From sequence record OR896820.1: a stretch of 64,000 nt of DNA, one strand, 5' to 3'. The DNA is from Escherchia phage Stokescottia. How positions within the stretch are numbered: the first letter of the stretch is position 1; each line of letters opens with the position of its first letter. Below are positions 1 through 64,000 of this stretch, one piece after another. The notes below the pieces were generated by a model that had not been told where the DNA came from, searched no databases, and saw only the letters and a list, made by a program, of their open reading frames with translations. Both the position numbers and the translations under genes were made by a program.

Positions 1-630
1 TTAGCAAAAAGATAGTCTTCTGCTTTAACTTCTCGCCAATTGCCTGTGGCTAAATCGCGATGAAATCCTGCATGACCTTGTAGGATTGAGAACACAACAA
101 TACTCCTGTGTTGGAAATGAAATAAGTTTTCTTTAGGACTATTCAGAAAGAATAGAACAACTGTTACTGTCAATTTCTCAACAAATTAATTGCAAATACT
201 GAAGTGGGGTGGCAACTTCCACTTTCACGCTGCGCTGCTGCTTTGCTATACCGCACAAATCCTTGAGGATGGCCGCTAAGCCAGATTTGCTCACCTAATG
301 CTTCATATACTAGCTCATACTAGATGCAATATAACTTACAGAATCACGTCTCGGAGTTTTTCACTCCTCCCGTCTCACTTCACAACCACCTCTATCTAGG
401 TTGCTTCGAGGCCTTACCAGGGTTCCTACGGGACGCAGATCGCTAAGTATTCTATTAACTATTTGTTTAAAAACCAACACGTAACAGTTAAAACAACCCT
501 TAATGGGGCAGCCTAACTGTTCCGTATCGCGGATTGTAAACAAGAAAAATTAGCAAAATCAATTTTTACTAATGTCTCTCATTTATGGGAATATTATACT
601 ATAAAATAATACTCCCTTGCAAATGAAATT

Positions 631-1146
631 TTACTGAATTGATTCCCTACCATATAATTGGCCCCTAAACATCTTGGCCATAGAACATGCAACTTCATAG
701 TTATCATATGTTCCTTTAACTACTCGTTTACGATTAATAGTAAATACTACTTGCCAGTTCTTACTACCAGAAGGGTAAACATGCATTCCTTTCTTATATT
801 TGGTATTTCTTAGATTACCAGTTACTGTCTGATCCCTAAGATTTTCAATACGATCATCGCCTTTTATAGTGTTCTCATGATCTACCAAATCAGGTAAGTA
901 TCCATGATGCATTAAGAAGATAGCTCTGTGTCGGAGCATAGTTCTACTCCCTAGAGAAATACGGTAATAACCATTCCCCGTTGAAACACAACATTCCTTG
1001 CCTGCATTTCTTCCTGTAGTTCTAAATAATTTTCCATCTTCATATCGGAAATTATCTAAAAGTTCTTGTTGTGTGAGCGACATCTTTACCTCCAATACAT
1101 ATATTATTACATAATCCATCCAATTTGTCAATGACAATTTATTCAT
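631..1146 (-). CDS. HNH homing endonuclease (HNH motif plus AP2-like C-terminal DNA-binding region)
   Basis: ORF track; motif LMHHGYLPDLVDHENT...N typical of HNH; C-terminal WQVVF..YDNYEVA resembles AP2 fold; likely true start at 1083 (MSLTQQ). Confidence 0.65.
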   Translation of the reverse strand: MNKLSLTNWMDYVIIYVLEVKMSLTQQELLDNFRYEDGKLFRTTGRNAGKECCVSTGNGYYRISLGSRTMLRHRAIFLMHHGYLPDLVDHENTIKGDDRIENLRDQTVTGNLRNTKYKKGMHVYPSGSKNWQVVFTINRKRVVKGTYDNYEVACSMAKMFRGQLYGRESIQ

Positions 1147-1225
1147 ACTGTCAATTAACTGGAAAGATTAGGTAATAATCCGAGCACTAATAGCCCGGAT
1201 TATAGAGTTCAGCTAATAAAAATCA

Positions 1226-1615
1226 TTAGTCACTTAACCCCGGAACATAGATCCCAACACGGTTTAATTGTTCTTTAGCTTCTTTGAGTATATCTGGAGT
1301 GTACTCCCAAATATCATCTTCCACCTGTAAAAGATGGGGCGAACAACCGTCATCAGGCACACGACATATGGCCAAACCACGTGGATGGAACAAAGAGAAA
1401 TTTAGGGCAACAATTAAACCCATAGCAGACAATTCATTCCAATCCAATTCCCATTCCCCGGCGTATCCAGACAGGAAAATGCCAATGCATGGATCATCTA
1501 TTTGCTGCTCCGGAAAAGTGAAGGAGGCTTGTCTTACCCCCAACCAACGTTGTAGCAGCTTCTCCGCACGTTTCACCAAACTAGGGTCAATCTGACGCCA
1601 ATATACTTGTTCCAT
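1226..1615 (-). CDS. hypothetical protein (paralog of 1625..2053)
   Basis: ORF track; shares ELD.NEL..MGL.ALN..LF.P and C-terminal G.Y.PGL with neighbouring ORF. Confidence 0.5.
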   Translation of the reverse strand: MEQVYWRQIDPSLVKRAEKLLQRWLGVRQASFTFPEQQIDDPCIGIFLSGYAGEWELDWNELSAMGLIVALNFSLFHPRGLAICRVPDDGCSPHLLQVEDDIWEYTPDILKEAKEQLNRVGIYVPGLSD

Positions 1616-1624
1616 CCTGCCTCC

Positions 1625-2053
1625 TTAAGCAGTTAAACCTGGGATCATATACCCGAAACGTCGAAGTTTCTGAATCCCATCATTTACTTCTTCCGGTGAG
1701 TAAGACCAACCATAACGTTCATTAACCTGAAAACCAGGAGATTCACTAGTTTTATAGTTAACAACGAGGCGATGCTTAGCAGGCATAAACAGCTTATAGT
1801 TTAACGCAAAAACTAAGCCCATTTCATCTAACTCTTTCCAGCCGACAATCTCTTCAAGACCCTCCTCTACCTGAACAATTAAACCAATACAGGGGGCCTC
1901 ATCAATATCATCTTTAAAAGCAAAGGAGATTTCGTTATTCTCACACCATATTTTCAAAGAGTTAATAGCCTTATTATACAGGCTAGCTGGGAGAGTACGC
2001 CAAAAGTTAACCAAAATTGGGTTAGCTTCTTTAGAGAATACATTATTAAACAT
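1625..2053 (-). CDS. hypothetical protein (paralog of 1226..1615)
   Basis: ORF track; tandem paralog, same conserved blocks. Confidence 0.5.
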   Translation of the reverse strand: MFNNVFSKEANPILVNFWRTLPASLYNKAINSLKIWCENNEISFAFKDDIDEAPCIGLIVQVEEGLEEIVGWKELDEMGLVFALNYKLFMPAKHRLVVNYKTSESPGFQVNERYGWSYSPEEVNDGIQKLRRFGYMIPGLTA

Positions 2054-2055
2054 AT

Positions 2056-2568
2056 TTACACCTTAAATTGTTGTAGGGCTTTACACATTTCAAGATCTGG
2101 ACTAAATTCTAACATATAGCTAACAGCTTTTAAATCTTGAAGATTTATTCCAGTCCTACCGTTGACTATAACCGTTGGATACTGATACATCATAGCACCC
2201 GCATCGTCAAGCACACACCAATGTTTGAGCCTATGCTTTTCAACGAAGCGAAGAACAGAATTACCCCTAGATAATCCACCCCCGGTAAAATCCGTTGTAC
2301 CAAGAAAACGATCGATAAGGCCTAATCCGGTCATAATCTGAACATTCTCCATCTCATTTCTGACAGAGAACCAAGATGATACTCCAACAATCATTATCGG
2401 GGAAGGACGAATAAAGTCCTGAAAAGCCTTGAGAAGCGGTTTGAAAACCCAGTCACTCCCAAAGAAAATCTTTTCATCATCAGGTGCATGATGGTGGGAG
2501 ATGCTCGAATTGAGCACCCCATCAATGTCTAGAAAAATAATTGGAGTATTACTTATTTCCTGATACAT
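2056..2568 (-). CDS. HAD-superfamily hydrolase/phosphatase-like protein
   Basis: N-terminal FLDIDGVL matches HAD motif I (DxDG[VT]); start overlaps upstream ORF stop. Confidence 0.55.
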   Translation of the reverse strand: MYQEISNTPIIFLDIDGVLNSSISHHHAPDDEKIFFGSDWVFKPLLKAFQDFIRPSPIMIVGVSSWFSVRNEMENVQIMTGLGLIDRFLGTTDFTGGGLSRGNSVLRFVEKHRLKHWCVLDDAGAMMYQYPTVIVNGRTGINLQDLKAVSYMLEFSPDLEMCKALQQFKV

Positions 2569-3364
2569 AAGGTCTATCCCCTAAATGAGCTTCTACACGA
2601 GCAATAAAATCAGGATCACTGAAAGCATCTACCGCACCTTTACTCCAGTAAGGGATACCGCGTTCTTCCAGCTGGTACATCTCACTACGAGTCATACCTT
2701 GATAGCCCGGTTCCACCGCTAGGGCACTATCATAGTAGTTAACAACCATTAGCTTGGCAGCAGTCAAATTAAGAACAGGAAATAATTCCCAGTAGAAATT
2801 AATTACTTGGTTAGAGCAACCAACCACAATGATCATATCTTGACTGGTAATACCATCAAAAATATTGTACATCTCCGCATATGCTGGAGCATGCTCTCCA
2901 AAGAAGATTACATTAGGTTTAACCCATTTATAATCATCTGGATCAATAGAATTGTATCCTACATCAATAATCCGTTTATTGCTACTATTGTAGCTATCAG
3001 CTACAACAACCTCTTTTAAATATCCGTGAATGTGCAGAATGTCACTATGTGAAACGCCAGCACGCTCAATAAGGTCATCAACGTTGGTAGTCAAGTTTAC
3101 TACTTGACCTGGATATTGTTTATACCATTCACCAATACGCAAATGCGCAAGATTGGGTTCAACAGTTTTTAGCTCTTCACGACGCTTGTTGTAAAACATA
3201 TGGGTTTTATGATAAAAATTACCACGAAAGGCATGAATATTACATACTTCTTCTAGATCATAATCATCCCACAGTGCTTTACCACTAGCAGTATCAGTAC
3301 GAAAAGCTCGTACACCACTTTCAACACTCAAACCTGCACCGCTAATAATAATTAATCTACGCAT
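2549..3364 (-). CDS. Sir2-family (sirtuin-like) NAD-dependent protein
   Basis: Motifs ISGAGLSVESGVRAFR, TTNVDDL, HIHG, VVGCS in the canonical Sir2 order. Confidence 0.7.
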   Translation of the reverse strand: MRRLIIISGAGLSVESGVRAFRTDTASGKALWDDYDLEEVCNIHAFRGNFYHKTHMFYNKRREELKTVEPNLAHLRIGEWYKQYPGQVVNLTTNVDDLIERAGVSHSDILHIHGYLKEVVVADSYNSSNKRIIDVGYNSIDPDDYKWVKPNVIFFGEHAPAYAEMYNIFDGITSQDMIIVVGCSNQVINFYWELFPVLNLTAAKLMVVNYYDSALAVEPGYQGMTRSEMYQLEERGIPYWSKGAVDAFSDPDFIARVEAHLGDRPYVSGNK

Positions 3365-3578
3365 TTTTCACCTGTTCTCTGAAGTTTTGCCCAATACTGT
3401 CTAATAGCTCAGCTAATTCTTTATTGCCTTTCTCCATTAAGGTATTAGCAATAACTTCTAGCATAGTAGCGCAGGATTCAACACCATCCTTATAGCCAGT
3501 TTCCCAGTGCTGCATTAATGCGTTTTCCAAAGCGGCGTTTAAACCCTTATCTGGTAGCATCGGCTTCGAGAATGCCAT
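3357..3578 (-). CDS. hypothetical protein
   Basis: ORF track; overlapping start/stop tiling with neighbours. Confidence 0.45.
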   Translation of the reverse strand: MAFSKPMLPDKGLNAALENALMQHWETGYKDGVESCATMLEVIANTLMEKGNKELAELLDSIGQNFREQVKNA

Positions 3579-3750
3579 AAAGTTTCTCCTCTAGTTCCAT
3601 AACACGATTTTCATAAGAGGCACGCAACTTTTCAATTGCCAGCGCACGCACTGTAACCTCATTAGAATTAATAGCTAATTGGGCCAGGTCTTCTGTTTCC
3701 ATACGTCCGTTGTAAATTAAGCGATATTTAAGATGTTTTACGTTTTTCAT
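3547..3750 (-). CDS. hypothetical protein
   Basis: ORF track; tiling with neighbours. Confidence 0.45.
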   Translation of the reverse strand: MKNVKHLKYRLIYNGRMETEDLAQLAINSNEVTVRALAIEKLRASYENRVMELEEKLYGILEADATR

Positions 3751-3959
3751 TCTTGTTCCTCAAACATTTCAATTTCTGCATTAGCAATAGAAAGGGCGGG
3801 CTCAGATAAGCACAATCCCATCCTAGGATCGATCTTCCCTTCGCCAATCCAAGTACTTACTAAACATAATTTAGTTATATCCTCACGGAGAATCGAACCA
3901 TATGCCCCAGAATCCATAATAAAATAGATACGTTCTTTATCTACCTTGTGAACTCTCAT
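3747..3959 (-). CDS. hypothetical protein
   Basis: ORF track; tiling with neighbours. Confidence 0.45.
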   Translation of the reverse strand: MRVHKVDKERIYFIMDSGAYGSILREDITKLCLVSTWIGEGKIDPRMGLCLSEPALSIANAEIEMFEEQE

Positions 3960-4058
3960 AGCTTTCTCCTCTCAAATTTATAAATCAATTATACATAAAT
4001 TTTTGGCTGAAAGCAAATAAAATAAAAGCCAGGTCGACTAGCAACCCGGCTGATTAGC

Positions 4059-5933
4059 TTACTTAGCTCGAATATCCTGATGCTTCACTCTGCCCATCAC
4101 CTCGTGCTGTTTGCCAGGGTTAAATGGACGAGCACCTGGATTTCCAAGATACCCACAAACTCGACGAGTTACTTCAAGAGTTTCGGGGTCATGATTACCA
4201 CAGATAGGGCACTTAAATCCATCTTCGGATGCTATTGTTTCACCTAAGAATCCACATTTACCACAAGAATCCACTGGAGTATTAATACCAAAGTAATGAA
4301 CCTTACTAGCCGCATAATTAATAACCCATTCCAGTGCATCTGGGAATCGTTTCATATCCGGTAGTTCTACATAGGAAATGCACCCACCAGAAGCAATCGG
4401 AGTAAAGTTAGACTCATAATCAAATTTCACGTTAGGAGCAACTTTACGTTCCACATCAAGGTGGTGAGAGTTAGTGTAGTATCCTTTGGACAGAATATCT
4501 TCATGCTCCGGGAAATATTCACGGTCTAGACGACAAAAACGGTCACATAGGGATTCTGATGGTGTAGCATACAGGCTATAGCCTAACTTAGTTTCTTCCT
4601 TCTTCTGATCGACTCTATCCCGCATGTACTGCAATACACGCTGAACAAACTTGATGCAGGTCTCGGACATTGTGTCCACATCTTTGCCAAACATGAACTG
4701 TAGCATTTCATGGCAACCAATATACCCTAGAGATACAGAAGCACGGTTATAGAAATGATCGAATACATATTCATCAGGCTCCAAGCGTAACCCAAAGGCT
4801 CCTGACATATAGAGGATGGGTGCAGCTTTAGCTTGGATGTATTTTAAGCGATCAACTCTCCACTCCAATGCTTTTAACGCTGTATCCACACGTAGCTCAA
4901 GCAAATCAAAGAATAGATCAATATTTCCTTCAGCTTCGATAGCAATTCTAGGCAAGTTTACAGAAACAACACCTAAGTTATTACGACCGGCAGTTTCACC
5001 GTCTTCTGTAGCAGCTAGGAATGAACGGCAGCCCATAGAAACTTTATAGTCTCCAGTAACTTCCACAACCTTATCATAGCTGATATAATCTGGATACATA
5101 CGTTCAGACGTACATTTCATAGCTAACTTCTTGATGTCATAATTAACATCTCCTGGTTTCATGTTAACACCATCACGAAGTACAAATACCAGTTTCGGGA
5201 AGATAGCTGTACGTTTATTGATACCTAAACCATCCATGCGTACTTTCAGTATTGCTTTCTGTACTAGACGTGCTTCCCAAGAAGTTCCTAGACCAAAACC
5301 AAAGGCAATAAAGGGACTCTGACCATTAGAGTTAAACATGGTATTGATTTCATATTCTAAACCCTGACAAGCGTCATAGACTTCTTTTTCAGTCATCTCC
5401 GTAGCCATTACGGATGCTTTGGCTTCATCCTTAGTCCAACGTTTTGCAAACGCATGATTTTTGTCATAGGATTTACGAACATAAGGAGCTAATACTTCAT
5501 CAAGGCGATCTACAGAGGTACCACCATACTGATGGGAGCTAACTTGAGTGATAATCTGAGCAGTAATAGCCGCCGCAGTAGTGATAGAGTTTGGAGTGCT
5601 AATTTCAGCATTACCAACCTTCATACCATTCTTCAACATATCTTCCAGGGCTACCAGACAACAGTTAGTCATGCCTAATGCAGCATAATCAGCATCATGG
5701 AAATGAATATCCCCAATCATATGAGCATTTCGAATCTGAATTGGCATTTCTTCTAGAATTAGATACTTACTCAATTCACCTGCAAGCATATCCCTTTGTG
5801 TAGGGAAACGTTCTGAGGGTTTATTGGCATTATTAAATAACAGTTCTTCATCTGCTGACCCTTCGATAATCTCTTTGCAGTTTCTAATTAATGCCTGCAT
5901 TTCTTTATATTTTAGTTCTTCATTACGATTCAT
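4059..5933 (-). CDS. nrdD: anaerobic ribonucleoside-triphosphate reductase (class III RNR)
   Basis: 624 aa; C-terminal glycyl-radical motif RVCGYLG and Cys-rich zinc ribbon CGKCGF...CPICG. Confidence 0.9.
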   Translation of the reverse strand: MNRNEELKYKEMQALIRNCKEIIEGSADEELLFNNANKPSERFPTQRDMLAGELSKYLILEEMPIQIRNAHMIGDIHFHDADYAALGMTNCCLVALEDMLKNGMKVGNAEISTPNSITTAAAITAQIITQVSSHQYGGTSVDRLDEVLAPYVRKSYDKNHAFAKRWTKDEAKASVMATEMTEKEVYDACQGLEYEINTMFNSNGQSPFIAFGFGLGTSWEARLVQKAILKVRMDGLGINKRTAIFPKLVFVLRDGVNMKPGDVNYDIKKLAMKCTSERMYPDYISYDKVVEVTGDYKVSMGCRSFLAATEDGETAGRNNLGVVSVNLPRIAIEAEGNIDLFFDLLELRVDTALKALEWRVDRLKYIQAKAAPILYMSGAFGLRLEPDEYVFDHFYNRASVSLGYIGCHEMLQFMFGKDVDTMSETCIKFVQRVLQYMRDRVDQKKEETKLGYSLYATPSESLCDRFCRLDREYFPEHEDILSKGYYTNSHHLDVERKVAPNVKFDYESNFTPIASGGCISYVELPDMKRFPDALEWVINYAASKVHYFGINTPVDSCGKCGFLGETIASEDGFKCPICGNHDPETLEVTRRVCGYLGNPGARPFNPGKQHEVMGRVKHQDIRAK

Positions 5934-6183
5934 TATACCCTCCTTCTCTAACTAAGACTACTATTATAACTCATTCGAGGGCGGATGTCAACAATATTTT
6001 ACTATAAAGTTCTGTAACATGATCTGAGTCAAAAAATTTTATTTGCCAACCTCTATTAAAAATTGTATAATCACGCACTCGTGTATGCGATATAAAATGA
6101 TTATCTAGTATCACACATCTCCCGTTAAAAGCAAGCAAATTTTTTATTTAAATGCAATATCATAGGCTTATTTAAAATTGTAG

Positions 6184-6212
6184 TTGCTTTTTACTGTATA
6201 TATTGGTATAAT
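6184..6212 (+). promoter_or_regulatory. sigma70-type early promoter (TTGCTT-N17-TATAAT)
   Basis: -35 6184-6189, -10 6207-6212; member of repeated promoter family. Confidence 0.6.
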
Positions 6213-6285
6213 ATATTTGTAAGTTGATAAACAAGATCTTTTTGTTGATCCTCTGTTAGCGAAGTACACTATAGGAGTGTTATTT

Positions 6286-7038
6286 ATGGGAAAAGCACGT
6301 CAAAAAAGAGAGAACCGCAATGGTTCAAGAAAGCGTGGCAACAAATATGAGAACAACGTAATTCAGGCTGATTTTTCTAATGATTACGCTAATCCAGTTG
6401 CTAAATCCCTAGTAGGTAAAAACCGCGAGCAAAAATCATATATCAATATGATCAAGAACAACACAGTGACTGTGGGTATCGGTGAGCCAGGTACTGGTAA
6501 AACCTTTATTCCGTCCGTTCTTGCAGCTCAGGAACTCGTAGACATTCACTCAGATATTGAGCAGGTGATTCTCGTACGTCCTAATGAACCTCTAGGTAAG
6601 TCTCTTGGTATGCTTCCTGGTGATCTAGCAGAAAAGCTAGAGCCTTGGTTAGAGCCAATAGCTGATGGTATGAAATGGGCCATCGGTGATCATGCCTATA
6701 AGGGATATGTCGAACGTCAGAAAATTAAATTTTTGGCTATCGAACATGCTCGTGGCAGAACTTTCAACAACTCCTATGTAATTGTCGATGAAGCTCAGAA
6801 TATTTCCGTTGAGGCAATGATTTGTCTCCTAACTCGTGTAGGACAAGACTGCCGTTTAATTATCTGCGGAGATATAGCTCAGAAAGACATTAAAGGTGAC
6901 TCAGGTCTAGCACTCCTTATGGAAGTCTATGAGAAATACGAAAATGCCCCATTCTCAATGATCGAATTGATTGATAACGTTCGTTCTGTTGAGTCTAAAG
7001 CATTCTATGATATTTTTAAAGACATGGGGAAGGTGTAA
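6286..7038 (+). CDS. phoH: PhoH-like ATPase
   Basis: Walker A GEPGTGKTF and PhoH-like layout; RBS taggag upstream of ATG at 6286. Confidence 0.85.
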   Translation: MGKARQKRENRNGSRKRGNKYENNVIQADFSNDYANPVAKSLVGKNREQKSYINMIKNNTVTVGIGEPGTGKTFIPSVLAAQELVDIHSDIEQVILVRPNEPLGKSLGMLPGDLAEKLEPWLEPIADGMKWAIGDHAYKGYVERQKIKFLAIEHARGRTFNNSYVIVDEAQNISVEAMICLLTRVGQDCRLIICGDIAQKDIKGDSGLALLMEVYEKYENAPFSMIELIDNVRSVESKAFYDIFKDMGKV

Positions 7039-7039
7039 T

Positions 7040-7282
7040 ATGGGAAACGTCGTTCATCTGAGCCGTAAAACTAAAATACATCGTACTTCACTGAGTGCTG
7101 CTAATATGATTACACGTAAGGAAGGGGAAGAAAGTCCTAAGACAGCCCTAGCGTGGAAAATTGTAACCTCAAATCCAAATAAACCATTCAATTATAACGA
7201 GCTGAGCACCTCCATAGATATTCTATTAAAAGAAGTTGCTAGAGCTAAAGTAATTGAACAAGCTAAAAAGCTAGACTGGTAA
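7040..7282 (+). CDS. hypothetical protein
   Basis: ATG overlaps phoH stop; internal start of ORF 6971..7282. Confidence 0.45.
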   Translation: MGNVVHLSRKTKIHRTSLSAANMITRKEGEESPKTALAWKIVTSNPNKPFNYNELSTSIDILLKEVARAKVIEQAKKLDW

Positions 7283-7402
7283 TATACAGGCCTGGGTATG
7301 AAAATACTCGGGCCTTTTCTATCAGAAAATTTTATTTGCCTAATGACCGATAATAAAGTAGAATATTCCTTAAATCCTGATAACTATAAAAAGGAAAGCC
7401 AA

Positions 7403-9733
7403 ATGAGCCATCGCATTGAAAAAGTAATTAAACGTGACGGTACTGTAGAAGACTTTGCTCCTGAAAAACTCAATGGTTGGGCGGAGTATGGTTGCAAAAC
7501 AGTTGATGTAAGTTGGTCAGCCATTACTATGGCTGCTCAAAAAACTCTGCCTAAAGGGGTTGTAGATTCCGACACTCTGATGGATGCATTAATTAAAGCT
7601 GCTGAAAGTCTTATTAAAGATAATCCAGCATATGATGTGCCAGCAAAGGAGTTACGTCTTGCGCAAATGCGTAAACGCCTTTATGATTCTTTCGAACCAC
7701 CTTCTCTACGCTTCTTCCATGACCATATGGTTAGCGTAGGTGCATGGGAAGACATGAGTGCATGGATTACCGATGAACAATTTGAAGCTCTGAATCAGGT
7801 TATCGACCATGATCGTGATCGTCTTTTTACTAGTGGTGGGCTGAAGCAGTTCTTTGATAAATATTCCCGTCGTAACATAGCCACTGGTGAAATTTATGAA
7901 ACTCCGCAGTTTGCCTACATGGGTATGGCAATGGCGATGCTATCTCAACCTAACTGGACAATTCTAGATGCAATCGACCTCTACAACGCAATGTCACTCC
8001 ACAAAATCAACGTTCCTACGCCGCCATTGGTTGGTCTGCGCTCTAGTGACCGTGGATTTGCTAGTTGCTGCCTCGTGGATTCCACTGACACGTTGGATTC
8101 AATTGACACCGCCGAGCACATCGTCTTCAAAATGGTCGCAGCCAGAGCGGGAATCGGGTATCATCTTGAAAGCCGATCAATTGCTGATCCGGTGCGAAAT
8201 GGGGCATTCCCGCATTCCGGAAAACTGCCATATTATCGACACATTGACCGCTCAGTAAAGGCCAATACTCAGCAAACTCGTGGTGGTTCTGCCACAGTGT
8301 CTTATCCATACTTCGACCCTGAAATCATTCAATTGATGCAGGTTAAGCAACAACGTGCTACAGATGAGAATAAAATCGATAAGATGGATTATTCCCTGAG
8401 CTTTAACAATCTTTTGTTAAAACGTTATCTTAAAAACGAAGATATTACGCTAATGTCATACTTCTATGCTCCAGAAGTTCATGAAGCGTTTTATAGTGAT
8501 GACGAGGCTAAATTTGAAGAAATCTACGTGGCAGCGGAGAAACGTGTGGCATCTCTTACAAAAATCGACCATGAAGGAAAAACAGTTCCTGCAGCTCCTA
8601 AAGTCTCCGCAAAAGAAATCCTAGATACTTGGCTACGTATTCGAATGGAAACAGGACGTATGTACGCTCATCACATCGGGGAATCTAACCGTCACGGTAA
8701 CTTCCTTGATCCGATCCGTATGACAAACCTTTGTGTTGAAATTACTCAGCCTACACGCCCGTTCCATCATATCACGGAACTGTATAAAACAAAAGAACAA
8801 CTCGATCAAATGAAGCCGGAGGATATTGGTGAAGTATCTCTGTGTAACTTAGGTGGTGTTGTACTTGGACGCATGGAATCTCTGGCCGAGTGGGAAAAAA
8901 CCTGCTACATCCTCCTGAAATTCGTTGATACAATTATTGAAATTCAGGATTATCCGTTCCCAACTATGGAATATACTGCTAAGAAACGTCGTAATGTTGG
9001 TATTGGCCTGATGAACGCAGCAGGTGCAATGGCAGCAGAAGGTCTGGCTTATGAAGGTATTGAAGCCCGTAACTGGATTCACCGTGAGGCTGAAAAACTG
9101 TCTTACTTCCTGCATAAAGCCTCTGTACGCCTAGCTAAAGAACAGGGTGCATGTGAGTGGTTTGATCGTACTAAACCATCTAAAGGAATTCTGGTAATCG
9201 ACACGTACAAGAAAACTGTTGATGAACTGGTATCCGTAGGTCTAGAAATGGATTGGGAGTCTCTGCGTGCAGATATTCTGAAATATGGTATGCGTAACTC
9301 TGTTCTGACTGCTCAGATGCCGGGAGAAAGTTCTTCTGTTCTGTTAGGTGTTACTAACTCTATTGAACCGCCTCGTAAGATTGTATCTATCAAAGGTAGT
9401 GCAGTAAATAAAGTAATTGCAATTGCTCCAGGTGCAACCGATTGGGAAACGTTAATGAGCTATAAACTGGCTTATGATGTAGATCGTATCGAGTGGATCA
9501 AGTGGGTAGCAACTATGCAGAAATTCTTCAGTCAGTCTATCAGTACGAATATGTACTATGACTACACCAAGTTTGAGAATGAAATCATTCCTGGCCCAGT
9601 AGTAGTTCGTGATTTCATGACTGCTGTTAAGTATGGGTGGAAAACTTGGTATTATGCTAACTTCAATACCGCAAATGGTGGAGGTGCTGGAGAAGAAGCA
9701 GCCGGTTGTGCATCCGGTGGTTGTACTATTTAA
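7403..9733 (+). CDS. nrdA: ribonucleoside-diphosphate reductase large subunit (class Ia)
   Basis: N-terminal ATP-cone (VIKRDG), catalytic core, C-terminal Cys pair (CASGGC); start at 7403 after RBS aaggaaag. Confidence 0.9.
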   Translation: MSHRIEKVIKRDGTVEDFAPEKLNGWAEYGCKTVDVSWSAITMAAQKTLPKGVVDSDTLMDALIKAAESLIKDNPAYDVPAKELRLAQMRKRLYDSFEPPSLRFFHDHMVSVGAWEDMSAWITDEQFEALNQVIDHDRDRLFTSGGLKQFFDKYSRRNIATGEIYETPQFAYMGMAMAMLSQPNWTILDAIDLYNAMSLHKINVPTPPLVGLRSSDRGFASCCLVDSTDTLDSIDTAEHIVFKMVAARAGIGYHLESRSIADPVRNGAFPHSGKLPYYRHIDRSVKANTQQTRGGSATVSYPYFDPEIIQLMQVKQQRATDENKIDKMDYSLSFNNLLLKRYLKNEDITLMSYFYAPEVHEAFYSDDEAKFEEIYVAAEKRVASLTKIDHEGKTVPAAPKVSAKEILDTWLRIRMETGRMYAHHIGESNRHGNFLDPIRMTNLCVEITQPTRPFHHITELYKTKEQLDQMKPEDIGEVSLCNLGGVVLGRMESLAEWEKTCYILLKFVDTIIEIQDYPFPTMEYTAKKRRNVGIGLMNAAGAMAAEGLAYEGIEARNWIHREAEKLSYFLHKASVRLAKEQGACEWFDRTKPSKGILVIDTYKKTVDELVSVGLEMDWESLRADILKYGMRNSVLTAQMPGESSSVLLGVTNSIEPPRKIVSIKGSAVNKVIAIAPGATDWETLMSYKLAYDVDRIEWIKWVATMQKFFSQSISTNMYYDYTKFENEIIPGPVVVRDFMTAVKYGWKTWYYANFNTANGGGAGEEAAGCASGGCTI

Positions 9734-9742
9734 TAAAAACAA

Positions 9743-9770
9743 GGAGATCTTCGGGTCTCCTTTTTCTTTG
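9743..9770 (+). terminator. rho-independent terminator after nrdA
   Basis: Hairpin GGAGATC-TTCG-GGTCTCC followed by T-run. Confidence 0.65.
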
Positions 9771-9779
9771 AAATTTTAC

Positions 9780-9809
9780 TTGCTAATCGCTACCAGATTT
9801 GCTATAATA
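9780..9809 (+). promoter_or_regulatory. sigma70-type early promoter
   Basis: TTGCTA 9780-9785, TATAAT 9804-9809. Confidence 0.55.
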
Positions 9810-9839
9810 TTCCTGAAATAGTGAGAAAGAGGAAAATCA

Positions 9840-10985
9840 ATGACTACTTTACTAAACCTGAATTGGGATCATACTAACGCTGACCTTTTCCTGGGAGATT
9901 CTCTCGGTATCGCAGATTATGTACGTGTAGCACATCCAGAACTAGAACGTCTGGCACTTCTGCAACGCTCTCAATTTTGGACTGAAACTGAAATCAGTCT
10001 GGAAGCAGATAAGAAACAATGGCCTAATCTCCCGCGTGAAATTCAGGAAATTACACTCCTGAACTTAGCATGGCAGACTCAAACTGATTCCTTTATCAGT
10101 CGTGCTCCTGAAGCAGCTATTATGCCGCTTGTAAGTCGTCCAGAATTGGAAGGTATGCTCAAGCAGTGGAGCTACTTCGAAGATCTGCATAGTCGTGCTT
10201 ATAGTAATATTATTCGTAATGTACTGACTGATCCAGCAGAATTTATTGATTCTGTAACCAAAAACCAGGAAGCATTCGCACGAATCGCTGATTCTGTTGA
10301 GCTATTTGATGAGCTATATCAGTTAGGTCAGTATTTCATCGCAGTACGTGATCATCGTGGTGACAATACATATCCAGAAACTGAGTTCCCTGAAGTTAAA
10401 CGTGAAACTCAGGCTAAACTATTAGACGCTTACTTTGCGATCTATGGTCTGGAAGCAATGCAGTTCTACGCATCCTTTGCATGTACCTTTGCATTAGCAG
10501 AGAACGATATTCTGCAAGGTATTGCTAAAAATCTGCAATTAATCGCTAAAGATGAAGCTCTGCACACTCAGATGTCCAAAGCAATCATCCAGATTATGTT
10601 CCAGCAGTTTGACAAAGATCTGGTGGATGAAGCAGTGGCTAAAGCACCAGCACAGCTCCTGAAAACTCTGAAAACTGAAATTGAATGGGGTCATTTCATC
10701 TTCAAAGGTCGTAGTCTGATTGGCTTGAATGCAGAACTTCTAGAAGAATATCTGTACTTTGTGGGGCGTAATGCATTTATGCACATCGGTGTAGAATGGC
10801 CTAGTCATTTACCAGTAATCACCAAAAACCCTATTCCGTGGATCATGAACTGGTTGGATACCACTTCTTTACAGCCTGCTCCACAAGAAATCCAGATTGG
10901 TGCAGCATATCGTGTAGGTCAGGTAACTGAGACCTCTACTGATACTCTGAAAGATCTGGGTAATGAATTTGGAGATTTCTTATGA
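9840..10985 (+). CDS. nrdB: ribonucleoside-diphosphate reductase small subunit
   Basis: 381 aa; R2-like acidic/His iron-ligand pattern; immediately downstream of nrdA. Confidence 0.85.
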   Translation: MTTLLNLNWDHTNADLFLGDSLGIADYVRVAHPELERLALLQRSQFWTETEISLEADKKQWPNLPREIQEITLLNLAWQTQTDSFISRAPEAAIMPLVSRPELEGMLKQWSYFEDLHSRAYSNIIRNVLTDPAEFIDSVTKNQEAFARIADSVELFDELYQLGQYFIAVRDHRGDNTYPETEFPEVKRETQAKLLDAYFAIYGLEAMQFYASFACTFALAENDILQGIAKNLQLIAKDEALHTQMSKAIIQIMFQQFDKDLVDEAVAKAPAQLLKTLKTEIEWGHFIFKGRSLIGLNAELLEEYLYFVGRNAFMHIGVEWPSHLPVITKNPIPWIMNWLDTTSLQPAPQEIQIGAAYRVGQVTETSTDTLKDLGNEFGDFL

Positions 10986-11515
10986 TTACAGCAATGTATG
11001 CAGTTGGGCCGAATGGGGAGTTCGGCCTCCGCGGTAAACTTCCATGGGGTTCCTTCAAAGAAGAACTAGATGCTTTCTATTCTCAATTGGACGTGTTGAA
11101 TCCAGATAACATCATCATTGGTGCTGGTACTTATTTAGCTCTCCCATACGCCGTTAGGGAACGTATGATTGGAGCTTCCGACCTATTTATTCGTGCTGAT
11201 CGTCCACTGCCAGACGATATTACACATGATATTTACACCCCAATTTCTAAGATCGGGGATACATTGCCTACGTTCTTAAAAGATCAACAGACAGTGGTTT
11301 TAGGTGGTGCAACATTACTGTACGAAATGTATATTCATGGTCATATTGAAAGTGCTTTCGTATCCACAATCTTTAGTAATCAAAAACTAGAGGCAGATGT
11401 ACATCTGGATAATACGATTCTAGATTACAACTATGAATCTACTCGTTTAGTTTACGCAACCGGCGCAAACAGTGATAACAGCCTGCGATTTGTACAGGAA
11501 TTGGTTACTTATTAA
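10982..11515 (+). CDS. dihydrofolate reductase-like protein
   Basis: N-terminal M.AV...G.G..G.LPW resembles DHFR; sits between nrdB and the thyA homolog; start overlaps nrdB stop (ATGA). Confidence 0.6.
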
Positions 11516-12369
11516 TGGATCAGTATATCGAAGTTGGAAAACGTATTCTATCAGAGGGTCAGTGGGTAACGAATCCTAGAACAGGGGTTCGTTGCCTCAC
11601 TATTATTGATGCAGACTTTACTTTTAACGTAGGTGCAGGTGAATTTCCACTTATTACTACTCGTAAGGCGTTTGCAAAACAAGCAATAATGGAAATGATT
11701 GGGTATCTACGTGGGTATGATTCAGCAGCACAATTCCGCGCTATTGGTGTTAACACATGGAATGCTAATGCAAATGAAAACTTAGCTTGGCTAGACAATC
11801 CATACCGTAAAGGTGAGGATGATATGGGACGAGTCTATGGTGTTCAAGGACGTCAGTGGACTAATTCCGATGGTCTTATGTTTGACCAACTAGCCAAGAT
11901 TTATCATAATCTGAAAAATGGCATTGATGATCGTGGGGAAATTCTAACATTCTGGAATCCGGGAGAGTTCTCAAAGGGTTGCTTACGTCCATGTATGCAC
12001 ACTCATCAGTTCTCTATTTTGGGAGATACATTATATCTGAACTCTTTCCAGAGATCTAATGACTTCCTGTTAGGCCAAGTATTTAACATGGTTCAGTGCT
12101 ATACGCTTCTAGCATTAATGGCACAGATTACAGGCCTTAAACCAGGAATTGCACGCCAGAAGATTATCAATCTTCATATCTATGAGGATCAGTATAACGT
12201 TCTTATGGAGCATAAGCAATTCGATCGTGAACCTTTTGCACCTCCTACTCTAGAAATCAATCCAAATATCCGAACTCTGGAGGATGTATTGACCTGGGTA
12301 AATAAGGATGATTTTACTGTTCGTGGTTACAAACACCATCCTGCTATTGCATACCCCTTTACGGTATAA
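11515..12369 (+). CDS. thymidylate synthase homolog (ThyA fold, atypical active-site neighbourhood)
   Basis: RTG near N-terminus, Cys in [15 protein letters not shown] and FNMV blocks align with ThyA; His after the catalytic Cys is replaced and the GGDxH block is not evident. Confidence 0.7.
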
Positions 12370-12372
12370 TAT

Positions 12373-12726
12373 ATGTTTACAATATTATTATTTGTTATAT
12401 TCTTCCTGAAACATTTTATGGCTGATTATCCCCTCCAAACTCCATACATGTTAAGGAAGACTCACAAAATAGGATGGAAACTTCCATTACTAACCCATTC
12501 TCTAGTACATGCTGGACTAACCTTTATAATTCTTACTATGTTCACATCACTAGGAATGGCTATAACTTTAGCTATAATGGAATTAATCCTACACTTTATC
12601 ATAGATTACTGGAAAGCACAACGCTGTAAATACGATATAAGTGATTCCAAGTTTTGGATAGCTTTAGGATTTGATCAGTTACTCCATTACTTAACCTATG
12701 CTCTCATAATCTTGATTATAATTTAA
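12373..12726 (+). CDS. small integral membrane protein
   Basis: Three or four hydrophobic segments. Confidence 0.5.
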   Translation: MFTILLFVIFFLKHFMADYPLQTPYMLRKTHKIGWKLPLLTHSLVHAGLTFIILTMFTSLGMAITLAIMELILHFIIDYWKAQRCKYDISDSKFWIALGFDQLLHYLTYALIILIII

Positions 12727-12733
12727 CTCAAAT

Positions 12734-12756
12734 AGCCCTTCGGGGCTATTATATTT
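12734..12756 (+). terminator. rho-independent terminator
   Basis: AGCCC-TTCG-GGGCT hairpin followed by T-rich tract. Confidence 0.55.
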
Positions 12757-12765
12757 AAATTTCAT

Positions 12766-12794
12766 TTGCTTATTTAGTGAAATTTAAATATAAT
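12766..12794 (+). promoter_or_regulatory. sigma70-type early promoter
   Basis: TTGCTT 12766-12771, TATAAT 12789-12794. Confidence 0.55.
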
Positions 12795-12819
12795 ATATTT
12801 TATAAATTGGAGGTATATA

Positions 12820-13101
12820 ATGATTTCAGCCAAAGAAGCTCAAGAACTCGCAGGATTAACAGAAGTACCCGCATTTCTAAAGTTTATAGAAGAAAAGATT
12901 GTAGAAGCTGCTAAGTCTGGAAATACAGAAGTAATTATTCGAGATAATCCTTACGCTAGGTGGCTATATAATCCTAGAGAAATGCCAGGAGCAGCTAAAT
13001 CAGTACTAAAAACCTTATCGGATAAGGGGTATCATCTCTCACAATACTACCGAGAAGCCGCCTTTGTAGACATGGGTCTTAAAATTAGTTGGGAGGTATA
13101 A
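12820..13101 (+). CDS. hypothetical protein
   Basis: ORF track; RBS ggaggt upstream. Confidence 0.5.
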   Translation: MISAKEAQELAGLTEVPAFLKFIEEKIVEAAKSGNTEVIIRDNPYARWLYNPREMPGAAKSVLKTLSDKGYHLSQYYREAAFVDMGLKISWEV

Positions 13102-13577
13102 TGTCGGTTTTCCACATTTACACAGATGGTGCTTGTAAGTCTAACCCAGGTCCAGGTGCTTGGGGTTTTATTGTCTATGATGATAACGACGATCGTTTAG
13201 GTTCTAAATCTGGTTATAATCCTAAAACTACAAATAATGAGATGGAACTCACAGCTATTGTAGAAGCTCTACGTTGGTCCGTTAAAAAAGATAATAGACC
13301 AATTGCTATCTATACTGACTCTGCTTATTGCAAAAACGGCATGGAAAGTTGGATGTTTTCTTGGCAAAGGAAAGGCTGGAAGAAAGCAGATGGTGAAGTT
13401 CCTCTTAATCTAGAACTTTGGCAGGAAGCATTTAAATTAACACAGCAGTATATCAACTTTCATAATACTAATCCTACCTTTATTAAGGTTAAAGGACATT
13501 CTGGTATTAGTGGTAATGAAGCTGTAGATGCATTGTGTAATACTGTTATTACTGAGCAAGAACTTGCCGAGATGTGA
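13089..13577 (+). CDS. rnhA: ribonuclease HI
   Basis: IYTDGAC...PG.GAWG, TNNEMEL, YTDS, KGHSG..GNE.VD: RNase H catalytic D/E/D/D pattern. Confidence 0.85.
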   Translation: MGGIMSVFHIYTDGACKSNPGPGAWGFIVYDDNDDRLGSKSGYNPKTTNNEMELTAIVEALRWSVKKDNRPIAIYTDSAYCKNGMESWMFSWQRKGWKKADGEVPLNLELWQEAFKLTQQYINFHNTNPTFIKVKGHSGISGNEAVDALCNTVITEQELAEM

Positions 13578-13597
13578 TAAATAAATTAAAAATTTTC

Positions 13598-13626
13598 TTG
13601 CTTAAAGCCCTCTAATTTAGTATAAT
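13598..13626 (+). promoter_or_regulatory. sigma70-type early promoter
   Basis: TTGCTT 13598-13603, TATAAT 13621-13626. Confidence 0.55.
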
Positions 13627-13653
13627 ATTCATATTGAAAGTGAGGAGGGCTTT

Positions 13654-13938
13654 ATGCGGATTTATAACTCAAATTCATTAGGATTTAAACCATTGAGAAA
13701 ACGTGCACAATCACCTCGTCAAATAAGAAAGGCTAATATTGGTGAGCCAGAGACACGACTTCCACCTCCTCCAGAACAACGTTTAGTTTATCTGGACGAA
13801 GAATTAGCGGAATGCGAAAGAAAAGCTCAAGAAGAGATTGAGCGTAAGAAAATGTGTACTGCTCCAGCCTACTCCAAAGGGGCTTATCAGTATATCTATA
13901 CAGCCGAGGAGGCTAAAGATGCGGGGCGTAAAAAATGA
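13654..13938 (+). CDS. hypothetical protein
   Basis: ORF track; RBS gaggag. Confidence 0.5.
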   Translation: MRIYNSNSLGFKPLRKRAQSPRQIRKANIGEPETRLPPPPEQRLVYLDEELAECERKAQEEIERKKMCTAPAYSKGAYQYIYTAEEAKDAGRKK

Positions 13939-14384
13939 AGATTACTGAATTTAAAGGTACTTATAGTTTCTTATCAAACTTTTATTTATCACCAATTACT
14001 TTCGAATATCTAAATGAAATATGGCATGCTGATACTGTAGAACATGCTTTTCAGGCTATGAAATCCGACCAAAAAGATGATGTAGCTCATGTACTGCGCT
14101 CCCTAAATGCAGGAGTTGCCAAACGTAGAGGACGTAAATTAACTCTACGCTCTGACTGGGATAAGGTAAAAGATGATGTAATGCTAGAGCTTTTACGGTT
14201 AAAGTTTGCAATCCCTGATTTGAGAGACAAACTGTTAGCAACAAAAAATGCAACTTTGATCGAAGGAAATACCTGGGGAGATACATATTGGGGTGTTTGC
14301 CGAGGCATTGGGGATAATACTCTAGGTGTTCTTTTGATGCAGGTAAGGTCTGAAATTAAAAGAAGCTTACAGTTAATAAATTAA
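13935..14384 (+). CDS. NADAR (YbiA-like) domain protein
   Basis: FLSNFY and EHAFQA.K motifs typical of the NADAR/DUF1768 family. Confidence 0.7.
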   Translation: MKITEFKGTYSFLSNFYLSPITFEYLNEIWHADTVEHAFQAMKSDQKDDVAHVLRSLNAGVAKRRGRKLTLRSDWDKVKDDVMLELLRLKFAIPDLRDKLLATKNATLIEGNTWGDTYWGVCRGIGDNTLGVLLMQVRSEIKRSLQLIN

Positions 14385-14392
14385 AAATTCAT

Positions 14393-14421
14393 TTGCTAAA
14401 CGCTTCAAATTCTCGTATAAT
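14393..14421 (+). promoter_or_regulatory. sigma70-type early promoter
   Basis: TTGCTA 14393-14398, TATAAT 14416-14421, then ATAAATTGAT. Confidence 0.6.
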
Positions 14422-14459
14422 ATACTTCATAAATTGATAAACAAAAAGGAAAACAAATA

Positions 14460-14975
14460 ATGGCTAAGCAGAAAAACGCAAAAACTCAAGCAGCTCCGGC
14501 AGTTAAAACTTTCCCGCAGACCGAGGCTAATCGCAAAGATCGCCTGGAACGTCACCTGCGTAAGCATCCTACCGATACCCAGGCTGCGCAAGCACTGAAT
14601 AATCCGGCTCCGATTCGTCAGAAGCCTAAAGCTAAAAATGCCACCCGTAAATCCTACAAAATGGTTATGTATGTAGAAAATTACGGCCACAAATCTGTCC
14701 CAGTTTCCCTGAGCTTTAACGCTGGGGCTGAATTGTTCTCTCGTAATGGTATGTCTATGAAAGACTATGAGAAGGCAGTTAACCAGAAGCGTAAACCAAC
14801 AGCAGATGTATTGCGTGATACTCGTGGACAGTTTGGTTCTGTTAAGCCAAATATCTTTGGCGTAGAGTATAGTAAAGATAATGTTCGTGCTCTGTGTTAC
14901 GGTGTAGGCATTAAGTTCACGGGTGATTCTGCTCGTAAATCTGCTAAACCAGCTCGTAAGCGTAAAGCGAAGTAA
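14460..14975 (+). CDS. hypothetical basic protein
   Basis: 171 aa, Lys/Arg-rich termini. Confidence 0.55.
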   Translation: MAKQKNAKTQAAPAVKTFPQTEANRKDRLERHLRKHPTDTQAAQALNNPAPIRQKPKAKNATRKSYKMVMYVENYGHKSVPVSLSFNAGAELFSRNGMSMKDYEKAVNQKRKPTADVLRDTRGQFGSVKPNIFGVEYSKDNVRALCYGVGIKFTGDSARKSAKPARKRKAK

Positions 14976-15039
14976 TAGATAAATAGGGGCGAAAGCCCCT
15001 ACAATCGATTAATTCTCTAACTAATCAAGGATATTTTTT

Positions 15040-15255
15040 ATGTTCTCTAAGAAACCACGTTCTGTTACTGAAATTGTTGCTTCCTTTACCACTATCACTG
15101 ATGAACTTCAAGCTCGTATTGAGGCTGATCAAAAAATCGCAGCTGATATTCAGAAACAGCAGGAAGAACTCGCTTTAAAGTTGGCTGAAACTAACAAGAG
15201 TGAAAAATCTGCCCAAACTATTATGGAAAATATCCTTAAACTGCTGGGCAAGTGA
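15040..15255 (+). CDS. hypothetical protein
   Basis: ORF track. Confidence 0.45.
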   Translation: MFSKKPRSVTEIVASFTTITDELQARIEADQKIAADIQKQQEELALKLAETNKSEKSAQTIMENILKLLGK

Positions 15256-15263
15256 TTTAAATC

Positions 15264-15290
15264 AGGGGGCAAAAGCCCCTCTTATTTGGA
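15264..15290 (+). terminator. putative terminator hairpin
   Basis: AGGGGGC-AAAA-GCCCCT hairpin followed by CTTATTT. Confidence 0.45.
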
Positions 15291-15296
15291 GAAACT

Positions 15297-15518
15297 ATGC
15301 GTAATTTTGTAGCAAAGAATGATTTTAACCGTGCTAGCACCCATAAGTCAGCTAGGGATTATACACGACTTTCTAGTCATGAGGTAATGGATTTAGCAGT
15401 GGATGAGTTAGACTTAGATGACCCCTATATGGAAGAGAACTGGGATGTCAGTGAGGATATGCTTCCTGGTTTTAAAGACCCCAAGAAGTGGGAGTCTATT
15501 AAAGAGACAGCTCTTTAA
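15297..15518 (+). CDS. hypothetical protein
   Basis: ORF track. Confidence 0.45.
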   Translation: MRNFVAKNDFNRASTHKSARDYTRLSSHEVMDLAVDELDLDDPYMEENWDVSEDMLPGFKDPKKWESIKETAL

Positions 15519-15546
15519 TAGTTTTCTACACAATAAAGGATAAGTT

Positions 15547-16248
15547 ATGAAAGTAAAACCATTTGGTATGCTAGATATTGAATCTCTAGGAACTCCAGGA
15601 GATTGTGGTACTACTCATATCGCAATGCCTTCTTTCGCTTTTGTGGCTATGCATGGAATTGATAAAGACCCTGATCTAGTATTTGTTACTTTGGATGTGC
15701 AAGATCAACTTAATTCTGGTGCCAAAGTCACAGCATCTACTCTAGCATTCTGGATGGATCAAGCTAAAAATAGTCCGTCTGCTATCCACATTATGGAAGC
15801 TATGAAGGAACGTAATCCAAAACTGATTGCCTTCCAAAATGGTAAACATCATTGCACTAATAAATTAGGCTCAAACTATGCTGCCTTCTCTATGGCTCAA
15901 AATATTATGGAGTTGGCTCTAGGCGAAAATGCTTTGTATTATGGCAATGGCCCAGAGTTTGATATGACTATCTACTCTGCAAATACGTTCCATGCTGGAA
16001 CCAATGAAGAGGTAGTTCCGTGGAAATTCTGGAATTTGGGCAATGTTCGATCTCTTCGTAATCTCTGGATGCAAGCTGGATACAGTTATAAAGCTCTAGA
16101 GACCGAAGGTATTAGCTGGGCAATAGCTAAAATGGAGAAGATGGACACTATTCGTTATGGGATCTATCCAGTTAAGCACGACCCAGCATTCGATGCCTTA
16201 GTTGAGAGCTATTGTGTTGCAGCTATGATCGAAAAAATGAAAATTTGA
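15547..16248 (+). CDS. DEDDh-type 3'-5' exonuclease
   Basis: Exo I LDIESLG, Exo II NGPEFD, Exo III H-x4-D (KHDPAFD). Confidence 0.65.
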   Translation: MKVKPFGMLDIESLGTPGDCGTTHIAMPSFAFVAMHGIDKDPDLVFVTLDVQDQLNSGAKVTASTLAFWMDQAKNSPSAIHIMEAMKERNPKLIAFQNGKHHCTNKLGSNYAAFSMAQNIMELALGENALYYGNGPEFDMTIYSANTFHAGTNEEVVPWKFWNLGNVRSLRNLWMQAGYSYKALETEGISWAIAKMEKMDTIRYGIYPVKHDPAFDALVESYCVAAMIEKMKI

Positions 16249-16249
16249 T

Positions 16250-16278
16250 TTGCTTCCGGCTCCAAAATTCTGTATAAT
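16250..16278 (+). promoter_or_regulatory. sigma70-type early promoter
   Basis: TTGCTT 16250-16255, TATAAT 16273-16278. Confidence 0.6.
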
Positions 16279-16318
16279 ATATTCATAAATTTGAGAAAAC
16301 AATAAAAGGAAAACAAAT

Positions 16319-16501
16319 ATGCCAGTATCTAAAAATGTTCGTAAAAATGGTAAGAAAGCTACTCGTGATCTGGGTATCCGTCGTATGGCTGAACGTCAAT
16401 CAGGTATCCAGAAAATCTTTAATCTACTAAATCGTGCTAATCCTAAAATTGATAACAGTAACGATACTGTTCTGCGCACTCTGCTGGCAATTGGTCTGTA
16501 A
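16319..16501 (+). CDS. small basic protein
   Basis: ORF track. Confidence 0.45.
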   Translation: MPVSKNVRKNGKKATRDLGIRRMAERQSGIQKIFNLLNRANPKIDNSNDTVLRTLLAIGL

Positions 16502-16554
16502 TAGACCAAATTTAAACAAATTCAAATCTCAAACTTCGTATAAGGAAGCAAATA

Positions 16555-17193
16555 ATGACTACTCGTATTTCTAAAACTCGCGCTCTGGCAACTATCAAAT
16601 CTCTGGAAGCTAAAATCCGTAAAGCTACTGAACAGCAGCTTCTGATTGCTGTTGGTGAAGGTAAGGATAAAAACCAGGTTGTAGTTGGCGCTGCAATCGA
16701 AGTAGCTGATCTGTCTACCCGTATTAAGACTGATTTCCAATCTCTGCTGGATATGATGTCTCAGCGTGATCGTATCAAATCTGCTCTGATTAAGAGCAAT
16801 GCAGAAACAATCGTTGAGATCGGTTCTCGTAAAATGACTGTTGCGGAAGCAATTGAAGCTAAGCGCTCTATGGAGCTTAAAGCTCAACTGCTGGCTAACA
16901 TGCGTAAGCAGTTCCATGCCGCTACGGTTAAATTTAATACGCAGAAAGCACAATTTGATGCTAAATATGAGCGTTTACAGGATAGTATGGCTACTCGCGA
17001 TAAGAAAACTTCCGAAGATGAAGTTAAAATGCAGCTCAACCTGCTGGAACTCAAGAATACTCCATTCTTGATTGACCCGCTGGAACTGGAAAAGCTGATT
17101 AAGCAGCATGACGAGGAATATCAGGACTTTGCAACAAATGTTGACTTTGTTCTGTCCGAGTCTAACGCCTCTACCTTCATTGAAGTAGAGTAA
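16555..17193 (+). CDS. hypothetical protein
   Basis: 212 aa, coiled-coil-like. Confidence 0.5.
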   Translation: MTTRISKTRALATIKSLEAKIRKATEQQLLIAVGEGKDKNQVVVGAAIEVADLSTRIKTDFQSLLDMMSQRDRIKSALIKSNAETIVEIGSRKMTVAEAIEAKRSMELKAQLLANMRKQFHAATVKFNTQKAQFDAKYERLQDSMATRDKKTSEDEVKMQLNLLELKNTPFLIDPLELEKLIKQHDEEYQDFATNVDFVLSESNASTFIEVE

Positions 17194-17576
17194 TAATTTA
17201 AAAGCTAGTAAATCGGTAGACGAAAGCCCAAGCATCTTACCTCGCAGCAGCGGTTGAAATACGAGGTTAAATAAGACCGCTGACCATACTATAAAGTATA
17301 ATCTATTGGAGATTATGTTTATTACACCAGCCTTTTAAGCTGACACGTAAGAACAAAGCGTCGTTGATATTACCGACACAACTTCAAAGATCAACATTTA
17401 AGTATGAAAGCTGAAAAGTTTAAAGAACTCAAACTTCTAAACTTCTAAAGCTAAAAGATGCAAAGTATTCGTTGATGATTCAAACCCTAGATCAAAGGTA
17501 CATGGCTCATAAGATATGGCCTGTGGCGCCTCTAGGCTGTTTATCGGTTTACTAGTTTCACAATTTAAAAATGTAT

Positions 17577-17605
17577 TTGCTAATTTACTAAGTTATCTGT
17601 ATAAT
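17577..17605 (+). promoter_or_regulatory. sigma70-type early promoter
   Basis: TTGCTA 17577-17582, TATAAT 17600-17605. Confidence 0.6.
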
Positions 17606-17635
17606 ATATTTTTAAATTGATGAAACGAGGCTATT

Positions 17636-17953
17636 ATGACTTTTCATATTTTGATTGATGATGTGCGTAATCTTCACGGAATGGACATTATCATTCGAAC
17701 CCCAGAAGCCGCTGTAGAGTTTCTGAATAAAACTGATACCACAGGCCATTTCGTTTATATGGATAATGACTTGGCTGTAGATGGTATGGAGGGTTATCAA
17801 ATTCTTCGTTTACTCTTAGAATTTGGGCAGAGACCAAAGAAAGTGGTACTAGTAACCTCGAACCCAGTAGCTAAGCAAAATATGCGTAATGATTTGCTTG
17901 ACTTAGGGTATAAAGAAAATCCCAATCGTGTTGAATATGATTGGCAGGAGTAA
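17636..17953 (+). CDS. hypothetical protein (possible receiver-like fold)
   Basis: ORF track; ILIDD...D pattern. Confidence 0.45.
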   Translation: MTFHILIDDVRNLHGMDIIIRTPEAAVEFLNKTDTTGHFVYMDNDLAVDGMEGYQILRLLLEFGQRPKKVVLVTSNPVAKQNMRNDLLDLGYKENPNRVEYDWQE

Positions 17954-18408
17954 AAAGAATGAAGGCAGCTTTGCTTTTAGTAGCTGCCCTTACCTTCAGC
18001 TTTAGTAGTCAGGCATCGCACGATGCAAGAGAAATAGATTGCATTGCTAAAAATATCTATTTCGAAAGTCGTGGTGAGGGCATAAAGGGAATGACGGCGA
18101 TTGCACATGTTACTAAAAACCGTGTAAACTCCGGTAAATTCCCAGATTCCTACTGTAAAGTAGTATATCAGTCTAACCAGTTCTCTTGGGTATCTAAGAG
18201 ACCAAAAGTTGATAAAACTGATGAGGCTTGGCAAACCGCTAAGAATTTAGCTAGAGTGATATACTACGTTGATTTACCACAAGATCCTACACATGGAGCA
18301 CTATACTTCCACAGTGGTAAAGATAAACCTTACTGGACAAAGAAGTTTAAGAAAACAACTAAGATTAAGGGACATACGTTTTATAAACCTGTTGTCACTA
18401 AAACTTAA
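17941..18408 (+). CDS. SleB/CwlJ-family cell wall hydrolase, secreted
   Basis: Signal peptide; CIAKNIYFESRGE...HVTKNRV...YCKVVYQ..QFSW...GALYFH. Confidence 0.75.
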   Translation: MAGVKRMKAALLLVAALTFSFSSQASHDAREIDCIAKNIYFESRGEGIKGMTAIAHVTKNRVNSGKFPDSYCKVVYQSNQFSWVSKRPKVDKTDEAWQTAKNLARVIYYVDLPQDPTHGALYFHSGKDKPYWTKKFKKTTKIKGHTFYKPVVTKT

Positions 18409-18416
18409 AAATTTAC

Positions 18417-18445
18417 TTGCTTAAATACTTAAATTTCCGTATAAT
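18417..18445 (+). promoter_or_regulatory. sigma70-type early promoter
   Basis: TTGCTT 18417-18422, TATAAT 18440-18445. Confidence 0.6.
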
Positions 18446-18646
18446 ACTTCCATAAATTAATGAGAGGAAGCGAAATATGAAATCAGTTGTAATTATTGGT
18501 GTTAACACTCGCGGTATTCGTACTACGAAAACTGTTAAAACTTCTAACGTTGCTGAAATCACTACGAACCCTAAAAAGTTTGATTTCGCCAAAGTCTCAG
18601 CAGTTATGACAGAACAATCTTTTAACCAAGCGTTAGGAATGAAATA

Positions 18647-19090
18647 ATGGAAGAGAATATTTTAGATGTTTTGCGTAGAGCTTTGCAGGATTCTAAGTTT
18701 AATGGTTCTGATAAAGAAGTCGCCAAAAGCTATCAGACCATAATTGGGGATCTTCAGCGTATTGATAAAGATTTCATCACTTCTGAACAATTTGTGTCTT
18801 ATCTCAAAGCTCAACTAAAAAGCATTAACCAGATGAAAGCTAAACTTCATGGTCAAGATCTCGATAGTTATAGCCTACAGTCTGCTCAGTATGAATACAT
18901 TCTAAATAAGTGGTTGCAGGAGTATCTGCCCCCTCAGTTATCTGATACTGAGATTCGTAAATACTTTGCAGAATTAGTTAAGCTAAACCCTGGAATTACA
19001 AAGGGTATGCTGATGAAAGCGATTAAGGAAGAATTTCCTGGGCGTTATGATGGTGGTACTGCTGCTCAGATTGCTGGCGAATTTAATTAA
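18647..19090 (+). CDS. GatB/YqeY domain protein
   Basis: C-terminal KGMLMKAIKEEFPGRYDGGTAAQIAGE matches YqeY-like domain. Confidence 0.65.
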   Translation: MEENILDVLRRALQDSKFNGSDKEVAKSYQTIIGDLQRIDKDFITSEQFVSYLKAQLKSINQMKAKLHGQDLDSYSLQSAQYEYILNKWLQEYLPPQLSDTEIRKYFAELVKLNPGITKGMLMKAIKEEFPGRYDGGTAAQIAGEFN

Positions 19091-19098
19091 AAATTCAT

Positions 19099-19127
19099 TT
19101 GCTAAATGCTTATAAATTCTGTATAAT
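19099..19127 (+). promoter_or_regulatory. sigma70-type early promoter driving non-coding region
   Basis: TTGCTA 19099-19104, TATAAT 19122-19127; no ORF downstream. Confidence 0.6.
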
Positions 19128-19140
19128 ATATTCATAAATT

Positions 19141-19545
19141 AGGGAACAGCGAGCCGATTACGCTGAGTGCAGAATCCCAACCGGAGCGCATTGAATAGAG
19201 TCGGTGGGTTAGTTGTAAAACTAGTACACAGGGGGCGGCAATTCCGGTTAGTGGCTAGAACGTGTAAAATGAGGCGTCTGAAACCTCTCCCCTAAACTCT
19301 TCTCTAATTTATAAATAGTGGGGTGTGGAAATCACTTATGTAGTAACACTGCCGTCCTAGTATAATTGGTATTATCAAGCCGTAACTGGTGGAAGATGTA
19401 GGTTCGAATCCTACGGTCGGTAAGAACTGGATAACTGGTGCTTTTAACGTAAAAGCTTCCGAGGTTAGTTGCGCACTGCCTAAACCACGCGGTAGTTGGT
19501 TCCAGACTAACCAACCAGTCTGCTGAATAGTTTTATTACGATTTA
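19141..19545 (+). ncRNA. candidate structured non-coding RNA(s), unassigned
   Basis: Promoter-driven ~400 nt without ORF; contains T-arm-like GTAGGTTCGAATCCTAC and a terminal hairpin GTTGGTT-CCAGACT-AACCAAC followed by T-rich tract. Confidence 0.3.
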
Positions 19546-19924
19546 ACTATGTCCAGGCTAAAGAAGAACTTTAGAAGGTATTCTAGGATAGTGAAGTTCT
19601 TTCTCCATATCGGAGTAGTTTTTCAAGCTATCCACAAAGTGGGAAATGCTGACATGAGAGATGTCACTAATGGTGCACAATAGCACAGGTAATTCGCGAT
19701 AATTCCTGTTGAGTAGCAGCAAAAGGCGGGAAGTCATGACCCCAAGCCTAACCGAGTCCTCAATATACCGCAGGACATAACCACTAAGTCACCCTGACTT
19801 AAACTGGAAAATAATAGACGTTACCGTATTTTGTCTTGAAATACTTAATGAGTGGGACTTATGACTCTCCCGGTATCGTCTGTATTTTTAAGAGTTTTTA
19901 CGAGAGTTCTTAAAAATACTTAAA

Positions 19925-19999
19925 CGGGGTGTAGTCTAAGGGAGAGGCAGGAGTCTTCTAAATTCCTTTATGCAGGTTCGAATCCTGTCACCTCGGCCA
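19925..19999 (+). tRNA. tRNA-Arg (anticodon TCT)
   Basis: Manual cloverleaf: acceptor CGGGGTG/CACCTCG, anticodon loop CTTCTAA, T-loop TTCGAAT, discriminator G, CCA encoded. Confidence 0.75.
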
Positions 20000-20033
20000 A
20001 TTTTATTAACTGTAACTAAAACAAAGGAAATAT

Positions 20034-20981
20034 ATGTTTGCTACTAAAAACACTAAAGAACTGACTTATGAGCAAAAATTAATGCGTAATATCAAACGTT
20101 GGGGTATTGGGGCTGCAGTTGGTTTGGTAGGTTTAGTTCTGGCTCTTAACTCTTACACTGTTGTTCAAGACGGTACTGTTAAAACCCAGACTTTCCTGGG
20201 TAAAGTTGACCCTAGCCCAGTATTACCCGGCTTTCATATTGTAAATCCTTTTGCTTCTTTCGATACTTTTAGTACTAAAGATATTGCTCTAAAATTAGAT
20301 AAACTTCAGGTTCCTAGTCAGGATAAGTTTAAATCCACTGTTGACCTGACTGTTATGTTGCAGTTTGATGGTTCTAAGGCACCGATTAACCGTATTAATG
20401 CAGGTACTCAGGATCAAGCATTAGACAAATATGTAACTGAAAAATTACTGTCTACTATTCGTGAGTTTGGTAAGTCTGTACCTAAAGCACAAGATTTATT
20501 TGATGCTAAAATTCAGGCTCAATTGCAAACTGCAATTCAACAGGAAGTTGAAGAGTATGCACGCCCATATGGTTACACAGTTAAGCAGGTGTTTCTTCAG
20601 GATATTACTTTGCCACCGGTAATCATGGAACAGGTACAGAATACCAAAGTTCGTGAAGAGCAAGTTAATGCTGCGAAAGCTGAGCTTGCTCGTGTTGAAC
20701 AGGAAGCACAGCAAAAAGTTAAACAAGCAGAAGCAGATCGTGAAGCTCGCAATAACCAAGCTATTGCTAATGAACGTGACGCAGATGCTAAACTGTACGC
20801 AGCTAAGAAAGAAGCTGAAGCTAACGCCGCACTGCAACGTACCATTACTCCTGAGATGATTCGTTGGAAACAACTGGAAGTTGAGATGATTCGTGCTCAG
20901 AAATATCAAGGTGGTGTACCTCAGACTGTAGTTGGCACTGGCTATGATGGTCAAATGATCATGGATATGCGTAACAAGTAA
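20034..20981 (+). CDS. SPFH/band-7 (prohibitin/HflC-like) membrane protein
   Basis: N-terminal TM helix, SPFH-like core, long Ala/Glu/Gln-rich coiled coil. Confidence 0.65.
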   Translation: MFATKNTKELTYEQKLMRNIKRWGIGAAVGLVGLVLALNSYTVVQDGTVKTQTFLGKVDPSPVLPGFHIVNPFASFDTFSTKDIALKLDKLQVPSQDKFKSTVDLTVMLQFDGSKAPINRINAGTQDQALDKYVTEKLLSTIREFGKSVPKAQDLFDAKIQAQLQTAIQQEVEEYARPYGYTVKQVFLQDITLPPVIMEQVQNTKVREEQVNAAKAELARVEQEAQQKVKQAEADREARNNQAIANERDADAKLYAAKKEAEANAALQRTITPEMIRWKQLEVEMIRAQKYQGGVPQTVVGTGYDGQMIMDMRNK

Positions 20982-21004
20982 TAGTTACACGTAATCTTCG
21001 AACT

Positions 21005-21040
21005 AAGCCCGCGTTTTCTCCGAGAGCGCGGGCTTTTCTG
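21005..21040. terminator. bidirectional terminator hairpin 1
   Basis: AAGCCCGCG...CGCGGGCTT followed by TTTTCTG; between convergent genes. Confidence 0.6.
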
Positions 21041-21057
21041 TATTTAAGGAAAAAGAA

Positions 21058-21095
21058 AAAGCCCCTTACCTTTCGGCAGGGGCTTTTGTTTTTTG
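21058..21095. terminator. bidirectional terminator hairpin 2
   Basis: A-run, GCCCCT...AGGGGC, then T-run. Confidence 0.65.
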
Positions 21096-21301
21096 GTTTA
21101 GAACCACACTCTCGGTGTACAGCAACCACCTATATGGGAGGCCAACCTTGACTGAAAATCTACTCTAGGGGGCAGGATAAGAGTAGGCTTAAAGGCAAAC
21201 GGATTGAACGCCGGTATTTGCGTAAACATTGCTGGAGAGCAACAACGTGCTACAGGCATTGGGCAGCACGAAACAGATTTTCTGCAACACATAATTCCTC
21301 C

Positions 21302-21718
21302 TTAGGAGTTATTACCACCATTTTGAGCTTTTGCAACTTGGCTTTGGCAGAAGCTATTAAACTTACCCATAAGTGATACAAGCTGCTTCCCGTCCTCTGT
21401 CTTTGCGAAGTCTTCGAAAAGGGCTAGTACTGCCTGTCCTTCCGCAGAAACCTGCGGTTGTTGGGTTTGTTGCTGAACTTGCTGCTGCGGCATCTGTTGC
21501 TGCATTTGTTGAGGCATTTGCGACTGCCCGCTCATTTGCTGCATCATTTGCATAGGACTCACACTTCCAGGGTTTTGCTGGAGTTGTTGCTGCATCTGTT
21601 GCGCTTCTGCTAAACGCTGTTGCAACTGTTGTAAGTAGGGGTTATCCAGACCCGGCATGGGCTGCTGGGAGCCCATACTTTGATTAAGTCCGTTATTTAC
21701 AAAACCATATTTACTCAT
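21302..21718 (-). CDS. Gln/Met-rich low-complexity protein
   Basis: 138 aa with QQLQQ/MQQQ repeats; clean start with RBS. Confidence 0.55.
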   Translation of the reverse strand: MSKYGFVNNGLNQSMGSQQPMPGLDNPYLQQLQQRLAEAQQMQQQLQQNPGSVSPMQMMQQMSGQSQMPQQMQQQMPQQQVQQQTQQPQVSAEGQAVLALFEDFAKTEDGKQLVSLMGKFNSFCQSQVAKAQNGGNNS

Positions 21719-21739
21719 AATGGGCTCCTCCCCTTAATA

Positions 21740-22732
21740 TTAAGCCGGCAGTTTAGCCTGCAGACCAGCCAGAGTCTGAGTGATAGCACCAAGACTTAAA
21801 GCGATTTGATTAATTACCTGACCGTTAGCACCGCTACCCGCAGCGATTGCTTCACGTAGGCGACATGCATCTAACTCATCCTGGATACGCGCAGTAGTTA
21901 CACCAGCGATCGCAGTCTGAAGCTCACAGCAGCACTCAGCAAGCTGGCGTTCGATAGAGTTCTGGTTAGCACACATCTGAGCCTGAACAGCGGCAAACTG
22001 GTTATTAGTTTGTAAAGTCTGCTGGAAAGCGATCTGTGCAGAATCAAACTTATCTTGTGCACGAGCTATCTGGTTAGCTGCGAAAGATTGATCAATCTGG
22101 CGAGAAAGATCGAACTGACCCTGAATAACGTTGCGAGTTTCCTGGCAGATCTGATTAGACAGATTAGCACCTGTACCATAGATCGTAGTTAGTACAGACT
22201 GAGTATCACGGCTCTGGTTTTGGGATGTCTGGCTAAAACCATTGTTAACTGCGCTTAAAACAGCTCCAGTACCCTGGTTAGCTTCTGTACGAGTAGTGTT
22301 AATAGCTGCTAGAATACTAGCGGTATCTTGGTTCTGAAGTACTGCATCAACTGCGGTACCTTCACCAACTATACCACGTCCACCGAATCCACCGAAACCA
22401 CCGAATCCGCCTGTTAATAGAGCACCGATTAGGATAGCTCCGAATAGTCCCATACCTTCACCACCGAAAGCGCCTGCGTTTGCTGGGTAACCACCCATTA
22501 GGCCAGGGAAGCCACTAGTGAATACGTTTACTGGTTCTTGCATTTTACGTTTTCCATATTTATGACAATACTCATCATCGTCATCTTCTTCATCATCTTC
22601 ATCGTGTTCACGATGTTTCTCTTCGTAGGCTCTGACCTTCTCCCACTTTTTCTTATCTGATTCCTCGTGACGGTGCAGTTCTGCTGCAACGCTAGCGACG
22701 GTCTCAGGACTCTTAGCTACTTCTTCTGTCAT
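21740..22732 (-). CDS. Gly/Gln/Ala-rich low-complexity protein with acidic N-terminus and Cys cluster
   Basis: Start at 22732 (MTEEV) after RBS AGGAGGTG; DEDDEEDDDDE stretch, GGFGGFGGFGG repeats, CCCELQ. Confidence 0.55.
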   Translation of the reverse strand: MTEEVAKSPETVASVAAELHRHEESDKKKWEKVRAYEEKHREHDEDDEEDDDDEYCHKYGKRKMQEPVNVFTSGFPGLMGGYPANAGAFGGEGMGLFGAILIGALLTGGFGGFGGFGGRGIVGEGTAVDAVLQNQDTASILAAINTTRTEANQGTGAVLSAVNNGFSQTSQNQSRDTQSVLTTIYGTGANLSNQICQETRNVIQGQFDLSRQIDQSFAANQIARAQDKFDSAQIAFQQTLQTNNQFAAVQAQMCANQNSIERQLAECCCELQTAIAGVTTARIQDELDACRLREAIAAGSGANGQVINQIALSLGAITQTLAGLQAKLPA

Positions 22733-22939
22733 TTTTTGACACCTCCTAGTATATAGAAAATGTGTGTCTCTTTGATCACTCATCCATAACATATACTTTA
22801 CACTACCCCAGCGAAAATGTCAAGGGGTCTTTAAAAATTGCCCCTGGATTTTTAGTGGGGTCACAAATTTTGGTCCTCACCACTTATCTGCTACCCTTAA
22901 GTGCCCTATGATTTTCCTCTAAAAAGTTAAAAAATTTGA

Positions 22940-22968
22940 TTGCTTGAATGCTAAATTCTCTGTATAAT
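22940..22968 (+). promoter_or_regulatory. sigma70-type early promoter
   Basis: TTGCTT 22940-22945, TATAAT 22963-22968. Confidence 0.6.
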
Positions 22969-22995
22969 ATATCTATAAATTTGAGAGAGGAACCA

Positions 22996-23517
22996 AATAT
23001 GAATGTTGATGAGCTAACACAGCACCTCTTATCTAGAGGATTTGATACAGATAAATATCATTGCTGGTTAAGTCCGGAAGGGTGGCTAACAGTCCCGTTG
23101 TATGATTTCTCTGGAATGTTGAGGGGCTATCAAACTTATAATCCTTCTGCTCCAAAAGGTCATGGTAAGTGCCCCTTTGAAGCTAAATACTTTACTTATT
23201 CTACTACACAGTGTGTATGGGGACTAGAAACTCTCAATGGGGATGAAAAAGTAGTATTGATTGCTGAATCTGTATTTAAGGCAGTTGCATTACATAATGC
23301 TGGTTATCCAGCCCTAGCAATGTTAGGTTCTTCTCCAGGAAAAGCGTTATTAAAGCAACTGAAATTACTACCCTTTAAATTGGTAGCTGTCGGGGATAAT
23401 GATCCTGCGGGTGAAAAATTTGCTAGAAAATTAAACGGCTTTGTTTCTCCCGTAGATGTGGATGAGATGTCTACCGAAAACTTGAAAAATTTTCTTGCTA
23501 TGAAGCTAAATTTCTAA
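22996..23517 (+). CDS. hypothetical protein (possible Toprim-like fold)
   Basis: Start at 22996 after promoter/RBS; VVLIAES....VGDNDPAG resembles Toprim E...DxD. Confidence 0.45.
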   Translation, partial: NMNVDELTQHLLSRGFDTDKYHCWLSPEGWLTVPLYDFSGMLRGYQTYNPSAPKGHGKCPFEAKYFTYSTTQCVWGLETLNGDEKVVLIAESVFKAVALHNAGYPALAMLGSSPGKALLKQLKLLPFKLVAVGDNDPAGEKFARKLNGFVSPVDVDEMSTENLKNFLAMKLNF

Positions 23518-23523
23518 TATAAT
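23495..23523 (+). promoter_or_regulatory. sigma70-type promoter inside the 3' end of the upstream CDS, driving tRNAs
   Basis: TTGCTA 23495-23500, TATAAT 23518-23523. Confidence 0.5.
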
Positions 23524-23538
23524 ATATCTTATAAATTC

Positions 23539-23627
23539 GGAAGAATAGCATAACGGTATTGCAGCAGATTGCTAATCTGTCGGTTTGAAATATAGCCTTG
23601 TGGGTTCGATTCCCACTTCTTCCGCCA
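23539..23627 (+). tRNA. tRNA-Ser (anticodon GCT), long variable arm
   Basis: Acceptor GGAAGAA/TTCTTCC, loop TTGCTAA, long variable arm, discriminator G, CCA. Confidence 0.75.
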
Positions 23628-23632
23628 AATTT

Positions 23633-23710
23633 GGTTCTCAAGCTCATATGGTATGAGCACCCGGCTCATAACCGGAAGGTACGTAGGTTCGAATCCTCGG
23701 GGAGCCACCA
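23633..23710 (+). tRNA. tRNA with CAT anticodon (Met or Ile-lysidine type)
   Basis: Acceptor GGTTCTC/GGGAGCC, loop CTCATAA; T-stem only 3 clean pairs; discriminator A, CCA. Confidence 0.55.
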
Positions 23711-23728
23711 ATTAAATAGAGGTCACAA

Positions 23729-23917
23729 ATGGATCTATATATAGTTTATGTTGTGTTTATTCAAGATAGAGAATACCCGGATGAATATAAAAAAGGATAT
23801 AGGTTAGCCAGAGCTACATCTGAAGCCCAAGCTATGGATAAAGTGGCGGATTATATGATTACGGTAGAAAACGTACACTATATCGACTACCTTGAAGCCT
23901 CAAAAGTAATTGACTAA
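23729..23917 (+). CDS. hypothetical protein
   Basis: ORF track. Confidence 0.45.
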   Translation: MDLYIVYVVFIQDREYPDEYKKGYRLARATSEAQAMDKVADYMITVENVHYIDYLEASKVID

Positions 23918-23926
23918 GGAGACTAT

Positions 23927-24112
23927 ATGTCTAAGTTTCAAGAACTCAAGCAAGAGCTAGAAGAATGTGCCTGCCCTGAGTGTAGGGGAATTGGTGAAAG
24001 TTCTGATGCAGAAGCAGGAGATACTTTTTGCAATATCTGGGTTTGCCCAAATTGCAAGGGTACAGGTATTAATCCTAACTGCGGTATTTCCCTAGATATT
24101 GAACGAGGATAA
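23927..24112 (+). CDS. Cys-rich small protein (possible zinc ribbon)
   Basis: CPEC...CPNC pattern. Confidence 0.45.
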   Translation: MSKFQELKQELEECACPECRGIGESSDAEAGDTFCNIWVCPNCKGTGINPNCGISLDIERG

Positions 24113-24213
24113 TACCTGTGAAACTAAAAGATTATTATATTGGTTGGTTTGTAGGACTAGTAGTAGGATTTTCACTAGGCTATAATATGTATCAACTAAT
24201 AAACTGATTACAC

Positions 24214-24290
24214 GGGGGTGTAATCGAATTGGCATAGGTACTGGACTTAAAATTCAGGTTTTGTGGGTTCGAATCCCACCACCACTACCA
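24214..24290 (+). tRNA. tRNA-Leu (anticodon TAA), type-I-like scaffold
   Basis: Acceptor GGGGGTG/CACCACT (one mismatch), 3-bp D-stem with 11-nt loop GAATTGGCATA, loop CTTAAAA, discriminator A, CCA; paralog of 28714..28790 with covarying pair 12:24. Confidence 0.6.
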
Positions 24291-24465
24291 AATTAAGGAA
24301 ATAAGATGTATAGACATCCACCTCCGCCAACACGTCGTTCTAGAGAAGTTATTCTCATGGAATTGACTAAAAACTTCAAGGCAACCCTTGAAGATAGAGA
24401 TCTAGGCACGGATGAAGACATTGATTTTATTTGTAGACTATTAAAGATGAAACTGGAGAAACAAC

Positions 24466-24672
24466 ATGGCTAATCCTGAAATTACCGCACAACGTTTCAT
24501 GCTTAAAGGTATGATTGCTGAGGCGGGTATAACTCAAGAGGTTGCAGATTTTCATAAGCAATTTCTTGATATTATAACTCTAGCTAAAGAGACTGGAGAA
24601 AAAGAGCACGGAGCAGCAATTATGGCTATATCTCTTATTAGTCTAGACTTGGCTGAAGAATCTGGAGTTTAG
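24466..24672 (+). CDS. hypothetical protein
   Basis: ORF track. Confidence 0.45.
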   Translation: MANPEITAQRFMLKGMIAEAGITQEVADFHKQFLDIITLAKETGEKEHGAAIMAISLISLDLAEESGV

Positions 24673-24702
24673 CTCCTCCAAACAGAATTTTTAAAAATGT
24701 AC

Positions 24703-24732
24703 TTGCCTTTTGCTTTAAATTTCTGGTATAAT
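24703..24732 (+). promoter_or_regulatory. sigma70-type early promoter
   Basis: TTGCCT 24703-24708, TATAAT 24727-24732. Confidence 0.5.
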
Positions 24733-24762
24733 AATTATATAAATTGATGAAGGAGTTAACTA

Positions 24763-25038
24763 ATGCAAAATCGTGTTATAGCTGCTGGTATTGAAAGTGC
24801 AATCTGTAAATCCTGGGAAGGCTGGGAAGGTGAGATTGAATGGCTTTATTTCTACGATGTAGAACTTCTGCCGGAAATTAAAGCTAAATGTATTGAAGCT
24901 GGCATGGCTCCAGATGCAAAAGCTGATATTGATATTTCAATGTCTGAACTTAAAGGTCGTGTAATCACTGTTAGTGATGAGGGCGAAGAAGTTTTTGAAC
25001 TTCCGTTCTCCTTAACTGTCACTCCTAAGTTCGACTAA
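24763..25038 (+). CDS. hypothetical protein
   Basis: ORF track. Confidence 0.5.
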   Translation: MQNRVIAAGIESAICKSWEGWEGEIEWLYFYDVELLPEIKAKCIEAGMAPDAKADIDISMSELKGRVITVSDEGEEVFELPFSLTVTPKFD

Positions 25039-25074
25039 CTAATACAGCATTGGGCAAGTTCTTTAAAATTTGAC

Positions 25075-25103
25075 TTGCCCAATACTATAAAACTTGATAT
25101 AAT
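25075..25103 (+). promoter_or_regulatory. sigma70-type promoter upstream of tRNA block
   Basis: TTGCCC 25075-25080, TATAAT 25098-25103. Confidence 0.5.
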
Positions 25104-25169
25104 ATTTATCTAATTTGGAAACATATTTAAAAGTGTTTAAATGAGAATTTTTTGAATACTTCTAAATAT

Positions 25170-25257
25170 GGGGAAATATTCTGTAAGTGGTAGCAGAGCT
25201 GACTGTAAATCAGTTGTCATTGCGACTCGGGTGGTTCGACTCCATCTTTCCCCACCA
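25170..25257 (+). tRNA. tRNA-Tyr (anticodon GTA), long variable arm
   Basis: Acceptor GGGGAAA/TTTCCCC, loop CTGTAAA, discriminator A, CCA. Confidence 0.75.
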
Positions 25258-25264
25258 ATTTAAT

Positions 25265-25339
25265 GCACCTATCGTCTAGCGGTTAGGACACCACTCTTTC
25301 ACAGTGGGAACACGAGTTCGATCCTCGTTGGGTGTGCCA
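25265..25339 (+). tRNA. tRNA-Glu (anticodon TTC)
   Basis: Acceptor GCACCTA/TGGGTGT, loop CTTTCAC, discriminator G, CCA. Confidence 0.75.
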
Positions 25340-25348
25340 ATTAATAAT

Positions 25349-25419
25349 TGGGGTACGCATAGGTTGCAAATGGGCCTCCAAAACCCATGAAAAGGTTTCG
25401 AATACCTTTACCCCTGCCA
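25349..25419 (+). tRNA. tRNA-Trp-like (anticodon CCA), compact D-arm
   Basis: 71 nt; T-arm AAGGT-TTCGAAT-ACCTT, CCA-containing anticodon loop (7 or 9 nt depending on register), 1:72 mismatch, discriminator G, CCA. Confidence 0.45.
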
Positions 25420-25425
25420 AAATTT

Positions 25426-25500
25426 GCACCTTTAGCTGAGATGGATTAGCGCTTGCCTGAAGAGCTTGAGAGGTTCGTTCGATACGAACAGGGTGCACCA
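25426..25500 (+). tRNA. tRNA-Phe-like (anticodon GAA)
   Basis: Acceptor GCACCTT/AGGGTGC, loop CTGAAGA, two U-U mismatches in anticodon stem, discriminator A, CCA. Confidence 0.5.
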
Positions 25501-25782
25501 AATTGAAGGAGCTGCTGATGCATCCTGAAAACTTCTTTATTTACTGCGCGGATAAGTCGCTGAAACGTAGAATTAACAAAGTCTATCATTATCGTGCTAG
25601 TCAACAGCCTTATGTATATGCTTTTGACGGTGATCACATTCCCCTAGAACAATTATCTTGTGATTACATGATATTGAAGAACTTTGACGAGACGAAGATC
25701 TCAAGCGTTCATAATCGACAGAATCCATTAACGTGGAAATATAAGAAGAAAAAGAAAGGCATCAAATTCTTAAAAAATGTAG

Positions 25783-25811
25783 TTGCTTAGTTTCCAAAAG
25801 TTCTGTATAAT
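25783..25811 (+). promoter_or_regulatory. sigma70-type early promoter
   Basis: TTGCTT 25783-25788, TATAAT 25806-25811. Confidence 0.6.
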
Positions 25812-25840
25812 AATTACATAAATTGAACTGGAGAAGCAAC

Positions 25841-26065
25841 ATGACAGAACAAGAATTGAATGAACGTAAGCTGGTAATGCTTCGCTTACTAAATATTTTC
25901 TCTGGTATGGACGGTGGAATTGACTTTGTTCTTCTACGTTCTTTCGTAGAAGAAGCCGAAGGCGAATCTATCACTAAAATCCTTAAACACATGGGATTAC
26001 TTTTAGATGCTGCTAATGTGGCTACTGAATATAAACTAGAAGATCTACCGGAGCGTGTTAAATGA
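25841..26065 (+). CDS. hypothetical protein
   Basis: ATG at 25841 after promoter; ORF track 25823..26065. Confidence 0.5.
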   Translation: MTEQELNERKLVMLRLLNIFSGMDGGIDFVLLRSFVEEAEGESITKILKHMGLLLDAANVATEYKLEDLPERVK

Positions 26066-26253
26066 AACGATTAGTTAGATTTAAGTGTTGTGGTTCTGAA
26101 CATACTTTCACACATCTTCGTGAATTTAAAATGTGTGATTGTGGTAAATCAGGCTATGACTCAGGAGATGGGTTCTACACCCGTACTCTAGGGAACTTCA
26201 ATGATCTAGAATTTGAAGATCTCGAAAAACAAGATAAATCGACCGTTGGCTGA
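26062..26253 (+). CDS. Cys-rich small protein
   Basis: CCGSEH...CDCG; 3' end overlaps tRNA-Cys by 14 nt. Confidence 0.45.
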   Translation: MKRLVRFKCCGSEHTFTHLREFKMCDCGKSGYDSGDGFYTRTLGNFNDLEFEDLEKQDKSTVG

Positions 26254-26315
26254 ATGGCTTAGGCGAAGGATTGCAAATCCTTTTTATGTGAGTTCAAATC
26301 TCATGCGGTCGTCCA
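26240..26315 (+). tRNA. tRNA-Cys (anticodon GCA)
   Basis: Acceptor CGACCGT/GCGGTCG, loop TTGCAAA, discriminator T, CCA. Confidence 0.75.
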
Positions 26316-26467
26316 ATTTGCTGAAAGAATTGTTAAATCAATTCAGGCACGCGTAGGAACACTGTCTCCGTAATTGAAAGATGGGGCACGGTTTGGAGAG
26401 GTATGCCGCTACACGCTACGGTGCTAACTCCGTCTAGGTGAAAATCCTAGTCAGCAATGTAAATTTA

Positions 26468-26550
26468 GGGTCGTTAGCCAAGCGGTTTGGCGGCGGATTG
26501 TTAATCCGTGTCGAAAGACAACGTAGGTTCGAATCCTACACGGCCCGCCA
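26468..26550 (+). tRNA. tRNA-Asn (anticodon GTT) with 13-nt variable arm
   Basis: Acceptor GGGTCGT/ACGGCCC, D-stem GCCA/TGGC, loop TTGTTAA, variable stem-loop GTC-GAAA-GAC, discriminator G, CCA. Confidence 0.6.
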
Positions 26551-26652
26551 AATTCTGTGTAGAGTTAAGTAAACCGGTAGCCAATCAGCTATCATTGCTG
26601 ACATCGAATTCAGCCACAGATACCATTTTCATTAATAACTGAGGAAACAAGC

Positions 26653-26838
26653 ATGTCCAAGAATGTAATTGCACAGTTAGAAGTTCATCGTGATAGCACT
26701 ATCAACAATATTGAAGTTGAGAAGAAATACATCGAAGAACTTAAACATGATATACTAGTAAGTCTTAATCGTCTTAATGTACGAAAAGAGTTTCTTAAAG
26801 AACTTAATGCAGCTATTGAAAAACTCAAAGCTGAGTAA
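26653..26838 (+). CDS. hypothetical protein
   Basis: ORF track; coiled-coil-like. Confidence 0.45.
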   Translation: MSKNVIAQLEVHRDSTINNIEVEKKYIEELKHDILVSLNRLNVRKEFLKELNAAIEKLKAE

Positions 26839-26847
26839 ATGAATTAT

Positions 26848-26924
26848 GCGACCGGGGCTGGCTTGGTAATGGTACTCCCCTGTCACGGGAGGGAATGTGG
26901 GTTCAAATCCCATCGGTCGCGCCA
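26848..26924 (+). tRNA. tRNA-Asp (anticodon GTC)
   Basis: Acceptor GCGACCG/CGGTCGC, loop CTGTCAC, discriminator G, CCA. Confidence 0.75.
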
Positions 26925-26950
26925 AACTAAACTAGCACGAGAAAAATGCT

Positions 26951-27298
26951 ATGATTAATGCTAAAGAAGAATTGTTACTTGCCCTAAAGAATACTAATTC
27001 TGAAGTTAAGTGTATTAAGATAGAATTCGGTTATTATGGGGACAAAGAAGTTTGGGTATTACCCGTAGGTTATACAGAAAAAGATATTGAAGATTTTCTA
27101 AATAATCTAGACTTTAAATATGATTCTGGTTTCGGTGGACAATTGCTTTATGGTAACGTATGGTTTACTGATGGAACTTGGTTAGAACGTGGTGAATATG
27201 ATGGTTCTGAATGGTGGGAGTATAAGACTACACCAGCAATCCCTGAGGAATGCCGAACAATTAATGGTGAGGTAGATAATACTTTACGGTTAAACTAA
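26951..27298 (+). CDS. hypothetical protein
   Basis: ORF track. Confidence 0.5.
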   Translation: MINAKEELLLALKNTNSEVKCIKIEFGYYGDKEVWVLPVGYTEKDIEDFLNNLDFKYDSGFGGQLLYGNVWFTDGTWLERGEYDGSEWWEYKTTPAIPEECRTINGEVDNTLRLN

Positions 27299-27420
27299 TA
27301 AAATTTCAGTGCAGAACACGGAGCTAGCAATTCGGAAGTGCTGACTCATGATAAGCTGCCTATGTACTTGCGAAGCGGTCGTGTCCAAGACTCGGACTCT
27401 TGCACTGAAAACAATCAAAC

Positions 27421-27540
27421 ATTCTAGCGTGGTTGATGGGGAAACCAGCTTGGCGAGGGCAGAAGCTCGTTCGATTCGAGTGAAAGAATGGTTCTCGTAA
27501 GTCCGCACAAGTGATAACAGGTTCGAGTCCTGTCTAGAAT
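27421..27540 (+). ncRNA. tRNA-like element with ~45-nt internal insertion (no encoded CCA)
   Basis: Perfect 7-bp acceptor ATTCTAG/CTAGAAT, D-arm TGGT...ACCA, T-arm ACAGG-TTCGAGT-CCTGT, 120 nt with internal hairpins. Confidence 0.35.
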
Positions 27541-27690
27541 GACACTATAAAGTTTACTTATTATGTAGGTTCCGGTAGATCGGCGGGTCTATTCTGGCAT
27601 TTAAGAGAGGTCTCGCAAACTTCTTTGTCAGCCGTGGGGTTGGTAGCCTCCAGGCGGCCTACACAATAAGTAAATTTATTAAAAATTCAT

Positions 27691-27719
27691 TTGCTATTCT
27701 GCTTAATTCTCTGTATAAT
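27691..27719 (+). promoter_or_regulatory. sigma70-type early promoter
   Basis: TTGCTA 27691-27696, TATAAT 27714-27719. Confidence 0.6.
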
Positions 27720-27904
27720 ATATTTTATAAAGTGAAGAGAAGGAAAGCAAAATGAAACACAAGATAGCTCAAGTTTTTATGGCATTATGGTGTATGCCAA
27801 TAGCTGTAACAGCTTTTAATCTAGATACTTTTACTATAGAAGAAAAATATATCGGATTAGTTAGCGGCTTTAGTATACTTGGCTTATCTTTGTTGTGGTT
27901 GAAG

Positions 27905-27982
27905 AAATAATATTCTCCGTGTAGCTCAGTTTGGCCAGAGCGTTTCGTTTGGGGCGATAGGGTCGGGGGTTCAAATCCTCCC
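27905..27982 (+). tRNA. tRNA-Pro (anticodon TGG)
   Basis: Acceptor CTCCGTG/CACGGAG, D-stem GCTC/GAGC, loop TTTGGGG, discriminator A, CCA. Confidence 0.7.
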
Positions 27983-27988
27983 ACGGAG

Positions 27989-28066
27989 ACCAAACAATTG
28001 CGGGTTAGATCTCTGGTAGAGATCGCTAGTCTCATAAGCTAGAAAGAGGTAGGTTCGATTCCTGCA
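27989..28066 (+). tRNA. tRNA with CAT anticodon (Met or Ile-lysidine type)
   Basis: Acceptor TGCGGGT/ACCCGCT (1:72 U-U), D-stem ATCT/AGAT, loop CTCATAA, discriminator T, CCA. Confidence 0.55.
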
Positions 28067-28265
28067 CCCGCTTCCATTTTAATAGGGGATTTCGAAATGA
28101 AAGTATTTCGATTAGTAGTAAGTGACAAACGTTTAGGTAAGAATACCTCAAAATCATTACTTGCTCATTATGGTAAAAATTGGGATGAAGTAATGGTAGA
28201 GTTTAATACTAATCACCCTTACTTGAAAGTTCACTCTATTAAAGAAGTATACAATGGTTACTAAT

Positions 28266-28344
28266 AGATCGCTAGCTCAATAGGTTTAGTAGCATCCGAC
28301 TTTTAATCGGAAGGTTCTGGGTTCGAGTCCCAGGCGATCTACCA
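28266..28344 (+). tRNA. tRNA-Lys (anticodon TTT)
   Basis: Acceptor AGATCGC/GCGATCT, loop CTTTTAA, discriminator A, CCA. Confidence 0.75.
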
Positions 28345-28363
28345 ATTTCAAGAAAAAACGCAG

Positions 28364-28392
28364 TTGCTTGATGCTTAATTTCTTGTTATAAT
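28364..28392 (+). promoter_or_regulatory. sigma70-type promoter driving leader RNA and tRNA block
   Basis: TTGCTT 28364-28369, TATAAT 28387-28392. Confidence 0.6.
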
Positions 28393-28629
28393 ATTTATAT
28401 AAATTGATGAGGAGAAATCCTCATCATAGTTCACTAAGGTATTAGCTCGACCTAGGACTGGCTGCCAAAAAGCACGATCCCCATGATTCGGGAGAAGTTC
28501 TAGATTGGTCCACTAGATTCAGCGGCAACTGAATAGTGTATTGGGTTTGCGAGATGACGCAGTTCCTTCCGCTCGAAGCGAAGGTGCTGTAGTTACGCCG
28601 AGCTAATAGCCTTAGTAAACTAAAGAATT

Positions 28630-28708
28630 TGGGGAATGGGTCTGCATGGAGTGGACACCTCGCTTGCACCGAGGACATCAGAACGGTTCGATTCCGTTAT
28701 TCTCCACC
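28630..28708 (+). tRNA. tRNA-Ala (anticodon TGC)
   Basis: Acceptor GGGGAAT/ATTCTCC with G3-U70, loop CTTGCAC, discriminator A, CCA. Confidence 0.7.
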
Positions 28709-28713
28709 AAATA

Positions 28714-28790
28714 CGCGTGATTGATGGAATTGGCATACATACCGTCCTTAGAAGTCGGGTTTTGAGGGTTCGAATCCCTTGTCACGCACC
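28714..28790 (+). tRNA. tRNA-Leu (anticodon TAG), type-I-like scaffold
   Basis: Acceptor GCGTGAT/GTCACGC, same scaffold as 24214..24290, loop CTTAGAA, discriminator A, CCA. Confidence 0.6.
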
Positions 28791-28902
28791 AAATTTGATG
28801 GTCAGAGTAAATTAAACCTACTATCTCGGTTGAGCTGTTTTAATGGGTTCGAATCCCAGCGAGGCGTAACTGCCTGGTGTGATAGAGGCATCATCTTATT
28901 AT
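28791..28902 (+). ncRNA. unassigned RNA element with T-arm-like hairpin
   Basis: ATGGG-TTCGAAT-CCCA motif with no pairing acceptor stem or CCA; adjacent hairpin AGGC-GTAACT-GCCT. Confidence 0.25.
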
Positions 28903-28993
28903 TGGAAGAGCAAATCGAATTGGCGACGAAAACCGCTTGGAAAGTGGCTGACTGGTAAAACGGCTTGAGAGTTCAAATCTCTCCTCTTCCGCC
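28903..28993 (+). tRNA. tRNA-Ser (anticodon GGA), long variable arm
   Basis: Acceptor GGAAGAG/CTCTTCC, loop TTGGAAA, 19-nt variable arm, discriminator G, CCA. Confidence 0.7.
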
Positions 28994-29013
28994 AAACACT
29001 TGAGGTAATAATA

Positions 29014-29361
29014 ATGCTAGCAAAAGATAAAGCTCTAGAGTTTTTAGCATCTTTAGATGAAGATAAGATTATAGATGCTGCTGAAAAAGCTGGAATGCCA
29101 GATTTAACATATCTGGAACGTGCTATTATTGCTCGTGATAAACTACAGAAAGAGTTTGCTATTGCTCAGGAGGAGTTTTATACTCGCTATAACGCTCTTA
29201 CTAAGCAAATTGAAAATGAGTGTTCTCATACTTGGGGAGTAACAGAAAACCTAGGTAATGATCACGATGGCTGGTCTAAAGTAAAAATTACCTACTACCA
29301 TCGTAGGACTTGTAAAATTTGTGGAAAAGTAGAAAACTTCACTAGTACGAGTGACTATTAG
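29014..29361 (+). CDS. hypothetical protein with C-terminal Cys pair
   Basis: ORF track; CSH...CKICG. Confidence 0.5.
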   Translation: MLAKDKALEFLASLDEDKIIDAAEKAGMPDLTYLERAIIARDKLQKEFAIAQEEFYTRYNALTKQIENECSHTWGVTENLGNDHDGWSKVKITYYHRRTCKICGKVENFTSTSDY

Positions 29362-29374
29362 TATAATAAATACT

Positions 29375-29464
29375 AGAAGATAGGACGTAGTGGTACGTAA
29401 CTGGTCTTGAAAACTAGCCCGCTGTAGTGATACGGTGATGGTTCGACTCCATTATCTTCTGCCA
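29375..29464 (+). tRNA. tRNA-Ser (anticodon TGA), long variable arm
   Basis: Acceptor AGAAGAT/ATCTTCT, loop CTTGAAA, long variable arm, discriminator G, CCA. Confidence 0.75.
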
Positions 29465-29665
29465 ATTAACTATAAGGAAATCTTATGAGCAAAACAGTTA
29501 CTGTAACAATGAAGGATGGTAAAAAATTTAAAGCATGTCTTCATGAAACAGATAAGGGATGGATGGCTTATTTGCCACACCTAGATTCCACCAGGTACGG
29601 AATGACCCAACGTGAAGCTATTGTTGATGCTTTAAATGAGGCTTCTGCTGGTTTATAAAAATTCT

Positions 29666-29796
29666 TGAAGTATGCCGGAATTGGTAGACGGGGCTGCCTA
29701 AAAGGTTTATAGAGAACATCCACTCTCTACAACATACCTCATAAAGCGGCTGAGATAAATGGTCTATCTCGTGAAGGTTCAAGTCCTTCTGCTTCT
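29666..29796 (+). ncRNA. tRNA-like element with ~40-nt insertion in the anticodon region (no encoded CCA)
   Basis: Acceptor TGAAGTA/TGCTTCT (6 pairs), D-arm CCG-GAATTGGTAGA-CGG, helix GCTGC/GCGGC enclosing 48 nt, hairpin GAGATA-AATGGTC-TATCTC, T-arm GAAGG-TTCAAGT-CCTTC. Confidence 0.35.
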
Positions 29797-30026
29797 TGAT
29801 ACATCTATGGCTCAAAGTGTAACGGTGCTATTTGATGCTCTTAGTAAGACTTCCCCGACATGCGTTCGGGAGTAAGCTGCTAAGGCTAGAGTAGAAGAGT
29901 TTCTGAGAGCCGCCACAATTGAAAATTCGTACTCGTCTTGAGCTGCGTGCAATAGGAGATAACTTGATTAGTATTCTAGAACATGCTAATTGAGGAAGGT
30001 TTCGCTAACCCTGCGAGTTTTCAATT

Positions 30027-30103
30027 GTGGCTATATCATAATTGGTTAATGATCCTGATTGTGAATCAGGCCTATGTGGATTCGAGTTCCACTAGCCACC
30101 CCA
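30027..30103 (+). tRNA. tRNA-His (anticodon GTG)
   Basis: Acceptor GTGGCTA/TAGCCAC, loop TTGTGAA, discriminator C, CCA; the 5' acceptor strand can also pair with 29910-29923. Confidence 0.7.
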
Positions 30104-30128
30104 AATTAACTTAAATAGGAAATAATAT

Positions 30129-30329
30129 ATGGCTGATTTCTGCAAACAATGCTCCATTGATATGTGGGGCAGAGATACTGGTGATCTTTCTGGTTTGATT
30201 ACAGAAGCCGAAGTTAAAGAAGGCTACGGTGCTGTTGTAATCTGTGAAGGTTGTGGTGTTATTCGTGTAGATCATGAAGGCAAACGTCTAGAAGAACCAG
30301 AACCAATAGCCACGGTTCCTGTAGAGTAA
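30129..30329 (+). CDS. Cys-rich small protein
   Basis: CKQC...CEGC pattern. Confidence 0.5.
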   Translation: MADFCKQCSIDMWGRDTGDLSGLITEAEVKEGYGAVVICEGCGVIRVDHEGKRLEEPEPIATVPVE

Positions 30330-30337
30330 AGAATTAT

Positions 30338-30413
30338 TGGAGTGTAGATCAATTGGCAGATCGTCGGCCTCTGACTTCGAAGGTTCCTGGTTCGATCCCA
30401 GGCACTCCAGCCA
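30338..30413 (+). tRNA. tRNA-Gln (anticodon CTG)
   Basis: Acceptor TGGAGTG/CACTCCA with U1-A72, D-stem GATC/GATC, loop CTCTGAC, discriminator G, CCA. Confidence 0.6.
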
Positions 30414-30419
30414 AATAAT

Positions 30420-30495
30420 TGGAGAGTAGTGTAACGGTTAGCACAACGGCCTTTGACTCCGTTAATGGTAGGTTCGATTCCTCCTTCTCCAGCCA
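30420..30495 (+). tRNA. tRNA-Gln (anticodon TTG)
   Basis: Acceptor TGGAGAG/TTCTCCA with U1-A72, loop CTTTGAC, discriminator G, CCA. Confidence 0.6.
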
Positions 30496-30503
30496 AACAA
30501 TAA

Positions 30504-30579
30504 GCGGTTAAGCACACGGGTTGTGTCGCAGGCCTTCCAAGCCTCGCTGAGTAGGGTTCGATTCCCTCTAGCCGCTCCA
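30504..30579 (+). tRNA. tRNA-Gly (anticodon TCC)
   Basis: Acceptor GCGGTTA/TAGCCGC, loop CTTCCAA, discriminator T, CCA. Confidence 0.65.
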
Positions 30580-30595
30580 ACTTTAAGGAAACGTT

Positions 30596-30817
30596 ATGCA
30601 CGTTTTTGAGTTTCGTAATAAAAGTACCGATAAACGAGTTATTGTTATTGGAGAAACATACCGAGCATATGAACAAACTGACGGCTCTGTTATCCTGAAT
30701 GATGAGAAAGGGGGTTTTAGCTTTTATCCCAAAGAAACTTACGAAGAATTTCGTACAAAGTTTCTTCTACCAGACTGGCTAGAAGTAGCGCAGCAACGAG
30801 AACCCGAAGATGGCTGA
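30596..30817 (+). CDS. hypothetical protein
   Basis: ORF track. Confidence 0.5.
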   Translation: MHVFEFRNKSTDKRVIVIGETYRAYEQTDGSVILNDEKGGFSFYPKETYEEFRTKFLLPDWLEVAQQREPEDG

Positions 30818-30982
30818 TAACCTAAAAGTCAAGATCGATAAACAAAAGAAACGTGTAGAAGTAGAGATTGGTGAAGAACGTGTAGCCTTCACCTTTGAAT
30901 TTCTACAACAAATGGCAATGACAGTCATGACTGATAAGTCTCCTGTTATTGAAAAAGAAATCCCGTTGAAATAACGGGTTCT

Positions 30983-31069
30983 GCTGGGTTGGCAGAATGG
31001 TTGAATGCACCTGATTTGTAATCAGGAGGAGTAATCCCATTGCAGGTTCGAATCCTGTGCCCAGCACCA
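30983..31069 (+). tRNA. tRNA-Thr (anticodon TGT) with 15-nt variable region
   Basis: Acceptor GCTGGGT/GCCCAGC, 3-bp D-stem with 11-nt loop, anticodon stem CCTGA/TCAGG, loop TTTGTAA, discriminator A, CCA. Confidence 0.6.
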
Positions 31070-31251
31070 ATTTAAGGACTAGTATGTTTAAACTGTTAGT
31101 AGTTATCTGGTATAGTCAATCAAATAGAGCGAATACCTCCCACGTTATAGACTTTAATACTAAAAATGAAGCTGAAAAAGCATATGCTAATTTAATAGAA
31201 CGTAATAAAGAATCTCGTAGTATAGTTTATGAAGTGACTAAACTTTATTAA
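31057..31251 (+). CDS. hypothetical protein
   Basis: ORF track; 5' end overlaps tRNA-Thr, so the true start is probably downstream. Confidence 0.4.
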   Translation: MPSTNLRTSMFKLLVVIWYSQSNRANTSHVIDFNTKNEAEKAYANLIERNKESRSIVYEVTKLY

Positions 31252-31259
31252 AAATTCAT

Positions 31260-31288
31260 TTGCTTTCTCTCTTATTTCTTGTTATAAT
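31260..31288 (+). promoter_or_regulatory. sigma70-type early promoter
   Basis: TTGCTT 31260-31265, TATAAT 31283-31288. Confidence 0.6.
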
Positions 31289-31318
31289 ACTTGTATAAAT
31301 TAATGAGAGGGAAACCAA

Positions 31319-31612
31319 ATGAAACGTTATCTTTCTGTTATGTTCCAAACTGGTGGTCAACGCTATACCTATGAATTTCCATCTTCTTGGAAAATCAAAG
31401 AAGGTGATCAAGTAGTTGTACTAACACCGCGTGATGGGTACAAGGTAGTAACGGTTAAGCAAGTCTTTCCAAAAGATTATACACCATCTAAGTCTATTAA
31501 TTATAAGATGATTCATGGTGTAGTTCGTCAAGTACCCCGAGTGGACATCGAGGTCAAAGTAGATAAAGATGGTAAACTTAAATATACCTCTTGCTTAGAA
31601 GAGTTGCTATAA
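31319..31612 (+). CDS. hypothetical protein
   Basis: ORF track. Confidence 0.5.
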   Translation: MKRYLSVMFQTGGQRYTYEFPSSWKIKEGDQVVVLTPRDGYKVVTVKQVFPKDYTPSKSINYKMIHGVVRQVPRVDIEVKVDKDGKLKYTSCLEELL

Positions 31613-31818
31613 TGAGGATTACTTTTACAGAAAAGATCATGAGTAATGGTGTTATGATCATTACTGCATGGGATGGTAATCAGTGGTGTAGTGTTTCAGG
31701 TATTAAGCCTGAAGAACAAACACTAGAAAATATCTCAAAGATTAAGCGAAGAATGGCAGAACGTGCACGACTTCCAGGTGCACCTAGAAATGGCAAACGT
31801 TCTGCAATTAAATGTTAA
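31591..31818 (+). CDS. hypothetical protein
   Basis: ORF track. Confidence 0.45.
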   Translation: MLRRVAIMRITFTEKIMSNGVMIITAWDGNQWCSVSGIKPEEQTLENISKIKRRMAERARLPGAPRNGKRSAIKC

Positions 31819-31819
31819 T

Positions 31820-31896
31820 GCTTCGGTAGCTTAGCGATCTAAAGCACTCGGCTGATAACCGAGAGATCGGGGGTTTAAATCCCTCCCGGAGTACCA
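31820..31896 (+). tRNA. tRNA-Ile (anticodon GAT)
   Basis: Acceptor GCTTCGG/CCGGAGT, D-stem GCTT/AAGC, loop CTGATAA, T-loop TTTAAAT, discriminator A, CCA. Confidence 0.7.
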
Positions 31897-31992
31897 AATT
31901 TAGGAATTAAGACTATGCGTCCAGGAAAGTTTAAAAAAGCTAATTGGTCTAAAGAGTATAAAGAATACTTACTTAGTCTAGTAAAACATAAC

Positions 31993-32068
31993 AGTTAGTT
32001 GGCAGAGTGGTTATGCACCTCCTTCATACGGAGCGACTACAGTGGTTCAAATCCACTACTAACTACCA
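31993..32068 (+). tRNA. tRNA with CAT anticodon (Met or Ile-lysidine type)
   Basis: Acceptor AGTTAGT/ACTAACT, loop TTCATAC, T-arm AGTGG-TTCAAAT-CCACT, discriminator A, CCA. Confidence 0.6.
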
Positions 32069-32105
32069 TTAAAATAGCTAGAGATAGCTAAATTTAGGAG
32101 CAGCT

Positions 32106-32300
32106 ATGTTAACAATTAAAATAATGTCAGCCAAGAATGGGGAACAGATTCACACAGGCAAAAGTGTAAGCTTTAATCCTAGAAATAAAAGATTGGCTAT
32201 AGTTAGAGTAGACCAAGCCATCTTTTTAAAAGAAGATGAAGTAGCATATGTCATGAACCAAACTGGTAAGACAGTTTCCGTATACTATGGAAAAGTATAA
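32106..32300 (+). CDS. hypothetical protein
   Basis: ORF track. Confidence 0.45.
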   Translation: MLTIKIMSAKNGEQIHTGKSVSFNPRNKRLAIVRVDQAIFLKEDEVAYVMNQTGKTVSVYYGKV

Positions 32301-32342
32301 AGAATAAAGAGCTGAGCCAAATTCTAACATCGGGGAGATCTA

Positions 32343-32711
32343 ATGAAAGCATATCAAAATCTTAAATCTGGCGTAATTAACCTTGTTCATGAAAATCAGA
32401 TTATTCAGCTATACTCCGACAACGGTGAACTTAAACAGAAAGTTCTAGTTGAAGATCTAGAAGGTATCACACCACAATTCGATCCTGAAGCCTTCCGTGA
32501 AGTTAAGGTGGAAGTCGCACCTCAAATCGAAGGTGGTCAGCACCTAAATGTCAATGTGTTAAGTCGTGATCAGCTTTTGGATGCACAGAAACACCCTGAA
32601 AAATACCCTCAATTAACTATCCGTGTATCTGGCTACGCTGTTCGATTTAACGCGCTGACTCGTGAACAACAGAACGACGTTATTAGTCGTACATTTACTC
32701 AGGCGATGTAA
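32343..32711 (+). CDS. grcA: autonomous glycyl radical cofactor (YfiD/GrcA-like)
   Basis: C-terminal [11 protein letters not shown]...[33 protein letters not shown] closely matches the GrcA glycyl-radical domain. Confidence 0.85.
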
Positions 32712-32792
32712 TGGGGTTTGGATACGATTTCTCCCAGCTACGCAAGGTAGTCGAGCAAACTCCATTTATCTCCCAAGTTTTAGGAGAAATGT

Positions 32793-33107
32793 GTGGATCG
32801 AGCATTGAGACGCCATCACCGGCAACGTGTGAAGAACAACCGCAAGAAGTATTGGACAGTCTTCCCACATGAAGAAAGCCCTAAGCGGTTAGGTATTATC
32901 ACTACTACTCCTTGCATCTGTTCTTGTTGGATGTGTGGGAACCCTCGCAAATATTATAAGAATAGTAAAGCAGGCATGAAAATCTCGGAGATTAGGAAAA
33001 TGGAAGCAATGATTATGGGCATCTCAAATGATGAATTTGATGGCTTTGTAGGATTCGGAGAAGGAATCAGCTCAGGCTGTTTCGAAGATGAACGCCCCGA
33101 TCTGTAA
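32793..33107 (+). CDS. hypothetical protein
   Basis: ORF track. Confidence 0.4.
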   Translation: MDRALRRHHRQRVKNNRKKYWTVFPHEESPKRLGIITTTPCICSCWMCGNPRKYYKNSKAGMKISEIRKMEAMIMGISNDEFDGFVGFGEGISSGCFEDERPDL

Positions 33108-33116
33108 TTAATAACA

Positions 33117-33151
33117 AACCCCAGCTATTGAATAAGTAGTCTGGGGTTTTT
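33117..33151 (+). terminator. rho-independent terminator
   Basis: AACCCCAG...CTGGGGTT hairpin followed by T-run. Confidence 0.65.
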
Positions 33152-33228
33152 CTGTATACAGGAAAATAGTTTATGTATAATAAAATTCATCCACATTAGG
33201 TTAATTTAAAAGACTTAATGGAGGTAAT

Positions 33229-33576
33229 ATGAGCCGTACTTATCGTAGACAATCTGGTGATCAGTGGTGGAAATCTAAAGAACAATTCTCTCAAGAATAT
33301 TCTTTCCTCAAAGAAAATGGCTACTGGATTCGCGTTATTTATGCCAAATCCTGGGACGACATCAAAAAAGAAATGAAGGAAGCAACCATTCGTAATGAGA
33401 AAAAGGATGGTTATAACTGGAATTCTATTAGTAAGAATGTTAAGTGGCATTCTAATAAAATGGTTCGTCAAGGGAATCGTCAAGAACTCCACCGCGTGAT
33501 GAAAGATCCAGAAAATTATGACTATAATCGCGATCATGACATGCGTAAGCGTGGATTATGGTGGTGCTATGACTAA
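33229..33576 (+). CDS. hypothetical protein
   Basis: ORF track; RBS ggaggt. Confidence 0.5.
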   Translation: MSRTYRRQSGDQWWKSKEQFSQEYSFLKENGYWIRVIYAKSWDDIKKEMKEATIRNEKKDGYNWNSISKNVKWHSNKMVRQGNRQELHRVMKDPENYDYNRDHDMRKRGLWWCYD

Positions 33577-33593
33577 ATTCTGAAATAATTCAT

Positions 33594-33622
33594 TTGCTAA
33601 ACCTCTCTTTTCTTGCTATAAT
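33594..33622 (+). promoter_or_regulatory. sigma70-type early promoter
   Basis: TTGCTA 33594-33599, TATAAT 33617-33622. Confidence 0.6.
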
Positions 33623-33652
33623 ATGTTTATAAATTGATGAGAGAGGTTTGAA

Positions 33653-33934
33653 ATGAAAACTCGTCTAGACTGTGCTGTTCATGTTCTTGAACATGATGTT
33701 GCGGGAACCTGTATGTCTTACCACGAAGCAGGTCGTTTAATTAAAGAACGTGTGGCAGATGTGTGCGGATTGAAGATTACTGCTGAGGAAGCTGATGATC
33801 TTTTAGGCCAAGCACTGGAGAAAACCGAAATGTTTCTCTGCGATTCTTGTTCTTGGTGGTGTGAAGCTCACGAACGTTCTTTCAACGATTATGATGTATG
33901 TCGTGATTGTAGTGGGGAGGATGAAGATGAGTAA
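33653..33934 (+). CDS. Cys-rich small protein
   Basis: CDSCSWWC and CRDCSG motifs. Confidence 0.5.
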   Translation: MKTRLDCAVHVLEHDVAGTCMSYHEAGRLIKERVADVCGLKITAEEADDLLGQALEKTEMFLCDSCSWWCEAHERSFNDYDVCRDCSGEDEDE

Positions 33935-34226
33935 GCTTATTATTGCACTGATGATCTCCGCAGTTAGTTTCGGTTCTCTGGCATCTACCAAAGTTTCTAT
34001 GAAAAATGGTAATGTTAAAGTCCAACAGAACGGCATTATTACCGAGTATGGTAAAGTTCGTGATGTTAAGGAACGTAATGGTAAAGTAGAAATATATACT
34101 AATAAAAACTTCTCTACTCCAGCCGTTACTATTAGCAAACGCGGTGAAATAACCACTCAACGTACTAATAGTTCTGATTCTTTTACTTGTCGTTATGATT
34201 GCGACTTTGAAGGTGAAGATGAATAA
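33927..34226 (+). CDS. secreted/periplasmic small protein
   Basis: ATGA overlap with upstream stop; signal-peptide-like N-terminus. Confidence 0.5.
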   Translation: MSKLIIALMISAVSFGSLASTKVSMKNGNVKVQQNGIITEYGKVRDVKERNGKVEIYTNKNFSTPAVTISKRGEITTQRTNSSDSFTCRYDCDFEGEDE

Positions 34227-34638
34227 TTTAGACCCTAGAATTAAATTTGCAATTACAGAAATCCAAGATCAAATTGATGAGGACTTCACTGTTTGGTCAA
34301 GGTCTGGTAATGGAGAATATTGCCAGCTTTATAGCATGAAAATGGGTATCTCAATTGAGCTTAATATCAACTCTGAAGGTAGAGTAGAAGCCCAACCCAT
34401 GTTCAGTGTTCCAGGCTTCTCTGGATTTGTTGCAGGTATAAAATTGTGTCTACCAAATAACCATCTTCATCGAGTTATTTGTCAGCTAGTGACTATTAAG
34501 CATTTCTTGCCAGAAGGTAACATTAATGACTACTACCATGAAGTTGTAGCAGCTCATATGATGAAAGAACGCAAACGTCGGAGAGAAGAACGTGAAAAGA
34601 CTAAACATCAACAGCACAGTGCAGATTCCAGCAACTAA
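34195..34638 (+). CDS. hypothetical protein
   Basis: ORF track. Confidence 0.5.
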   Translation: MIATLKVKMNNLDPRIKFAITEIQDQIDEDFTVWSRSGNGEYCQLYSMKMGISIELNINSEGRVEAQPMFSVPGFSGFVAGIKLCLPNNHLHRVICQLVTIKHFLPEGNINDYYHEVVAAHMMKERKRRREEREKTKHQQHSADSSN

Positions 34639-34888
34639 GGATGTTTTAACATTCCTACGTAGTGAGAATACCCAATTTTGGCATGACTATATTCAGGAAA
34701 ATAAAAATAATCCAGGTATAGTTGCTTTTGCCAAGAAACGTATCGAAGAATATAAAGATCCAGAGATTAAAGATGGGATGATCACAATGCAATTGTGGGT
34801 AGCCATGAATACGTTTGGACCCACTATGAGTCTAGGAGTTACTCCACTGTTTACTAATATTCTAATTAATGAAAAGGATCTGAAATGA
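34592..34888 (+). CDS. hypothetical protein
   Basis: ORF track. Confidence 0.45.
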   Translation: MKRLNINSTVQIPATKDVLTFLRSENTQFWHDYIQENKNNPGIVAFAKKRIEEYKDPEIKDGMITMQLWVAMNTFGPTMSLGVTPLFTNILINEKDLK

Positions 34889-35169
34889 TTGTTTCTCCGT
34901 TTGCTCTTTGGTTCGTCATTGGGTCTGTGGTTGCTATTTACAGCTTGGTTGATGATCTGTATATTTCTAAGAATAAAGATGTAATATTATACGTTATACG
35001 TAAAACTCGACCGTTAGATCTGCCACCTCTTGATGATAAAACATTACTCAGATGTGCTAGATCTGTGATATTTATTGTGGATATTCTTCTAGGCCCAACA
35101 TCTGTGTTTTTCTTTTATAGAAAAACTCGTAATATGAAAAAATTTAAAGCTGAAATGCAGAATACTTAA
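34885..35169 (+). CDS. membrane protein
   Basis: Two hydrophobic segments. Confidence 0.45.
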   Translation: MIVSPFALWFVIGSVVAIYSLVDDLYISKNKDVILYVIRKTRPLDLPPLDDKTLLRCARSVIFIVDILLGPTSVFFFYRKTRNMKKFKAEMQNT

Positions 35170-35243
35170 AGAACTCGCGTAGGACCGAGTTGCGTCACCT
35201 GCAACTGTTACGGATAAGGGAGTCGTGCCCCTTAGTGCGGTAA

Positions 35244-35624
35244 GTGGTGAGGTGGCTGCTAGCCCTAACTGGAGATAATATGACTATATTACTAATTCTT
35301 GTTACAACTTGGTTTTTAATCGGTGCTGGATATGCGATAGCTATTATTAGACATTTGGACGAATATTCTGCTGAATGGTTTATTAAGTATCTACGTATTG
35401 ATGATCAAGAACAGAAGTTTAAAGATGAAAAGCAGAAAAAAGCAGTAAATAATATGACAGCCAAAGAATGCTTGTTCTACATGCGTATTGTAGGGTTCTT
35501 TGGACTATTAGTTGCTGGCCCAATTGGTTCTACCATTGCTCCGTATAAAGAAACAGTTGCTGACATCAAATTGTGGAGAAATGCAGGGGTACTGCGTAAA
35601 GCTAGAGAAACTAATATTACATAA
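35244..35624 (+). CDS. membrane protein
   Basis: Hydrophobic N- and C-terminal segments. Confidence 0.45.
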   Translation: MVRWLLALTGDNMTILLILVTTWFLIGAGYAIAIIRHLDEYSAEWFIKYLRIDDQEQKFKDEKQKKAVNNMTAKECLFYMRIVGFFGLLVAGPIGSTIAPYKETVADIKLWRNAGVLRKARETNIT

Positions 35625-35718
35625 GATTGATACTAAATCAACTTACTAGCAAAAGCAAATAATGACAAAGCCCAGCTTGCACTTTTGCGACTGGGCTATT
35701 TTTATAATAAAATTTTAG

Positions 35719-35747
35719 TTGCTTAGATGCCCAAACTTTTGTATAAT
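35719..35747 (+). promoter_or_regulatory. sigma70-type early promoter
   Basis: TTGCTT 35719-35724, TATAAT 35742-35747. Confidence 0.6.
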
Positions 35748-35778
35748 ATGTTTATAGATTGAGGCAAGAGGATTAAAT

Positions 35779-36477
35779 ATGAGGATTATTTCTAAGTTCG
35801 CCGATGTGTATGATTTGCAGAACAGTTTGTTCGACCCAGATCGTGTGTGGGAACGTAAAACTGAGGAGTTACTGGTTAAAGTAACCGATGATGCAGAAAA
35901 GAACATTGTGCATACTCGCCAGGTATTTCGTGATGGTTCGCTATCTTTCCGTGGTGATTTCGAATACTTCGTAAACCCCCTATTTGTTGCAGGTGAAGTT
36001 TACTGGTTACACGAGCTGTACTGCTGGCATCCAGCATTTAGCTTCAAAACGTTTAATCTCGACACTATGTTTGATAAAATGGAAGAGATGGGATTACATG
36101 CTCGCTCTTACTTAATGGATAAGAGTCGTGGAGATGTTCGTGAAACAATGCGTGATCTACTAGCTGAAGCAAAACCTAAAGCAGAACGTATCTTATCCGA
36201 ACTGCGTGTACCGATTGCATATGTGAAAGGTATTAAAAAGAACGATAACGATGATGTTCGTAACTTCGTAATTCAGACTAACATTCGTTTCCATCAGTCC
36301 GGTATTCCGTGGCAGGAAATTGAAAGCAACTTATACCGTTTACACCAAGTTCTCGAACAGTATATCTTCGGTGTACTAGGAACTGGTGAGCCTGATATGA
36401 TTAAAGTATCAGATAAAGACAGGTTAGCAGCGCATGGATTTGATACAAAAACTTCTTTCAGGAATATGGCGCGGTAA
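35779..36477 (+). CDS. hypothetical protein
   Basis: 232 aa; ORF track. Confidence 0.55.
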   Translation: MRIISKFADVYDLQNSLFDPDRVWERKTEELLVKVTDDAEKNIVHTRQVFRDGSLSFRGDFEYFVNPLFVAGEVYWLHELYCWHPAFSFKTFNLDTMFDKMEEMGLHARSYLMDKSRGDVRETMRDLLAEAKPKAERILSELRVPIAYVKGIKKNDNDDVRNFVIQTNIRFHQSGIPWQEIESNLYRLHQVLEQYIFGVLGTGEPDMIKVSDKDRLAAHGFDTKTSFRNMAR

Positions 36478-36883
36478 GTGGTATATCCTGGGAGCAGGTC
36501 TAGCGATAGGCATCGGGTTCGGTGCTTATCACCTAATAAATAAAGTGGAGACTTTGGCAGGAGATCTTGCGGTAGCTACTAAAAAGATCTCTTCTCTAGA
36601 GACTTCCCTTAACAAGGTGAAAGCTGAGAGTGAACTTCGTGAGACTCGTATGAATCAGTATTTCACAATGAATAATGTTTCCCAAGCAGATCTAGATAAG
36701 AAAATTAGTCAGCTTGATAAAGCACTTAGTCGTCAAGACATTATAGCTGCAAAGCCTAGATTGGTAACATTAATTGCTAAAAAGCAGAGTAAGGAGTTCG
36801 AGGAAAGATTAGCATGTTTAACTGGAAACTTGGAATACTGCTCGCAGCCGCAATCACAATCACAGGCTGTGCACAAGAAATAA
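36434..36883 (+). CDS. membrane-anchored coiled-coil protein (possible i-spanin)
   Basis: N-terminal TM helix then coiled coil; overlaps downstream lipoprotein gene. Confidence 0.4.
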   Translation: MDLIQKLLSGIWRGKWYILGAGLAIGIGFGAYHLINKVETLAGDLAVATKKISSLETSLNKVKAESELRETRMNQYFTMNNVSQADLDKKISQLDKALSRQDIIAAKPRLVTLIAKKQSKEFEERLACLTGNLEYCSQPQSQSQAVHKK

Positions 36884-37167
36884 AGACAGAATCTACACAT
36901 GAGCTACCAACAGCTCATGTAGACTGGCCCAAAGGACTTCAACCTTGTAGCTTTGACTTTAAGTTTGAAAAGAAATTAGCTACAAATGGAGAAGATGGCG
37001 TAGTAGTTGTTGTACCATATAAAGACTGGAATATGTTGGCAAAATGCCGTGAGGCAGAATATTCCTATATTTCACGACTGACTGGTATGGTTTGCTTCTA
37101 TCGCCAAGATTTACAAGAAAAACGTTGCTTAGTTTACTATCCACCAATTAACAATAGGAAAGATTAA
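36814..37167 (+). CDS. lipoprotein (possible o-spanin)
   Basis: Signal peptide with lipobox ITGC; overlapping arrangement with upstream TM protein. Confidence 0.4.
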   Translation: MFNWKLGILLAAAITITGCAQEIKTESTHELPTAHVDWPKGLQPCSFDFKFEKKLATNGEDGVVVVVPYKDWNMLAKCREAEYSYISRLTGMVCFYRQDLQEKRCLVYYPPINNRKD

Positions 37168-37919
37168 TGTCAGTATTAGTCGGTTTACATGGTGAAGCTG
37201 GTTCGGGAAAAGATACTGTTGCAAAATTAATTATCGATTGGTGTAATGACACGTATCCAACGTGTTTACCCCGTCGTTACAGTTTTGCTAAGCCCGTTTA
37301 TGAACTTGCATCCGTAATCCTCGGTGTAACTCCAGAGTTTCTAGGAGAGCGCAGGGGAAAAGAGGTTGACCAATGGTTTACAGTCACACAATCTCAATTG
37401 GAGCGAGCCAGAGATGTGTGGTTTAAGTACGGTATCGATAAGTTTGAAGACTTCTCGTACGTTTGGCCTATTTTTGAGGAAAAATATCTTAATCCTCAAC
37501 AACTTATCTCAGAGAATAAAGAAGACGGACTTTATAGTTTATTTATTTCTCCGAGAAAAATGTTACAGCTCGTAGGGACAGAGCTAGGAAGGCAGCTGGT
37601 GCATGAACGCATTTGGCTCATAATTCTGGAGCAATCCATCGCTAAAGACGACCCAGATGTCGCCGTAATAACAGATGTTAGATTCCCCAATGAAGGAGAG
37701 CTACTCAGAGAAACAAACCATTTAGATATGGATTCTTTGATAGTAAATGTAGTACCCGCTGAGCAGAAGTTCACTATTAAATCAGATCATCCATCTGAAA
37801 GTGGTATTCCTGCAAAATATATTACTCACGAATTAGTTAATAAATTCGATGGTATCAATAACCTTAAACTAGAAGTTTATAACTTCTGTGACTTAGAGCT
37901 AGAACCACTAGTTGGATAA
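37167..37919 (+). CDS. deoxynucleoside monophosphate kinase
   Basis: P-loop LHGEAGSGKDT at N-terminus; 250 aa. Confidence 0.65.
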   Translation: MSVLVGLHGEAGSGKDTVAKLIIDWCNDTYPTCLPRRYSFAKPVYELASVILGVTPEFLGERRGKEVDQWFTVTQSQLERARDVWFKYGIDKFEDFSYVWPIFEEKYLNPQQLISENKEDGLYSLFISPRKMLQLVGTELGRQLVHERIWLIILEQSIAKDDPDVAVITDVRFPNEGELLRETNHLDMDSLIVNVVPAEQKFTIKSDHPSESGIPAKYITHELVNKFDGINNLKLEVYNFCDLELEPLVG

Positions 37920-37931
37920 TCAAGGATCGCT

Positions 37932-38531
37932 ATGACTAATAAAAAAGAAGAAAAGACTAACCTGTTTCACTCCATTCGCCAATCTAACGAGTATACCTTT
38001 TTCTTTGATGAAGAATTAGGGCCGCCGGATGAATACCGTGATTTATCAATGGTACTTATGCAGGCAAATGAGGACGACGAAATTAATTTGATGATTAATG
38101 GCCCGGGTGGTTATGTTGATACTGCTGCACAGTTATCTAACTTAATTGCTAATTGCCGTGGAACAGTTATAGGACATCTGATTGGTCCTAGTGCTTCTGC
38201 TTACTGCACAATTTTCCTATCCTGTCATGGATGGGTAGTACATCCACATGCTACGCTAATGGGACACACGTTCTCTGGCGGGTTCTGTGAGAAAGGTCAA
38301 GAAATCAAGAAAGCCTATGAATCTTACAACAAGTTCGTAGAAGATATGATGCTAGATGTCTACTATCCATTCTTCTCAATAGATGAAATCGACGAGATGG
38401 TAAAAGACAACAAAAATATCTATCTAGATAGCAAAGAAATCCATAAGCGTATTGAAATCTTGGCAAAATATCGATCTGAGCAATATAATAAAGCCCAGTT
38501 ACCTCAATTCGAGGAGCACAACGAAGAGTAA
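37932..38531 (+). CDS. ClpP-like serine protease
   Basis: INGPGGYV and GPSASAY blocks resemble ClpP motifs. Confidence 0.5.
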   Translation: MTNKKEEKTNLFHSIRQSNEYTFFFDEELGPPDEYRDLSMVLMQANEDDEINLMINGPGGYVDTAAQLSNLIANCRGTVIGHLIGPSASAYCTIFLSCHGWVVHPHATLMGHTFSGGFCEKGQEIKKAYESYNKFVEDMMLDVYYPFFSIDEIDEMVKDNKNIYLDSKEIHKRIEILAKYRSEQYNKAQLPQFEEHNEE

Positions 38532-38540
38532 GTAGTTTTA

Positions 38541-38573
38541 AGCCAGGGTTTAACGACCCTGGCTTTTCTTTTA
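38541..38573 (+). terminator. rho-independent terminator
   Basis: AGCCAGGGT...ACCCTGGCT hairpin followed by T-run. Confidence 0.7.
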
Positions 38574-38634
38574 TCTAAAATTCTTCTTGACAACGACAAA
38601 ATTTTATGCTCCAGAAGTGATCTTTAAAAACACA

Positions 38635-38663
38635 TTGTAATTTTCCTCCAAAATTAGTATAAT
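38635..38663 (+). promoter_or_regulatory. sigma70-type promoter
   Basis: TTGTAA 38635-38640, TATAAT 38658-38663. Confidence 0.45.
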
Positions 38664-38687
38664 GGTACTGGTTAGAGGAGGTTACAA

Positions 38688-39344
38688 TTGGAAAAGTTCT
38701 TACAATTATTAACGGTACTGCTCCAAGAAGCGAAAGATCCAGCATCGCTTCTTAAACGTCTGCTAACTATCTTAGTTGCTGTCATTATTTTCTTATTTGT
38801 TAGTAATACTAGCGAGGTGATGTCATTCTTAAAGACTTTCTCCACGTCTGCGGTTCTACAGGATGTTCAAACTCAAAGGATAGATAACTTTCCTAATGTA
38901 GCTAGAGAGAAGAGCATGGTACTCTTTTCTCAAACGGGTGCGGATGCTGTTTTTGTCGTCAAGTATAAACCCGATGCCATTAATGATTATTCTAACATTA
39001 TTGCATGGGAAAGCAATGCGCAATTAGATAGGGCTGACTTGGCCGATAAAGCGGTAAATAAAACGTCTGAGCTATATAGACGTCACTTGGAAGGCTTTAA
39101 CTACGCATCGGATTTAAGTGTAAAAGTAAATAAATACATGGGGTTAAATATACCTGCGTTTAAGAACGTTACTTTTAATTACATATACACTTGTCCGTAT
39201 TTCAATCTAAACAATATCTATGCTGGATATATTGGTATTGCTTGGAAAGATAATCCTGTAGATGCAGCCGATTCTGAGAAATTTAACGAGTATTTAACAA
39301 AGCTCTGTTCCCCACAACAGAGATCTTTAGGTAGATCAATATGA
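38688..39344 (+). CDS. putative holin (membrane protein upstream of endolysin)
   Basis: N-terminal TM segment; start of the endolysin gene overlaps its stop. Confidence 0.45.
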   Translation: MEKFLQLLTVLLQEAKDPASLLKRLLTILVAVIIFLFVSNTSEVMSFLKTFSTSAVLQDVQTQRIDNFPNVAREKSMVLFSQTGADAVFVVKYKPDAINDYSNIIAWESNAQLDRADLADKAVNKTSELYRRHLEGFNYASDLSVKVNKYMGLNIPAFKNVTFNYIYTCPYFNLNNIYAGYIGIAWKDNPVDAADSEKFNEYLTKLCSPQQRSLGRSI

Positions 39345-39754
39345 GTTTTAAATTTGGTAAAAATAGCGAAAAACAATTAGCTACCGTTAAGCCAGAGCTA
39401 CAAAAAGTAGCTCGTAGAGCTTTAGAATTATCTCCGTATGATTTCACGATCGTACAGGGTATTCGTACAGTAGCACAAAGTGCCCAGAATATTGCTAATG
39501 GTACTTCATTTTTAAAAGATCCTAGTAAAAGCAAGCATATTACTGGGGATGCCCTTGATTTTGCTCCATACATTAATGGCAAAATTGATTGGAATGATTT
39601 AGAAGCATTTTGGGCAGTTAAAAAGGCTTTTGAACAAGCTGGTAAAGAACTGGGCATTAAACTTCGCTTTGGTGCTGATTGGAATGCTTCGGGAGATTAT
39701 CACGATGAAATAAAACGTGGTACCTATGATGGCGGTCATGTCGAACTAGTTTAA
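39341..39754 (+). CDS. endolysin, L-alanyl-D-glutamate peptidase (peptidase M15)
   Basis: 137 aa; H-x-x-G-x-A-x-D (SKHITGDALDF) and C-terminal GGHVE zinc-ligand pattern. Confidence 0.75.
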   Translation: MSFKFGKNSEKQLATVKPELQKVARRALELSPYDFTIVQGIRTVAQSAQNIANGTSFLKDPSKSKHITGDALDFAPYINGKIDWNDLEAFWAVKKAFEQAGKELGIKLRFGADWNASGDYHDEIKRGTYDGGHVELV

Positions 39755-39764
39755 TTAATAACTG

Positions 39765-39788
39765 AGGCGGGAATATTCCCGCCTTTTT
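39765..39788 (+). terminator. rho-independent terminator
   Basis: AGGCGGGA-ATAT-TCCCGCCT followed by T-run. Confidence 0.7.
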
Positions 39789-39831
39789 AGGCAAAGGGGG
39801 CTTTAATAATTTTTGAAGATAGGAGAAAGCC

Positions 39832-40221
39832 ATGTTTGCAGAACTATTCACTATGATGCTGCTAGGTATCTGGAAAATAAGTCTAGTAGTATTCGTTTTA
39901 ATGATAGTCTTTACTATCCTTGCATTAACTACCCGAAATAGCTTATTAATAAAGGTTATTCACGGACTAGAGTATATAATTATGGGTTCATTCGGCGTTT
40001 GTAAATGCAATTGCCATAGAGATACGAAATATTGTTGGTTATGGATGGAACTAGAGAATCCTATATCCATAGCTTTGGCTGTTTCATTCGGTATGATTCT
40101 TATGGCCCTTACTCTAGCATTAATACCTTTGATGTTAGCTGGGGGAGTTACAGCGTATTTCACCCCTTTTCTCCCCGATACTTATGTACTCAATTTACCC
40201 AATAACTATGTATCTAGTTAG
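39832..40221 (+). CDS. integral membrane protein
   Basis: Multiple hydrophobic helices. Confidence 0.5.
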   Translation: MFAELFTMMLLGIWKISLVVFVLMIVFTILALTTRNSLLIKVIHGLEYIIMGSFGVCKCNCHRDTKYCWLWMELENPISIALAVSFGMILMALTLALIPLMLAGGVTAYFTPFLPDTYVLNLPNNYVSS

Positions 40222-40263
40222 GAAAAGATTTATACATGTAGTAGATTAAGATAAAAAAGTAGT

Positions 40264-40292
40264 TGACTTTTAGTCCTAGTTATTATATAATA
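40264..40292 (+). promoter_or_regulatory. sigma70-type early promoter
   Basis: TTGACT 40264-40269, TATAAT 40287-40292. Confidence 0.55.
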
Positions 40293-40324
40293 TATACATA
40301 AATTAGTTAAGAGAGGTATATATT

Positions 40325-40756
40325 ATGTCTGATCGTTTCTATACTCAAATGGCGGAACATTTTCGTATACCACATTACGAGCTAAACATTGCACTCCGTG
40401 ATCATGACTCTCCTGAGTACAAAAAGCTCGAAAAGAAAGCGGAAAAATCTATTGATACAAAGGTAGGTGCATCTATGTCTAAGGGCAAAAAGTTAACTCG
40501 TCTTGATCTTAATAAAATTTTAACTGAACTTTTGGGTACTGATATTGAAGGTGCTAAATTACCACTTCTTGTACTAGAGACTATGATTAAAAAGGTCAAA
40601 AATAAAGAGTATAAAAAGGTAGAAGTCCCAGAAGGCAGATTAAAAGCTCCTTATCAGGAAGCATTAACCGAGTGTTTGGGTGTAAATCTTGATCTAAGCA
40701 CTGCAACCGTAAAAACTATGAGAAACTTCTTAGAGGCCATTAATAACTATGAGTAA
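40325..40756 (+). CDS. hypothetical protein
   Basis: ORF track. Confidence 0.5.
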   Translation: MSDRFYTQMAEHFRIPHYELNIALRDHDSPEYKKLEKKAEKSIDTKVGASMSKGKKLTRLDLNKILTELLGTDIEGAKLPLLVLETMIKKVKNKEYKKVEVPEGRLKAPYQEALTECLGVNLDLSTATVKTMRNFLEAINNYE

Positions 40757-41039
40757 ATTAGTATATCTATTGAAAGGTTCCACTTGCAATCCTTGCAAAA
40801 TGTTTGAGCCAGTATTTGATAAAGTAGTCAATGACTATAATTTGGAAATCCATAAAGAGACTGATAATACAGAATTAATGCAGAAATTTGGTGTGCGCCA
40901 AGTTCCTGTAGTAGTTCTGGCGGATCGCTTACCTAATGGTCGAGTAGAAGCTAATCATATTCTGATTGGACGTCAGCTTCGTAAAGAAACTATGCACGAA
41001 GCTATTAAAAATTTCCTGGATGATAATCCAGAGGACTAA
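40749..41039 (+). CDS. thioredoxin/glutaredoxin-like protein
   Basis: CxxC redox motif (CNPC) near N-terminus; 96 aa. Confidence 0.6.
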   Translation: MSKLVYLLKGSTCNPCKMFEPVFDKVVNDYNLEIHKETDNTELMQKFGVRQVPVVVLADRLPNGRVEANHILIGRQLRKETMHEAIKNFLDDNPED

Positions 41040-41045
41040 TAAACA

Positions 41046-41078
41046 AAGCCTGATCTTAGCTGATCAGGCTTTTATTTT
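41046..41078 (+). terminator. rho-independent terminator
   Basis: AAGCCTGATC...GATCAGGCTT hairpin followed by T-run. Confidence 0.7.
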
Positions 41079-41080
41079 AC

Positions 41081-41109
41081 TTGCTTTTTGCTAAAAATTT
41101 TGGTATAAT
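41081..41109 (+). promoter_or_regulatory. sigma70-type early promoter
   Basis: TTGCTT 41081-41086, TATAAT 41104-41109. Confidence 0.6.
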
Positions 41110-41218
41110 ACTTATATAAATTGATGAGAGACATTAATATGATTATGTCACATATCTTTGTATGGATTTTAGTCATATTAATGGCTTTCTTTGTCCTTCA
41201 AGAAATAGGAGTATTACG

Positions 41219-41596
41219 ATGAACTATGCATATCTTATTATTAATAATAATGTAGTTTGTGGTACTCGCGCCGTTGAGATGGGTATTACAGAAGAAAAGT
41301 ATAAGTCACTTCCAGAAAAGGAACAACAATATTATGTTGAAGAAGCTGCTTGGGAATATGCTGATGTTTATCCCGAACAACGTGAAGATCGCATTACTAT
41401 TGTTGTTTCTTTGGGGTTGGTTGGCTGTGATACCGAAGTTGATACAGACCTAGAGACTTTAGAAGAATGGGGAGAATTAGACATTTTAGCTAAAAACTCT
41501 TTAATCCGTGAGGCTTTTTGGGAAGCAGTTGACTGCCATGTTGTCTTTGAGCCTAACGATGAGGAAGCTGAGAAGCATACTAATCACTGGAGATAA
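41219..41596 (+). CDS. acidic hypothetical protein
   Basis: ATG at 41219 inside ORF 41162..41596. Confidence 0.5.
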   Translation: MNYAYLIINNNVVCGTRAVEMGITEEKYKSLPEKEQQYYVEEAAWEYADVYPEQREDRITIVVSLGLVGCDTEVDTDLETLEEWGELDILAKNSLIREAFWEAVDCHVVFEPNDEEAEKHTNHWR

Positions 41597-41600
41597 TTAA

Positions 41601-41846
41601 ATGTTAGCAGAACAAGCAAAACGTTTAACCAGAATAAATAGAGCTGCACTTCTTAAGAGCAGAAAGAAATCATATAAGTATGTTAAAAAGAGAATAGTTT
41701 CTTCTGTGGAGATTGGGGGTTCTTTTGTACAGTTTAATCGTGATGAAATTAGTTATGAAGCTATAAAAGCCCTCTATAAAGAGGGTTATACTCTCCAACT
41801 ATCTAATGATTATGGCACAACTATTTTAACTGTTATTTGGGAATAA
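41601..41846 (+). CDS. hypothetical protein
   Basis: ORF track. Confidence 0.45.
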   Translation: MLAEQAKRLTRINRAALLKSRKKSYKYVKKRIVSSVEIGGSFVQFNRDEISYEAIKALYKEGYTLQLSNDYGTTILTVIWE

Positions 41847-41848
41847 TT

Positions 41849-42712
41849 ATGAAAAAAGAATTTAATGTACATAAAACTCTAGTAGTGCCTGATGACGCCA
41901 ACTTATTTTTCGTTGGTGATATTCATGGATGCAATGATTTGCTAGAAGATGCGTTGAAATTAGCGGGGTATAATGGCAAAAAAGATTGCTTAGTATGTGT
42001 TGGTGACTTAATTGACCGAGGCACACAAAACCTACAAGTTTTAGCCAAATTCCTGTATAATCCACATTTTATCAGTGTCCGTGGTAATCATGACCAATTT
42101 ATGATTGCAGGAGATTGGGCTAATTGGATGTATAACGGTGGTATGTGGGCTATGGATGAGCTGGATGCAGACACCATTAAAAATATTGCCGAAGATATGG
42201 CTGAAAAAATGCCAGTATTCCTAACTGTTAGACATCGTGGTAAGAAGTATGGTGTTGTTCACGGTGGCGTACCTTTTACGTACAAAGAATGTGGTAATGA
42301 AGTAGAAACCCCCATATGGGATAATCTTATTGCACAAGTAGAAGCAGCTAAGGAAGACCCACATGACCATCCTGGATACCATATTGAACCATATTTATGG
42401 GATCGAGATGTAATCCAAGAAATAGGCTTCTACTTGTCCAAAAATGGTGAAGAACACCCGTATTTCCAGCGTTACGCAGGATTTAAAGAAAAATACACGG
42501 TAGAAGTACCAGAAGTTAAAGGTGTAGATTTCGTGTTTCACGGACATACTGGAGTTCCTTACCCACTTCTTTATAAAAACCGTGTTTATCTGGATACTGG
42601 CGGTGTTTTCAACGGGCAGTTGACGGTTGCGCAAGTTAATGATGAAACGGGTAAAATCACCACATTTACTACACTCCGGGAAGATAGCTGTGGTGTACAG
42701 AGGGTTCTTTAA
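41849..42712 (+). CDS. Ser/Thr protein phosphatase-like metallophosphoesterase
   Basis: GDIHG, GDLIDRG, GNHD and HGH blocks of calcineurin-like phosphoesterases. Confidence 0.7.
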   Translation: MKKEFNVHKTLVVPDDANLFFVGDIHGCNDLLEDALKLAGYNGKKDCLVCVGDLIDRGTQNLQVLAKFLYNPHFISVRGNHDQFMIAGDWANWMYNGGMWAMDELDADTIKNIAEDMAEKMPVFLTVRHRGKKYGVVHGGVPFTYKECGNEVETPIWDNLIAQVEAAKEDPHDHPGYHIEPYLWDRDVIQEIGFYLSKNGEEHPYFQRYAGFKEKYTVEVPEVKGVDFVFHGHTGVPYPLLYKNRVYLDTGGVFNGQLTVAQVNDETGKITTFTTLREDSCGVQRVL

Positions 42713-43233
42713 TGAAAGTTCGCTTTTGGAGTGATCTCCACTTGGGGCATGCAAATATTACTAAATTCAGACCAATCTTCTCTACTATGGAAGAGCATGA
42801 CGAATTTATTATGGATACTATTACATCCGTGAAAGATAAGCGTACAGTATTCTATATTTTAGGAGACGCATTTGTATCTAGAAATGGTTTGGAGAAGTTC
42901 GAAAAACTCTTTGGCAATGTTAGAACTACGTTAGTTTTGGGAAACCACGACTTAGAACGAGAAGGATTATCTTTCAAAGACTTAATAGGGATTGTAGATA
43001 ATGTACAATCACTAGTTAAGTATAAAAACTTCTGGCTTTCCCATGCTCCAATACACCATGGGGAGCTGAGAGGTAAGAAGAACTTACATGGGCATACTCA
43101 CTTTGAGCTAATGGGGGATCCTCGTTATATTAACGTTTGTGTCGAGTATGCAAAATCACCAGTACGTCTGGAAGACATCATGAGTGGTAAGTATATCTCA
43201 CATGATAAAACTAGCTGGATGTTAAATGTCTGA
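42712..43233 (+). CDS. metallophosphoesterase
   Basis: SDLHLGH, GDAF, LGNHD, HGHTH motifs. Confidence 0.6.
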   Translation: MKVRFWSDLHLGHANITKFRPIFSTMEEHDEFIMDTITSVKDKRTVFYILGDAFVSRNGLEKFEKLFGNVRTTLVLGNHDLEREGLSFKDLIGIVDNVQSLVKYKNFWLSHAPIHHGELRGKKNLHGHTHFELMGDPRYINVCVEYAKSPVRLEDIMSGKYISHDKTSWMLNV

Positions 43234-43341
43234 GTATATAGCTGAGGCTATTATTAAACGAATCATACAAGCGATAGCAATACTTACAATCATTTGTATT
43301 GCTATTGGCACAGGATTAGGCATTTTAATTAAAAGTTTTAT

Positions 43342-43370
43342 TTGCTAAAATGCTTAAGTTTCTGTATAAT
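43342..43370 (+). promoter_or_regulatory. sigma70-type early promoter
   Basis: TTGCTA 43342-43347, TATAAT 43365-43370. Confidence 0.6.
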
Positions 43371-43400
43371 TACTTTATAAATTGATGAGAAGGAATCAAA

Positions 43401-43832
43401 ATGAACAAAGTTGATAAAGCTCTAGTTTTCGCAGCAGCAGATAAGTTTGAACAAGTTAAGGCAACTTTCCGAACCTTGTTCCAGTCTTACGTTCAAGATA
43501 AGTCTAATCCTATCTCTGAACGTTTGATGGTCTGGGAGTGTCATGCTTGCAATGCCCTATTAATTGCGGATTATCGTAGTGATATAGATAAAGATCTGTG
43601 CGAAATTCTTATCGCTGAGGAGGCAGAACGTTATCAGTTAATCTCTTTCCAAGATTTGGCGGAGCATATCATTCCTGATGATCTTTGGGATAAATACTAT
43701 GGTGATCCTGAAGATGAAGGAATGACTCCAGAAGCCTGTATTGAGCTAATCTGCAAAAATCATCCTGAAATTGCAGAGAAATTTGAAAAAGTTTTTGCTT
43801 CTGAGTTCTCCGGAGTTGTTAACGATTGGTAA
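43401..43832 (+). CDS. hypothetical protein
   Basis: ORF track. Confidence 0.5.
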   Translation: MNKVDKALVFAAADKFEQVKATFRTLFQSYVQDKSNPISERLMVWECHACNALLIADYRSDIDKDLCEILIAEEAERYQLISFQDLAEHIIPDDLWDKYYGDPEDEGMTPEACIELICKNHPEIAEKFEKVFASEFSGVVNDW

Positions 43833-43850
43833 GTAATTAAAAAAATTCAG

Positions 43851-43879
43851 TTGCTTTAAGCCTTAAAATTCTGTATAAT
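43851..43879 (+). promoter_or_regulatory. sigma70-type early promoter
   Basis: TTGCTT 43851-43856, TATAAT 43874-43879. Confidence 0.6.
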
Positions 43880-43911
43880 AAGTTCATAAATTAATGAGAG
43901 AGGAAATTCTA

Positions 43912-44163
43912 ATGGAAAACATGACTAAAAACGAAATGGCTAACGTTCTGGCAATTCTCCTCGACATGCAGGGTTTTGAGGGTCAGCTCATGAAGATGTC
44001 TATTCCGGCGATGAAAAAGATGTATGATTCTCTGAATAAGAATGCTATGGCGTTCAACCTTGCAAAACAGGAAGCACGTTTTGCTAAAGAGCATCAAGCG
44101 ACTGCCGAACGTCGTGCAGCATCTTTTGAGCGTGAAGTTAAGCAACTGAAAGGTAAGAAATAA
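43912..44163 (+). CDS. hypothetical protein
   Basis: ATG at 43912 after promoter. Confidence 0.5.
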   Translation: MENMTKNEMANVLAILLDMQGFEGQLMKMSIPAMKKMYDSLNKNAMAFNLAKQEARFAKEHQATAERRAASFEREVKQLKGKK

Positions 44164-44326
44164 TGGAAAGGGTATCAATTTCAATACTGTCATTCCTTAT
44201 AGGAATACTAATATATAATATAGTTGCTCTTAATGTACACTTAACTGAGGTAGACAAATCTCTCCATGAGTTAAATGTAGAAATGTGTAAATTAGTCCCG
44301 GATAACGAAAAATGTAGGGGTATTTA

Positions 44327-44608
44327 ATGTTAATTGAAATTCTTATTGGATTGTTAGTGCTTATGACACTAGCAGCGATTGGCGGGGTTATTGGTATTGT
44401 AAGCATGCGAAAAAATATAGAGAGTATGCTTACTACTAATAGTGGACTTCACTGCCGCTTAATAGAACAAGAACAAGATATTGAGCTAGCACAAAGACGT
44501 TCAGATATTCTAAAAGAAAAACTAAACAATATTGAAGCAATAGCTGGGAATACAAAATTACCTAATAAAGTAATGCGTGCACAGATAATTACGGAGATTA
44601 AAAAATGA
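44327..44608 (+). CDS. membrane-anchored protein
   Basis: N-terminal TM helix. Confidence 0.45.
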   Translation: MLIEILIGLLVLMTLAAIGGVIGIVSMRKNIESMLTTNSGLHCRLIEQEQDIELAQRRSDILKEKLNNIEAIAGNTKLPNKVMRAQIITEIKK

Positions 44609-44850
44609 TGATGTTTATTCTAGCGTTTTATCTAATTGTGGTTGGTGTACTGGTTACTAAGTATCACACATGGGCACCAAAGAATGTTGTTAAGGTAGCT
44701 TTATTTGTTATTCCAGTTCCACTTATTATCTTTTCTATGCTACTGGTGATGTTAGTTGGTAAAGTAACAAAAACCGATATTAAACGTATTGCTGATGAAT
44801 TGCAACAGTCTTGTGATATGGTAGAGGATATTCTTAAAGATGAAGCTTAA
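44605..44850 (+). CDS. membrane protein
   Basis: Two hydrophobic segments. Confidence 0.45.
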   Translation: MMMFILAFYLIVVGVLVTKYHTWAPKNVVKVALFVIPVPLIIFSMLLVMLVGKVTKTDIKRIADELQQSCDMVEDILKDEA

Positions 44851-45166
44851 TTTTAATGAATTAAATACCTTACATGAGATATTACAGTTTGTGAATAATA
44901 ATATTAGTATTCCAGATGATACATTAGAAGTTCTCATGTTAATCGAGAAAAAGGTAGGGATTGAAATTGAGGATTCCTGGAAACCACTTTCTGTATTAAC
45001 ACCTCTTAATATGAAAGTGATAGTTAAAAATATCGATACTGGTGAAGAATGTAAGATGATTCGTAAAGAACTAGCGGATAGTTATTCACCAAAGTCTGTA
45101 GTAATGTATCATAATGACACACCTAAGATCCTACAGACAGCTAATTACGTATGGCGTCTCCCATGA
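44840..45166 (+). CDS. hypothetical protein
   Basis: ORF track. Confidence 0.45.
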   Translation: MKLNFNELNTLHEILQFVNNNISIPDDTLEVLMLIEKKVGIEIEDSWKPLSVLTPLNMKVIVKNIDTGEECKMIRKELADSYSPKSVVMYHNDTPKILQTANYVWRLP

Positions 45167-45265
45167 TTGATTTAGTACCAATTACTGCGGGGCTAGTAGC
45201 ACTATTAGTGCTTGCAGTTTTTATTATTGTGGAGCAGGCCAAAGTAATAAGGAGACTTAAAAACA

Positions 45266-45466
45266 ATGATAAAACGTCTTGTTTATCAGGCACCAAAGAT
45301 TGTAACTGAGTATTTTGTATTACTGCCTCAGATTGTATTTCTAACAGCATTATTTAATATACTTTTTCGACATCTAGGAATAACGGAAAATATCTTCTAC
45401 ACTTCTGGACTACTTCCTTTTATGTACGAAGGCATCATCGTGGCAATTAACGGAGTTCGTAAATGA
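45266..45466 (+). CDS. membrane protein
   Basis: ORF track. Confidence 0.4.
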   Translation: MIKRLVYQAPKIVTEYFVLLPQIVFLTALFNILFRHLGITENIFYTSGLLPFMYEGIIVAINGVRK

Positions 45467-45924
45467 CAGCACTACAACAACTACAGAATTACTGGTTTGA
45501 TAACCAATTTAACGATCTCTTCATCCAGTTGTTTGTCGAAACGAACGGACGCTTCAACTACCGATTCTTTAATAAGTTTCACGAAACAAAATTCTCGCAT
45601 ACAGAAATTAACGCAGCGATCCAAGACCTAACTGGTTCTAAAGTAGTTCAATATCGTGAAGTAGACTTTACACCAGATTGTTTTGGGTTTGAATTGTTTA
45701 AGAAAGCATATAAATTTGGTAAGTTTGAGGATGCTCGTCAATGGGTTCATGATTTCTGGTACAACACTGATATTGTTCCTAGTCGTGTACTGATTCTTAA
45801 CTGGATTGCTAAACAACATCCACCTAAAGCTCAATCGTCCTTCTTACCAACTGACACAGGAAACCTCTACCATGACAGAAAAGAAAAATCCATTGCTGGA
45901 GCAGATGAAGGAATGGGAGAGTAA
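45463..45924 (+). CDS. hypothetical protein
   Basis: ORF track. Confidence 0.5.
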   Translation: MTALQQLQNYWFDNQFNDLFIQLFVETNGRFNYRFFNKFHETKFSHTEINAAIQDLTGSKVVQYREVDFTPDCFGFELFKKAYKFGKFEDARQWVHDFWYNTDIVPSRVLILNWIAKQHPPKAQSSFLPTDTGNLYHDRKEKSIAGADEGMGE

Positions 45925-46243
45925 TATTGAATCTGGTCTAGTAGACGGAGAAGATATTGTTAACTCCATGTTAGAAGTAACAATAGATAATATTGATCCC
46001 ATCTTAGCTAGTGAAACCTCAGATCTTATAGGACTTTCTATTGCGTTCGATTCTTTGGCTAAATTAGCTTTAGATGATGAAGAGATAACCAAAGAAGATC
46101 TCGCCTCAGCTATGAATATGGCTATTAACGCTTACATTGGCAAACGTACCGATGAACTCGACAAACAAATCAAAAAGCGTGATACAACGTTAAATCTTAT
46201 GGAAACGGCCACTATGTTAAGAAGTGGTAAACAACTTCATTAA
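45872..46243 (+). CDS. hypothetical protein
   Basis: ATG at 45872 within ORF 45806..46243 (which begins at a TTG). Confidence 0.45.
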   Translation: MTEKKNPLLEQMKEWESNIESGLVDGEDIVNSMLEVTIDNIDPILASETSDLIGLSIAFDSLAKLALDDEEITKEDLASAMNMAINAYIGKRTDELDKQIKKRDTTLNLMETATMLRSGKQLH

Positions 46244-46249
46244 TTCTAG

Positions 46250-46283
46250 AGGCCAGGGCTTAATTGTTCTGGCCTTTTGTGTT
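46250..46283 (+). terminator. rho-independent terminator
   Basis: AGGCCAG...CTGGCCT hairpin followed by TTTT. Confidence 0.6.
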
Positions 46284-46495
46284 TCAAGGAATATAATATG
46301 AAAGCACTAGATAATTACTTAAAGGCTAAATATAGTCCTACAGAAGATCAATCTGCTGTAACTTGTGAAATAAGTCGAAATAATACAGTACGATTGGCTC
46401 AAAAAGGCGGAGGAACATCTGCCAGTATTATTTGGCTATCAGAAGAACAAGCAAAAGACTTGTACCATAAACTAGACAAGTTATTTAACAAGTAG
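46277..46495 (+). CDS. hypothetical protein
   Basis: ORF track. Confidence 0.45.
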   Translation: MCFKEYNMKALDNYLKAKYSPTEDQSAVTCEISRNNTVRLAQKGGGTSASIIWLSEEQAKDLYHKLDKLFNK

Positions 46496-46496
46496 T

Positions 46497-46943
46497 ATGA
46501 GAGAAAAAGTAAATGAATTACTAATCGAGGAAGCTAATAACTTCCCAATAAATAGGTTTGTCAAATCGGATGGATCTATTAATAGAACTAAGATTAAGCA
46601 GCTACATCCCGACTTTCAGCAAGAAGCACTAAATCTTATATTTATCAAGAAAGCTGTTGCAGTTCATGGAGCTTTCTTTGGGTATGAGCGTGTAAATTAT
46701 AAAACAATGCAACAGCAAGTCGAGATCTATTGTCCAGATCATGAAGGGTATTATTGGCAAACTGCTAGATCTCATTTAGAAGGGCATGGTTGTCGACTGT
46801 GTGCACACAAGGTTGTGCAGCGTGTCACGGATTATGGAACTTATACCGTACCAGCATGTTATCATAAATTTGTAATTGACGATAATCATATAGTTTGGTA
46901 TAATAAGTTTTCAAAGTTAAGAATGGAGATAAATAGTGAGTAG
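46497..46943 (+). CDS. hypothetical protein
   Basis: ORF track. Confidence 0.5.
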   Translation: MREKVNELLIEEANNFPINRFVKSDGSINRTKIKQLHPDFQQEALNLIFIKKAVAVHGAFFGYERVNYKTMQQQVEIYCPDHEGYYWQTARSHLEGHGCRLCAHKVVQRVTDYGTYTVPACYHKFVIDDNHIVWYNKFSKLRMEINSE

Positions 46944-47226
46944 CTATATTATATGGTCAAACCCATTAGCAGCACTTAGTAACAAACTATTTAAAACAAC
47001 GTGGGGCTATAATGAAATAGACTTAGGCAGTCGCCCCGTACCAAATACATGCTCACTAGTCCCAGATCTGTATAAAGTAATAATAAATGATGTAGAGTAT
47101 TTAGTTGACGAATTTGACAGAAGGTATATACTAGAGTGCATTTACGATAACAACACATCAATGAATGAACTGATAGATCATGCCCAAATGTGTGATAAAA
47201 GCTGGATGTTAATATGGAAATCATAG
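46936..47226 (+). CDS. hypothetical protein
   Basis: ORF track. Confidence 0.45.
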   Translation: MSSYIIWSNPLAALSNKLFKTTWGYNEIDLGSRPVPNTCSLVPDLYKVIINDVEYLVDEFDRRYILECIYDNNTSMNELIDHAQMCDKSWMLIWKS

Positions 47227-47447
47227 CAATTATTTTAGTAGTTATGTTATTCATCGTAGTACTTGTATCTTTTGCTATTATGCGTAGAGCTAGAGAACTA
47301 GCAGAAGATCTAATAAAATTACGTGGTGAGGTAGCGGGTCTCAAACTACAACGTGAAGCTCTCAAGCTATTCGTAGCTCAAGGTAGTGTAGAGCATACAG
47401 CGGAAGACTTCATCGTATATCTTAAACGTTACATGGGAGTTAAATAA
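47214..47447 (+). CDS. membrane protein
   Basis: N-terminal TM helix. Confidence 0.45.
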   Translation: MEIIAIILVVMLFIVVLVSFAIMRRARELAEDLIKLRGEVAGLKLQREALKLFVAQGSVEHTAEDFIVYLKRYMGVK

Positions 47448-47632
47448 TGGAAACACTTTTTCTTTTAATGCTCGTAGGTTCTCTGTTACTAATACTAGCA
47501 CTTCTACTAATCTGCAACATTCTTAATAATAAGAATCTAGAGCTAAAGTGGGAGAATCAAATCCTTAACCGTGAACTTAAACAATATAACATTGCAGCCC
47601 ATAAACTGTTAGACAAACTGGAGAATATATAA
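47447..47632 (+). CDS. membrane protein
   Basis: N-terminal TM helix. Confidence 0.45.
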   Translation: METLFLLMLVGSLLLILALLLICNILNNKNLELKWENQILNRELKQYNIAAHKLLDKLENI

Positions 47633-48246
47633 TGTTTACACAACAACCTATTCAAGTAGTACCGGATCATGAACTGAATACGTGGGATTATAGCTTTAAA
47701 GATTTAACCGCTACTGTACAATTTAAGTCTATGAAGCTAACATTTGCACACAATGACCTTAGAGCATGTAAAGATCTTGAGGATAAGCTCGAAGATGCTC
47801 GTAAGATTTTTGGCAAGGCTCGCATCCCAGCTGATAATCTAATTAACGCATTAATCGATGCAGGGTACAAACTTGTGAAGACTGAGGTGAACCGCCCTAG
47901 TACTCCAGTGACTATTAGAGATCCGTGGCAGTCCGGGACAATCTCAATGCTGAATAACTCCGATAAAAGATTAATGTCGGATATGCACAATGTTCCTTGT
48001 GGGGGTGTGGTAAGTAGTACGCAGTCATATAAGTTTGTGGAAGATTACGGCCCTTCTGTACAGTTGAAACATACTCAAGAAGCTTTTGAATCTGATATGC
48101 GAAGCGTAGCACCTGCGGATGCTGGAGTTTCTAGGAGTTCTGTTTGTACTATTCATTTTAATAATCCTAATAAACATGGAAGTTTAGAAGATGCTATTAT
48201 GGAGGCGTTGGGAGCTGCTATTAATGAAGATAAGAGGGGTAATTAA
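47632..48246 (+). CDS. hypothetical protein
   Basis: ORF track. Confidence 0.5.
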   Translation: MFTQQPIQVVPDHELNTWDYSFKDLTATVQFKSMKLTFAHNDLRACKDLEDKLEDARKIFGKARIPADNLINALIDAGYKLVKTEVNRPSTPVTIRDPWQSGTISMLNNSDKRLMSDMHNVPCGGVVSSTQSYKFVEDYGPSVQLKHTQEAFESDMRSVAPADAGVSRSSVCTIHFNNPNKHGSLEDAIMEALGAAINEDKRGN

Positions 48247-49136
48247 TGGGATTTTATAGTAATAGAAAACCAAAAGGTGTAACTGGTAAATTCGCAGTTG
48301 AAGAAAGACCTTTTCCACCAGTCGATGTAGAGAAACTACGTAAACTTCTAGAAATGCTAGAAGGTTGCCATGAACGTTGTTATTCTGAACTCTCTTTAAA
48401 TGAAAAACGTGTTGTTGAGATGTTCTGTATTCGTTCAGCTAGAACAGCTAAAGGTACTTCTCCAAAAGATGAAGTAAAAGAATACAGAGTTCTAGTGATG
48501 CATGCTTGGGCACAACGTTTTGCAGTTCATTCGCTTCAGGAATGGTTTAATCTTCCTGCATATAAAGATTTCCATGTTTACGAAGATGAAGTTATGAATT
48601 ATAATGAGTTATATGGTTTGTCCTTCAAAAAGACAGGCTCACCGATGCATGATGCACTCAATTCATTCCCTGATCATTACCTTCCAGTTCGTGAATACAG
48701 AGATCGTGAAGGAAATAAACCCTGCTTCACTATTTGGAATAAGTCTAAGACGATATCTGATCTAGATAATTATTGGTTCCGCACAAAAGAAGGATTCCTA
48801 GGAACAGAACCTTTACCTAAGGATCTCAAACCTATCCTTCCTCCTGCGAAACCTAAGCATGAAGTAACGATTGCTATTAATAGAATAATTCTAGGAGCAG
48901 ATGATCTTACTAAACAAATCGCCGCAGTTATCGCAGTTCTGTTTGATGGTACAAATTCTTCTACACGTTATGAGAAGCTAACGGATAACAAATTGCAGAT
49001 ACCTAACGAGTTGTATGAGAGTTCGTGCAAGATCTATGATAACTTTAGTAAAGTAGATTACCCCGTGAGATCCATCAAAGAACTCATGGAGTATGCGGAG
49101 ATGGGGATGAAAGGAAATCTCATGTTCGATGAATAA
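48246..49136 (+). CDS. hypothetical protein
   Basis: 296 aa; last plus-strand gene before the repeat region. Confidence 0.5.
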   Translation: MGFYSNRKPKGVTGKFAVEERPFPPVDVEKLRKLLEMLEGCHERCYSELSLNEKRVVEMFCIRSARTAKGTSPKDEVKEYRVLVMHAWAQRFAVHSLQEWFNLPAYKDFHVYEDEVMNYNELYGLSFKKTGSPMHDALNSFPDHYLPVREYRDREGNKPCFTIWNKSKTISDLDNYWFRTKEGFLGTEPLPKDLKPILPPAKPKHEVTIAINRIILGADDLTKQIAAVIAVLFDGTNSSTRYEKLTDNKLQIPNELYESSCKIYDNFSKVDYPVRSIKELMEYAEMGMKGNLMFDE

Positions 49137-49143
49137 ACTCTAC

Positions 49144-49172
49144 TTGACGTTATGATTTCTGCATGTTATAAT
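49144..49172 (+). promoter_or_regulatory. sigma70-type promoter reading into the repeat region
   Basis: TTGACG 49144-49149, TATAAT 49167-49172. Confidence 0.45.
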
Positions 49173-49508
49173 AACTCTATGAAATAACATAGAATAAAGA
49201 GATCCACCCGGATACGGATGGTGGATGGGAAACTTCTATTTCCCCCGTAGCTTGTCGGAGGGCTAGGGAAATCTTAAGAAGTTTTGTACCATCTCACGCA
49301 ATTCGTATCCCAGGGGTGGAGCATCTCTTCCAATCTTTGGGGATCTTATACTTAAATTAAAGGTAAAACTTTTGACCACATAATTTACATTTAAGATGAT
49401 ACACCGGTTGCCGCCATTCTTCCTAGGATGGCACAACACTTTCTAGTAGACTCCTAAGTTTCTAGGAATAGTTGAACACTAACTCTAGAGTTTACACTAA
49501 ACTTTAAA

Positions 49509-50230
49509 TCGGATTTGCACATGTTCTAGGGCAGTTTTTCACCTACTATAAATACCCTAGGCCGGTTTTCCTATACAGGGCGGTTATTTCTAGGAGACAT
49601 TTTTTGAAAACACATTTCCAGAAATTACTGTCGGATTTGCACATTGTGTTTCTAGAAATTTATGGTCGGATTTGCACAATTGCCTAAGTTTTCATGGACA
49701 CATAATCTCCTGAAAATGGCAGCATTATTTCGGGCCGAAGGCCCATGATTGCCTGAGTTTTTAGAGCCACAGAAATTTTCACTTGTCAAGCTATTTTGCC
49801 CCATTTTGCTAATAAAATTTTACTTTATCTCGCCCCAAGCCCAATTAACCCAAATTATCTCAACTCTTCCCCAAAAACGCAGCAAATCAGGTGCCCCGCA
49901 CCAAATATGCTGCCCCTCTAGCTTCTCCCTCTATTTTCTCTCGCTCTCTCATCTTCTCCCCAAACTCACACAATCACACGCCCTCTCATCGAAGTCACAA
50001 AAATCTTGTCGGATTCGCACATCTTAATCCTAGAAAAACCATGTCGGATTTGCACATACCCCACAGGATTCGAACGCAGTTCGAGATTGCTGGAGTTTTT
50101 GGGAAAATTCATTGTCGGATTTGCACACTATAAAAATTTTTCGGGTCGGATTTGCACACTACCAAAAATTGTCGGATTCGCACATACACGCCCGCACGTA
50201 ACACCCGTGGAGCAATGTCGGATTTGCACA
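49509..50230 (+). repeat. array of nine direct repeats GTCGGATT(T/C)GCACA with irregular spacing
   Basis: Copies at 49509, 49630, 49665, 50008, 50043, 50114, 50145, 50171, 50217; all same orientation. Confidence 0.85.
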
Positions 50231-50233
50231 AAA

Positions 50234-50255
50234 GCGCAGGGCAATTGCCCTGCGC
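50234..50255. repeat. perfect 22-bp palindrome GCGCAGGGCAATTGCCCTGCGC
   Basis: Read directly; immediately follows the last direct repeat. Confidence 0.85.
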
Positions 50256-50470
50256 TAAATACGAATGATAATAAGAATCATTCTCATTTAAAAAGCGGAA
50301 TGAGAATGATAATAATTCGCATTTAGAAAGTGAAACGAGAATCAATCTCATTTAAAAAGTGAAATGATTCTCGTTTAAAAAGCGGAATGAAAATTATTCA
50401 GGAAGTGAAACGATTCTCATTTAGAAAGTGAAATACAAATGAGAATGATTCGCATTTAAGAACGGAAGTG
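50256..50470 (+). repeat. degenerate tandem repeats (~25-30 bp unit, TC[TG]CATTTA[AG]AAAG[CT]G[AG]AA[CT]GA)
   Basis: About seven imperfect units read directly. Confidence 0.75.
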
Positions 50471-50600
50471 AGAAACACTGTTATTTAAGTTATCCACAGA
50501 CTTATTAACAGCACGATTTGACTTGACAAAATTCTAGCCATTTTGAAGCGTTATCAACAGACTTATCCACAACTTATCCTACTGTATAAATATACAGTAT
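50471..50600. repeat. left copy of ~130-bp imperfect inverted repeat with DnaA-box-like motifs and a LexA-box-like palindrome
   Basis: Aligns with the reverse complement of 54490-54620; contains TTATCCACA at 50490 and 50563 and CTGTATAAATATACAG at 50582. Confidence 0.75.
50582..50597. promoter_or_regulatory. LexA-box-like palindrome CTGT-N8-ACAG (also contains TATAAATA)
   Basis: ACTGTATAAATATACAGTA matches the gammaproteobacterial SOS-box consensus TACTGTATATATATACAGTA at 18 of 20 positions. Confidence 0.5.
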
Positions 50601-50965
50601 TCCTACGCAGTGAATAATTCTAATATAGCGTTAAAACGCTCTCAAACGCATTCTAACGCGTTTAATTTTGTTGGGGATACTAAAACAAGGGCAAAATTGG
50701 AGGAGGCTTGAAAATTAGTTAGCCCGCTAACGATCACACAAGGCGACACGTAACACCCTAACCATTAGCAGGCTAACCATCGCGGACGCGGTCAAATGAG
50801 AATGATTATCCTTTGAAAATTGGGGGCACTTCCTGATAGTTGCGCCCCGTGATTATTATAGTAGTGGGCAACCGTTACGCTTTGCCCACTCCCGCCACTC
50901 ATCTTGATGCCTAGACTTGCGACGGCGTACTAAAAACCGCTTGTACCAGTGATTAAACCATCGTT

Positions 50966-51169
50966 TCATAAATCCTCCTCCGGTAGTCGATGCGTGATCT
51001 TCTCCTCTTCCCTGTAGGAGTCTGCCAAATGCTGATAATAACCATCGTGATCATAAATCACTTTATCATACTCGCCACGCTCGACCGCTTGCCGGTTCTC
51101 CGGCGTATCGGGCACGTAAAAAACATCAACCATTGTACTGATTTTGGTTACAACAATTTTATTGCTCAT
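50966..51169 (-). CDS. hypothetical protein
   Basis: ORF track; last gene of the minus-strand cassette. Confidence 0.45.
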   Translation of the reverse strand: MSNKIVVTKISTMVDVFYVPDTPENRQAVERGEYDKVIYDHDGYYQHLADSYREEEKITHRLPEEDL

Positions 51170-51221
51170 AATAACGCTCCGTTACTATATAATCTCATTG
51201 CAATACACCAAAATTATATAG

Positions 51222-51437
51222 TTACTCATATTCTAGCTCGAAAATATCCTCACCATATAATTTGATTAAATCAATTAAATAAAACGCTGTGCCAGTATTA
51301 TTATTTCTTCTTATAAATCTATGATGAGCGTCTTTAAATACATTGAATACATCCCCTATTTTACCTACTCCCCATAAATCCTGTGTTAATTTTACCCGTT
51401 TAACCTTTAGCAACATATTCCAAGTAATTTCACTCAT
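51222..51437 (-). CDS. hypothetical protein
   Basis: ORF track; ATGA overlap with upstream gene. Confidence 0.45.
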   Translation of the reverse strand: MSEITWNMLLKVKRVKLTQDLWGVGKIGDVFNVFKDAHHRFIRRNNNTGTAFYLIDLIKLYGEDIFELEYE

Positions 51438-51778
51438 TGCGCCACCTTTCGAAACGCTGTTTCAATACTATCCGCAGTGGATTGAATATACGCGCCTTTC
51501 ATTATCAGGCGCTCAGTGCATACTTTGCGGAAAATATTAATAAAATCATCTTCATTTTCTGCAATTAATGCTTCACCCATAACTTGAACGTCACAAGATG
51601 CAAAAGTTAAAAATTGAAATGCTAGTTCACGGGCAACGACCGCATTGATTTTATAATGCGCCTTGCCCTCATAAATATTAATAACGCCCTTATAAGCTGG
51701 TGAAAGCTGATTCAAATAGTTTGCTAATAATGCTGGGCGGCAATTAGCAACAAAACGATTGCCCTCATAAATAACCAT
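51434..51778 (-). CDS. hypothetical protein
   Basis: Start at 51778 (MVIYEG). Confidence 0.5.
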   Translation of the reverse strand: MVIYEGNRFVANCRPALLANYLNQLSPAYKGVINIYEGKAHYKINAVVARELAFQFLTFASCDVQVMGEALIAENEDDFINIFRKVCTERLIMKGAYIQSTADSIETAFRKVAQ

Positions 51779-51901
51779 TTGACAGCCTCCCAATTAGATA
51801 GCCAGATAATAACATAAAGATCCCCAACGAAATGGGGTCATTTTTGAATAAGGTGGCGGTAAAACCGCCAACCATTGCAAGGGCAATAACGATAACGCTT
51901 T

Positions 51902-52114
51902 TCATAGTACCCCACGAAACGCAGCGTAAAAGGTGGCAAAGTGTTTAACCGTTTCAGCGATCACGTTGCCGCGCTTATCAAATTTTTTCTCGGTAACACG
52001 AAAGGCATTTTTGTTACGTGCTACATATTCGATTTTACAATCTTCCCGCTCGAACGTGTTAACATCCACCAGCTTAAAGCCTTTCGAACGTGCAAGAGAA
52101 ACGTTGCGGATCAT
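51902..52114 (-). CDS. hypothetical protein
   Basis: ORF track. Confidence 0.45.
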   Translation of the reverse strand: MIRNVSLARSKGFKLVDVNTFEREDCKIEYVARNKNAFRVTEKKFDKRGNVIAETVKHFATFYAAFRGVL

Positions 52115-52116
52115 TT

Positions 52117-52299
52117 TTATTCTCCTTTACTAGTCATGCAGCCCAGCAGATAAGAAAATACAGCAATGCCAGCACCAATAGTAACCATTGGTTTTGTATT
52201 TACTAGACCGCAGTAGGAATCCTGAATACCATAAGCGGTGGCGAAAAGAGTCAAAATAGCGCCCAAGATACCCGCCAGAATAGCTCGAAAAATAACCAT
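52117..52299 (-). CDS. small membrane protein
   Basis: Two hydrophobic helices. Confidence 0.45.
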   Translation of the reverse strand: MVIFRAILAGILGAILTLFATAYGIQDSYCGLVNTKPMVTIGAGIAVFSYLLGCMTSKGE

Positions 52300-52348
52300 T
52301 TGTAATACTCCCCTAGTTAGTGGGGCGAAAGTAACGCCCCGTTATTAA

Positions 52349-52579
52349 TTACATTAAAACAATTTTTGCCGCTTGTTTTTTGGTACAGTGTTCCGCTTTC
52401 AGGGTATCCAGCAAAAAGCCAGCCGTTTGCTGATCGATTTTATCGGCGTTGTATAGTTCTTGGATGGTGTTATAAGTTTTAGCAATGCCGAACTCCTGCA
52501 CCATGTCATGAATGATGACGCGGTTAGACACCCAGCCTTGAGCGGTAAACAGATGACTAGCAGAAGAATAAGCAACCAT
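52349..52579 (-). CDS. hypothetical protein
   Basis: Start at 52579 after RBS GGAGG. Confidence 0.5.
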   Translation of the reverse strand: MVAYSSASHLFTAQGWVSNRVIIHDMVQEFGIAKTYNTIQELYNADKIDQQTAGFLLDTLKAEHCTKKQAAKIVLM

Positions 52580-52684
52580 TTTAAGCCTCCAAATTTTTGG
52601 GAAAATTTTCAATCCACCGTTTTGGTGTAAAGGCATTATAACAAAAAAGGCCGCCATAAAAGGCGACCTTTACAAAACTTTACA

Positions 52685-53179
52685 CTAAACTACCTGTAAG
52701 GATTCAACATTGAAACATCGTTTCAGTTCGTCATGCAAGATAGCATATTCATCCCATCGGGTACTATCAGGAATATAAACAAGCTGTTTTAATCGGTTTG
52801 CGTATATTACCGCTTTATTGCCAATTATTTCCGCGCCACCATGTTTAATAATTAATTTCATGACGGAATTAATAGGATCGCCGCCGTTTACATATGCGCC
52901 GGATTTACTCAATTGATAATGATAAAGGCTTGCATATACGTTTTCATTTTCATACCATTCGCCCGATTCCTCGTCTTCGTAACCATCGCTACCAAAACGA
53001 GAAGCGTTATCAATAGCCATTTCATGAGCGAAAGCGTCCAGATCACAACCAGCGGGAACAAAGTGTTCCTCCGTCCAACCTTCCCCGCAATAGCCAGTAT
53101 GACAATCGACCAAAATGATCATATCATGTTTTGCCGTGCTCACTTCTCCCAGTGAGAAGCCATATTTTTCTTCTGACAT
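52685..53179 (-). CDS. acidic hypothetical protein
   Basis: Start at 53179 after RBS AGGAGG; Cys/His cluster VDCHTGYCGEGW. Confidence 0.55.
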   Translation of the reverse strand: MSEEKYGFSLGEVSTAKHDMIILVDCHTGYCGEGWTEEHFVPAGCDLDAFAHEMAIDNASRFGSDGYEDEESGEWYENENVYASLYHYQLSKSGAYVNGGDPINSVMKLIIKHGGAEIIGNKAVIYANRLKQLVYIPDSTRWDEYAILHDELKRCFNVESLQVV

Positions 53180-53243
53180 AATTAGCCTCCTATTAATTAA
53201 CAAGGGAATAGTAAAGCGGGGAAACAATCCCCGCTAAATATTA

Positions 53244-54230
53244 TTACTCGCTTTCGGTGTTAGTAGTAAAAGTAGAAATATCAATACCTTTCACCATTTC
53301 ATCAATCATTTCAGCAATATTGAAACTCTGTACCATTTCCAACATTGCCGCTTCCATTGCCGCCCCTGCTACCGCTTTCGCCTTTTGGTTAGTCGGGGCG
53401 TACTGGTCAACCGCTACACTCAGCAGGTTAGCGATCACTACACGACCAATCGGCGTATCAATATAACCTTTAATCATAAACGGTGCTTTTTTAGCCGCTA
53501 CTTTCGTGATTTGAGTTAGTGCAATTTTACCCGCTTCCAGTTTTGCAGCGTTTACAACAGCGGATTTATTAGCGGCAACGATGTTAGCAATCTTGGTCAT
53601 GGTGTTTTTTCCTTTGTTTTCAGTAGTTTGAGTGTTAGAATTTACAGCCTGATTTTCAACGTAAATACTTTCTTCTCTTTCGAAAGAGAATCCCGCACTT
53701 TCGACGTCGCCATCATATACATACGGGTATAATTCCGAGGGTAACAAAAAATTACCGTCGCCATCAAAAGCCATTATAGCGGTATATTGAGATCCGTCAT
53801 TATCCGGCTTATACCATCCAGCAGGTAAATACTTCCAGATAACATCTAAAAATCCCTCAATGCTAGAAAGTCCATTTATCAGATCAAGTCCAATAAGCTC
53901 AAAACCATTTATATTAAATGATTGACGGCCTGAATTGCTATGATACGCAACAATATTATTACCCTGCGCAACAATAAAATCGGTATCCGGCCCCGCTCCC
54001 CTGCCTGTAAAGATATGGCAATCCCGATTATATAAAACTAGCGTTGCCCCTTGCTTATATAACGGTAGAAAACTATCCATATCATAGGCGTCATACTCAT
54101 CAAAAAAGTTTTGATGAATAGTTTCAACCTTGTTAATAAAATGTTTAATGCTGGTTGACTTGCTACCGTCCAGCAGGTTGCGCAATGCACCTTTTAAAAC
54201 GGTGGCATTATCAGGTTTAAAAAGCCTCAT
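53244..54230 (-). CDS. hypothetical protein (first gene of cassette)
   Basis: Start at 54230 after RBS GAGGGAGG; ~330 aa with globular N-terminal half and Ala/Lys-rich helical C-terminal half. Confidence 0.55.
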   Translation of the reverse strand: MRLFKPDNATVLKGALRNLLDGSKSTSIKHFINKVETIHQNFFDEYDAYDMDSFLPLYKQGATLVLYNRDCHIFTGRGAGPDTDFIVAQGNNIVAYHSNSGRQSFNINGFELIGLDLINGLSSIEGFLDVIWKYLPAGWYKPDNDGSQYTAIMAFDGDGNFLLPSELYPYVYDGDVESAGFSFEREESIYVENQAVNSNTQTTENKGKNTMTKIANIVAANKSAVVNAAKLEAGKIALTQITKVAAKKAPFMIKGYIDTPIGRVVIANLLSVAVDQYAPTNQKAKAVAGAAMEAAMLEMVQSFNIAEMIDEMVKGIDISTFTTNTESE

Positions 54231-54489
54231 TTGTTCGGCCTCCCTCGTTAATCGGTGAGTGAATGATATAGATATTTGTTCACTAGGGGCAAGAAAAAAG
54301 AAAATGTTTTTTATTCCTTGCCTAGCGCCTAATTTTATGCTAACCGCGCAGCGGTGTAGTAAAGAGCAAAACACGGTGAAGCCACCAGGCCGACGCATTG
54401 AGGCTTTGCTTTAATATTACCTTGCAGCGTTTAGCTCGTTAGAATGCGATTTAGGCCGCTTAAAATTGATTGCAGTCGTTAACACTACC

Positions 54490-54620
54490 TTTTTACCCTG
54501 TATATTTATACAGTAGAATAACCTGTGGATAAGTCTGTGCAAAAGTCCTTATATCGCCGCCTATCGTGTCAAATCTTTTTGTGCTGTGGATAACATTGTG
54601 GATAACTTAAATGATAGTGG
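54490..54620. repeat. right copy of ~130-bp imperfect inverted repeat
   Basis: Reverse complement aligns with 50471-50600; DnaA-box-like 9-mers at 54524, 54585, 54597 and palindrome CTGTATATTTATACAG at 54498. Confidence 0.75.
54498..54513. promoter_or_regulatory. LexA-box-like palindrome upstream of the minus-strand cassette
   Basis: CTGTATATTTATACAGTA; on the minus strand reads CTGTATAAATATACAG about 285 bp upstream of the cassette start. Confidence 0.5.
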
Positions 54621-54639
54621 TTCTCACTTAGGCCGATGG

Positions 54640-54880
54640 TTTCTTATAGTTATTATTTACTGTAGTTATTATTTATTATAATTATTATTTCTCATTAATT
54701 TATATGTATATTATATATTATGTAATAGTTAGTTGGCTAATGAGATTTTCCGTGATTAATAGTCTGCTAATAATTTAATCCGTTACAATCCACCAGCATG
54801 ATTATCATCCTAGCAATTATTAGTCTGCTATTCTTCCAATACACACTAGCAAATAAAAGTCAATTAATTTATTTCATAAA
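54640..54880. other. strongly AT-rich block (possible DNA-unwinding element)
   Basis: Runs of TTATT/ATTAT with almost no G or C; flanked by DnaA-box-like motifs. Confidence 0.5.
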
Positions 54881-54886
54881 ATAAGT

Positions 54887-54923
54887 AGTTATCCACTGGA
54901 AAATAAAAGTCAAGTGGATAACT
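54887..54923. promoter_or_regulatory. palindromic pair of DnaA-box-like motifs (GTTATCCAC-N18-GTGGATAAC)
   Basis: Read directly; operator-like inverted repeat. Confidence 0.55.
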
Positions 54924-55368
54924 AGGAAAATTTCATTTTTGCTTTTGGGGATAAGTTATCAACAAGGCTAGAATGCGCCTAAAACGCTCCAGAACGCAAT
55001 AAAGTTTTTAGCCATCCCATCATAAGGGGATAGGCCGTTTATCGCTACCACGAGCTTTTTAGATTTTGTCAAGTAGGGCAAAGCAAATATAAATGAAAAA
55101 ATTACTTGCCTATCTGCTCTGTTTTGTGGTATTCGCGCGCCCGTTTCTTTTAATTTTAGGCCGTCGCCGGACGTGGTGCGGTGAATTTTGTCTTTACGTT
55201 TCTTTACAAAAATAGGGTTGCGCCATTTTCGGGAATCCCCTATTATTTATCACGTAGGGCGGCAATGACGAACTACACGGCGGGAAGTTTACCGCCGCGC
55301 TCTTTAAAAATTGGGTACATCTTAAAGCCTATCGGCGGTAAACTTATTCATTATAAGGAATCGACGAT

Positions 55369-55572
55369 ATGAAACAAACTTTATTGATCACTGGCAAGCC
55401 TAGCAAGGCACTAGATAGCAAAACAAAAAATTTGTTGACAGTAGCGCAAAGATCGGTAAAATATCGATTCACGCAGTACAAGAAAGGTCGCCAGCAAGGT
55501 TTAGAAATGATCTGGCGAAATATTATGATTGACCTGAAAGAAAATCATAAAAAATCTCAAAAAATTGTTTGA
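55369..55572 (+). CDS. small basic protein
   Basis: ORF track; RBS aggaa. Confidence 0.4.
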   Translation: MKQTLLITGKPSKALDSKTKNLLTVAQRSVKYRFTQYKKGRQQGLEMIWRNIMIDLKENHKKSQKIV

Positions 55573-55800
55573 CACCCTAGCCGATAGGCTTTAAGATGTA
55601 CCCAGTTCGACAAGAGCGATAACTTGATAAAATTTGACGGTCGGCACTTACCATAATGTGTCCCGCCCCCTAACTGGGATATAGCGGCCTACGTGGAGTT
55701 CTTTAAATTGATTATATTGGCGAGCGGATTGTTACTTATTACCTGCTACTTTCTAGCAGGTAATGCGGAACAATCCCCTAAATAACTTGGAGTTTATACT

Positions 55801-56052
55801 ATGCAAAACGTTATTACCGCGCCTAAAATTGGTCAATCCGTCTTCATTCCTTTCGTTACTAAAACGGATGAATTAACCGGAAAAGCCGAACGTATTAAAG
55901 GCGCGGCGCTTATGCCGTTTGATACAATCGACGCGGTATACGCTGAAACGGAACGTAGTAACAACGGCAAACCCGTTTTTAGCGTTCGCGTTAAATCCGG
56001 CGACGTTGTAAAGGTTGTTCAACGTAACGAAAAATGGGAAGCTGTTTTATAA
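55801..56052 (+). CDS. hypothetical protein
   Basis: ORF track; conserved upstream motif and GGAG RBS. Confidence 0.5.
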   Translation: MQNVITAPKIGQSVFIPFVTKTDELTGKAERIKGAALMPFDTIDAVYAETERSNNGKPVFSVRVKSGDVVKVVQRNEKWEAVL

Positions 56053-56150
56053 TCTAGTGTTAACTTTATATCCCCCTTATTTCAGGGGGATATAACGATT
56101 AACATTAAGTTAATCTAATCCCTTAAATTAAACAAACAGGAGTTTATATC

Positions 56151-56558
56151 ATGACTAACGCTAAAACCGCAAAATTTGCATGGAATGAAGAAAACACTCA
56201 AAAAGCTGTTTCCATGTATCAGCAATTAATCAACGAAAACGGTTTAGATTTTGCAAATAGCGACGGCCTGAAAGAGATTGCAAAAGCAGTAGGCGCGGCC
56301 TCCCCCGTATCCGTTCGGTCAAAATTGACCAGTGCAAAAGCCTATCAAAAAAGCGACAAGCCGCGCAAAGTTGGCGGCGGTAGTTCAATCCGCAAGGCTC
56401 ACTATGTGCGCGTTATTGCAAAACACGCTATCGATTCCGGCATTATCAAAGACGCCGACGATCTGGCAAGCCTTGAAAGTGCAAAATTGGAAACACTGGA
56501 CGCTGTAGCGCAATTGTTAGGCGTTGCCGATGAAGTGAAACAGGCCGCAGGGGAATAA
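56151..56558 (+). CDS. pre-early-type small protein (A2-like by size and position)
   Basis: 135 aa directly upstream of the A1-like gene; assignment by synteny and size only. Confidence 0.4.
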   Translation: MTNAKTAKFAWNEENTQKAVSMYQQLINENGLDFANSDGLKEIAKAVGAASPVSVRSKLTSAKAYQKSDKPRKVGGGSSIRKAHYVRVIAKHAIDSGIIKDADDLASLESAKLETLDAVAQLLGVADEVKQAAGE

Positions 56559-56648
56559 TAGTTATATCTTGCCCCCTTCTAGTGAGGGGGCAATAATATA
56601 ACTGTTTAGCGATAGTTATTTTCTTCCCTTAAATCAGGAGTTTTAAAA

Positions 56649-56846
56649 ATGATTTTCTTTCCTACTGAATCCTTAATTCTAGGCTTGTTTATTATGGCGG
56701 CCTCGTTATTGTTCGCTTATTTTCAAAATGATTTAGATTCGTATTATTTTAAACGCAAATCTAAATTGGCAAAGCGTTTAGGTCTGATTTGTTTTATTGC
56801 CGCCGTTGCTTGTGGTGTTAGTTCTAGCCTAGTGCCTTTAAATTAA
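56649..56846 (+). CDS. small membrane protein
   Basis: Two hydrophobic helices. Confidence 0.45.
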   Translation: MIFFPTESLILGLFIMAASLLFAYFQNDLDSYYFKRKSKLAKRLGLICFIAAVACGVSSSLVPLN

Positions 56847-56937
56847 TGTTGCAAATTATAACGCCTATTATTGGAGGCGTTATATTTGGCAATATTGCCA
56901 AAATTGAATTTAATCCCTTTAATGGAGTTTTATTACT

Positions 56938-58608
56938 ATGATTATTTCCGCAGAAAAACAAACCGTTATCCTGAAAATGGCCGCTGATTTCAATTTCTAC
57001 GGTAAACGCCTGCGCGCCACTAAATTGGAAGTTTGTGACGATATTTCGAAAGCGGTATACGATACTACTAAACACTCCACCACTATCTGCGACTGGCTGG
57101 AAGCAAATAAACCAGCGAAACCGAAAGCGGCAAAAGTAGCAAAAGCCATTAAAAACGATGAGCGCCCCGAAGCGGCTGGGATTGTTTCTAGTACCGTGGA
57201 ACAGTGGGAAGTAAAACAAGGTAAACGTTTTATTATTACGTCGATTCAAAATAATACTTTCCCGCATAAAAACTTTTTAGCCGCGCTGGAGCAATATGCT
57301 AAATTTATCGGCGCTGATTTGCTTGTTTCTAAGTATATTTATAATAAAAACGGATTCCAAAATGGGGAAGGTGCTGATGGGATCAAATATGATCCCGCTT
57401 TCGATAAATATATTTGCAGCAAAAACGTGTTTTTAAATAACCGCCGTTTCGCTTTCATGGCTGAAATTAATGTTTTGCCAACCGCAGATTATCCGCTTTC
57501 TGGATTTGCAGAAACTGCAACGGCTTTAAATATCGAGGGTCTGGCAATTGGTCACGCTAAAATCACCGCCGAAAGCGTGCCAGCTTTAAAAGGTGAAGTA
57601 GTGCGCCGTATGTATTCAACCGGAACGGCAACGCTCAAAAACTACATTCAGCAGAAAGCAGGACAGAAAGCGGAAGCACTTCATAATTTTGGCGCGCTTA
57701 TTGTTGAGTTCGACGACGACGGGGAGTTTTTTGTTCGCCAGCTTGAAACAATGGACGAAAGCGGCATGTTTTACGATTTGAATATTTGCGCCACTCCTTC
57801 GGGATGTTTTGAAACGTCGGGGCATGTTTTAGGCTTGCAGTATGGCGATATTCATGCAGAAAAACTAGATGAGGCTTGCGCTCAAGCGTCTTGGGGTCAT
57901 GGTGATACTTATGGGCTTGTGGATATTCTCAAACCGAAATATCAGTTTGTACATGATGTGCATGATTTTACATCCCGCAATCATCATAACCGCGCTTCTG
58001 GTGTATTCCTAGCGAAACAGTACGCCGCCGGACGTGATAAGGTTATTGATGATCTTATCGATACGGGGCGCGTGCTGGAATCAATGGAGCGTGATTTTTC
58101 TCAAACAATCATTGTTGAATCAAATCACGATTTGGCGTTATCCCGTTGGCTGGATGATCGAAATGCTAACATCAAAGACGATCCAGCAAACGCCGAACTA
58201 TATCACAGCCTAAACGCTGCAATCTATGCGGCTATTGCAAAGCAGGACGATACTTTCAACGTGCTAGATTATGCCTTGCGTAAGGTAGCAGGTTGTGAAT
58301 TTAACGCCATTTTCCTGACCACTGACCAATCGTTTAAAATTGCAGGCATTGAATGCGGCGTACACGGTCACAACGGCATAAACGGCAGCCGTGGCAATCC
58401 TAAGCAGTTTAAGAAATTGGGCAAGTTAAACACTGGTCATACTCATACGGCAAGCATTTACGGCGGCGTATATACCGCTGGCGTAGCAGGTAGTCTGGAT
58501 ATGGGTTACAACGTTGGCGCGTCAAGCTGGACGCAAACCCATTTAATTACATACGCAAACGGTCAGCGCACTTTGATTGACTTTAAGAATGGTAAATTCT
58601 TTGCGTAA
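56938..58608 (+). CDS. A1: A1-like pre-early protein with C-terminal metallophosphoesterase domain
   Basis: 556 aa; C-terminal half has GDIHAE, HDVHD, SNHD, GVHGHNG, TGHTHT blocks in calcineurin-like order; size matches what I recall for T5 A1. Confidence 0.55.
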   Translation: MIISAEKQTVILKMAADFNFYGKRLRATKLEVCDDISKAVYDTTKHSTTICDWLEANKPAKPKAAKVAKAIKNDERPEAAGIVSSTVEQWEVKQGKRFIITSIQNNTFPHKNFLAALEQYAKFIGADLLVSKYIYNKNGFQNGEGADGIKYDPAFDKYICSKNVFLNNRRFAFMAEINVLPTADYPLSGFAETATALNIEGLAIGHAKITAESVPALKGEVVRRMYSTGTATLKNYIQQKAGQKAEALHNFGALIVEFDDDGEFFVRQLETMDESGMFYDLNICATPSGCFETSGHVLGLQYGDIHAEKLDEACAQASWGHGDTYGLVDILKPKYQFVHDVHDFTSRNHHNRASGVFLAKQYAAGRDKVIDDLIDTGRVLESMERDFSQTIIVESNHDLALSRWLDDRNANIKDDPANAELYHSLNAAIYAAIAKQDDTFNVLDYALRKVAGCEFNAIFLTTDQSFKIAGIECGVHGHNGINGSRGNPKQFKKLGKLNTGHTHTASIYGGVYTAGVAGSLDMGYNVGASSWTQTHLITYANGQRTLIDFKNGKFFA

Positions 58609-58664
58609 TTAAATTATTACCCTAGCGGCTTGAAATATAGCCGCTATTACAGGAGCTAAATTAA

Positions 58665-58943
58665 ATGGCTATTAAAATTAATCTTCCCAACGTTAAAAAC
58701 ACCGCCGATACATGGTCGATTGATACTATATTGCGCGGCACTGTATACCGCAATTTAAAAGATAATAATTGTTATATTTATCAAAATGAATTAAACGGCC
58801 ACACTTATATAATTGAGTCCGATGGTTTTTGTTCTTTTGAGACTGATTATGAAGCGAAAGATCATATACAGGCAAATGATATTCCTGACGTATGGAAAGA
58901 AACAAATCTCGCTTTTGTTGTAAGTCTTGAAGCTAACAAATAA
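58665..58943 (+). CDS. hypothetical protein
   Basis: ORF track. Confidence 0.45.
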   Translation: MAIKINLPNVKNTADTWSIDTILRGTVYRNLKDNNCYIYQNELNGHTYIIESDGFCSFETDYEAKDHIQANDIPDVWKETNLAFVVSLEANK

Positions 58944-58981
58944 ATTAAATCCCTTATTAAATTAATTGGAGTTTTATAAAT

Positions 58982-59374
58982 ATGAAAAAGCAAAATATTC
59001 CTTTCGATCGCGCTCAATCCTCAATTGTTCTGGTTTATTCTAATGGCGAGCGTTATCACGTCGAGGCAGGGCACGTTATTGATGAATTATTAGACTTCAA
59101 TGACGCTTTACAGGTTACTACCTTTGCCTATACGCAAGGCCGCGCAAGTAGTTACATTAAGGCCGCAGGTGTTTATGTTGATACGGTGAAACAAGAAACG
59201 ATTATCATCGACGCCGTAAAATCCGGCCTTGCCTTTGCAGTTGTCGCGCCTTGCCCCGCTTGCCTCGATGATCACCTAGCGAGCGCAAAGGTATATACCT
59301 GCGCGGGTATTCGTTCCCATGTATCCGGCGAAGATATTAGTTTTATTGCTGATGCATTGGCTTATGGTCTTTAA
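58982..59374 (+). CDS. hypothetical protein
   Basis: ORF track. Confidence 0.5.
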   Translation: MKKQNIPFDRAQSSIVLVYSNGERYHVEAGHVIDELLDFNDALQVTTFAYTQGRASSYIKAAGVYVDTVKQETIIIDAVKSGLAFAVVAPCPACLDDHLASAKVYTCAGIRSHVSGEDISFIADALAYGL

Positions 59375-59453
59375 TAGTTGATTTATTATTGCCCGCTGAT
59401 AAATAGCGGGCAATGCTGAATTAATCTAATCCCTTTAATGGAGAACGTAACAA

Positions 59454-60188
59454 ATGAATAAAGCTATTATTAATTCTTTCCGTAATTTCCCGCATATTTC
59501 CCGCGTCATGATTTGGGATTTAGACGGCACTATCATTAATTCTTTCCATCGTGTAGCGCCTTGCTTTGATAGTGAGGGCAATTTAGATTTAAATAAGTAT
59601 AAAAATGAAGCCTGCAAACATCATTTAATAATGCAAGATACTTTATTGCCATTGGTTGAATATATGCGCCAGTGCATGAATGACGCAAATACTTTAAACA
59701 TTATTTGCACCGCTCGATTGATGAGCAAGTCGGATTACTATTTCTTGCGCAAACAAGGATTGCGAGGGCGTGGAAATAGCAATATCCGCGTGTTTTCCCG
59801 CGATACACTGCACAAATATTTTGAGGCTGATAAAGTTAGCGAAATATACCACAGCAAAGACGCAGTTTATAAATCTTATTACTTTGAGCTATTTAAACAG
59901 CTATATCCGAATGCTGATTTTACAATGATTGACGATCATAAAGGCGTGCTATCAGCGGCGGCATCATACGGGTTTAAAACGCTGGACGCGCAAGCCGTTA
60001 ACGATATTCTATCAATCGGCGTGGCATTGATAGGTGAAACCTTTATCGATGAATCTCTCGACGATGATAATGATTATCAGTTCCTAGCTGATCGCTTGAA
60101 ATTATGTTGGGAAAGTATGACCGAAGAAGAACGCGCAGAATATAGTTGCAGCCCGCAACAATATATTGAGAAATTAAAAGTTGCGTAA
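59454..60188 (+). CDS. dmp: HAD-family phosphatase (5'-deoxyribonucleotidase Dmp-like)
   Basis: N-terminal MIWDLDGTIINS matches HAD motif I; 244 aa in a pre-early-like context; symbol by analogy only. Confidence 0.45.
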   Translation: MNKAIINSFRNFPHISRVMIWDLDGTIINSFHRVAPCFDSEGNLDLNKYKNEACKHHLIMQDTLLPLVEYMRQCMNDANTLNIICTARLMSKSDYYFLRKQGLRGRGNSNIRVFSRDTLHKYFEADKVSEIYHSKDAVYKSYYFELFKQLYPNADFTMIDDHKGVLSAAASYGFKTLDAQAVNDILSIGVALIGETFIDESLDDDNDYQFLADRLKLCWESMTEEERAEYSCSPQQYIEKLKVA

Positions 60189-60201
60189 TAATTAAAGTTG
60201 A

Positions 60202-60239
60202 AATAGTCACGGTGTGTAACGATAACATGCCGTGACTAT
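60202..60239. terminator. palindromic hairpin between convergent genes
   Basis: ATAGTCACGG...CCGTGACTAT inverted repeat. Confidence 0.5.
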
Positions 60240-60345
60240 TAGCTTGCTAAGTACCGGGCGGTAATGAGACTCATTCTCATCTGGGAGGCCACTGGACACA
60301 CCTCCATGTGTAATCTTATGAAATTTGGCAAAAGTCAAATTAGCG

Positions 60346-60561
60346 CTATTTACGGGCTGACTGCCTGAGAATGGACTGCCATAGATGGTCAGTCTTAACA
60401 AGATTATTGATGTACTCAATAGCTTCACCAAATCTCATAAATCCTTCTGGAATTTCCGAAGACTTAGGAAAAACTTGTAGCATCCCTTGGGTGATACCCA
60501 TCTTTTCAAGTTCTTCTTGAGTTATCTCAAACTCCCCGAAAAACCGCCCGAATTCTTTCAT
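60346..60561 (-). CDS. hypothetical protein
   Basis: Start at 60561 (MKEFGRFF). Confidence 0.4.
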   Translation of the reverse strand: MKEFGRFFGEFEITQEELEKMGITQGMLQVFPKSSEIPEGFMRFGEAIEYINNLVKTDHLWQSILRQSARK

Positions 60562-60803
60562 GAGCTTCTCCTGTCTACTGGCTTGTCTCCTGATTCTGAC
60601 ATACGAAATCTCTTCCGCGACGCCCGAGATCCATCCGACCACTCCCGTTCAAACTCCGCACGTTTCTCGTCAAACTTCCGCTCCCTTTCCGCAATCTCCC
60701 GCGACACTTCCGCAATATATTTACGATGCTTGTTGATTGCCGCAGTCGTCCCGAAAACTCCCGCGAGTATCCCGATAATAAAAGCAATTATAATACTAAA
60801 CAT
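60558..60803 (-). CDS. membrane-anchored basic protein
   Basis: N-terminal TM helix then Arg/Glu-rich tail. Confidence 0.45.
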   Translation of the reverse strand: MFSIIIAFIIGILAGVFGTTAAINKHRKYIAEVSREIAERERKFDEKRAEFEREWSDGSRASRKRFRMSESGDKPVDRRSS

Positions 60804-60990
60804 CTAATTCCCTCTCAATTTGCAGAATACGGGTGCTATCACAACGTTGCAGTAGTACTAGCTTTTCTAGAGCAACCTGTTGTTGTTTTACCTGGGCTTC
60901 TAGAGTTTTTAGGCGGAGATACACGATACGAGAGACAATGAGGATTACCCAGACTAATATTACTATTAGTGTAACTGTCACTTCCACCAT
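60796..60990 (-). CDS. membrane-anchored coiled-coil protein
   Basis: N-terminal TM helix then coiled coil. Confidence 0.45.
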   Translation of the reverse strand: MVEVTVTLIVILVWVILIVSRIVYLRLKTLEAQVKQQQVALEKLVLLQRCDSTRILQIERELDV

Positions 60991-61398
60991 TTACGCTTCT
61001 CCAATAGTAAGGTTTCAATTCTAGCTAAGTGATTATCTAAAATACACTGCCCAATAATCACAATCCCTAGTAGCGCAATAATTACCCATTCCATTAAATC
61101 CACCCCGCCATAGCTGCTAGCCAAAAACCTACGAAAATAAAGAATAAGATAGTTCCGAATCCGAAACTATTTACCCAGCTATCATATACCTCTCCACGTC
61201 TGCTCTTTCTTTTATTTGACATATCTTTCATGCTCCAGTAAATATGATATTTTAAAATATTTTATAGTTTGTGCATAACCAACCATGCTCGTGACTTCCT
61301 AGAGGGCTTTTCACTTTCTTGCATAGTGTTTTCTGCCAATATACCATCCAAAAAATAAAAAATTTAGTTTACTTGGATGTCTTTTTGTTTTATACTAA

Positions 61399-61665
61399 TT
61401 ACAAGTAATTAGATTGTTCTAGTTTAAATTTACAATCACCATATTTAAGATCAAACTGACTGAGATCCCACCACCCAAACTTAGTACGGAGCTGTACTAC
61501 TGGAAAGCGATCTCCCTTAATACGAACTTTTTGAACCTTGAGGCCGTAATGTTCTTCTCCCGCACCACCAAAAGATTTTACAAATCCCGTACAAAATGGT
61601 TTAGGAGCAGGTGCACAACCAGATAACATAACTGCGGCAACTAGTGCAATCACAAACTTTTTCAT
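61399..61665 (-). CDS. llp: small lipoprotein (Llp-like lytic-conversion/superinfection-exclusion candidate)
   Basis: Signal peptide with lipobox LSGC; 88 aa; divergent from the adjacent receptor-binding gene. Confidence 0.5.
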   Translation of the reverse strand: MKKFVIALVAAVMLSGCAPAPKPFCTGFVKSFGGAGEEHYGLKVQKVRIKGDRFPVVQLRTKFGWWDLSQFDLKYGDCKFKLEQSNYL

Positions 61666-61750
61666 ATTTATCTCTCCATTTCTAATTTATGAATCTATTA
61701 TAGCAAAATAGAGGGATGAAAGCAAATACATTTTTATAATAGGAGATTAT

Positions 61751-63508
61751 ATGGGTTTTTTCGCTGGAAAATATAGCGATGGTAAGACCGTACTATCTTT
61801 AAATACTGAATCTGGTGGTGACATTAATCGTCACTATAGTCCAAATAATAATAGTATTTTTCATAGTGATATGCCATTTGTCCTAGTTGATGGTACCTAT
61901 GAGGCTCCATTAGGCAATGCTGGAAATGGGTTTTTTGTATGTCAGATGCCCTCTGACATAATAAATATTAAATCTAATGACCCAGGTAGAGTTATACTAA
62001 CTGCTATTGAGATTAATGGTACTCATAGGGCTTTTCTTAACGGTACTCAGAGTAAGGTGGGTCAAACTATAGTTGCTACTCAGGCAGACCCTTTTAGGTC
62101 TTTTGCTAGTGTTTCCCAGACCAGTGGATTTGCCTTTGGTAATAGCCTGGCATCTGGTACATATAACTATAACCCATCTATAGGTCATGAAGAATCTATT
62201 TCTAGGAATGGTACTGGGGGAACCACCCTACATAGTACTTATCACGGTATAGTTAGGCCAGGTGGAGGAGCTCCCGTAGGGGTTACTGTTGCAGAAGCTT
62301 TTTCACAGCTGGGTTTTCCTACTAATAGTAGTACAGTACCTATAGATGGTAATAATCCATACTACTGGGATCCAGGATGGATGTCTCCTTTAGGGTCAGC
62401 ACACAGAGGACACGATTGGTTCTATGTTTGTAACTCCAATATACGTGGGTATGGTGGGGTAAGACAAGGTCTTCCTGGCAATGTAAATACTATGTACCAC
62501 GATGGGGGTAACAGATTTGTTTGTAGGGGTTCTACAACTAATTTAGCTAATCAATCTGGTAATGCTACAATATTACAGGATTGGTATAACATAACTCCTA
62601 CTAAGGTTATTTGGTATGTACTTAATCTGAGATATTCTAATGGTAATATGGGTATCTCTGGTAATCCTTTTACTGGTTCAGATATTCTTATCTCTCCCTC
62701 TAACTTCATAATTAAAGGAGTAAGTCTTCCTAATACTGGATATAAGTTTATTAACCAGAATGCTTTCGGTAACTTAGGCTATAGGCCAGATATGGAATAC
62801 GTCGGAAATAACGCAGCGTACACTGGAGCCTTCGGGGATACCACTGCAAGGTGTGAACTTGTAGGCTCTAGTAATGGAAGTTTATGGTCTCCTGTAGACT
62901 ATGGAGGGGCTAAGTCTCAAATTAGTATTTACAAATTCGGAGCGGGTAAGCAATGGTACGTAAACTCAAGTAATAATACTATTGGTAATGAACATGGTGT
63001 TGTTTGGGGGCCTTCTTCAGTTCCTCTGAGACTTTTTAGTGGAAATGTTGGTAGTTCTTACATGGGGGATGATATTACCCCTTACTACCCAGGAACTGGA
63101 GATAGATATGTGGCTTTATCTACTATTGGACTAGGTATTCCAGGAGGTAATGCTACTGTTATTCTTACTACTGAAGTTATATCTGGTAATCTTAATTGTG
63201 CTGGTGTTCCAGCTAATACATGGAATAATGGTGTATTTCAGGTGCAAGGTAGAAGGGCTTATAGTTATAGTAATGGAGATGCAGTATTCCACCAGATTTT
63301 AACATTACCTGTAGGTTACTTAGTACCATTTCATACTACATCTGCATTTAGATATACACCTAATAACGCACTGAGTAGAAATAGTTTCATATATACAGTT
63401 AAAAATCTAGGAAATGGAAATGTAGAGTTAGGGGTAGTTATGCACGTAAGTTTAGGTAGTGCAGTTTTCCTACCTAGATTAAGAGTAACAGTTCAACGCC
63501 TTACCTAA
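61751..63508 (+). CDS. putative receptor-binding tail protein
   Basis: 585 aa, Gly/Asn/Ser/Thr-rich with no catalytic motifs; paired with the divergent lipoprotein gene. Confidence 0.5.
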
Positions 63509-63518
63509 AGGAGGAAAT

Positions 63519-64000
63519 ATGGCAAATGATGTATTAGTACCGGATCTTATGTCCCCTGAAGGGATGGATGTAATTGAAGCTTATTTACAGTGTGGCAGTG
63601 ATGTGCCTTCTGCCGCACGTAGTCTTGGGATGTCCGAAATTGCTTTTCGAGATATTATGAATCGTAGTGAAGTTAAGAACTACTTAAACGATATTTTTAT
63701 GGAGAGTGGTTTCCGTAACAGAGATCGTTTATTTGGTGTTCTAGATGAAGTTATCAAGCGTAAACTAGAGGAACTAGAAGAGACCGGCATGGGTTCTGAC
63801 CAAGATATTATGGATATTCTCTGGAAGGCACATAAAATGAAAATGGAAGAGATGAAGATGATGGTAGAATTGGAGAAAGTGAAGGCAGCAGCCCGTACTC
63901 CAGCTAACCAGACCAACATCCAGAATAATATTATTGCTGGAGCTGGGGATCAAAACTACATGGACTTAATTACTTCCCTAGCTACTGGAGGTAAGAAGTA
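63519..64000 (+). CDS. HTH-containing protein, possible terminase small subunit (3' end beyond window)
   Basis: Open to window end; N-terminal helix-turn-helix-like [17 protein letters not shown] then coiled coil. Confidence 0.35.

What the first reader, a model, noticed from the sequence alone, without database searches (positions are those of the whole stretch)
24214..31069. Atypical tRNA architectures: short-variable-arm Leu(TAA)/Leu(TAG) paralogs and long-variable-arm Asn(GTT) and Thr(TGT)
Two paralogous 77-nt tRNAs (24214-24290 and 28714-28790) share a 3-bp D-stem with an 11-nt loop and a 5-nt variable loop, yet carry Leu anticodons TAA and TAG with discriminator A; a compensatory change at pair 12:24 supports the fold. 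Conversely the Asn(GTT) tRNA (83 nt) and Thr(TGT) tRNA (87 nt) have 13-15-nt variable regions. Bacterial Leu tRNAs are normally long-arm and Asn/Thr short-arm, so either the identity rules are bent or my anticodon registers are wrong for these four. Discriminator bases across the other 21 tRNAs match the assigned identities, which supports the overall set.
Basis: partly seen in the sequence, partly recalled or inferred. Interest (0 to 1): 0.6.

Follow-up and report, generated by a model that had tools for sequence, protein, structure and literature searches.

The report
Phage tRNAs with switched variable-arm architecture
A T5-like phage carries working leucine tRNAs that lack the usual long extra arm and asparagine and threonine tRNAs that have gained a small extra hairpin; these odd shapes recur in many unrelated phages, are rare in cells, and may help phage tRNAs escape bacterial tRNA-cutting defences.

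Summary
The window is the tRNA region of a T5-like phage. T5 itself has a long-arm Leu(UAG) and short Thr/Asn at the same slots, so these are alternative alleles.

Both oddities belong to large phage families. Short-arm Leu tRNAs are about 40% of Leu tRNAs in the sampled viral contigs. Long-arm Asn(GUU) and Thr(UGU) carry 3-4 bp hairpins, mostly GNRA-capped and supported by covariation. The Asn pattern gave real tRNAs in 89/120 viral matches but 3/120 cellular ones.

Synthetase identity elements are retained: A73, A14, A15:U48, G18G19 (Leu); G73+GUU (Asn, 70/70); G1-C72, C2-G71 (Thr, 59/59). GenBank notes and two papers show near-identical alleles work in E. coli. Thr(UGU) and Asn(GUU) are targets of the PARIS AriB nuclease, and Thr(UGU) also of P2 OLD.

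Most likely these are canonical-identity tRNAs with remodelled bodies, selected as defence-resistant substitutes. That the arm itself causes resistance is inferred, not shown. Searched papers do not discuss the architecture.

The parts
24214..24290 (+). tRNA-Leu(UAA), short-arm form. Layout: 7-bp acceptor stem (G1.U72, with a G3.A70 mismatch unique to this phage), 3-bp D stem ATC/GGT, D loop GAATTGGCATA, anticodon at 24248-24250, 5-nt variable loop GTTTT at 24258-24262, A73, encoded CCA.
   Evidence: ARAGORN; Rfam 51.3 bits with alignment; family covariation. The GenBank note on the corresponding 77-nt phage 5 gene tRNAL2 (not aligned to the window here) says its CUA derivative is an effective amber suppressor.
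28715..28791 (+). tRNA-Leu(UAG), short-arm paralog. D stem ATG/CAT, same D loop and variable loop as Leu(UAA), A73, encoded CCA. It lies 5 nt after tRNA-Ala(UGC), the slot where T5 has an 85-nt long-arm Leu(UAG).
   Evidence: ARAGORN; Rfam 47.5 bits; 100% identical in BF23, Bas33 and others; T5 comparison.
26468..26550 (+). tRNA-Asn(GUU), long-arm form. It has a class-I type D arm (4-bp stem, 7-nt loop). The anticodon stem GCGGA/TCCGT is identical to E. coli asnT, and it has G73. The 13-nt variable region is 26510-26522, including the hairpin GTC-GAAA-GAC at 26510-26519.
   Evidence: ARAGORN; Rfam 58.4 bits with a 10-nt variable-region insertion; host comparison; family analysis.
30983..31069 (+). 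tRNA-Thr(UGU), long-arm form. It has G1-C72, C2-G71 and A73. The D arm is class-II type (3-bp stem GCA/TGC, 11-nt loop GAATGGTTGAA). Four of the five anticodon-stem pairs (CTGA/TCAG) match E. coli thrU. The 15-nt variable region is 31027-31041, including the hairpin GGA-GTAA-TCC at 31028-31037.
   Evidence: ARAGORN; Rfam 58.9 bits; covariation in 22 equal-length relatives; 86/87 identical to the phage Bas33 gene, whose Thr(UGU) tRNA was tested against OLD.

Best explanation
All four are genuine, expressed tRNA genes in the tRNA-rich region of a T5-like phage (Demerecviridae). They read the codons their anticodons indicate and are most likely charged with the expected amino acids by host synthetases. 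What has changed is the body of the molecule, not its identity.

The two Leu tRNAs keep the D arm and tertiary elements that E. coli LeuRS recognises: a 3-bp stem, an 11-nt GAAUUGGYAUA loop, A14, A15:U48, G18G19, A20a and A73. They have lost the long variable arm, which LeuRS does not need.

Asn(GUU) and Thr(UGU) keep the anticodon, discriminator and acceptor-pair elements used by AsnRS and ThrRS. They also keep host-like anticodon stems (asnT-identical in Asn; four of five pairs as in thrU in Thr). Each has gained a small GNRA-capped hairpin at the hinge between the anticodon stem and the T stem.

These are alternative alleles at fixed slots of the T5-like tRNA region. They belong to old, widespread families that are strongly enriched in phages.

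The inferred selective reason is defence evasion. The phage supplies replacements for host tRNAs that defence nucleases destroy, and the remodelled architecture makes the replacements poor substrates. For Thr and Asn, the added arm sits next to the cleavage sites of the Toprim nucleases AriB (between 40 and 41) and OLD (after 27-29).

What is shown: gene reality, fold, conservation, retention of identity elements, and function of near-identical alleles in E. coli. What is inferred: canonical charging, and above all that the arm change itself is what confers nuclease resistance.
For: Reality and fold:
- ARAGORN and Infernal agree on the anticodons.
- In a gapless alignment of 22 distinct long-arm Thr tRNAs, 97% of cells are paired, and the variable-arm stem and the 3-bp D stem each have 3/3 pairs with changes on both sides; 0/500 shuffles reach the observed values.
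- In 12 short-arm Leu tRNAs, 98.8% of cells are paired and 18/20 pairs have changes on both sides.

Alternative alleles:
- T5 has Leu(UAG) 85 nt, Thr 75 nt and Asn 78 nt at the same slots.
- Bas28 has Leu(UAG) 81 nt, Thr 75 nt and Asn 86 nt. Bas33 has the same types as the window.

Phage-wide families:
- 89/120 viral pattern matches are long-arm Asn(GUU) tRNAs (70 unique), against 3/120 in cellular genomes.
- 74/120 viral matches are long-arm Thr(UGU) tRNAs.
- Hairpins of at least 3 bp occur in 87% (Asn) and 92% (Thr), against about 50% in shuffles. GNRA loops occur in 44/69 and 24/59, and each family has at least 30 distinct stem sequences.
- Short-arm forms are 45/105 and 18/42 of unique Leu tRNAs in the two viral samples.
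- They occur in FelixO1-like, Vequintavirinae and Vibrio Demerecviridae phages.

Identity elements retained:
- Asn: G73 in 70/70. Thr: G1-C72 and C2-G71 in 59/59. Short Leu: A73 in 60/64.
- U8, A14, G18, G19, U48 and A73 are invariant in the T5-type Leu family.
- The Leu D-arm signature occurs only with Leu anticodons (UAA, UAG, AAG, CAA): 18/18 among 1841 unique viral tRNAs.
- LeuRS rules are taken from review PMC9976931.

Function:
- GenBank AJ604531 notes say CUA derivatives of the 87-nt Thr, 83-nt Asn and 77-nt Leu(UAA) act as amber suppressors in E. coli.
- The Bas33 Thr(UGU), 86/87 identical to the window's, strongly rescues phages from P2 OLD, while T5's short Thr rescues only partly.
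- Bas33 escapes PARIS when given only Lys(UUU), so its own long-arm Thr and Asn suffice.

Link to defence:
- AriB's main targets are Lys(UUU), Thr(UGU) and Asn(GUU), cut between 40 and 41. OLD cuts Thr(UGU) after positions 27-29.
- Among 10 named phages, every long-arm Thr or Asn keeps U36AAUC (positions 36-40) as in the host, while all class-I alleles differ from the host within 39-41 (G39 in 7 of 8).
Against: - No charging or cleavage experiment exists for these exact molecules with and without the arm, so the causal role of the arm is untested.
- T4 and HK446 Thr(UGU) tRNAs also resist OLD; their architecture was not examined here. The FelixO1-like phage KhF2 carries a 77-nt Thr(UGU). So an arm is not necessary for resistance.
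- The split at position 39 (host-like versus mutated) seen in named enterobacterial phages is only a weak trend in environmental contigs: U39 in 38/65 long against 13/30 short Thr.
- No nuclease is known that would select against the long arm of tRNA-Leu.
- Lys(UUU), the prime AriB target, rarely carries an arm.
- Amber suppression by the CUA derivatives of the long-arm Thr and Asn, but not of T5's short alleles, shows they can be charged without their cognate anticodon. This leaves room for relaxed identity.
Confidence: 0.6

Rival explanations
1. Relaxed or dual identity. The added arm makes the Thr(UGU) and Asn(GUU) tRNAs substrates for synthetases that read class-II architecture and ignore the anticodon (LeuRS or TyrRS for the A73 Thr; SerRS for the G73 Asn). 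ACA and AAY codons would then be read ambiguously or recoded, as with nematode nev-tRNAs or bacterial allo-tRNAs.
For: - CUA-anticodon derivatives of the long-arm Thr ('effective') and Asn are amber suppressors, while T5's class-I Thr and Asn derivatives are not. So they are charged independently of the cognate anticodon.
- The Thr D arm is close to E. coli serT (GAATGGTTGAA against GAGCGGTTGAA) and has A15:U48 and A73, as Leu does.
- The window Asn has G1-C72, G2-C71 and G73, as tRNA-Ser does, plus a GAAA-capped arm as in serT.
Against: - Thr: 59/59 family members keep G1-C72 and C2-G71. These are ThrRS determinants, and C2-G71 is an anti-determinant for SerRS.
- Thr lacks the Leu-type spacing of G18G19 and lacks A20a.
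- Asn: 70/70 keep G73 with GUU, and about a third to 40% (28 of the 57 sequences in the listed acceptor combinations) have C2-G71. The D arm is class-I type and the stem is only 3-4 bp.
- Suppression by the CUA forms is also explained by known mischarging of amber suppressors. GlnRS reads U35, G2-C71, G3-C70 and G73; LysRS or TyrRS read U35 and A73. This is established knowledge and is partly covered.
- The Bas33 Thr restores plaque formation when host Thr(UGU) is destroyed.
Confidence: 0.12
2. Neutral drift under relaxed constraint. Phage tRNAs work only briefly in a cell that has its own tRNAs, so losing a dispensable arm (Leu) or gaining a harmless hairpin (Asn, Thr) is tolerated and spreads by hitch-hiking with homing-endonuclease-driven exchange of tRNA genes. 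It would have no adaptive role.
For: - The long arm is dispensable for E. coli LeuRS.
- Arm length varies among alleles: Leu(UAG) is 85, 81 or 77 nt.
- The tRNA region is a mosaic with HNH endonuclease genes.
- Occasional long forms occur in many isotypes.
Against: - The hairpins are maintained by compensatory changes, with a strongly preferred GAAA/GNRA cap, across very divergent tRNA bodies.
- The change is isotype-specific. Long forms are common for Asn GUU, Thr UGU and Ile UAU, and none were seen for Val, Asp or Thr GGU/CGU in the unselected Thr-scan sample; long forms of Gln, Glu and His are rare or absent.
- The architectures are rare in cellular genomes.
Confidence: 0.18
3. The hairpin is a handle for a phage-encoded factor rather than a shield. 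The factor could be a processing or modification enzyme, a chaperone, or a decoy-binding protein that marks phage tRNAs apart from host tRNAs.
For: - The GNRA loop is conserved, which is typical of recognition elements.
- The tRNA region encodes a YqeY-like protein (18647-19090; 25.4 bits, below the cut-off). A homologous slot lies inside the tRNA cluster of Vibrio phage Thalassa.
- A protein that the T5 record describes as Toprim-related lies directly upstream of tRNA-Ser(GCU).
Against: - The long-arm tRNAs work when expressed alone from plasmids in uninfected E. coli or with unrelated phages.
- The architecture occurs in unrelated phage families that share no obvious common accessory gene; this was not tested systematically.
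Confidence: 0.08
4. Artefact: mis-predicted or decayed tRNA genes.
For: Unusual lengths; some nearby tRNA-like RNAs in T5-like phages have no known function.
Against: High covariance-model scores, two concordant predictors, covariation, encoded CCA, conservation in hundreds of genomes, and experimental activity.
Confidence: 0.02

Closest known systems
T5 anti-defence tRNAs: T5 tRNA-Lys(UUU), Thr(UGU) and Asn(GUU) that neutralise PARIS AriB, and phage Thr(UGU) tRNAs that neutralise P2 OLD
   Same: Same phage group, same slots in the tRNA region and same isoacceptors (Thr UGU, Asn GUU). A near-identical allele (Bas33) was used in the OLD work.
   Different: The T5 alleles are ordinary short-arm tRNAs with substitutions at or near the cleavage site (36-41 is UAAGCA or UAAGUU). 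The window's alleles keep host-like anticodon stems and instead carry an extra hairpin. A term search of the main text of those papers for 'variable' found nothing.
Class-I tRNA-Leu of animal mitochondria, and engineered E. coli tRNA-Leu lacking the variable arm
   Same: Leucine tRNAs without a long arm that are still leucylated through A73 and core/tertiary elements (review PMC9976931).
   Different: The window's tRNAs are natural, non-organellar and robustly folded. They use a bacterial cytosolic LeuRS and keep the full Leu-type D arm.
nev-tRNAs of nematodes and allo-tRNAs of bacteria (tRNAs with a variable arm and anticodons of class-I amino acids)
   Same: A variable arm on tRNAs whose anticodons belong to amino acids normally served by short-arm tRNAs.
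   Different: Those carry Leu or Ser identity sets and mis-decode, and allo-tRNAs have 8/4 or 9/3 acceptor/T stems. Here the acceptor/T arrangement is 7/5, the arm is only 3-4 bp, and the cognate Asn/Thr identity elements are invariant.
Bacterial tRNA-Ser (for example E. coli serT)
   Same: The Thr(UGU) D arm (3-bp stem, GAATGGTTGAA) and a GNRA-capped arm resemble serT (GAGCGGTTGAA; arm GACCC-GAAA-GGGTT).
   Different: The discriminator is A73, not G73. The second pair is C2-G71, not G2-C71. The arm has 3 bp, not 5. The anticodon stem resembles thrU.

Membership tests
tRNA (Rfam RF00005) | Cloverleaf matching the covariance model above the gathering score, with a 7-nt anticodon loop | tested here: met
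   All four score 47.5-58.9 bits against a gathering score of 29. The anticodon loops in the three alignments shown are CUUAAAA, UUGUUAA and UUUGUAA.
tRNA (Rfam RF00005) | Helices supported by compensatory substitutions among relatives | tested here: met
   Thr family: 19/23 pairs have changes on both sides. Leu family: 18/20. In both, 0/500 shuffles reach the observed values.
Bacterial class-II tRNA-Leu | Long variable arm (10 nt or more, with a stem) | tested here: not met
   Both have a 5-nt loop, GTTTT. E. coli leuZ and leuW have 15 and 13 nt.
Bacterial class-II tRNA-Leu | E. coli LeuRS identity set: A73, A14, A15:U48, G18G19 in an 11-nt D loop on a 3-bp stem, A20a | tested here: met
   The D loop is GAATTGGCATA, against GAATCGGTAGA and AAATTGGTAGA in E. 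coli. U8, A14, G18, G19, U48 and A73 are invariant in the family.
Bacterial class-II tRNA-Leu | Leucylation by LeuRS | not testable with these tools
   Indirect evidence only. The CUA derivative of the phage 5 tRNAL2 (77 nt) is an effective amber suppressor (GenBank note). The scaffold occurs with four different Leu anticodons and with no others.
tRNA-Asn (AsnRS substrate) | Anticodon GUU plus discriminator G73 | tested here: met
   True of the window gene and of 70/70 unique long-arm relatives.
tRNA-Asn (AsnRS substrate) | Class-I variable loop of 4-5 nt | tested here: not met
   The variable region is 13 nt with the hairpin GTC-GAAA-GAC.
tRNA-Thr (ThrRS substrate) | G1-C72, C2-G71 and anticodon G35 U36 | tested here: met
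   True of the window gene and of 59/59 unique long-arm relatives.
tRNA-Thr (ThrRS substrate) | Class-I architecture (4-bp D stem, 5-nt variable loop) | tested here: not met
   It has a 3-bp D stem, an 11-nt D loop and a 15-nt variable region with a hairpin.
nev-tRNA / allo-tRNA type recoding tRNAs | A full Leu or Ser identity set combined with a non-Leu/Ser anticodon | tested here: inconclusive
   Thr has A73 and A15:U48, but Ser-type G18G19 spacing, no A20a, and C2-G71, which counts against SerRS. Asn has G1-C72, G2-C71 and G73, but a class-I D arm and only a 3-bp arm. Amber-suppressor notes show charging without the cognate anticodon.
nev-tRNA / allo-tRNA type recoding tRNAs | 8/4 or 9/3 acceptor/T-stem arrangement (allo-tRNA) | tested here: not met
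   The arrangement is 7/5 in all four.
Phage anti-defence (nuclease-resistant) tRNAs | Same anticodon as a host tRNA destroyed by a known defence nuclease | tested here: met
   Thr(UGU) and Asn(GUU) are AriB targets, and Thr(UGU) is an OLD target (papers). No such target is known for Leu(UAA) or Leu(UAG).
Phage anti-defence (nuclease-resistant) tRNAs | Substitutions at or next to the cleavage site | tested here: not met
   Positions 36-41 are UAAUCA (Thr) and UAAUCC (Asn), identical to E. coli thrU and asnT. The Asn does have C16 where asnT has U16.
Phage anti-defence (nuclease-resistant) tRNAs | Demonstrated resistance or rescue | not testable with these tools
   From the literature only. The Bas33 Thr (86/87 identical) rescues strongly from OLD, and Bas33 needs only Lys(UUU) to escape PARIS.

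The most novel reading that the evidence does not exclude
Changing the variable arm may be a general phage strategy of 'architectural camouflage'. The phage keeps a host-like anticodon stem-loop (so decoding, modification and synthetase recognition are unchanged) but adds a small GNRA-capped hairpin at the 26/44 hinge of Thr(UGU), Asn(GUU) and Ile(UAU), or deletes the arm of Leu. Immune tRNases that dock on the anticodon stem and core, such as the Toprim nucleases AriB and OLD and possibly enzymes specific for class-II tRNAs, can then no longer bind. A bolder variant is that the arm also allows charging without the anticodon and so controlled ambiguous decoding.
Probability: 0.3. Interest if true: 0.8.

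Novelty: new variant of a known kind. Interest (0 to 1): 0.6.

Why it matters
Textbooks say bacterial-type tRNA-Leu always has a long arm and Asn/Thr never do. Here natural tRNAs that work in E. coli break both rules, and they do so repeatedly across unrelated phage families. This gives tRNA biologists natural tests of which body elements LeuRS, AsnRS and ThrRS really need.

For phage-defence research it offers a concrete, cheap experiment. Two papers found that phage Thr(UGU) alleles differ in how well they counter PARIS and OLD, without explaining why. The stronger Bas33 allele is the long-arm one. Arm-swap constructs in existing AriB and OLD cleavage assays would show whether architecture, and not only anticodon-loop mutation, is an escape route.

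It also matters for annotation. Isotype-specific tRNA models and length filters may mis-score these genes.

Tried and rejected
- **Wrong anticodon register.** Rejected, because ARAGORN and Infernal agree.
- **Pseudogenes.** Rejected on scores, covariation, conservation and experimental notes.
- **Recent capture from the host.** Blastn of the Thr and Leu(TAG) genes against 5,426 complete E. coli genomes gave no match. Only the anticodon stems resemble host genes.
- **Common in cells.** The Leu and Thr patterns could not be run on cellular genomes.
- **A general rule that long-arm tRNAs keep U39 and short-arm ones mutate it.** This holds for the 10 named phages but is only a weak trend in environmental contigs, so I do not claim it generally.
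- **Prior description in the literature.** Eight full-text searches and ten papers were read. None discusses short-arm Leu or long-arm Asn/Thr in phages (15, 17, 26, 37, 38, 43, 44, 55, 85, 89). The 1980s-2000s papers of the Ksenzenko group are not in the library, so prior mention there cannot be excluded.
- **Pfam on the 'amidotransferase' ORF.** Only a sub-threshold YqeY match.
- **Not attempted.** Protein homology and structure tools were not used because the finding concerns RNA genes. No 3D modelling of tRNA-nuclease complexes was possible.

Full report
**1.
ARAGORN finds 21 tRNA genes on the + strand between 19.9 and 32.1 kb. The four in question are these (structures, sequences):

| tRNA | Coordinates | Length | Variable region |
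|---|---|---|---|
| Leu(taa) | 24214-24290 | 77 nt | GTTTT (5 nt) |
| Leu(tag) | 28715-28791 | 77 nt | GTTTT (5 nt) |
| Asn(gtt) | 26468-26550 | 83 nt | GTCGAAAGACAAC (13 nt) |
| Thr(tgt) | 30983-31069 | 87 nt | AGGAGTAATCCCATT (15 nt) |

- Rfam's tRNA model scores the four at 51.3, 47.5, 58.4 and 58.9 bits against a gathering score of 29.
- The Infernal alignments shown for Leu(TAA), Asn and Thr put UAA, GUU and UGU in the anticodon position. They treat the extra Asn and Thr bases as insertions in the variable region.
- Both Leu genes have a 3-bp D stem, the 11-nt D loop GAATTGGCATA and A73.

**2. Where the window comes from.**
- The region is 94-97% identical to the tRNA-rich region of T5-like phages (Demerecviridae, Markadamsvirinae). 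The best match is Escherichia phage phiP4, where the same four genes are annotated with the same identities.
- T5 itself differs at exactly these slots. It has a canonical 85-nt long-arm Leu(UAG) 5 nt after tRNA-Ala, a 75-nt Thr(UGU) and a 78-nt Asn(GUU), all with unrelated sequences. It has no Leu(UAA).
- Bas28 has an 81-nt Leu(UAG), a 75-nt Thr and an 86-nt Asn.
- Bas33 has the window's types. Its Thr is 86/87 identical. Its Asn is a second long-arm allele whose arm is ATCC-GCAA-GGAT.
- So these are alternative alleles in a mosaic region that also holds homing-endonuclease genes.
- In the phage genome collection, one query spanning the tRNA region matched about 1200 records. Single-gene queries at 95% identity or better matched:
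  - 97 records for the long-arm Thr;
  - 161 records for the short-arm Leu(UAG), including BF23;
  - 269 records for the 83-nt Asn.

**3. The architectures are widespread in phages.**
- More distant matches lie in unrelated phages.
  - Aeromonas T4-like PX29 has an 82-nt Asn (no encoded CCA) and an 85-nt Thr.
  - Erwinia phage Hena1 has an 86-nt Asn and an 87-nt Trp(CCA) with a GGG-GAAA-CCC arm.
  - Klebsiella KB57 has an 85-nt Asn and a short Leu(UAG); ARAGORN also calls a second short Leu-like gene there.
  - FelixO1-like KhF2 has three Leu tRNAs, all short.
  - Vibrio phage Thalassa has a 77-nt Leu(UAG).
- A pattern scan of viral contigs for Asn(GUU) with a long variable region gave 120 loci (capped). 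Of these, 89 hold a long-arm Asn tRNA, 70 of them unique.
The rest are chance matches.
- A Thr(UGU) scan gave 74/120 viral loci with long-arm tRNAs of 82-90 nt.
- Frequencies can also be read from isotypes that a given scan did not select for. The figures below come from the Thr-selected loci, except where noted:
  - Asn(GUU) is long in 5/34.
  - Thr(UGU) is long in 4/24 (from the Asn-selected loci).
  - Ile(UAU) is long in 7/22.
  - Leu tRNAs are short in 18/42 (and in 45/105 in the Asn-selected loci).

**4. The folds are under selection.**
- The variable regions form hairpins of at least 3 bp in 87% (Asn) and 92% (Thr) of unique sequences, against about 50% after shuffling. GNRA loops occur in 44/69 and 24/59, and GAAA alone in 38 and 16. 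Each family has at least 30 different inner stem sequences.
- A gapless alignment of 22 distinct 84-nt Thr tRNAs gives 97% paired cells. All three arm pairs and all three D-stem pairs change on both sides, and no shuffle out of 500 reaches the observed values.
- Twelve T5-type short-arm Leu tRNAs give 98.8% paired cells, and 18/20 pairs have changes on both sides.

**5. Identity elements are kept.**
- According to a 2023 review, E. coli LeuRS needs neither the anticodon nor the long arm. It needs A73, the A15-U48 pair, G18G19 and A20a, and truncated tRNA-Leu lacking the arm stays active.
- The window's Leu tRNAs have all of these. Their D loop differs from E. coli leuZ and leuW at 3 of 11 positions each. 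U8, A14, G18, G19, U48 and A73 are invariant in the family.
- The D-arm signature occurs in 18 of 1841 unique viral tRNAs. All 18 carry Leu anticodons (UAA, UAG, AAG, CAA); 11 are short-arm and 7 long-arm. This fits a scaffold that specifies leucine and arose from class-II Leu by loss of the arm.
- Short-arm Leu tRNAs in general have A73 in 60/64.
- All 70 long-arm Asn tRNAs have G73 with GUU. All 59 long-arm Thr tRNAs have G1-C72 and C2-G71. These are the AsnRS and ThrRS determinants.
- The window's Asn has the same anticodon stem as E. coli asnT (GCGGA/TCCGT). Its Thr shares CTGA/TCAG with thrU.
- The Thr D arm resembles serT. The molecule therefore looks like a Thr acceptor end and a thrU-like anticodon arm on a class-II core.

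**6. Experimental evidence that already exists.**
- The GenBank record of the 'Bacteriophage 5 tRNA gene region' (AJ604531) annotates the same alleles: Thr 87 nt (98.9% identical), Asn 83 nt (96.4% identical), and Leu 77 nt. Its notes say that replacing the anticodon with CUA turns the Thr and the Leu(UUA-reading) tRNAs into effective amber suppressors, and the Asn into a suppressor. The T5 record says the short Thr and Asn do not become suppressors.
- This shows the odd tRNAs are transcribed, processed, charged and used by E. coli ribosomes. It also shows that the long-arm forms can be charged without their cognate anticodon. That can be explained by known mischarging of amber suppressors (GlnRS, LysRS, TyrRS), but it keeps a relaxed-identity rival alive.
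- Belukhina et al. 2025 showed that PARIS AriB cleaves E. coli Lys(UUU), Thr(UGU) and Asn(GUU) between positions 40 and 41, next to a U36AAU motif. A second monomer is predicted to contact D-loop U16-U17.
- The same paper reports that Bas33 is rescued by T5 Lys(UUU) alone. Bas33 lacks Lys(UUU) but has the long-arm Thr and Asn.
- A 2026 preprint shows that P2 OLD cleaves Thr(UGU) and others after positions 27-29. Bas33 (and Bas32) Thr(UGU) rescue strongly, and T5's Thr rescues only partly.
- Term searches for 'variable' in these papers found no mention of the variable arm.

**7. Mechanism.**
- Shown: these are real, functional tRNAs; they keep cognate identity elements; the isoacceptors Thr(UGU) and Asn(GUU) are defence targets; near-identical alleles protect phages.
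- Inferred: the arm is the protective change. Three points argue for this.
  - First, the hairpin is placed in the 44-45 part of the variable region, at the hinge, a few nucleotides from both cleavage sites.
  - Second, in ten named phages every long-arm Thr or Asn keeps U36AAUC as in the host, while all short alleles differ from the host within 39-41 (G39 in 7 of 8). U39 mutation abolishes AriB cleavage of tRNA-Lys.
  - Third, the isotypes most often carrying arms in these samples (Asn GUU, Thr UGU, Ile UAU) all decode A-starting codons and all have U36.
- Against it:
  - T4 and HK446 Thr(UGU) tRNAs, whose architecture was not examined here, also resist OLD.
  - The position-39 pattern is weak in environmental contigs.
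  - Lys(UUU) rarely has an arm.
  - No nuclease is known that would favour arm loss in Leu.
  - For Leu the safest statement is that the arm is dispensable for LeuRS and has been lost repeatedly or anciently in phages. A defence-evasion reason is speculation by analogy with eukaryotic Schlafens, which prefer class-II tRNAs.

**8. Comparison with known things, and novelty.**
- The closest functional relatives are the T5 anti-PARIS and anti-OLD tRNAs. The closest structural analogues are mitochondrial class-I tRNA-Leu, engineered arm-less E. coli tRNA-Leu, and nev-/allo-tRNAs.
- The genes themselves are annotated in hundreds of records and have been used experimentally, so they are not new.
- I could not find in the searchable literature the recognition that they form phage-enriched, class-switched tRNA families, or the link to the Toprim nuclease targets.
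- I rate this a new variant of a known kind, with interest 0.6.

Noticed in passing
window 29663-29807 (+): A tRNA-like RNA. It has a Leu-type D arm (CCG-GAATTGGTAGA-CGG), a 6-bp variable arm (GAGATA/TATCTC), a normal T arm, and an anticodon arm enlarged by about 40 nt. It aligns with T5 'RNA1', which the T5 record annotates as a tRNA-like stable RNA of unknown function. Rfam tRNA gives only 25 bits.
   Followed up: partly
window 30504-30579 (+): tRNA-Gly(UCC) with U73 and an encoded CCA. ARAGORN misses it and Rfam finds it only below threshold (as tRNA-Sec, 30.9 bits). It corresponds to T5 tRNAG1.
   Followed up: partly
window 23633-23710 (+) and 19351-19422 (+): Two further Rfam tRNA hits that ARAGORN misses. 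The first has a CAU anticodon and corresponds to T5 tRNAI2, probably an Ile tRNA. The second is tRNA-like with an aberrant anticodon loop and lies at the position of T5 'RNAX'.
   Followed up: no
window 24216 / 24283 (Leu(UAA) pair 3:70): This phage has a G3.A70 mismatch in the acceptor stem, where phiP4, Bas33 and Bas28 have G3-C70. G1.U72 is conserved in all of them.
   Followed up: partly
window 18647-19090 (+): A 147-aa ORF just upstream of the tRNA region with a sub-threshold YqeY (GatB tail-like, tRNA-binding) match of 25.4 bits against a cut-off of 27. Relatives annotate it as 'tRNA amidotransferase'. A similarly annotated 'tRNA amidotransferase' gene (not compared by sequence) lies inside the tRNA cluster of Vibrio phage Thalassa (L368 6545-6988).
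   Followed up: partly
window 22948-23517 (+): A 189-aa ORF ending 21 nt before tRNA-Ser(GCU). The T5 record (T5.076) describes the counterpart as matching a Toprim sub-domain shared with primases and OLD-family nucleases. This is worth noting because host Toprim nucleases (AriB, OLD) cut tRNAs.
   Followed up: no
L368 7373-7465 and 5587-5673; L003 3992-4078; many IMG/VR loci: Other isotypes that normally lack a variable arm carry one in phages. Ile(UAU) is 88-93 nt in 9/14 and 7/22 unique genes. Trp(CCA) is 87 nt in Erwinia phage Hena1. Gly(UCC) is 87 nt in Vibrio phage Thalassa.
   Followed up: partly
window 27999-28076 (+): An initiator-type tRNA-Met with a U1.U72 mismatch and a U discriminator. 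It is annotated as tRNA-fMet in T5.
   Followed up: no
window 28266-28344 (+): tRNA-Lys(UUU) is 79 nt with an enlarged D loop. By inference from the closely related phiP4 allele and the window's ARAGORN structure, positions 36-41 read UAAUCG; this was not read directly from the window. That differs from the T5 allele (UAAACC), which was shown to resist AriB, so the Lys slot also holds alternative alleles.
   Followed up: partly

What the first reader, a model, noticed from the sequence alone, without database searches (positions are those of the whole stretch)
26240..26253. tRNA-Cys overlaps the last 14 nt of the upstream ORF
The 5' acceptor strand of tRNA-Cys begins inside the final codons and stop codon of ORF 26062..26253. 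If the ORF is real, tRNA processing would cleave the mRNA at its stop codon, coupling tRNA maturation to mRNA 3' end formation.
Basis: seen in the sequence. Interest (0 to 1): 0.35.

Follow-up and report, generated by a model that had tools for sequence, protein, structure and literature searches.

The report
Small phage gene ends inside tRNA-Cys
In this T5-like phage a real, conserved 63-codon gene runs 14 bases into the tRNA-Cys gene because an old 115-base deletion put its own stop codons out of frame; many public T5-like genomes already annotate this overlap, so it is an ordinary by-product, not a new mechanism.

Summary
ORF 26062..26253 (63 aa) ends with TGA at 26251-26253, which is nucleotides 12-14 of tRNA-Cys(GCA) 26240..26315, so the overlap is 14 nt. 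Both genes are genuine. The ORF is a DUF7695/phrog_7042 protein with dN/dS of 0.10-0.22, a GGAG ribosome-binding site and an ATGA junction with the upstream ORF. The tRNA is identical to T5 tRNA-Cys, and its acceptor stem is supported by compensatory changes. The window comes from a Tequintavirus (98.5% identical to slur09).

The overlap is best read as a deletion scar. Phages IME178 and phB7 carry a 95-aa two-domain version with its own TAA TAA stops 5 nt before the same tRNA. The window equals that allele minus 115 nt, which is a frameshift, so the old stops fall out of frame. Translation then runs to the first in-frame stop, inside the tRNA.

RNase P would cut 11 nt upstream of the stop codon. 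That would leave a message with no stop codon, not a 3' end at the stop.

About half of the sampled genomes with this tRNA share the junction. Several records annotate it, and the T5 reference annotates four similar overlaps. Interest is low.

The parts
25783..25811 (+). Sigma-70 type early promoter: TTGCTT (25783-25788), 17-nt spacer, TATAAT (25806-25811). It is equivalent to T5 promoter P14b / T5P18.
   Evidence: Read from the sequence. The near-identical T5 sequence is annotated as promoter P14b in NC_005859 and as putative early promoter T5P18 in AY587007. The simple scan did not list it because the -35 hexamer matches only 3 of 6. That scan found one weak promoter-like match (9 of 12) at 25624-25653, upstream of this promoter, none between it and the tRNA, and no terminator-like site on the + strand.
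25841..26065 (+). Upstream ORF A (74 aa, MTEQELNERK...), phrog_8408. GGAG at 25830-25833. Its stop TGA overlaps the ATG of ORF B (ATGA at 26062-26065).
   Evidence: phrog_8408, E = 1.2e-48. Annotated in SSP1, Stitch, Eps7 and bux.
26062..26253 (+). ORF B, 63 aa: a small Cys/His-rich protein, plausibly zinc-binding (phrog_7042, divergent DUF7695). GGAG at 26050-26053, 8 nt before the ATG. The stop codon lies inside tRNA-Cys.
   Evidence: phrog_7042, E = 4.9e-37. (DUF7695 22.2 bits, cutoff 25). (Proteus and Providencia phage homologs 31.0 and 27.7 bits, above the cutoff). (296 phage records). (dN/dS 0.10-0.22).
26234..26237 (+). Deletion junction (A26234, 1-nt ambiguity) followed by the relic, now out-of-frame, TAA (26235-26237) of the ancestral tandem stop TAA TAA.
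   Evidence: the exact common prefix with phB7 ends at ...AAACAAGA, the common suffix starts at ATAAATCGACC, and 115 nt are missing. Searches give the sequences.
26239..26240 (+). Predicted RNase P cleavage site (U-1 / C+1). U26239 is the first base of codon 60.
   Evidence: Inferred from the tRNA 5' end and the established role of RNase P. Not measured.
26240..26253 (+). The 14-nt overlap: tRNA-Cys nucleotides 1-14 (5' acceptor strand, U8, G9 and the start of the D arm) also encode the last two bases of the TCG codon (Ser60), then Thr-Val-Gly-stop of ORF B.
   Evidence: The 14 nt are the same in genomes with and without the overlap.
26240..26315 (+). tRNA-Cys(GCA), 76 nt, with U73 discriminator and encoded CCA. 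Identical to T5 tRNAC(GCA) T5t18.
   Evidence: The cloverleaf still forms in the minimum-energy fold when the ORF tail is included.

Best explanation
The overlap is a tolerated deletion scar in a tightly packed operon that mixes mRNA and tRNA genes in a T5-like phage.

Shown: an early promoter (25783-25811) precedes two translationally coupled small ORFs, then tRNA-Cys, with no terminator between them. ORF B is a real protein gene and tRNA-Cys is a real tRNA.

Origin: an ancestral two-domain ORF B, still present in phages IME178, phB7 and SP01, ended in TAA TAA 5 nt before the tRNA. A 115-nt deletion removed the second, Cys-rich domain. Because 115 is not a multiple of 3, the old stops went out of frame. 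Translation now continues into the tRNA gene and stops at the first in-frame stop, U12-G13-A14 of tRNA-Cys. The last residues (Thr-Val-Gly and part of Ser) are dictated by the tRNA and probably have no function.

Inferred consequences: on an unprocessed transcript, ribosomes terminate normally at this UGA and transiently unfold the acceptor and D arms. Once the tRNA folds, RNase P cuts between 26239 and 26240. This releases tRNA-Cys and leaves the ORF B message without a stop codon (...GAU AAA U-3'). Ribosomes still on that message would then be rescued by tmRNA or ArfA. Translation of ORF B and maturation of tRNA-Cys therefore exclude each other on one RNA at any one moment. That is most likely a side effect, not a selected control.
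For: Anatomy.

Source and context: the window is 98.5% identical to Tequintavirus slur09. The promoter is annotated in two independent T5 records, and the scan found no terminator-like site on the + strand and no promoter-like match between that promoter and the tRNA.

ORF B is real. It hits phrog_7042 at E = 4.9e-37. Homologs occur in 296 phage records, down to 47-55% identity in other genera and in a Klebsiella phage of the Stephanstirmvirinae. dN/dS is 0.12-0.20 even among genomes that all carry the overlap: window vs Stitch 0.12, Stitch vs Eps7 0.18, window vs Eps7 0.20.

The tRNA is real. It is identical to the T5 tRNA-Cys, and its four helices covary.

The scar. The window equals the phB7-type sequence minus 115 nt, with a 1-nt breakpoint ambiguity. 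Alleles with the same tRNA and their own stop exist: IME178 and phB7 (95 aa, gap 5), T5.070 (42 aa, gap 5), smaug (62 aa, gap 2), C13 and AKM_ECS (gap 2). A further deletion at a 7-nt microhomology (AACAAGA) gives the BB1/Kenya-K20 allele, in which only a 10-codon remnant MTEQDKSTVG* still reads into the tRNA. The 14 overlapped bases are the same whether or not an ORF overlaps them.

General tolerance of such overlaps. The T5 reference annotates four CDS 3' ends inside tRNA 5' ends: hegC/tRNA-Ser2 14 nt, hegD/tRNA-Gln2 23 nt, T5.069/tRNA-Asn 24 nt, T5.057/tRNA-Met 6 nt.

Fate of non-stop mRNA: review PMC3985003.
Against: No transcript ends, ribosome occupancy or protein data exist for this locus, so co-transcription, the RNase P site and the non-stop fate are all inferred.

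The direction of the 115-nt event (deletion, not insertion) rests on parsimony: two-domain forms are diverse and widespread.

The overlapping junction is the majority state. Among 60 sampled rows, about 30 have the full ORF and about 21 the mini-ORF. It also occurs with both tRNA-Cys sequence variants. This could reflect positive selection instead of mere tolerance.
Confidence: 0.7

Rival explanations
1. Selected regulatory coupling. The overlap is kept because it ties ORF B output to tRNA-Cys maturation. RNase P cleavage switches off ORF B by turning its mRNA into a non-stop message whose product is tagged by tmRNA and degraded. Conversely, heavy translation delays tRNA-Cys maturation.
For: The junction is frequent and persistent: about 30 of 60 sampled rows. 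It is found in both Tequintavirus and Epseptimavirus. ORF B stayed under purifying selection after the overlap arose. Of the three frames into this tRNA, the one used gives the shortest extension: 14 nt, against 52 nt or more than 76 nt (read from the tRNA sequence).
Against: Close relatives with the same promoter and tRNA do well with their own stop (T5, phB7, IME178, smaug) or with no ORF B at all (BB1, Kenya-K20). The origin is fully explained by one frameshifting deletion. The eight other ORF-tRNA junctions in the window avoid overlap.
Confidence: 0.13
2. Mitochondria-like tRNA punctuation with an incomplete stop codon. RNase P leaves ...AAA U-3', and poly(A) polymerase I adds A residues to create UAA. 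This would give a defined 59-aa product and a mature mRNA 3' end.
For: U26239 is the first base of codon 60, so U plus AA would make an in-frame UAA. Most overlapping alleles read have U at -1. The precedent is animal mitochondria, where 7 of 13 mRNAs have their stop codon completed by polyadenylation after tRNA excision (PMC6056719).
Against: A complete in-frame stop already exists 11 nt downstream. Phage SaI_NFG_5581 has C at -1 (AAA CCG), which would give CAA. In bacteria polyadenylation generally marks transcripts for degradation (PMC6056719). U at -1 is also seen in T5 and phB7, where no ORF crosses the site.
Confidence: 0.04
3. ORF B is not translated (a spurious ORF), so there is no real gene overlap.
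For: Some annotations omit it: slur09 and T5_ev219 list only the tRNA. No proteomic evidence was found.
Against: dN/dS is 0.10-0.22 with dS of 0.5 up to saturation. A conserved Cys/His motif and a GYDxGDGYY motif persist across genera (alignment). ORF B hits phrog_7042 and DUF7695. It has a GGAG ribosome-binding site and an ATGA junction with ORF A. The omissions are most likely a pipeline rule against CDS that overlap tRNAs (my own knowledge of Prokka defaults, not tested here).
Confidence: 0.03

Closest known systems
CDS 3' ends overlapping tRNA 5' ends in the phage T5 reference genome NC_005859 (hegC/tRNA-Ser2, hegD/tRNA-Gln2, T5.069/tRNA-Asn, T5.057/tRNA-Met), and the same ORF B/tRNA-Cys overlap annotated in SSP1, Stitch, bux and SaI_NFG_5581
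   Same: Same phage group, same tRNA region and same geometry: a same-strand CDS whose last 6-24 nt are the first bases of a tRNA. The identical 14-nt ORF B/tRNA-Cys overlap is already annotated in public records.
   Different: In T5 itself this locus does not overlap: T5.070 has its own stop 5 nt upstream. Three of the four T5 cases involve large inserted genes (the two HNH endonucleases and T5.069), whereas here a small DUF7695 protein truncated by a deletion is involved. I found no paper that discusses the consequences.
tRNA punctuation model of animal mitochondria (tRNA excision releases mRNAs; incomplete stop codons are completed by polyadenylation)
   Same: An mRNA directly abuts a tRNA in a polycistronic transcript. 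Cleavage at the tRNA 5' end would define the mRNA 3' end and would leave a single U in the first codon position.
   Different: Here the DNA encodes a complete in-frame stop inside the tRNA. Bacterial poly(A) is generally destabilising (PMC6056719). There is no evidence that the cleaved form is the functional mRNA, and the -1 base is not always U.
Bacterial non-stop mRNA rescue by tmRNA-SmpB (trans-translation) and ArfA/ArfB
   Same: A 3'-truncated mRNA without a stop codon is the classical substrate (PMC3985003). RNase P cleavage at 26239/26240 would create one for ORF B.
   Different: This is a predicted consequence, not a demonstrated one. There is no evidence that tagging happens or matters here.
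Mixed mRNA-tRNA operons of E. coli and T4 (for example tufB downstream of four tRNAs, secG-leuU, the T4 tRNA cluster with interspersed ORFs); recalled from my own knowledge
   Same: Protein-coding and tRNA genes share a transcript and are separated by RNase P and RNase E processing.
   Different: As far as I recall, the coding sequences in those operons do not extend into the tRNA. This was not tested here.

Membership tests
tRNA-Cys (bacterial/phage type; T5 tRNAC(GCA)) | Cloverleaf that scores above the Rfam RF00005 gathering threshold | tested here: met
   48.5 bits against a 29-bit cutoff, full model 1-71. ARAGORN also calls tRNA-Cys.
tRNA-Cys (bacterial/phage type; T5 tRNAC(GCA)) | GCA anticodon, U73 discriminator, encoded CCA end | tested here: met
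   Read from the sequence: anticodon GCA at tRNA nucleotides 34-36, and ...GCGGTCG-T-CCA at 26305-26315. That U73 is a CysRS identity element is from my own knowledge.
tRNA-Cys (bacterial/phage type; T5 tRNAC(GCA)) | Helices maintained by compensatory changes among relatives | tested here: met
   92.5% of cells are paired, 14 of 21 pairs change on both sides, and the acceptor stem is 100% paired.
tRNA-Cys (bacterial/phage type; T5 tRNAC(GCA)) | Expressed, processed and aminoacylated with cysteine | not testable with these tools
   The sequence is identical to the T5 gene T5t18, which the T5 record annotates with a functional note. There are no data for this phage.
DUF7695 (PF24749) / phrog_7042 small Cys/His-rich protein | Scores above the Pfam gathering threshold | tested here: not met
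   The window protein scores 22.2 bits against a 25-bit cutoff. Homologs from Proteus phage 1 (31.0 bits) and Providencia PR1 (27.7 bits) pass. The window protein is therefore a divergent relative and not a formal Pfam member.
DUF7695 (PF24749) / phrog_7042 small Cys/His-rich protein | Full-length match to the PHROG profile | tested here: met
   phrog_7042, E = 4.9e-37, residues 1-62 on profile positions 1-61 of 62.
DUF7695 (PF24749) / phrog_7042 small Cys/His-rich protein | Protein-level purifying selection | tested here: met
   dN/dS 0.10-0.22 in seven informative pairs.
Mitochondrial-type tRNA punctuation with incomplete stop codon | mRNA immediately flanked by a tRNA in one primary transcript | tested here: inconclusive
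   The genes are contiguous or overlapping. A promoter lies upstream and no terminator lies between. The transcript itself was not observed.
Mitochondrial-type tRNA punctuation with incomplete stop codon | The gene lacks a complete stop codon; the stop is created by polyadenylation of the cleaved 3' end | tested here: not met
   A complete in-frame TGA exists at 26251-26253. Whether polyadenylation occurs cannot be tested here.
Same-strand CDS-into-tRNA overlaps of T5-like phages | A real CDS whose 3' end and stop codon lie within the 5' part of a real downstream tRNA on the same strand | tested here: met
.
tmRNA (non-stop mRNA) substrates | mRNA 3' end upstream of any in-frame stop, with ribosomes stalled at that end and the product SsrA-tagged | not testable with these tools
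   Predicted from the RNase P site 11 nt upstream of the stop. Concept from PMC3985003.

The most novel reading that the evidence does not exclude
The overlap could work as a processing switch. RNase P cleavage at the tRNA-Cys 5' end would convert the ORF B message into a non-stop mRNA ending in a lone U. That message would then either be tagged through tmRNA, which would time-limit the DUF7695 protein, or be oligoadenylated to create a UAA stop. The second route would be a bacterial-virus counterpart of mitochondrial tRNA punctuation with incomplete stop codons. The same logic would apply to the 10-codon leader ORF of BB1-type phages.
Probability: 0.06. Interest if true: 0.55.

Novelty: already known. 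Interest (0 to 1): 0.18.

Why it matters
It matters mainly for annotation and as a small evolutionary example. A protein gene under purifying selection can legitimately end inside a functional tRNA gene. Pipelines that forbid CDS-tRNA overlaps therefore drop a real gene, as in slur09 and T5_ev219.

The set of alleles (two-domain, one-domain overlapping, T5.070, 10-codon remnant) shows how short-homology deletions reshape the dispensable tRNA region of T5-like phages. It also shows how a frameshifting deletion can recruit a stop codon from a tRNA D arm.

If the predicted conflict between translation and RNase P processing were shown to have consequences, it would be a compact natural system for studying mRNA-tRNA co-processing and non-stop rescue during infection. 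Nothing here indicates that it is more than a tolerated side effect.

Tried and rejected
- **Spurious ORF.** Rejected on conservation and dN/dS.
- **Mis-placed tRNA 5' end or pseudogene.** Rejected: Rfam score, identity to T5 tRNA-Cys and acceptor-stem covariation.
- **Internal promoter giving a separate tRNA transcript.** The consensus scan found none between 25654 and 26598 on the + strand. The same scan also missed the annotated T5-type promoter, whose -35 hexamer is TTGCTT (3 of 6), so I relied on the two T5 annotations. A weak internal promoter cannot be excluded.
- **MAFFT alignment of the junction.** It placed the gap misleadingly. I replaced it with an exact common-prefix and common-suffix comparison.
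- **Function of ORF B.** No PDB sequence match at E up to 10, nothing meaningful in NCBIfam, and only a DUF in Pfam. I ran no further search on this, because the answer does not bear on the overlap.
- **Literature.** Six full-text searches found no paper on this overlap, on T5 CDS-tRNA overlaps, or any T5 transcript-end or ribosome-profiling data. One search failed on a term that was too short. The classic T5 tRNA-region papers (Ksenzenko/Shlyapnikov group; Wang et al. 2005) are not in the searchable library, so what they say about overlaps could not be checked.
- **Allele frequencies.** These are estimated from evenly spaced rows of BLAST tables, not from a full census.

Full report
**What is there.** The window comes from a T5-like phage. 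Bases 25500-27000 are 98.5% identical to Escherichia phage slur09 (Tequintavirus) and match 462 phage records. The finding lies in the tRNA region, where ARAGORN tRNAs between 19.9 and 32.1 kb, all on the + strand.

tRNA-Cys(GCA) is called at 26240..26315. Rfam RF00005 scores it 48.5 bits against a 29-bit cutoff, over the full model. The ORF list gives ORF 26062..26253, 63 aa. The sequence reads ...GAA AAA CAA GAT AAA TCG ACC GTT GGC TGA, and the tRNA begins at C26240. The stop codon (26251-26253) is therefore tRNA nucleotides U12-G13-A14, and the overlap is 14 nt.

**Both partners are real.** The tRNA is identical to T5 tRNA-Cys T5t18. Across seven tRNA-Cys variants from related phages, 92.5% of pair cells are standard pairs and 14 of 21 pairs change on both sides. 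The acceptor stem is 100% paired with 5 of 7 pairs compensatory, and sliding the register destroys the signal. This fixes the 5' end at 26240. The cloverleaf still forms in the minimum-energy fold when the ORF tail is included.

ORF B has GGAG (26050-26053) 8 nt before its ATG. That ATG overlaps the stop of the upstream 74-aa ORF A in an ATGA junction (25841..26065). ORF B matches phrog_7042 at E = 4.9e-37 and, weakly, Pfam DUF7695 at 22.2 bits against a cutoff of 25. More distant homologs from Proteus and Providencia phages pass that cutoff at 31.0 and 27.7 bits.

tblastn finds ORF B in 296 phage records, down to 47-55% identity in other Demerecviridae genera and in a Klebsiella phage of the Stephanstirmvirinae. 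Nei-Gojobori dN/dS is 0.10-0.22, with dS from 0.5 to saturation. This holds for pairs that all carry the overlap: window vs Stitch 0.12, Stitch vs Eps7 0.18, window vs Eps7 0.20. The protein alignment shows a conserved Cys/His pattern and a GYDxGDGYY motif in residues 1-45, followed by a variable tail.

**Transcription context.** A sequence at 25783-25811 (TTGCTT, 17 nt, TATAAT) is nearly identical to the T5 sequence annotated as promoter P14b in NC_005859 and as putative early promoter T5P18 in AY587007. The consensus scan finds no other promoter-like site between it and the tRNA, and no terminator-like site on the + strand. Co-transcription of ORF A, ORF B and tRNA-Cys is thus a well-founded inference, but it was not observed.

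**How the overlap arose.** Upstream of the same tRNA-Cys, related phages carry a series of alleles.
- IME178, phB7 and SP01 have a 95-aa two-domain ORF B. It consists of the window's residues 1-57 followed by a second Cys-rich, zinc-ribbon-like module. It ends AGA TAA TAA AT just before the tRNA, 5 nt short of it.
- T5 itself has T5.070 (42 aa), which is MTEQ from ORF A fused to that second module, with the same stop.
- smaug and phiR2-01 have a 62-aa one-domain form with its own TAA 1-2 nt before the tRNA. C13, AKM_ECS, bombadil and CitS1 have other two-domain forms that stop 1-3 nt before it.

An exact comparison shows that the window equals the phB7-type sequence with 115 nt removed. The common prefix ends at ...AAACAAGA (A26234), and the common suffix begins at ATAAATCGACC, with a 1-nt ambiguity. 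Because 115 = 3 x 38 + 1, the old tandem stops are now out of frame; a relic TAA sits at 26235-26237. The reading frame runs on to the first in-frame stop, which happens to be U12-G13-A14 of the tRNA.

A second deletion, at a 7-nt microhomology (AACAAGA), produced the BB1/Kenya-K20 allele. It keeps only the ribosome-binding site plus ATG ACA GAA CAA GAT AAA TCG ACC GTT GGC TGA. This is a 10-codon remnant, MTEQDKSTVG*, that still overlaps the tRNA by 14 nt.

The 14 overlapped bases are the same in overlapping and non-overlapping genomes. The only variant seen, C5 to U in JLBYU43, keeps a G-U pair and is synonymous in the ORF. The tRNA dictates the sequence, and the ORF merely reads it.

**How common, and is it known?** I sampled 60 evenly spaced rows from the 374 records that contain this tRNA 5' region.
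- About 30 are contiguous with the ORF B tail (window type).
- About 21 match only from AACAAGATAAAT onward (BB1 type; two of them were read directly).
- One is the two-piece phB7 type.
- About 8 are own-stop types such as T5 and smaug.

The overlap is annotated as such in SSP1 (SSP1_168 with tRNA-Cys), Stitch, bux and SaI_NFG_5581. It is silently dropped in slur09 and T5_ev219. The T5 reference annotates four other CDS 3' ends inside tRNA 5' ends: hegC/tRNA-Ser2 14 nt, hegD/tRNA-Gln2 23 nt, T5.069/tRNA-Asn 24 nt and T5.057/tRNA-Met 6 nt. More examples occur in SSP1, phiR2-01 and bombadil.

In this window, eight other ORFs stop 1-21 nt before a tRNA, and only ORF B overlaps one. The phenomenon is therefore a recorded feature of this phage group. 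I found no paper that discusses it; the classic T5 papers are not in the searchable library.

**Mechanism.** In fact RNase P would cut between U26239 and C26240, 11 nt upstream of the stop. That removes codons 60-63 and the stop. The product ends ...GAU AAA U and has no in-frame stop, which makes it a classical substrate for tmRNA-SmpB or ArfA rescue (PMC3985003).

On an unprocessed RNA, a ribosome terminating at U12-G13-A14 must unwind the acceptor and D arms. Translation and tRNA maturation therefore exclude each other on one molecule at any one time. These steps are inferred from established RNase P and ribosome-rescue biology and were not measured.

Relatives do well with an own stop or with no ORF B at all, and the origin is a simple frameshifting deletion. 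I therefore judge the coupling a tolerated by-product (confidence 0.7) and not a selected device (0.13).

One coincidence is worth noting. The cleaved RNA ends with a U in the first codon position, so oligoadenylation would create UAA. This is what happens in animal mitochondria (PMC6056719). Against it, a full stop already exists downstream. One phage has C at -1. U at -1 is also present where no ORF crosses the site. Bacterial poly(A) generally marks transcripts for degradation (PMC6056719). I give this reading 0.04.

**Verdict.** The feature is a real but ordinary overlap that public records already annotate, and it is best explained as a deletion scar. Interest is 0.18.

Noticed in passing
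window 25349-25419 (+): ARAGORN does not call a tRNA here and Rfam scores it only 23.1 bits, below the cutoff. Yet it is almost identical to the gene that the T5 reference annotates as tRNA-Trp(CCA), T5t20. slur09 carries a different, canonical tRNA-Trp at the same position. So the window probably has 22 tRNA-like genes, not 21, one of them atypical.
   Followed up: partly
window 26316-26467 (+): A 152-nt non-coding spacer lies between tRNA-Cys and tRNA-Asn. It folds into a closed multi-branch structure (-43.6 kcal/mol, z = -2.25) and has no Rfam match. The same slot holds a 172-aa ORF (T5.069) in T5, and 519-nt CDSs in Kenya-K20 and bombadil. In Stitch and smaug the slot is only 7-8 nt. It could be a remnant or a small stable RNA like those annotated in T5.
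   Followed up: partly
L021 (phage BB1) 677-726 and L022 (Kenya-K20) 677-726: In about a third of sampled T5-like genomes, ORF A and ORF B are deleted. What remains is the early promoter, a GGAG ribosome-binding site and a 10-codon ORF, MTEQDKSTVG*, which ends at the same TGA inside tRNA-Cys. This would be a translated leader running into a tRNA.
   Followed up: yes
window 26468-26550 (+): tRNA-Asn(GTT) is 83 nt long, with an insertion of about 10 nt in the variable region relative to the Rfam consensus (alignment). This is unusual for a class I tRNA. T5 annotates a 78-nt tRNA-Asn.
   Followed up: no
window 28097-28264, 31591-31818 and 27752-27910 (+): Several small ORFs stop only 1-4 nt before the next tRNA (Lys, Ile, Pro). 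RNase P cleavage would leave these mRNAs with almost no 3' untranslated region. ORF-to-tRNA packing is tight throughout the region.
   Followed up: partly
L016 (T5, NC_005859) and L024 (T5, AY587007): The tRNA-Cys coordinates in AY587007 are shifted by about 68 nt relative to the actual gene and to NC_005859. This looks like an annotation error in that record.
   Followed up: no
L011 (Salmonella phage SB13) 1201-1410: ORF B carries an in-frame tandem duplication of six codons (AGDGYY AGDGYY) inside its most conserved motif, and it still ends inside tRNA-Cys.
   Followed up: no

What the first reader, a model, noticed from the sequence alone, without database searches (positions are those of the whole stretch)
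27421..27540. tRNA-like gene with a ~45-nt internal insertion
A perfect 7-bp acceptor helix (ATTCTAG/CTAGAAT), a D-arm (TGGT..ACCA) and a canonical T-arm (ACAGG-TTCGAGT-CCTGT) enclose 120 nt, about 45 nt more than a tRNA. The extra sequence forms its own hairpins, one of them T-arm-like (GCTCG-TTCGATT-CGAGT). Unlike the neighbouring tRNAs it has no encoded CCA. It could be an intron-containing or split tRNA, a tRNA-derived regulatory RNA or a processing substrate.
Basis: seen in the sequence. Interest (0 to 1): 0.7.

Follow-up and report, generated by a model that had tools for sequence, protein, structure and literature searches.

The report
T5 "RNA2": tRNA-shaped RNA carrying insert
This is the phage T5 gene long annotated as "RNA2, tRNA-like RNA of unknown function": a real, conserved tRNA-shaped RNA whose anticodon loop is replaced by a highly conserved 55-base structured module, found in several unrelated groups of large phages and probably not a decoding or spliced tRNA.

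Summary
Window 27421-27544 (+) has a 7-bp acceptor stem, a D arm, a T arm, an inner T-arm-like hairpin, and no encoded CCA. The window is a T5-like phage. The element is 96-97% identical to, and syntenic with, the misc_RNA "rna2/RNA2: tRNA-like RNA with unknown functions" annotated in T5 and BF23, so the object is already known. Its function is not.

Comparative analysis adds the following:
- Copies occur in 484 phage records: three Demerecviridae lineages, T4-like Acinetobacter phages, and three uncultured phage contigs. All but one lie in or next to tRNA clusters.
- All five helices covary: 96.5% of cells are paired, against 30-42% when partners are slid.
- The tRNA stems drift freely in sequence (57% identity) and partly decay in Acinetobacter phages.
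- The 55-nt insert is the most conserved part (82% identity; 22 of 30 invariant positions).
- The anticodon-like UCCGCA appears to be base-paired (37:86 and 40:81 covary).
- Removing the insert would leave a pyrimidine at position 37.

Best reading: a non-decoding RNA in which a tRNA chassis (for processing and stability) carries a conserved effector module that binds an unknown, probably host, factor. An intron or split tRNA is unlikely. Interest is moderate.

The parts
27421..27427 (+). Acceptor stem, 5' strand (ATTCTAG)
   Evidence: Pairs with 27534-27540. All 7 pairs show compensatory double changes across lineages, e.g. AGACAAT/ATTGTCT in Pantoea, TACGGGG/TCCCGTA in Klebsiella and GACUUUG/CAAAGUC in L138.
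27430..27447 (+). D arm (stem TGGT/ACCA, loop TGATGGGGAA), preceded by the non-canonical C8
   Evidence: All 4 stem pairs covary, 97.6-99% paired. The arm is reduced or lost in Acinetobacter phages Acj9 and 133.
27448..27452 (+). Closing ('anticodon') stem, 5' strand (GCTTG)
   Evidence: Pairs with 27508-27512 (CAAGT). 100% paired, and all 5 pairs covary. The MFE partner 27498-27502 is rejected.
27453..27507 (+). 55-nt conserved insert that replaces the anticodon loop (the putative effector module)
   Evidence: 82% mean identity across 13 lineage representatives, against 57% for the acceptor, D and closing stems. It holds 22 of the 30 invariant positions.
27457..27460 (+). Helix Px, 5' strand (GGGC). 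Pairs with 27501-27506 (GUCCGC, with bulges)
   Evidence: 37:86 is G-C x30 / A-U x3. 38:84 and 39:83 are invariant G-C. 40:81 is C-G x20 / U-A x7 / U.U x6. RNAalifold instead pairs C83-C84 with G70-G71, and that alternative cannot be tested.
27461..27464 (+). Helix Py, 5' strand (AGAA). Its core G42-A43 pairs with U75-C76 (27495-27496)
   Evidence: 43:75 is A-U x27, C-G x2, U-A x2, G-C x1 and 1 unpaired. 42:76 is invariant G-C. The full 4-bp UGAG/CUCG helix exists only in phiR2-01, DU_PP_V and the Klebsiella phages.
27465..27481 (+). Inner T-arm-like hairpin (GCTCG-TTCGATT-CGAGT)
   Evidence: The stem covaries (GCUCG/CGAGU, GCUUG/CAAGU, UACGG/CCGUA, UUGG/CCAA, CCCG/CGGG). The 7-nt loop keeps the T-loop signature UUCRA.
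27482..27493 (+). Conserved joining strand GAAAGAATGGTT (J62-73), apparently single-stranded
   Evidence: 91% mean identity. A64, A67, A68, G70 and G71 are invariant in 13 lineages. Docking of G70-G71 on the inner T loop, like D-loop G18-G19, is inference only.
27494..27500 (+). CTCG (Py 3' strand) plus the invariant bulge TAA
   Evidence: C74, C76, G77, U78, A79 and A80 are invariant in all 13 lineage representatives.
27501..27507 (+). GTCCGCA: the anticodon-like string (ARAGORN reads CCG), mostly the Px 3' strand
   Evidence: ARAGORN with introns allowed and an 80% threshold reads tRNA-Arg(CCG) plus a 48-nt intron. The string becomes UCCAUA or ACCAUA in Acj9, Henu6 and L166, together with G37 to A37.
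27508..27512 (+). Closing stem, 3' strand (CAAGT)
   Evidence: See 27448-27452.
27513..27516 (+). Variable region GATA (4 nt)
   Evidence: G93 is invariant. The length is typical of a class I tRNA.
27517..27533 (+). Canonical T arm (ACAGG-TTCGAGT-CCTGT)
   Evidence: 98% paired, and 3 of 5 pairs covary. GG, UUC, A and CC are invariant, as in tRNAs.
27534..27544 (+). Acceptor stem 3' strand (CTAGAAT) plus tail GACA (no CCA)
   Evidence: CCA is encoded in the Pantoea (ACCA), Klebsiella GlastoCabaret (TCCA) and L166 (GCCA) copies, but not in T5-type copies. The T5 record annotates rna2 as running up to this tail.

Best explanation
The element is the orthologue of phage T5/BF23 'RNA2'. It belongs to a conserved family of tRNA-derived, non-decoding RNAs found in large virulent phages.

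Proposed mechanism:
1. It is transcribed on the same strand as the surrounding early tRNA cluster, as part of a multi-gene precursor. (Inferred.)
2. Its intact acceptor/T-arm stack and elbow let the host tRNA-maturation enzymes cut it out. RNase P would make the 5' end. Exonucleases or RNase BN/Z, with CCA addition where CCA is not encoded, would make the 3' end. (Inferred from what those enzymes are known to recognise.)
3. The anticodon loop is replaced by a 55-nt module. The module has two short helices, an invariant UAA bulge, its own T-loop hairpin and an invariant GAAAGAAUGG strand. (The hairpin and the 43:75, 37:86 and 40:81 pairs are shown by covariation. The rest of the inner fold is inferred.)
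4. The anticodon-like bases are sequestered in pairing, so the RNA cannot read codons. (Inferred.)
5. The tRNA body acts as a chassis for processing and stability, much like engineered 'tRNA scaffolds'. The sequence-invariant module is the working part, and it binds a trans-acting factor. That factor is most likely a host component shared by Enterobacterales and Acinetobacter that handles tRNA or translation, since no phage protein gene travels with the RNA. (Inferred. The target is unknown.)
For: Identity:
- 96-97% identical and syntenic to the annotated T5 and BF23 rna2.

Real structured RNA:
- All five helices covary, and RNAalifold agrees.
- The covariance model scores homologues at 60-150 bits and ordinary tRNAs at 37.8 bits or less.

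tRNA origin:
- Rfam's tRNA model scores the L138 copy at 38.4 bits, above the 29-bit threshold, with a 55-nt insertion in the anticodon loop.
- ARAGORN parses the window copy as a tRNA plus a 48-nt insertion when its thresholds are relaxed.

Breadth:
- 484 phage records.
- Lineages: Tequintavirus, Epseptimavirus, phiR2-01, Hongcheonvirus, Pantoea AAS21, Sugarlandvirus; Acinetobacter T4-like ZZ1/Henu6, Acj9 and a 159.8-kb contig; uncultured contigs L138, L156 and L166.
- All except L138 lie in or next to tRNA clusters.

Chassis versus module:
- The stems are 57% identical and the insert is 82% identical.
- 22 of the 30 invariant positions are in the insert.
- The D arm and acceptor stem degrade in Acinetobacter phages while the insert stays intact.

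Not decoding:
- 37:86 and 40:81 covary.
- The implied loop has a pyrimidine at position 37.

Other:
- No conserved neighbouring protein gene.
- No copies in bacterial genomes.
Against: - No experiment on expression, RNA ends, modification or binding partner was available. The open literature I could search says nothing about this RNA.
- The BF23 note says only 'tRNA-like RNA with unknown functions'. It may rest on sequence alone, unlike RNAIV and RNA 2H, which are called 'stable RNA'.
- The nearest-neighbour energy model does not favour the comparative inner fold in this phage: -13.8 kcal/mol, against -31.0 for a 34-40/71-77 helix. The evidence for helix Py rests on one strongly covarying pair plus an invariant neighbour.
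- The partner of C83-C84 is ambiguous: G38-G39 or G70-G71.
- T5 mutants with deletions that should span this locus are viable (T5Mos, deletion 30661-38625). Any function is therefore conditional.
- The alignments used for the pair counts were fitted to the model's structure, which inflates the percentage paired.
Confidence: 0.6

Rival explanations
1. It is an intron-containing tRNA gene. The ~48-nt insert would be removed, by an unknown phage or host endonuclease and ligase, to give a functional tRNA such as tRNA-Arg(CCG).
For: - ARAGORN with introns allowed and a relaxed threshold calls tRNA-Arg(CCG) with a 48-nt intron at 27421-27541.
- The cloverleaf frame is intact and covaries.
- Some lineages encode a 3' CCA.
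- Pairing between an intron and the anticodon loop is known in eukaryotic pre-tRNAs (own knowledge), so the 37:86 covariation does not exclude an intron on its own.
Against: - The spliced loop would be N-U-CCG-C-A, with a pyrimidine at position 37. In Acj9, Henu6 and L166 the 'anticodon' becomes CCA with U37, in phages that already carry tRNA-Trp(CCA).
- The insert is more conserved than the exons.
- C8 and U14 replace the near-universal U8 and A14 in the window copy. The D arm is lost in Acj9 and 133. Epseptimavirus copies carry a U2.U71 mismatch.
- 48-55 nt is too short for a group I or group II intron, and no Rfam ribozyme or intron family matches.
- No bulge-helix-bulge geometry is present.
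- The body resembles no co-resident isoacceptor.
Confidence: 0.07
2. It is a cis-acting processing or stability signal. The tRNA-like fold only recruits RNase P and 3' nucleases to punctuate the polycistronic transcript and to define the ends of the neighbouring RNAs (the upstream structured element and RNAIV). The excised RNA itself would have no function.
For: - It lies between two other structured RNAs with no promoter or terminator in between.
- tRNA-like punctuation is an established principle, e.g. mascRNA and mitochondrial transcripts (own knowledge).
- The locus appears dispensable in the laboratory.
Against: - Punctuation needs only the acceptor/T-arm minihelix and the elbow. It does not explain 22 invariant bases inside the insert across phage families whose flanking genes differ completely.
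- In Acinetobacter phages the processing-relevant acceptor and D regions are the parts that decay.
Confidence: 0.1
3. It is a decaying tRNA pseudogene that picked up an insertion, for example by recombination between tRNA genes, and is carried along passively in the tRNA cluster.
For: - Non-canonical C8 and U14, no CCA, not called by standard tRNA finders.
- The inner hairpin looks like a second T arm, as a partial tRNA duplication would.
- The region appears dispensable.
Against: - Compensatory changes maintain all five helices over large evolutionary distances.
- The insert is near-invariant between Demerecviridae, Straboviridae and uncultured phages. This is the signature of purifying selection, not decay.
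Confidence: 0.05
4. The locus encodes a small protein. ORFs overlapping it are annotated as hypothetical proteins in several relatives.
For: - A 50-aa ORF at 27348-27500 (+) and a 72-aa ORF at 27290-27508 (-) exist.
- Relatives annotate g056, Acj9p148, AAS21_gp115 and several 'hypothetical protein' genes over it.
Against: - The substitution pattern is RNA-like (paired compensatory changes), not codon-like.
- The annotated ORFs differ in frame, strand and extent between relatives.
- The AUG inside the insert is not in a conserved frame with any stop codon (sequence inspection).
- Cross-lineage protein hits near the RNA are only translations through RNA genes.
Confidence: 0.01

Closest known systems
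Phage T5 / BF23 'RNA2' (misc_RNA in AY692264 and AJ604530: 'tRNA-like RNA with unknown functions')
   Same: It is the same gene. It is 96-97% identical, has the same length (124-125 nt) and the same position between tRNA-Asp plus a small ORF and RNAIV / promoter P13a.
   Different: Nothing differs in the object itself. What this analysis adds is the family-wide distribution, the covariation-supported structure, and the finding that the insert rather than the tRNA body is the conserved part.
Engineered 'tRNA scaffold' RNAs, in which a structured RNA replaces the anticodon loop of a tRNA for stable expression in E. coli (Ponchon and Dardel; own knowledge)
   Same: The architecture is the same: acceptor, D and T arms are kept, and the anticodon stem is extended into a foreign structured module. 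The expected consequences are the same too: processing by tRNA enzymes and nuclease resistance.
   Different: This one is natural and evolutionarily conserved, and the cargo's function is unknown. The analogy concerns how it works. It is not a statement of family membership.
Phage T4 species 1 and species 2 stable RNAs (rnaC, rnaD)
   Same: They are small stable RNAs of unknown function at the end of a phage tRNA cluster. rnaC has a canonical T arm and a CCGUAAGCC string.
   Different: They are not homologous by the covariance model. Only true tRNAs in the T4 locus score. rnaC and rnaD also lack the cloverleaf frame with a closed acceptor stem.
tmRNA tRNA-like domain
   Same: An acceptor/T-arm tRNA mimic in which the anticodon arm is replaced by a long extension.
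   Different: - No tag reading frame and no pseudoknot series.
- No G3:U70 pair.
- The element has a full D arm.
- It is 120 nt, against about 360 nt for tmRNA.
- ARAGORN's tmRNA mode and Rfam find nothing.
Bacterial tRNA genes with group I introns in the anticodon loop (e.g. cyanobacterial tRNA-Leu, Azoarcus tRNA-Ile; own knowledge)
   Same: The insertion interrupts the anticodon loop of a tRNA-shaped gene.
   Different: Those introns are about 200 nt or longer with a conserved catalytic core, and they leave a canonical anticodon loop after splicing. Here the insert is 48-55 nt, it matches no ribozyme family, and the remaining loop would be non-canonical.
YrlA / bacterial Y RNAs and other tRNA mimics (mascRNA, viral tRNA-like structures)
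   Same: Non-coding RNAs that imitate the tRNA elbow and are handled by tRNA enzymes (own knowledge).
   Different: In YrlA the RNA termini lie at the anticodon-stem end and the acceptor is closed by a loop. Here the termini are in the acceptor stem. No Rfam match to any of these families was found.

Membership tests
T5/BF23 RNA2 (annotated misc_RNA) | High sequence identity to the annotated T5 and BF23 rna2 | tested here: met
   The region is 96.8-97.0% identical to T5 and BF23. The alignment has 50 invariant and 10 near-invariant columns across 10 phages. The covariance model scores T5 at 144 bits, BF23 at 149 and the window at 148.
T5/BF23 RNA2 (annotated misc_RNA) | Same genomic position (after tRNA-Asp and a small ORF, before RNAIV, promoter P13a and tRNA-Pro) | tested here: met
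   The gene order and 8 matches the window: tRNA-Asp 26848-26924, ORF 26951-27298, RNA2, RNAIV, promoter-like site 27691-27719, tRNA-Pro 27915.
tRNA (Rfam RF00005) | Cloverleaf with acceptor, D, anticodon and T stems maintained by covariation | tested here: met
   All four tRNA-frame stems are 95-100% paired with compensatory changes.
tRNA (Rfam RF00005) | Score at or above the Rfam gathering threshold (29 bits) | tested here: not met
   The window copy gives no tRNA hit even at E <= 10. Only the divergent L138 copy passes, at 38.4 bits.
tRNA (Rfam RF00005) | 7-nt anticodon loop with U33 and a purine at position 37 | tested here: not met
   The loop is replaced by 55 nt. The 7 nt before the 3' strand read N-U-C-C-G-C-A, with C at position 37 (U in Acj9, Henu6 and L166).
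tRNA (Rfam RF00005) | Conserved core bases U8 and A14 | tested here: not met
   The window has C8 and U14. C8 is the majority base across lineages.
tRNA (Rfam RF00005) | Aminoacylation and use in decoding | not testable with these tools
   This needs acylation-sensitive tRNA sequencing or a northern blot.
Intron-containing tRNA (group I intron type) | Self-splicing intron core (P3-P9 helices and guanosine-binding site; about 200 nt or more) | tested here: not met
   The insert is 48-55 nt. No intron or ribozyme family matches at E <= 10 or E <= 0.1 in L138.
Intron-containing tRNA (any type) | A spliced, ligated product exists | not testable with these tools
   This needs RNA sequencing across the junction.
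tmRNA | tRNA-like domain plus a tag reading frame. Detected by ARAGORN tmRNA mode or Rfam RF00023 | tested here: not met
   ARAGORN -m at an 80% threshold finds nothing. Rfam finds no tmRNA in the window region. No reading frame is conserved.
T4 species 1 / species 2 RNAs (rnaC, rnaD) | Sequence and structure homology to T4 rnaC or rnaD | tested here: not met
   The covariance model hits only true tRNAs in the T4 locus L027. The shared short strings are not collinear.

The most novel reading that the evidence does not exclude
This would be a natural 'tRNA scaffold' RNA class. Large virulent phages of at least three unrelated groups would share a non-coding RNA in which a freely drifting tRNA chassis presents an invariant ~55-nt module. 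The module would have its own T-loop 'second elbow', an invariant GG strand and a UAA bulge. It would bind and modulate a conserved host component of the tRNA or translation machinery, or of a tRNA-directed defence system. That would make it a new kind of phage RNA effector rather than a tRNA.
Probability: 0.4. Interest if true: 0.7.

Novelty: already known. Interest (0 to 1): 0.45.

Why it matters
The gene has been in GenBank since about 2004 as an RNA of unknown function, and it is ignored or mis-annotated as protein-coding in nearly all of the ~480 phage genomes that carry it. One example is the 'orphan gene' g056 of phiR2-01.

It matters because phage tRNA clusters are now known to counter tRNA-targeting defence systems, such as PARIS. 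A conserved, non-decoding, tRNA-shaped RNA sitting in those clusters is an obvious candidate for another layer of that conflict, or for manipulating translation.

The analysis gives concrete targets for experiments: the invariant bases, the covarying pairs, and the natural variants. It also provides a covariance model that could seed an Rfam family and correct current annotations.

Tried and rejected
1. Homology with T4 rnaC and rnaD. The short shared strings looked suggestive, but the covariance model does not hit them.
2. The minimum-free-energy inner structure (28-32/78-82 and 34-37/74-77). It pairs no better than shuffles, 124/500.
3. A conserved neighbouring protein partner. All-vs-all BLAST of ORFs within 4 kb in 9 lineages gave only within-family hits and translations through RNA genes.
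4. The YqeY-like (GatB-tail) ORF next to the L138 copy. YqeY homologues occur in Vibrio, Aeromonas, Pseudomonas and Caulobacter phages but not in T5-like or Acinetobacter phages. I treat it as coincidence.
5. Copies in bacterial chromosomes or prophages. The 9 pattern hits in 100,044 genomes equal my rough estimate of the chance expectation, and none is hit by the model. There is no match in 5,426 E. coli genomes even at E <= 10.
6. Origin from a specific co-resident tRNA, including the often-adjacent tRNA-Gly. The best body similarity is 11 of 65.
7. A small ORF or mini-tmRNA reading of AUG(68-70)...UAA. The frame is not conserved between the two insert types.
8. The IMG/VR 14-mer scan (95 loci) and part of the gapped-pattern scan (L134, L136, L137, L139, L140, L142). 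These were chance matches.
9. Literature searches for T5 RNA2, phage tRNA-like RNAs and T5 transcriptomes. They returned nothing specific.
10. RNAalifold's alternative pairing G70-G71:C83-C84. It cannot be tested because one side is invariant.
Full report
**What is there**

The window is a T5-like phage. The 471 bases around the finding are 99.8% identical to Escherichia phage BUCT632 and 96.8% identical to T5. The finding sits inside a same-strand cluster of more than 20 tRNA genes.

- a 7-bp acceptor stem (27421-27427 / 27534-27540);
- a D arm (27430-27447);
- a canonical T arm (27517-27533);
- an inner hairpin with a 5-bp stem and a T-loop-like 7-nt loop (27465-27481);
- a 3' tail GACA, whereas the neighbouring tRNAs encode CCA.

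Standard tools do not call it. ARAGORN with default settings and Rfam at its gathering thresholds skip it. A permissive Rfam scan of the region returns only noise. The single-sequence fold is not better than shuffled sequence (z = -0.94). ARAGORN with introns allowed and an 80% threshold parses 27421-27541 as "tRNA-Arg(CCG) with a 48-nt intron".

**It is already annotated**

The T5 st0 record AY692264 and the BF23 tRNA-region record AJ604530 carry a misc_RNA "rna2 / RNA2". BF23 notes it as "tRNA-like RNA with unknown functions". It is 125 nt long and lies at exactly this position, followed by "RNAIV" and promoter P13a. The window copy aligns base for base with those records. So the object is known, and its function is not.

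The searchable literature has nothing specific on it. The PARIS study reports viable T5 variants with deletions in the tRNA region, including T5Mos (deletion 30661-38625). RNA2 lies at about 32.9-33.1 kb in the T5 records. If the coordinate systems match, RNA2 is dispensable on laboratory hosts.

**It is a real, conserved RNA family**

BLAST finds the element in 484 phage records. I fetched diverse copies from:
- Epseptimavirus, Yersinia phiR2-01, Pectobacterium DU_PP_V, Pantoea AAS21 and Klebsiella Sugarland-like phages;
- T4-like Acinetobacter phages Henu6/ZZ1 and Acj9, which belong to a different family, Straboviridae.

Pattern scans of IMG/VR and metagenomes, filtered with a covariance model built here (R1), added four more copies: a 159.8-kb Acinetobacter-phage-like contig (L133), a 164-kb uncultured phage contig (L138), and two metagenomic contigs (L156, L166).

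The model separates the classes cleanly. True copies score 60-150 bits, and ordinary tRNAs score 37.8 bits or less.

Every copy except L138 lies in or beside a tRNA cluster. None of the records other than T5 and BF23 annotates it as an RNA. Several lay hypothetical ORFs over it. One is phiR2-01 g056, which was published as an "orphan gene unique to phiR2-01".

**Covariation**

On 26 distinct sequences, the five helices (acceptor, D, closing stem, inner hairpin, T arm) are 96.5% paired, against 30-42% when the 3' partners are slid. 21 of 26 pairs show compensatory double changes, and 0 of 500 shuffles reach the observed values. A 33-sequence set gives the same picture. RNAalifold recovers the five helices without guidance.

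The acceptor stem is an entirely different sequence in Pantoea (AGACAAT/ATTGTCT), Klebsiella (TACGGGG/TCCCGTA) and L138 (GACUUUG/CAAAGUC), yet it is always 7 bp.

The stem that closes the insert pairs positions 28-32 with 88-92 (numbering from 27421). It does not pair with 78-82, as the MFE fold has it. That MFE register, together with the MFE helix 34-37/74-77, does no better than shuffles (124/500; one double change).

One caveat applies. The alignments were fitted to the model, which inflates the percentage paired. The slid-partner control and the independent RNAalifold result argue that the signal is real.

**tRNA origin**

Rfam's curated tRNA model scores the L138 copy at 38.4 bits, above its 29-bit gathering score, and places a 55-nt insertion exactly in the anticodon loop. 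The family is therefore tRNA-derived. The body resembles no particular co-resident tRNA (best score 11 of 65), so no isoacceptor can be assigned.

**Where the selection acts**

I compared one representative from each of 13 lineages.

| Region | Mean identity to the majority base |
|---|---|
| Acceptor, D and closing stems | 57% |
| 55-nt insert (27453-27507) | 82% |

Of the 30 invariant positions, 22 are in the insert: C34, G38, G39, G42, G49, U51, U56, U61, A64, A67, A68, G70, G71, C74, C76, G77, U78, A79, A80, C83, C84 and A87. The other eight are G93 and the universal T-arm bases.

In Acinetobacter phages the D arm is reduced or lost, and the acceptor stem acquires bulges and mismatches, but the insert is intact. 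This is the opposite of what a spliced intron would show. It fits a structural chassis that carries a sequence-specific module.

**Inner structure of the insert**

An all-against-all column scan and formal counts support the following:
- The inner T-arm-like hairpin: the stem covaries and the loop reads UUCRAUU.
- A pair 43:75 seen in four Watson-Crick forms (A-U x27, C-G x2, U-A x2, G-C x1), next to an invariant G42-C76. I call this helix Py. It is a full 4-bp UGAG/CUCG helix in phiR2-01, DU_PP_V and the Klebsiella phages.
- A helix Px formed by GGGY (37-40) and RUCCGC (81-86). Here 37:86 switches G-C to A-U in three lineages, and 40:81 switches C-G to U-A. Type-B copies have U.U at 40:81.

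In this model the anticodon-like UCCGCA is largely base-paired, UAA (78-80) is an invariant bulge, and GAAAGAAUGGUU (62-73) is an invariant joining strand. I infer, without a test, that G70-G71 may dock on the inner T loop as G18-G19 do in tRNA, giving the RNA a "second elbow".

Three caveats apply:
- RNAalifold instead pairs G70-G71 with C83-C84. That cannot be tested because one side never varies.
- The nearest-neighbour energy model prefers a 34-40/71-77 helix in this particular phage: -31.0 kcal/mol, against -13.8 for the comparative fold.
- Py rests mainly on one strongly covarying pair.

**Why it is probably not a spliced or decoding tRNA**

- Removing the insert leaves N-U-CCG-C-A, with a pyrimidine at position 37.
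- In Acj9, Henu6 and L166 the would-be anticodon is CCA with U37. Henu6, for one, already has tRNA-Trp(CCA) nearby.
- The window copy has C8 and U14.
- The discriminator base and the first acceptor pair vary freely.
- The insert is far too short for a self-splicing intron, and it matches no ribozyme family.
- The 3' tail is CCA in the Pantoea copy, one Klebsiella copy and L166, but GACA, AACA or other sequences elsewhere. This fits a tRNA-like 3' end that host enzymes can trim and repair, as is known for T4 tRNAs that lack CCA (own knowledge).

**Search for a partner**

- No protein gene is shared near the RNA across phage families.
- A YqeY-like ORF beside the L138 copy does not co-occur with the RNA elsewhere.
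- No bacterial genome carries the RNA.
- E. coli genomes contain nothing resembling the insert.

A conserved host factor, or a phage protein encoded elsewhere in the genome, is therefore the likeliest target. This is inference.

**Verdict**

The element is the known T5 "RNA2". The best-supported mechanism is a tRNA chassis that recruits the tRNA processing and stabilising machinery and presents a conserved 55-nt effector module. The module's target is unknown.

What this analysis adds is the family's breadth across unrelated phages, its covariation-supported structure, and the location of the selective constraint. I rate the interest as moderate. The function of a decades-old orphan RNA becomes experimentally approachable, but the object is not new and its mechanism remains inferred.

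Noticed in passing
window 27304-27410 (+): An unannotated structured element lies immediately upstream of RNA2. It has an 11-13-bp closing stem (UUUCAGUGCAGA...UCUUGCACUGAAA) and z = -1.96. It is absent from the T5 annotation. About 207 of 479 relatives match at least 80% of a query that spans it. Phages polluks and DU_PP_V carry a different element there that shares the 3' string CGGACUCU.
   Followed up: partly
window ~27550-27677 (+): This is the orthologue of T5 'RNAIV' (stable RNA of unknown function). It folds very stably (-49.4 kcal/mol, z = -5.2) as a multi-branch structure closed by a ~20-bp stem and followed by a U-rich tail. A promoter-like site at 27691-27719 matches T5 promoter P13a.
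   Followed up: partly
window 26553-26625 (+): This is the orthologue (97%) of BF23 'RNA3', another 'tRNA-like RNA with unknown functions', directly after tRNA-Asn. Neither ARAGORN nor Rfam calls it.
   Followed up: no
window 28440-28611 (+): This is the orthologue (95%) of T5/BF23 'RNA 2H' (stable RNA of unknown function). The tRNA cluster therefore carries at least four non-tRNA small RNA genes.
   Followed up: no
window 19351-19422 and 23633-23707 (+): Rfam calls tRNAs here (35.5 and 40.3 bits) that ARAGORN's default run misses.
   Followed up: no
window 28904-28994 (+): A 91-nt stretch gives a weak hit to the RNA2 covariance model (18.4 bits, tRNA-frame only). Neither ARAGORN nor Rfam calls it a tRNA. 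It may be another degenerate tRNA-like element.
   Followed up: no
L138 8968-9097 and 9105-9232 (+): This 164-kb uncultured phage contig has two more ~115-130-nt tRNA-like elements, with an acceptor stem plus ACCA, a D arm and a GUGGG/CCCAC T arm. Their long anticodon-region inserts also contain CUCGUAAAUC and CCGUAAAAC strings. ARAGORN finds no standard tRNA anywhere in the 10-kb locus.
   Followed up: partly
L021 586-732 (phiR2-01 g056); L130 1487-1717 (Acj9p148); L023 603-680 (AAS21_gp115): Protein-coding genes are annotated on top of the RNA in several published genomes. g056 is described in the phiR2-01 paper as an orphan gene unique to that phage. These are probably mis-annotations.
   Followed up: partly
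L018, L019, L020, L132 (Epseptimavirus copies), position 2:71 of the acceptor stem: All Epseptimavirus copies carry a U2.U71 mismatch (ATTCTAG/CTAGATT). The Acinetobacter Henu6 and Acj9 copies also have U.U at this pair. This is a recurrent non-canonical pair rather than random decay.
   Followed up: no
L002 1802-1875; L018 741-814; L130 1421-1497; L133 7749-7824: A tRNA-Gly gene is often the immediate neighbour of the RNA: after it in BF23 and Epseptimavirus, and before it in Acj9 and the phage-133-like contig. The RNA's body shows no particular similarity to tRNA-Gly.
   Followed up: partly
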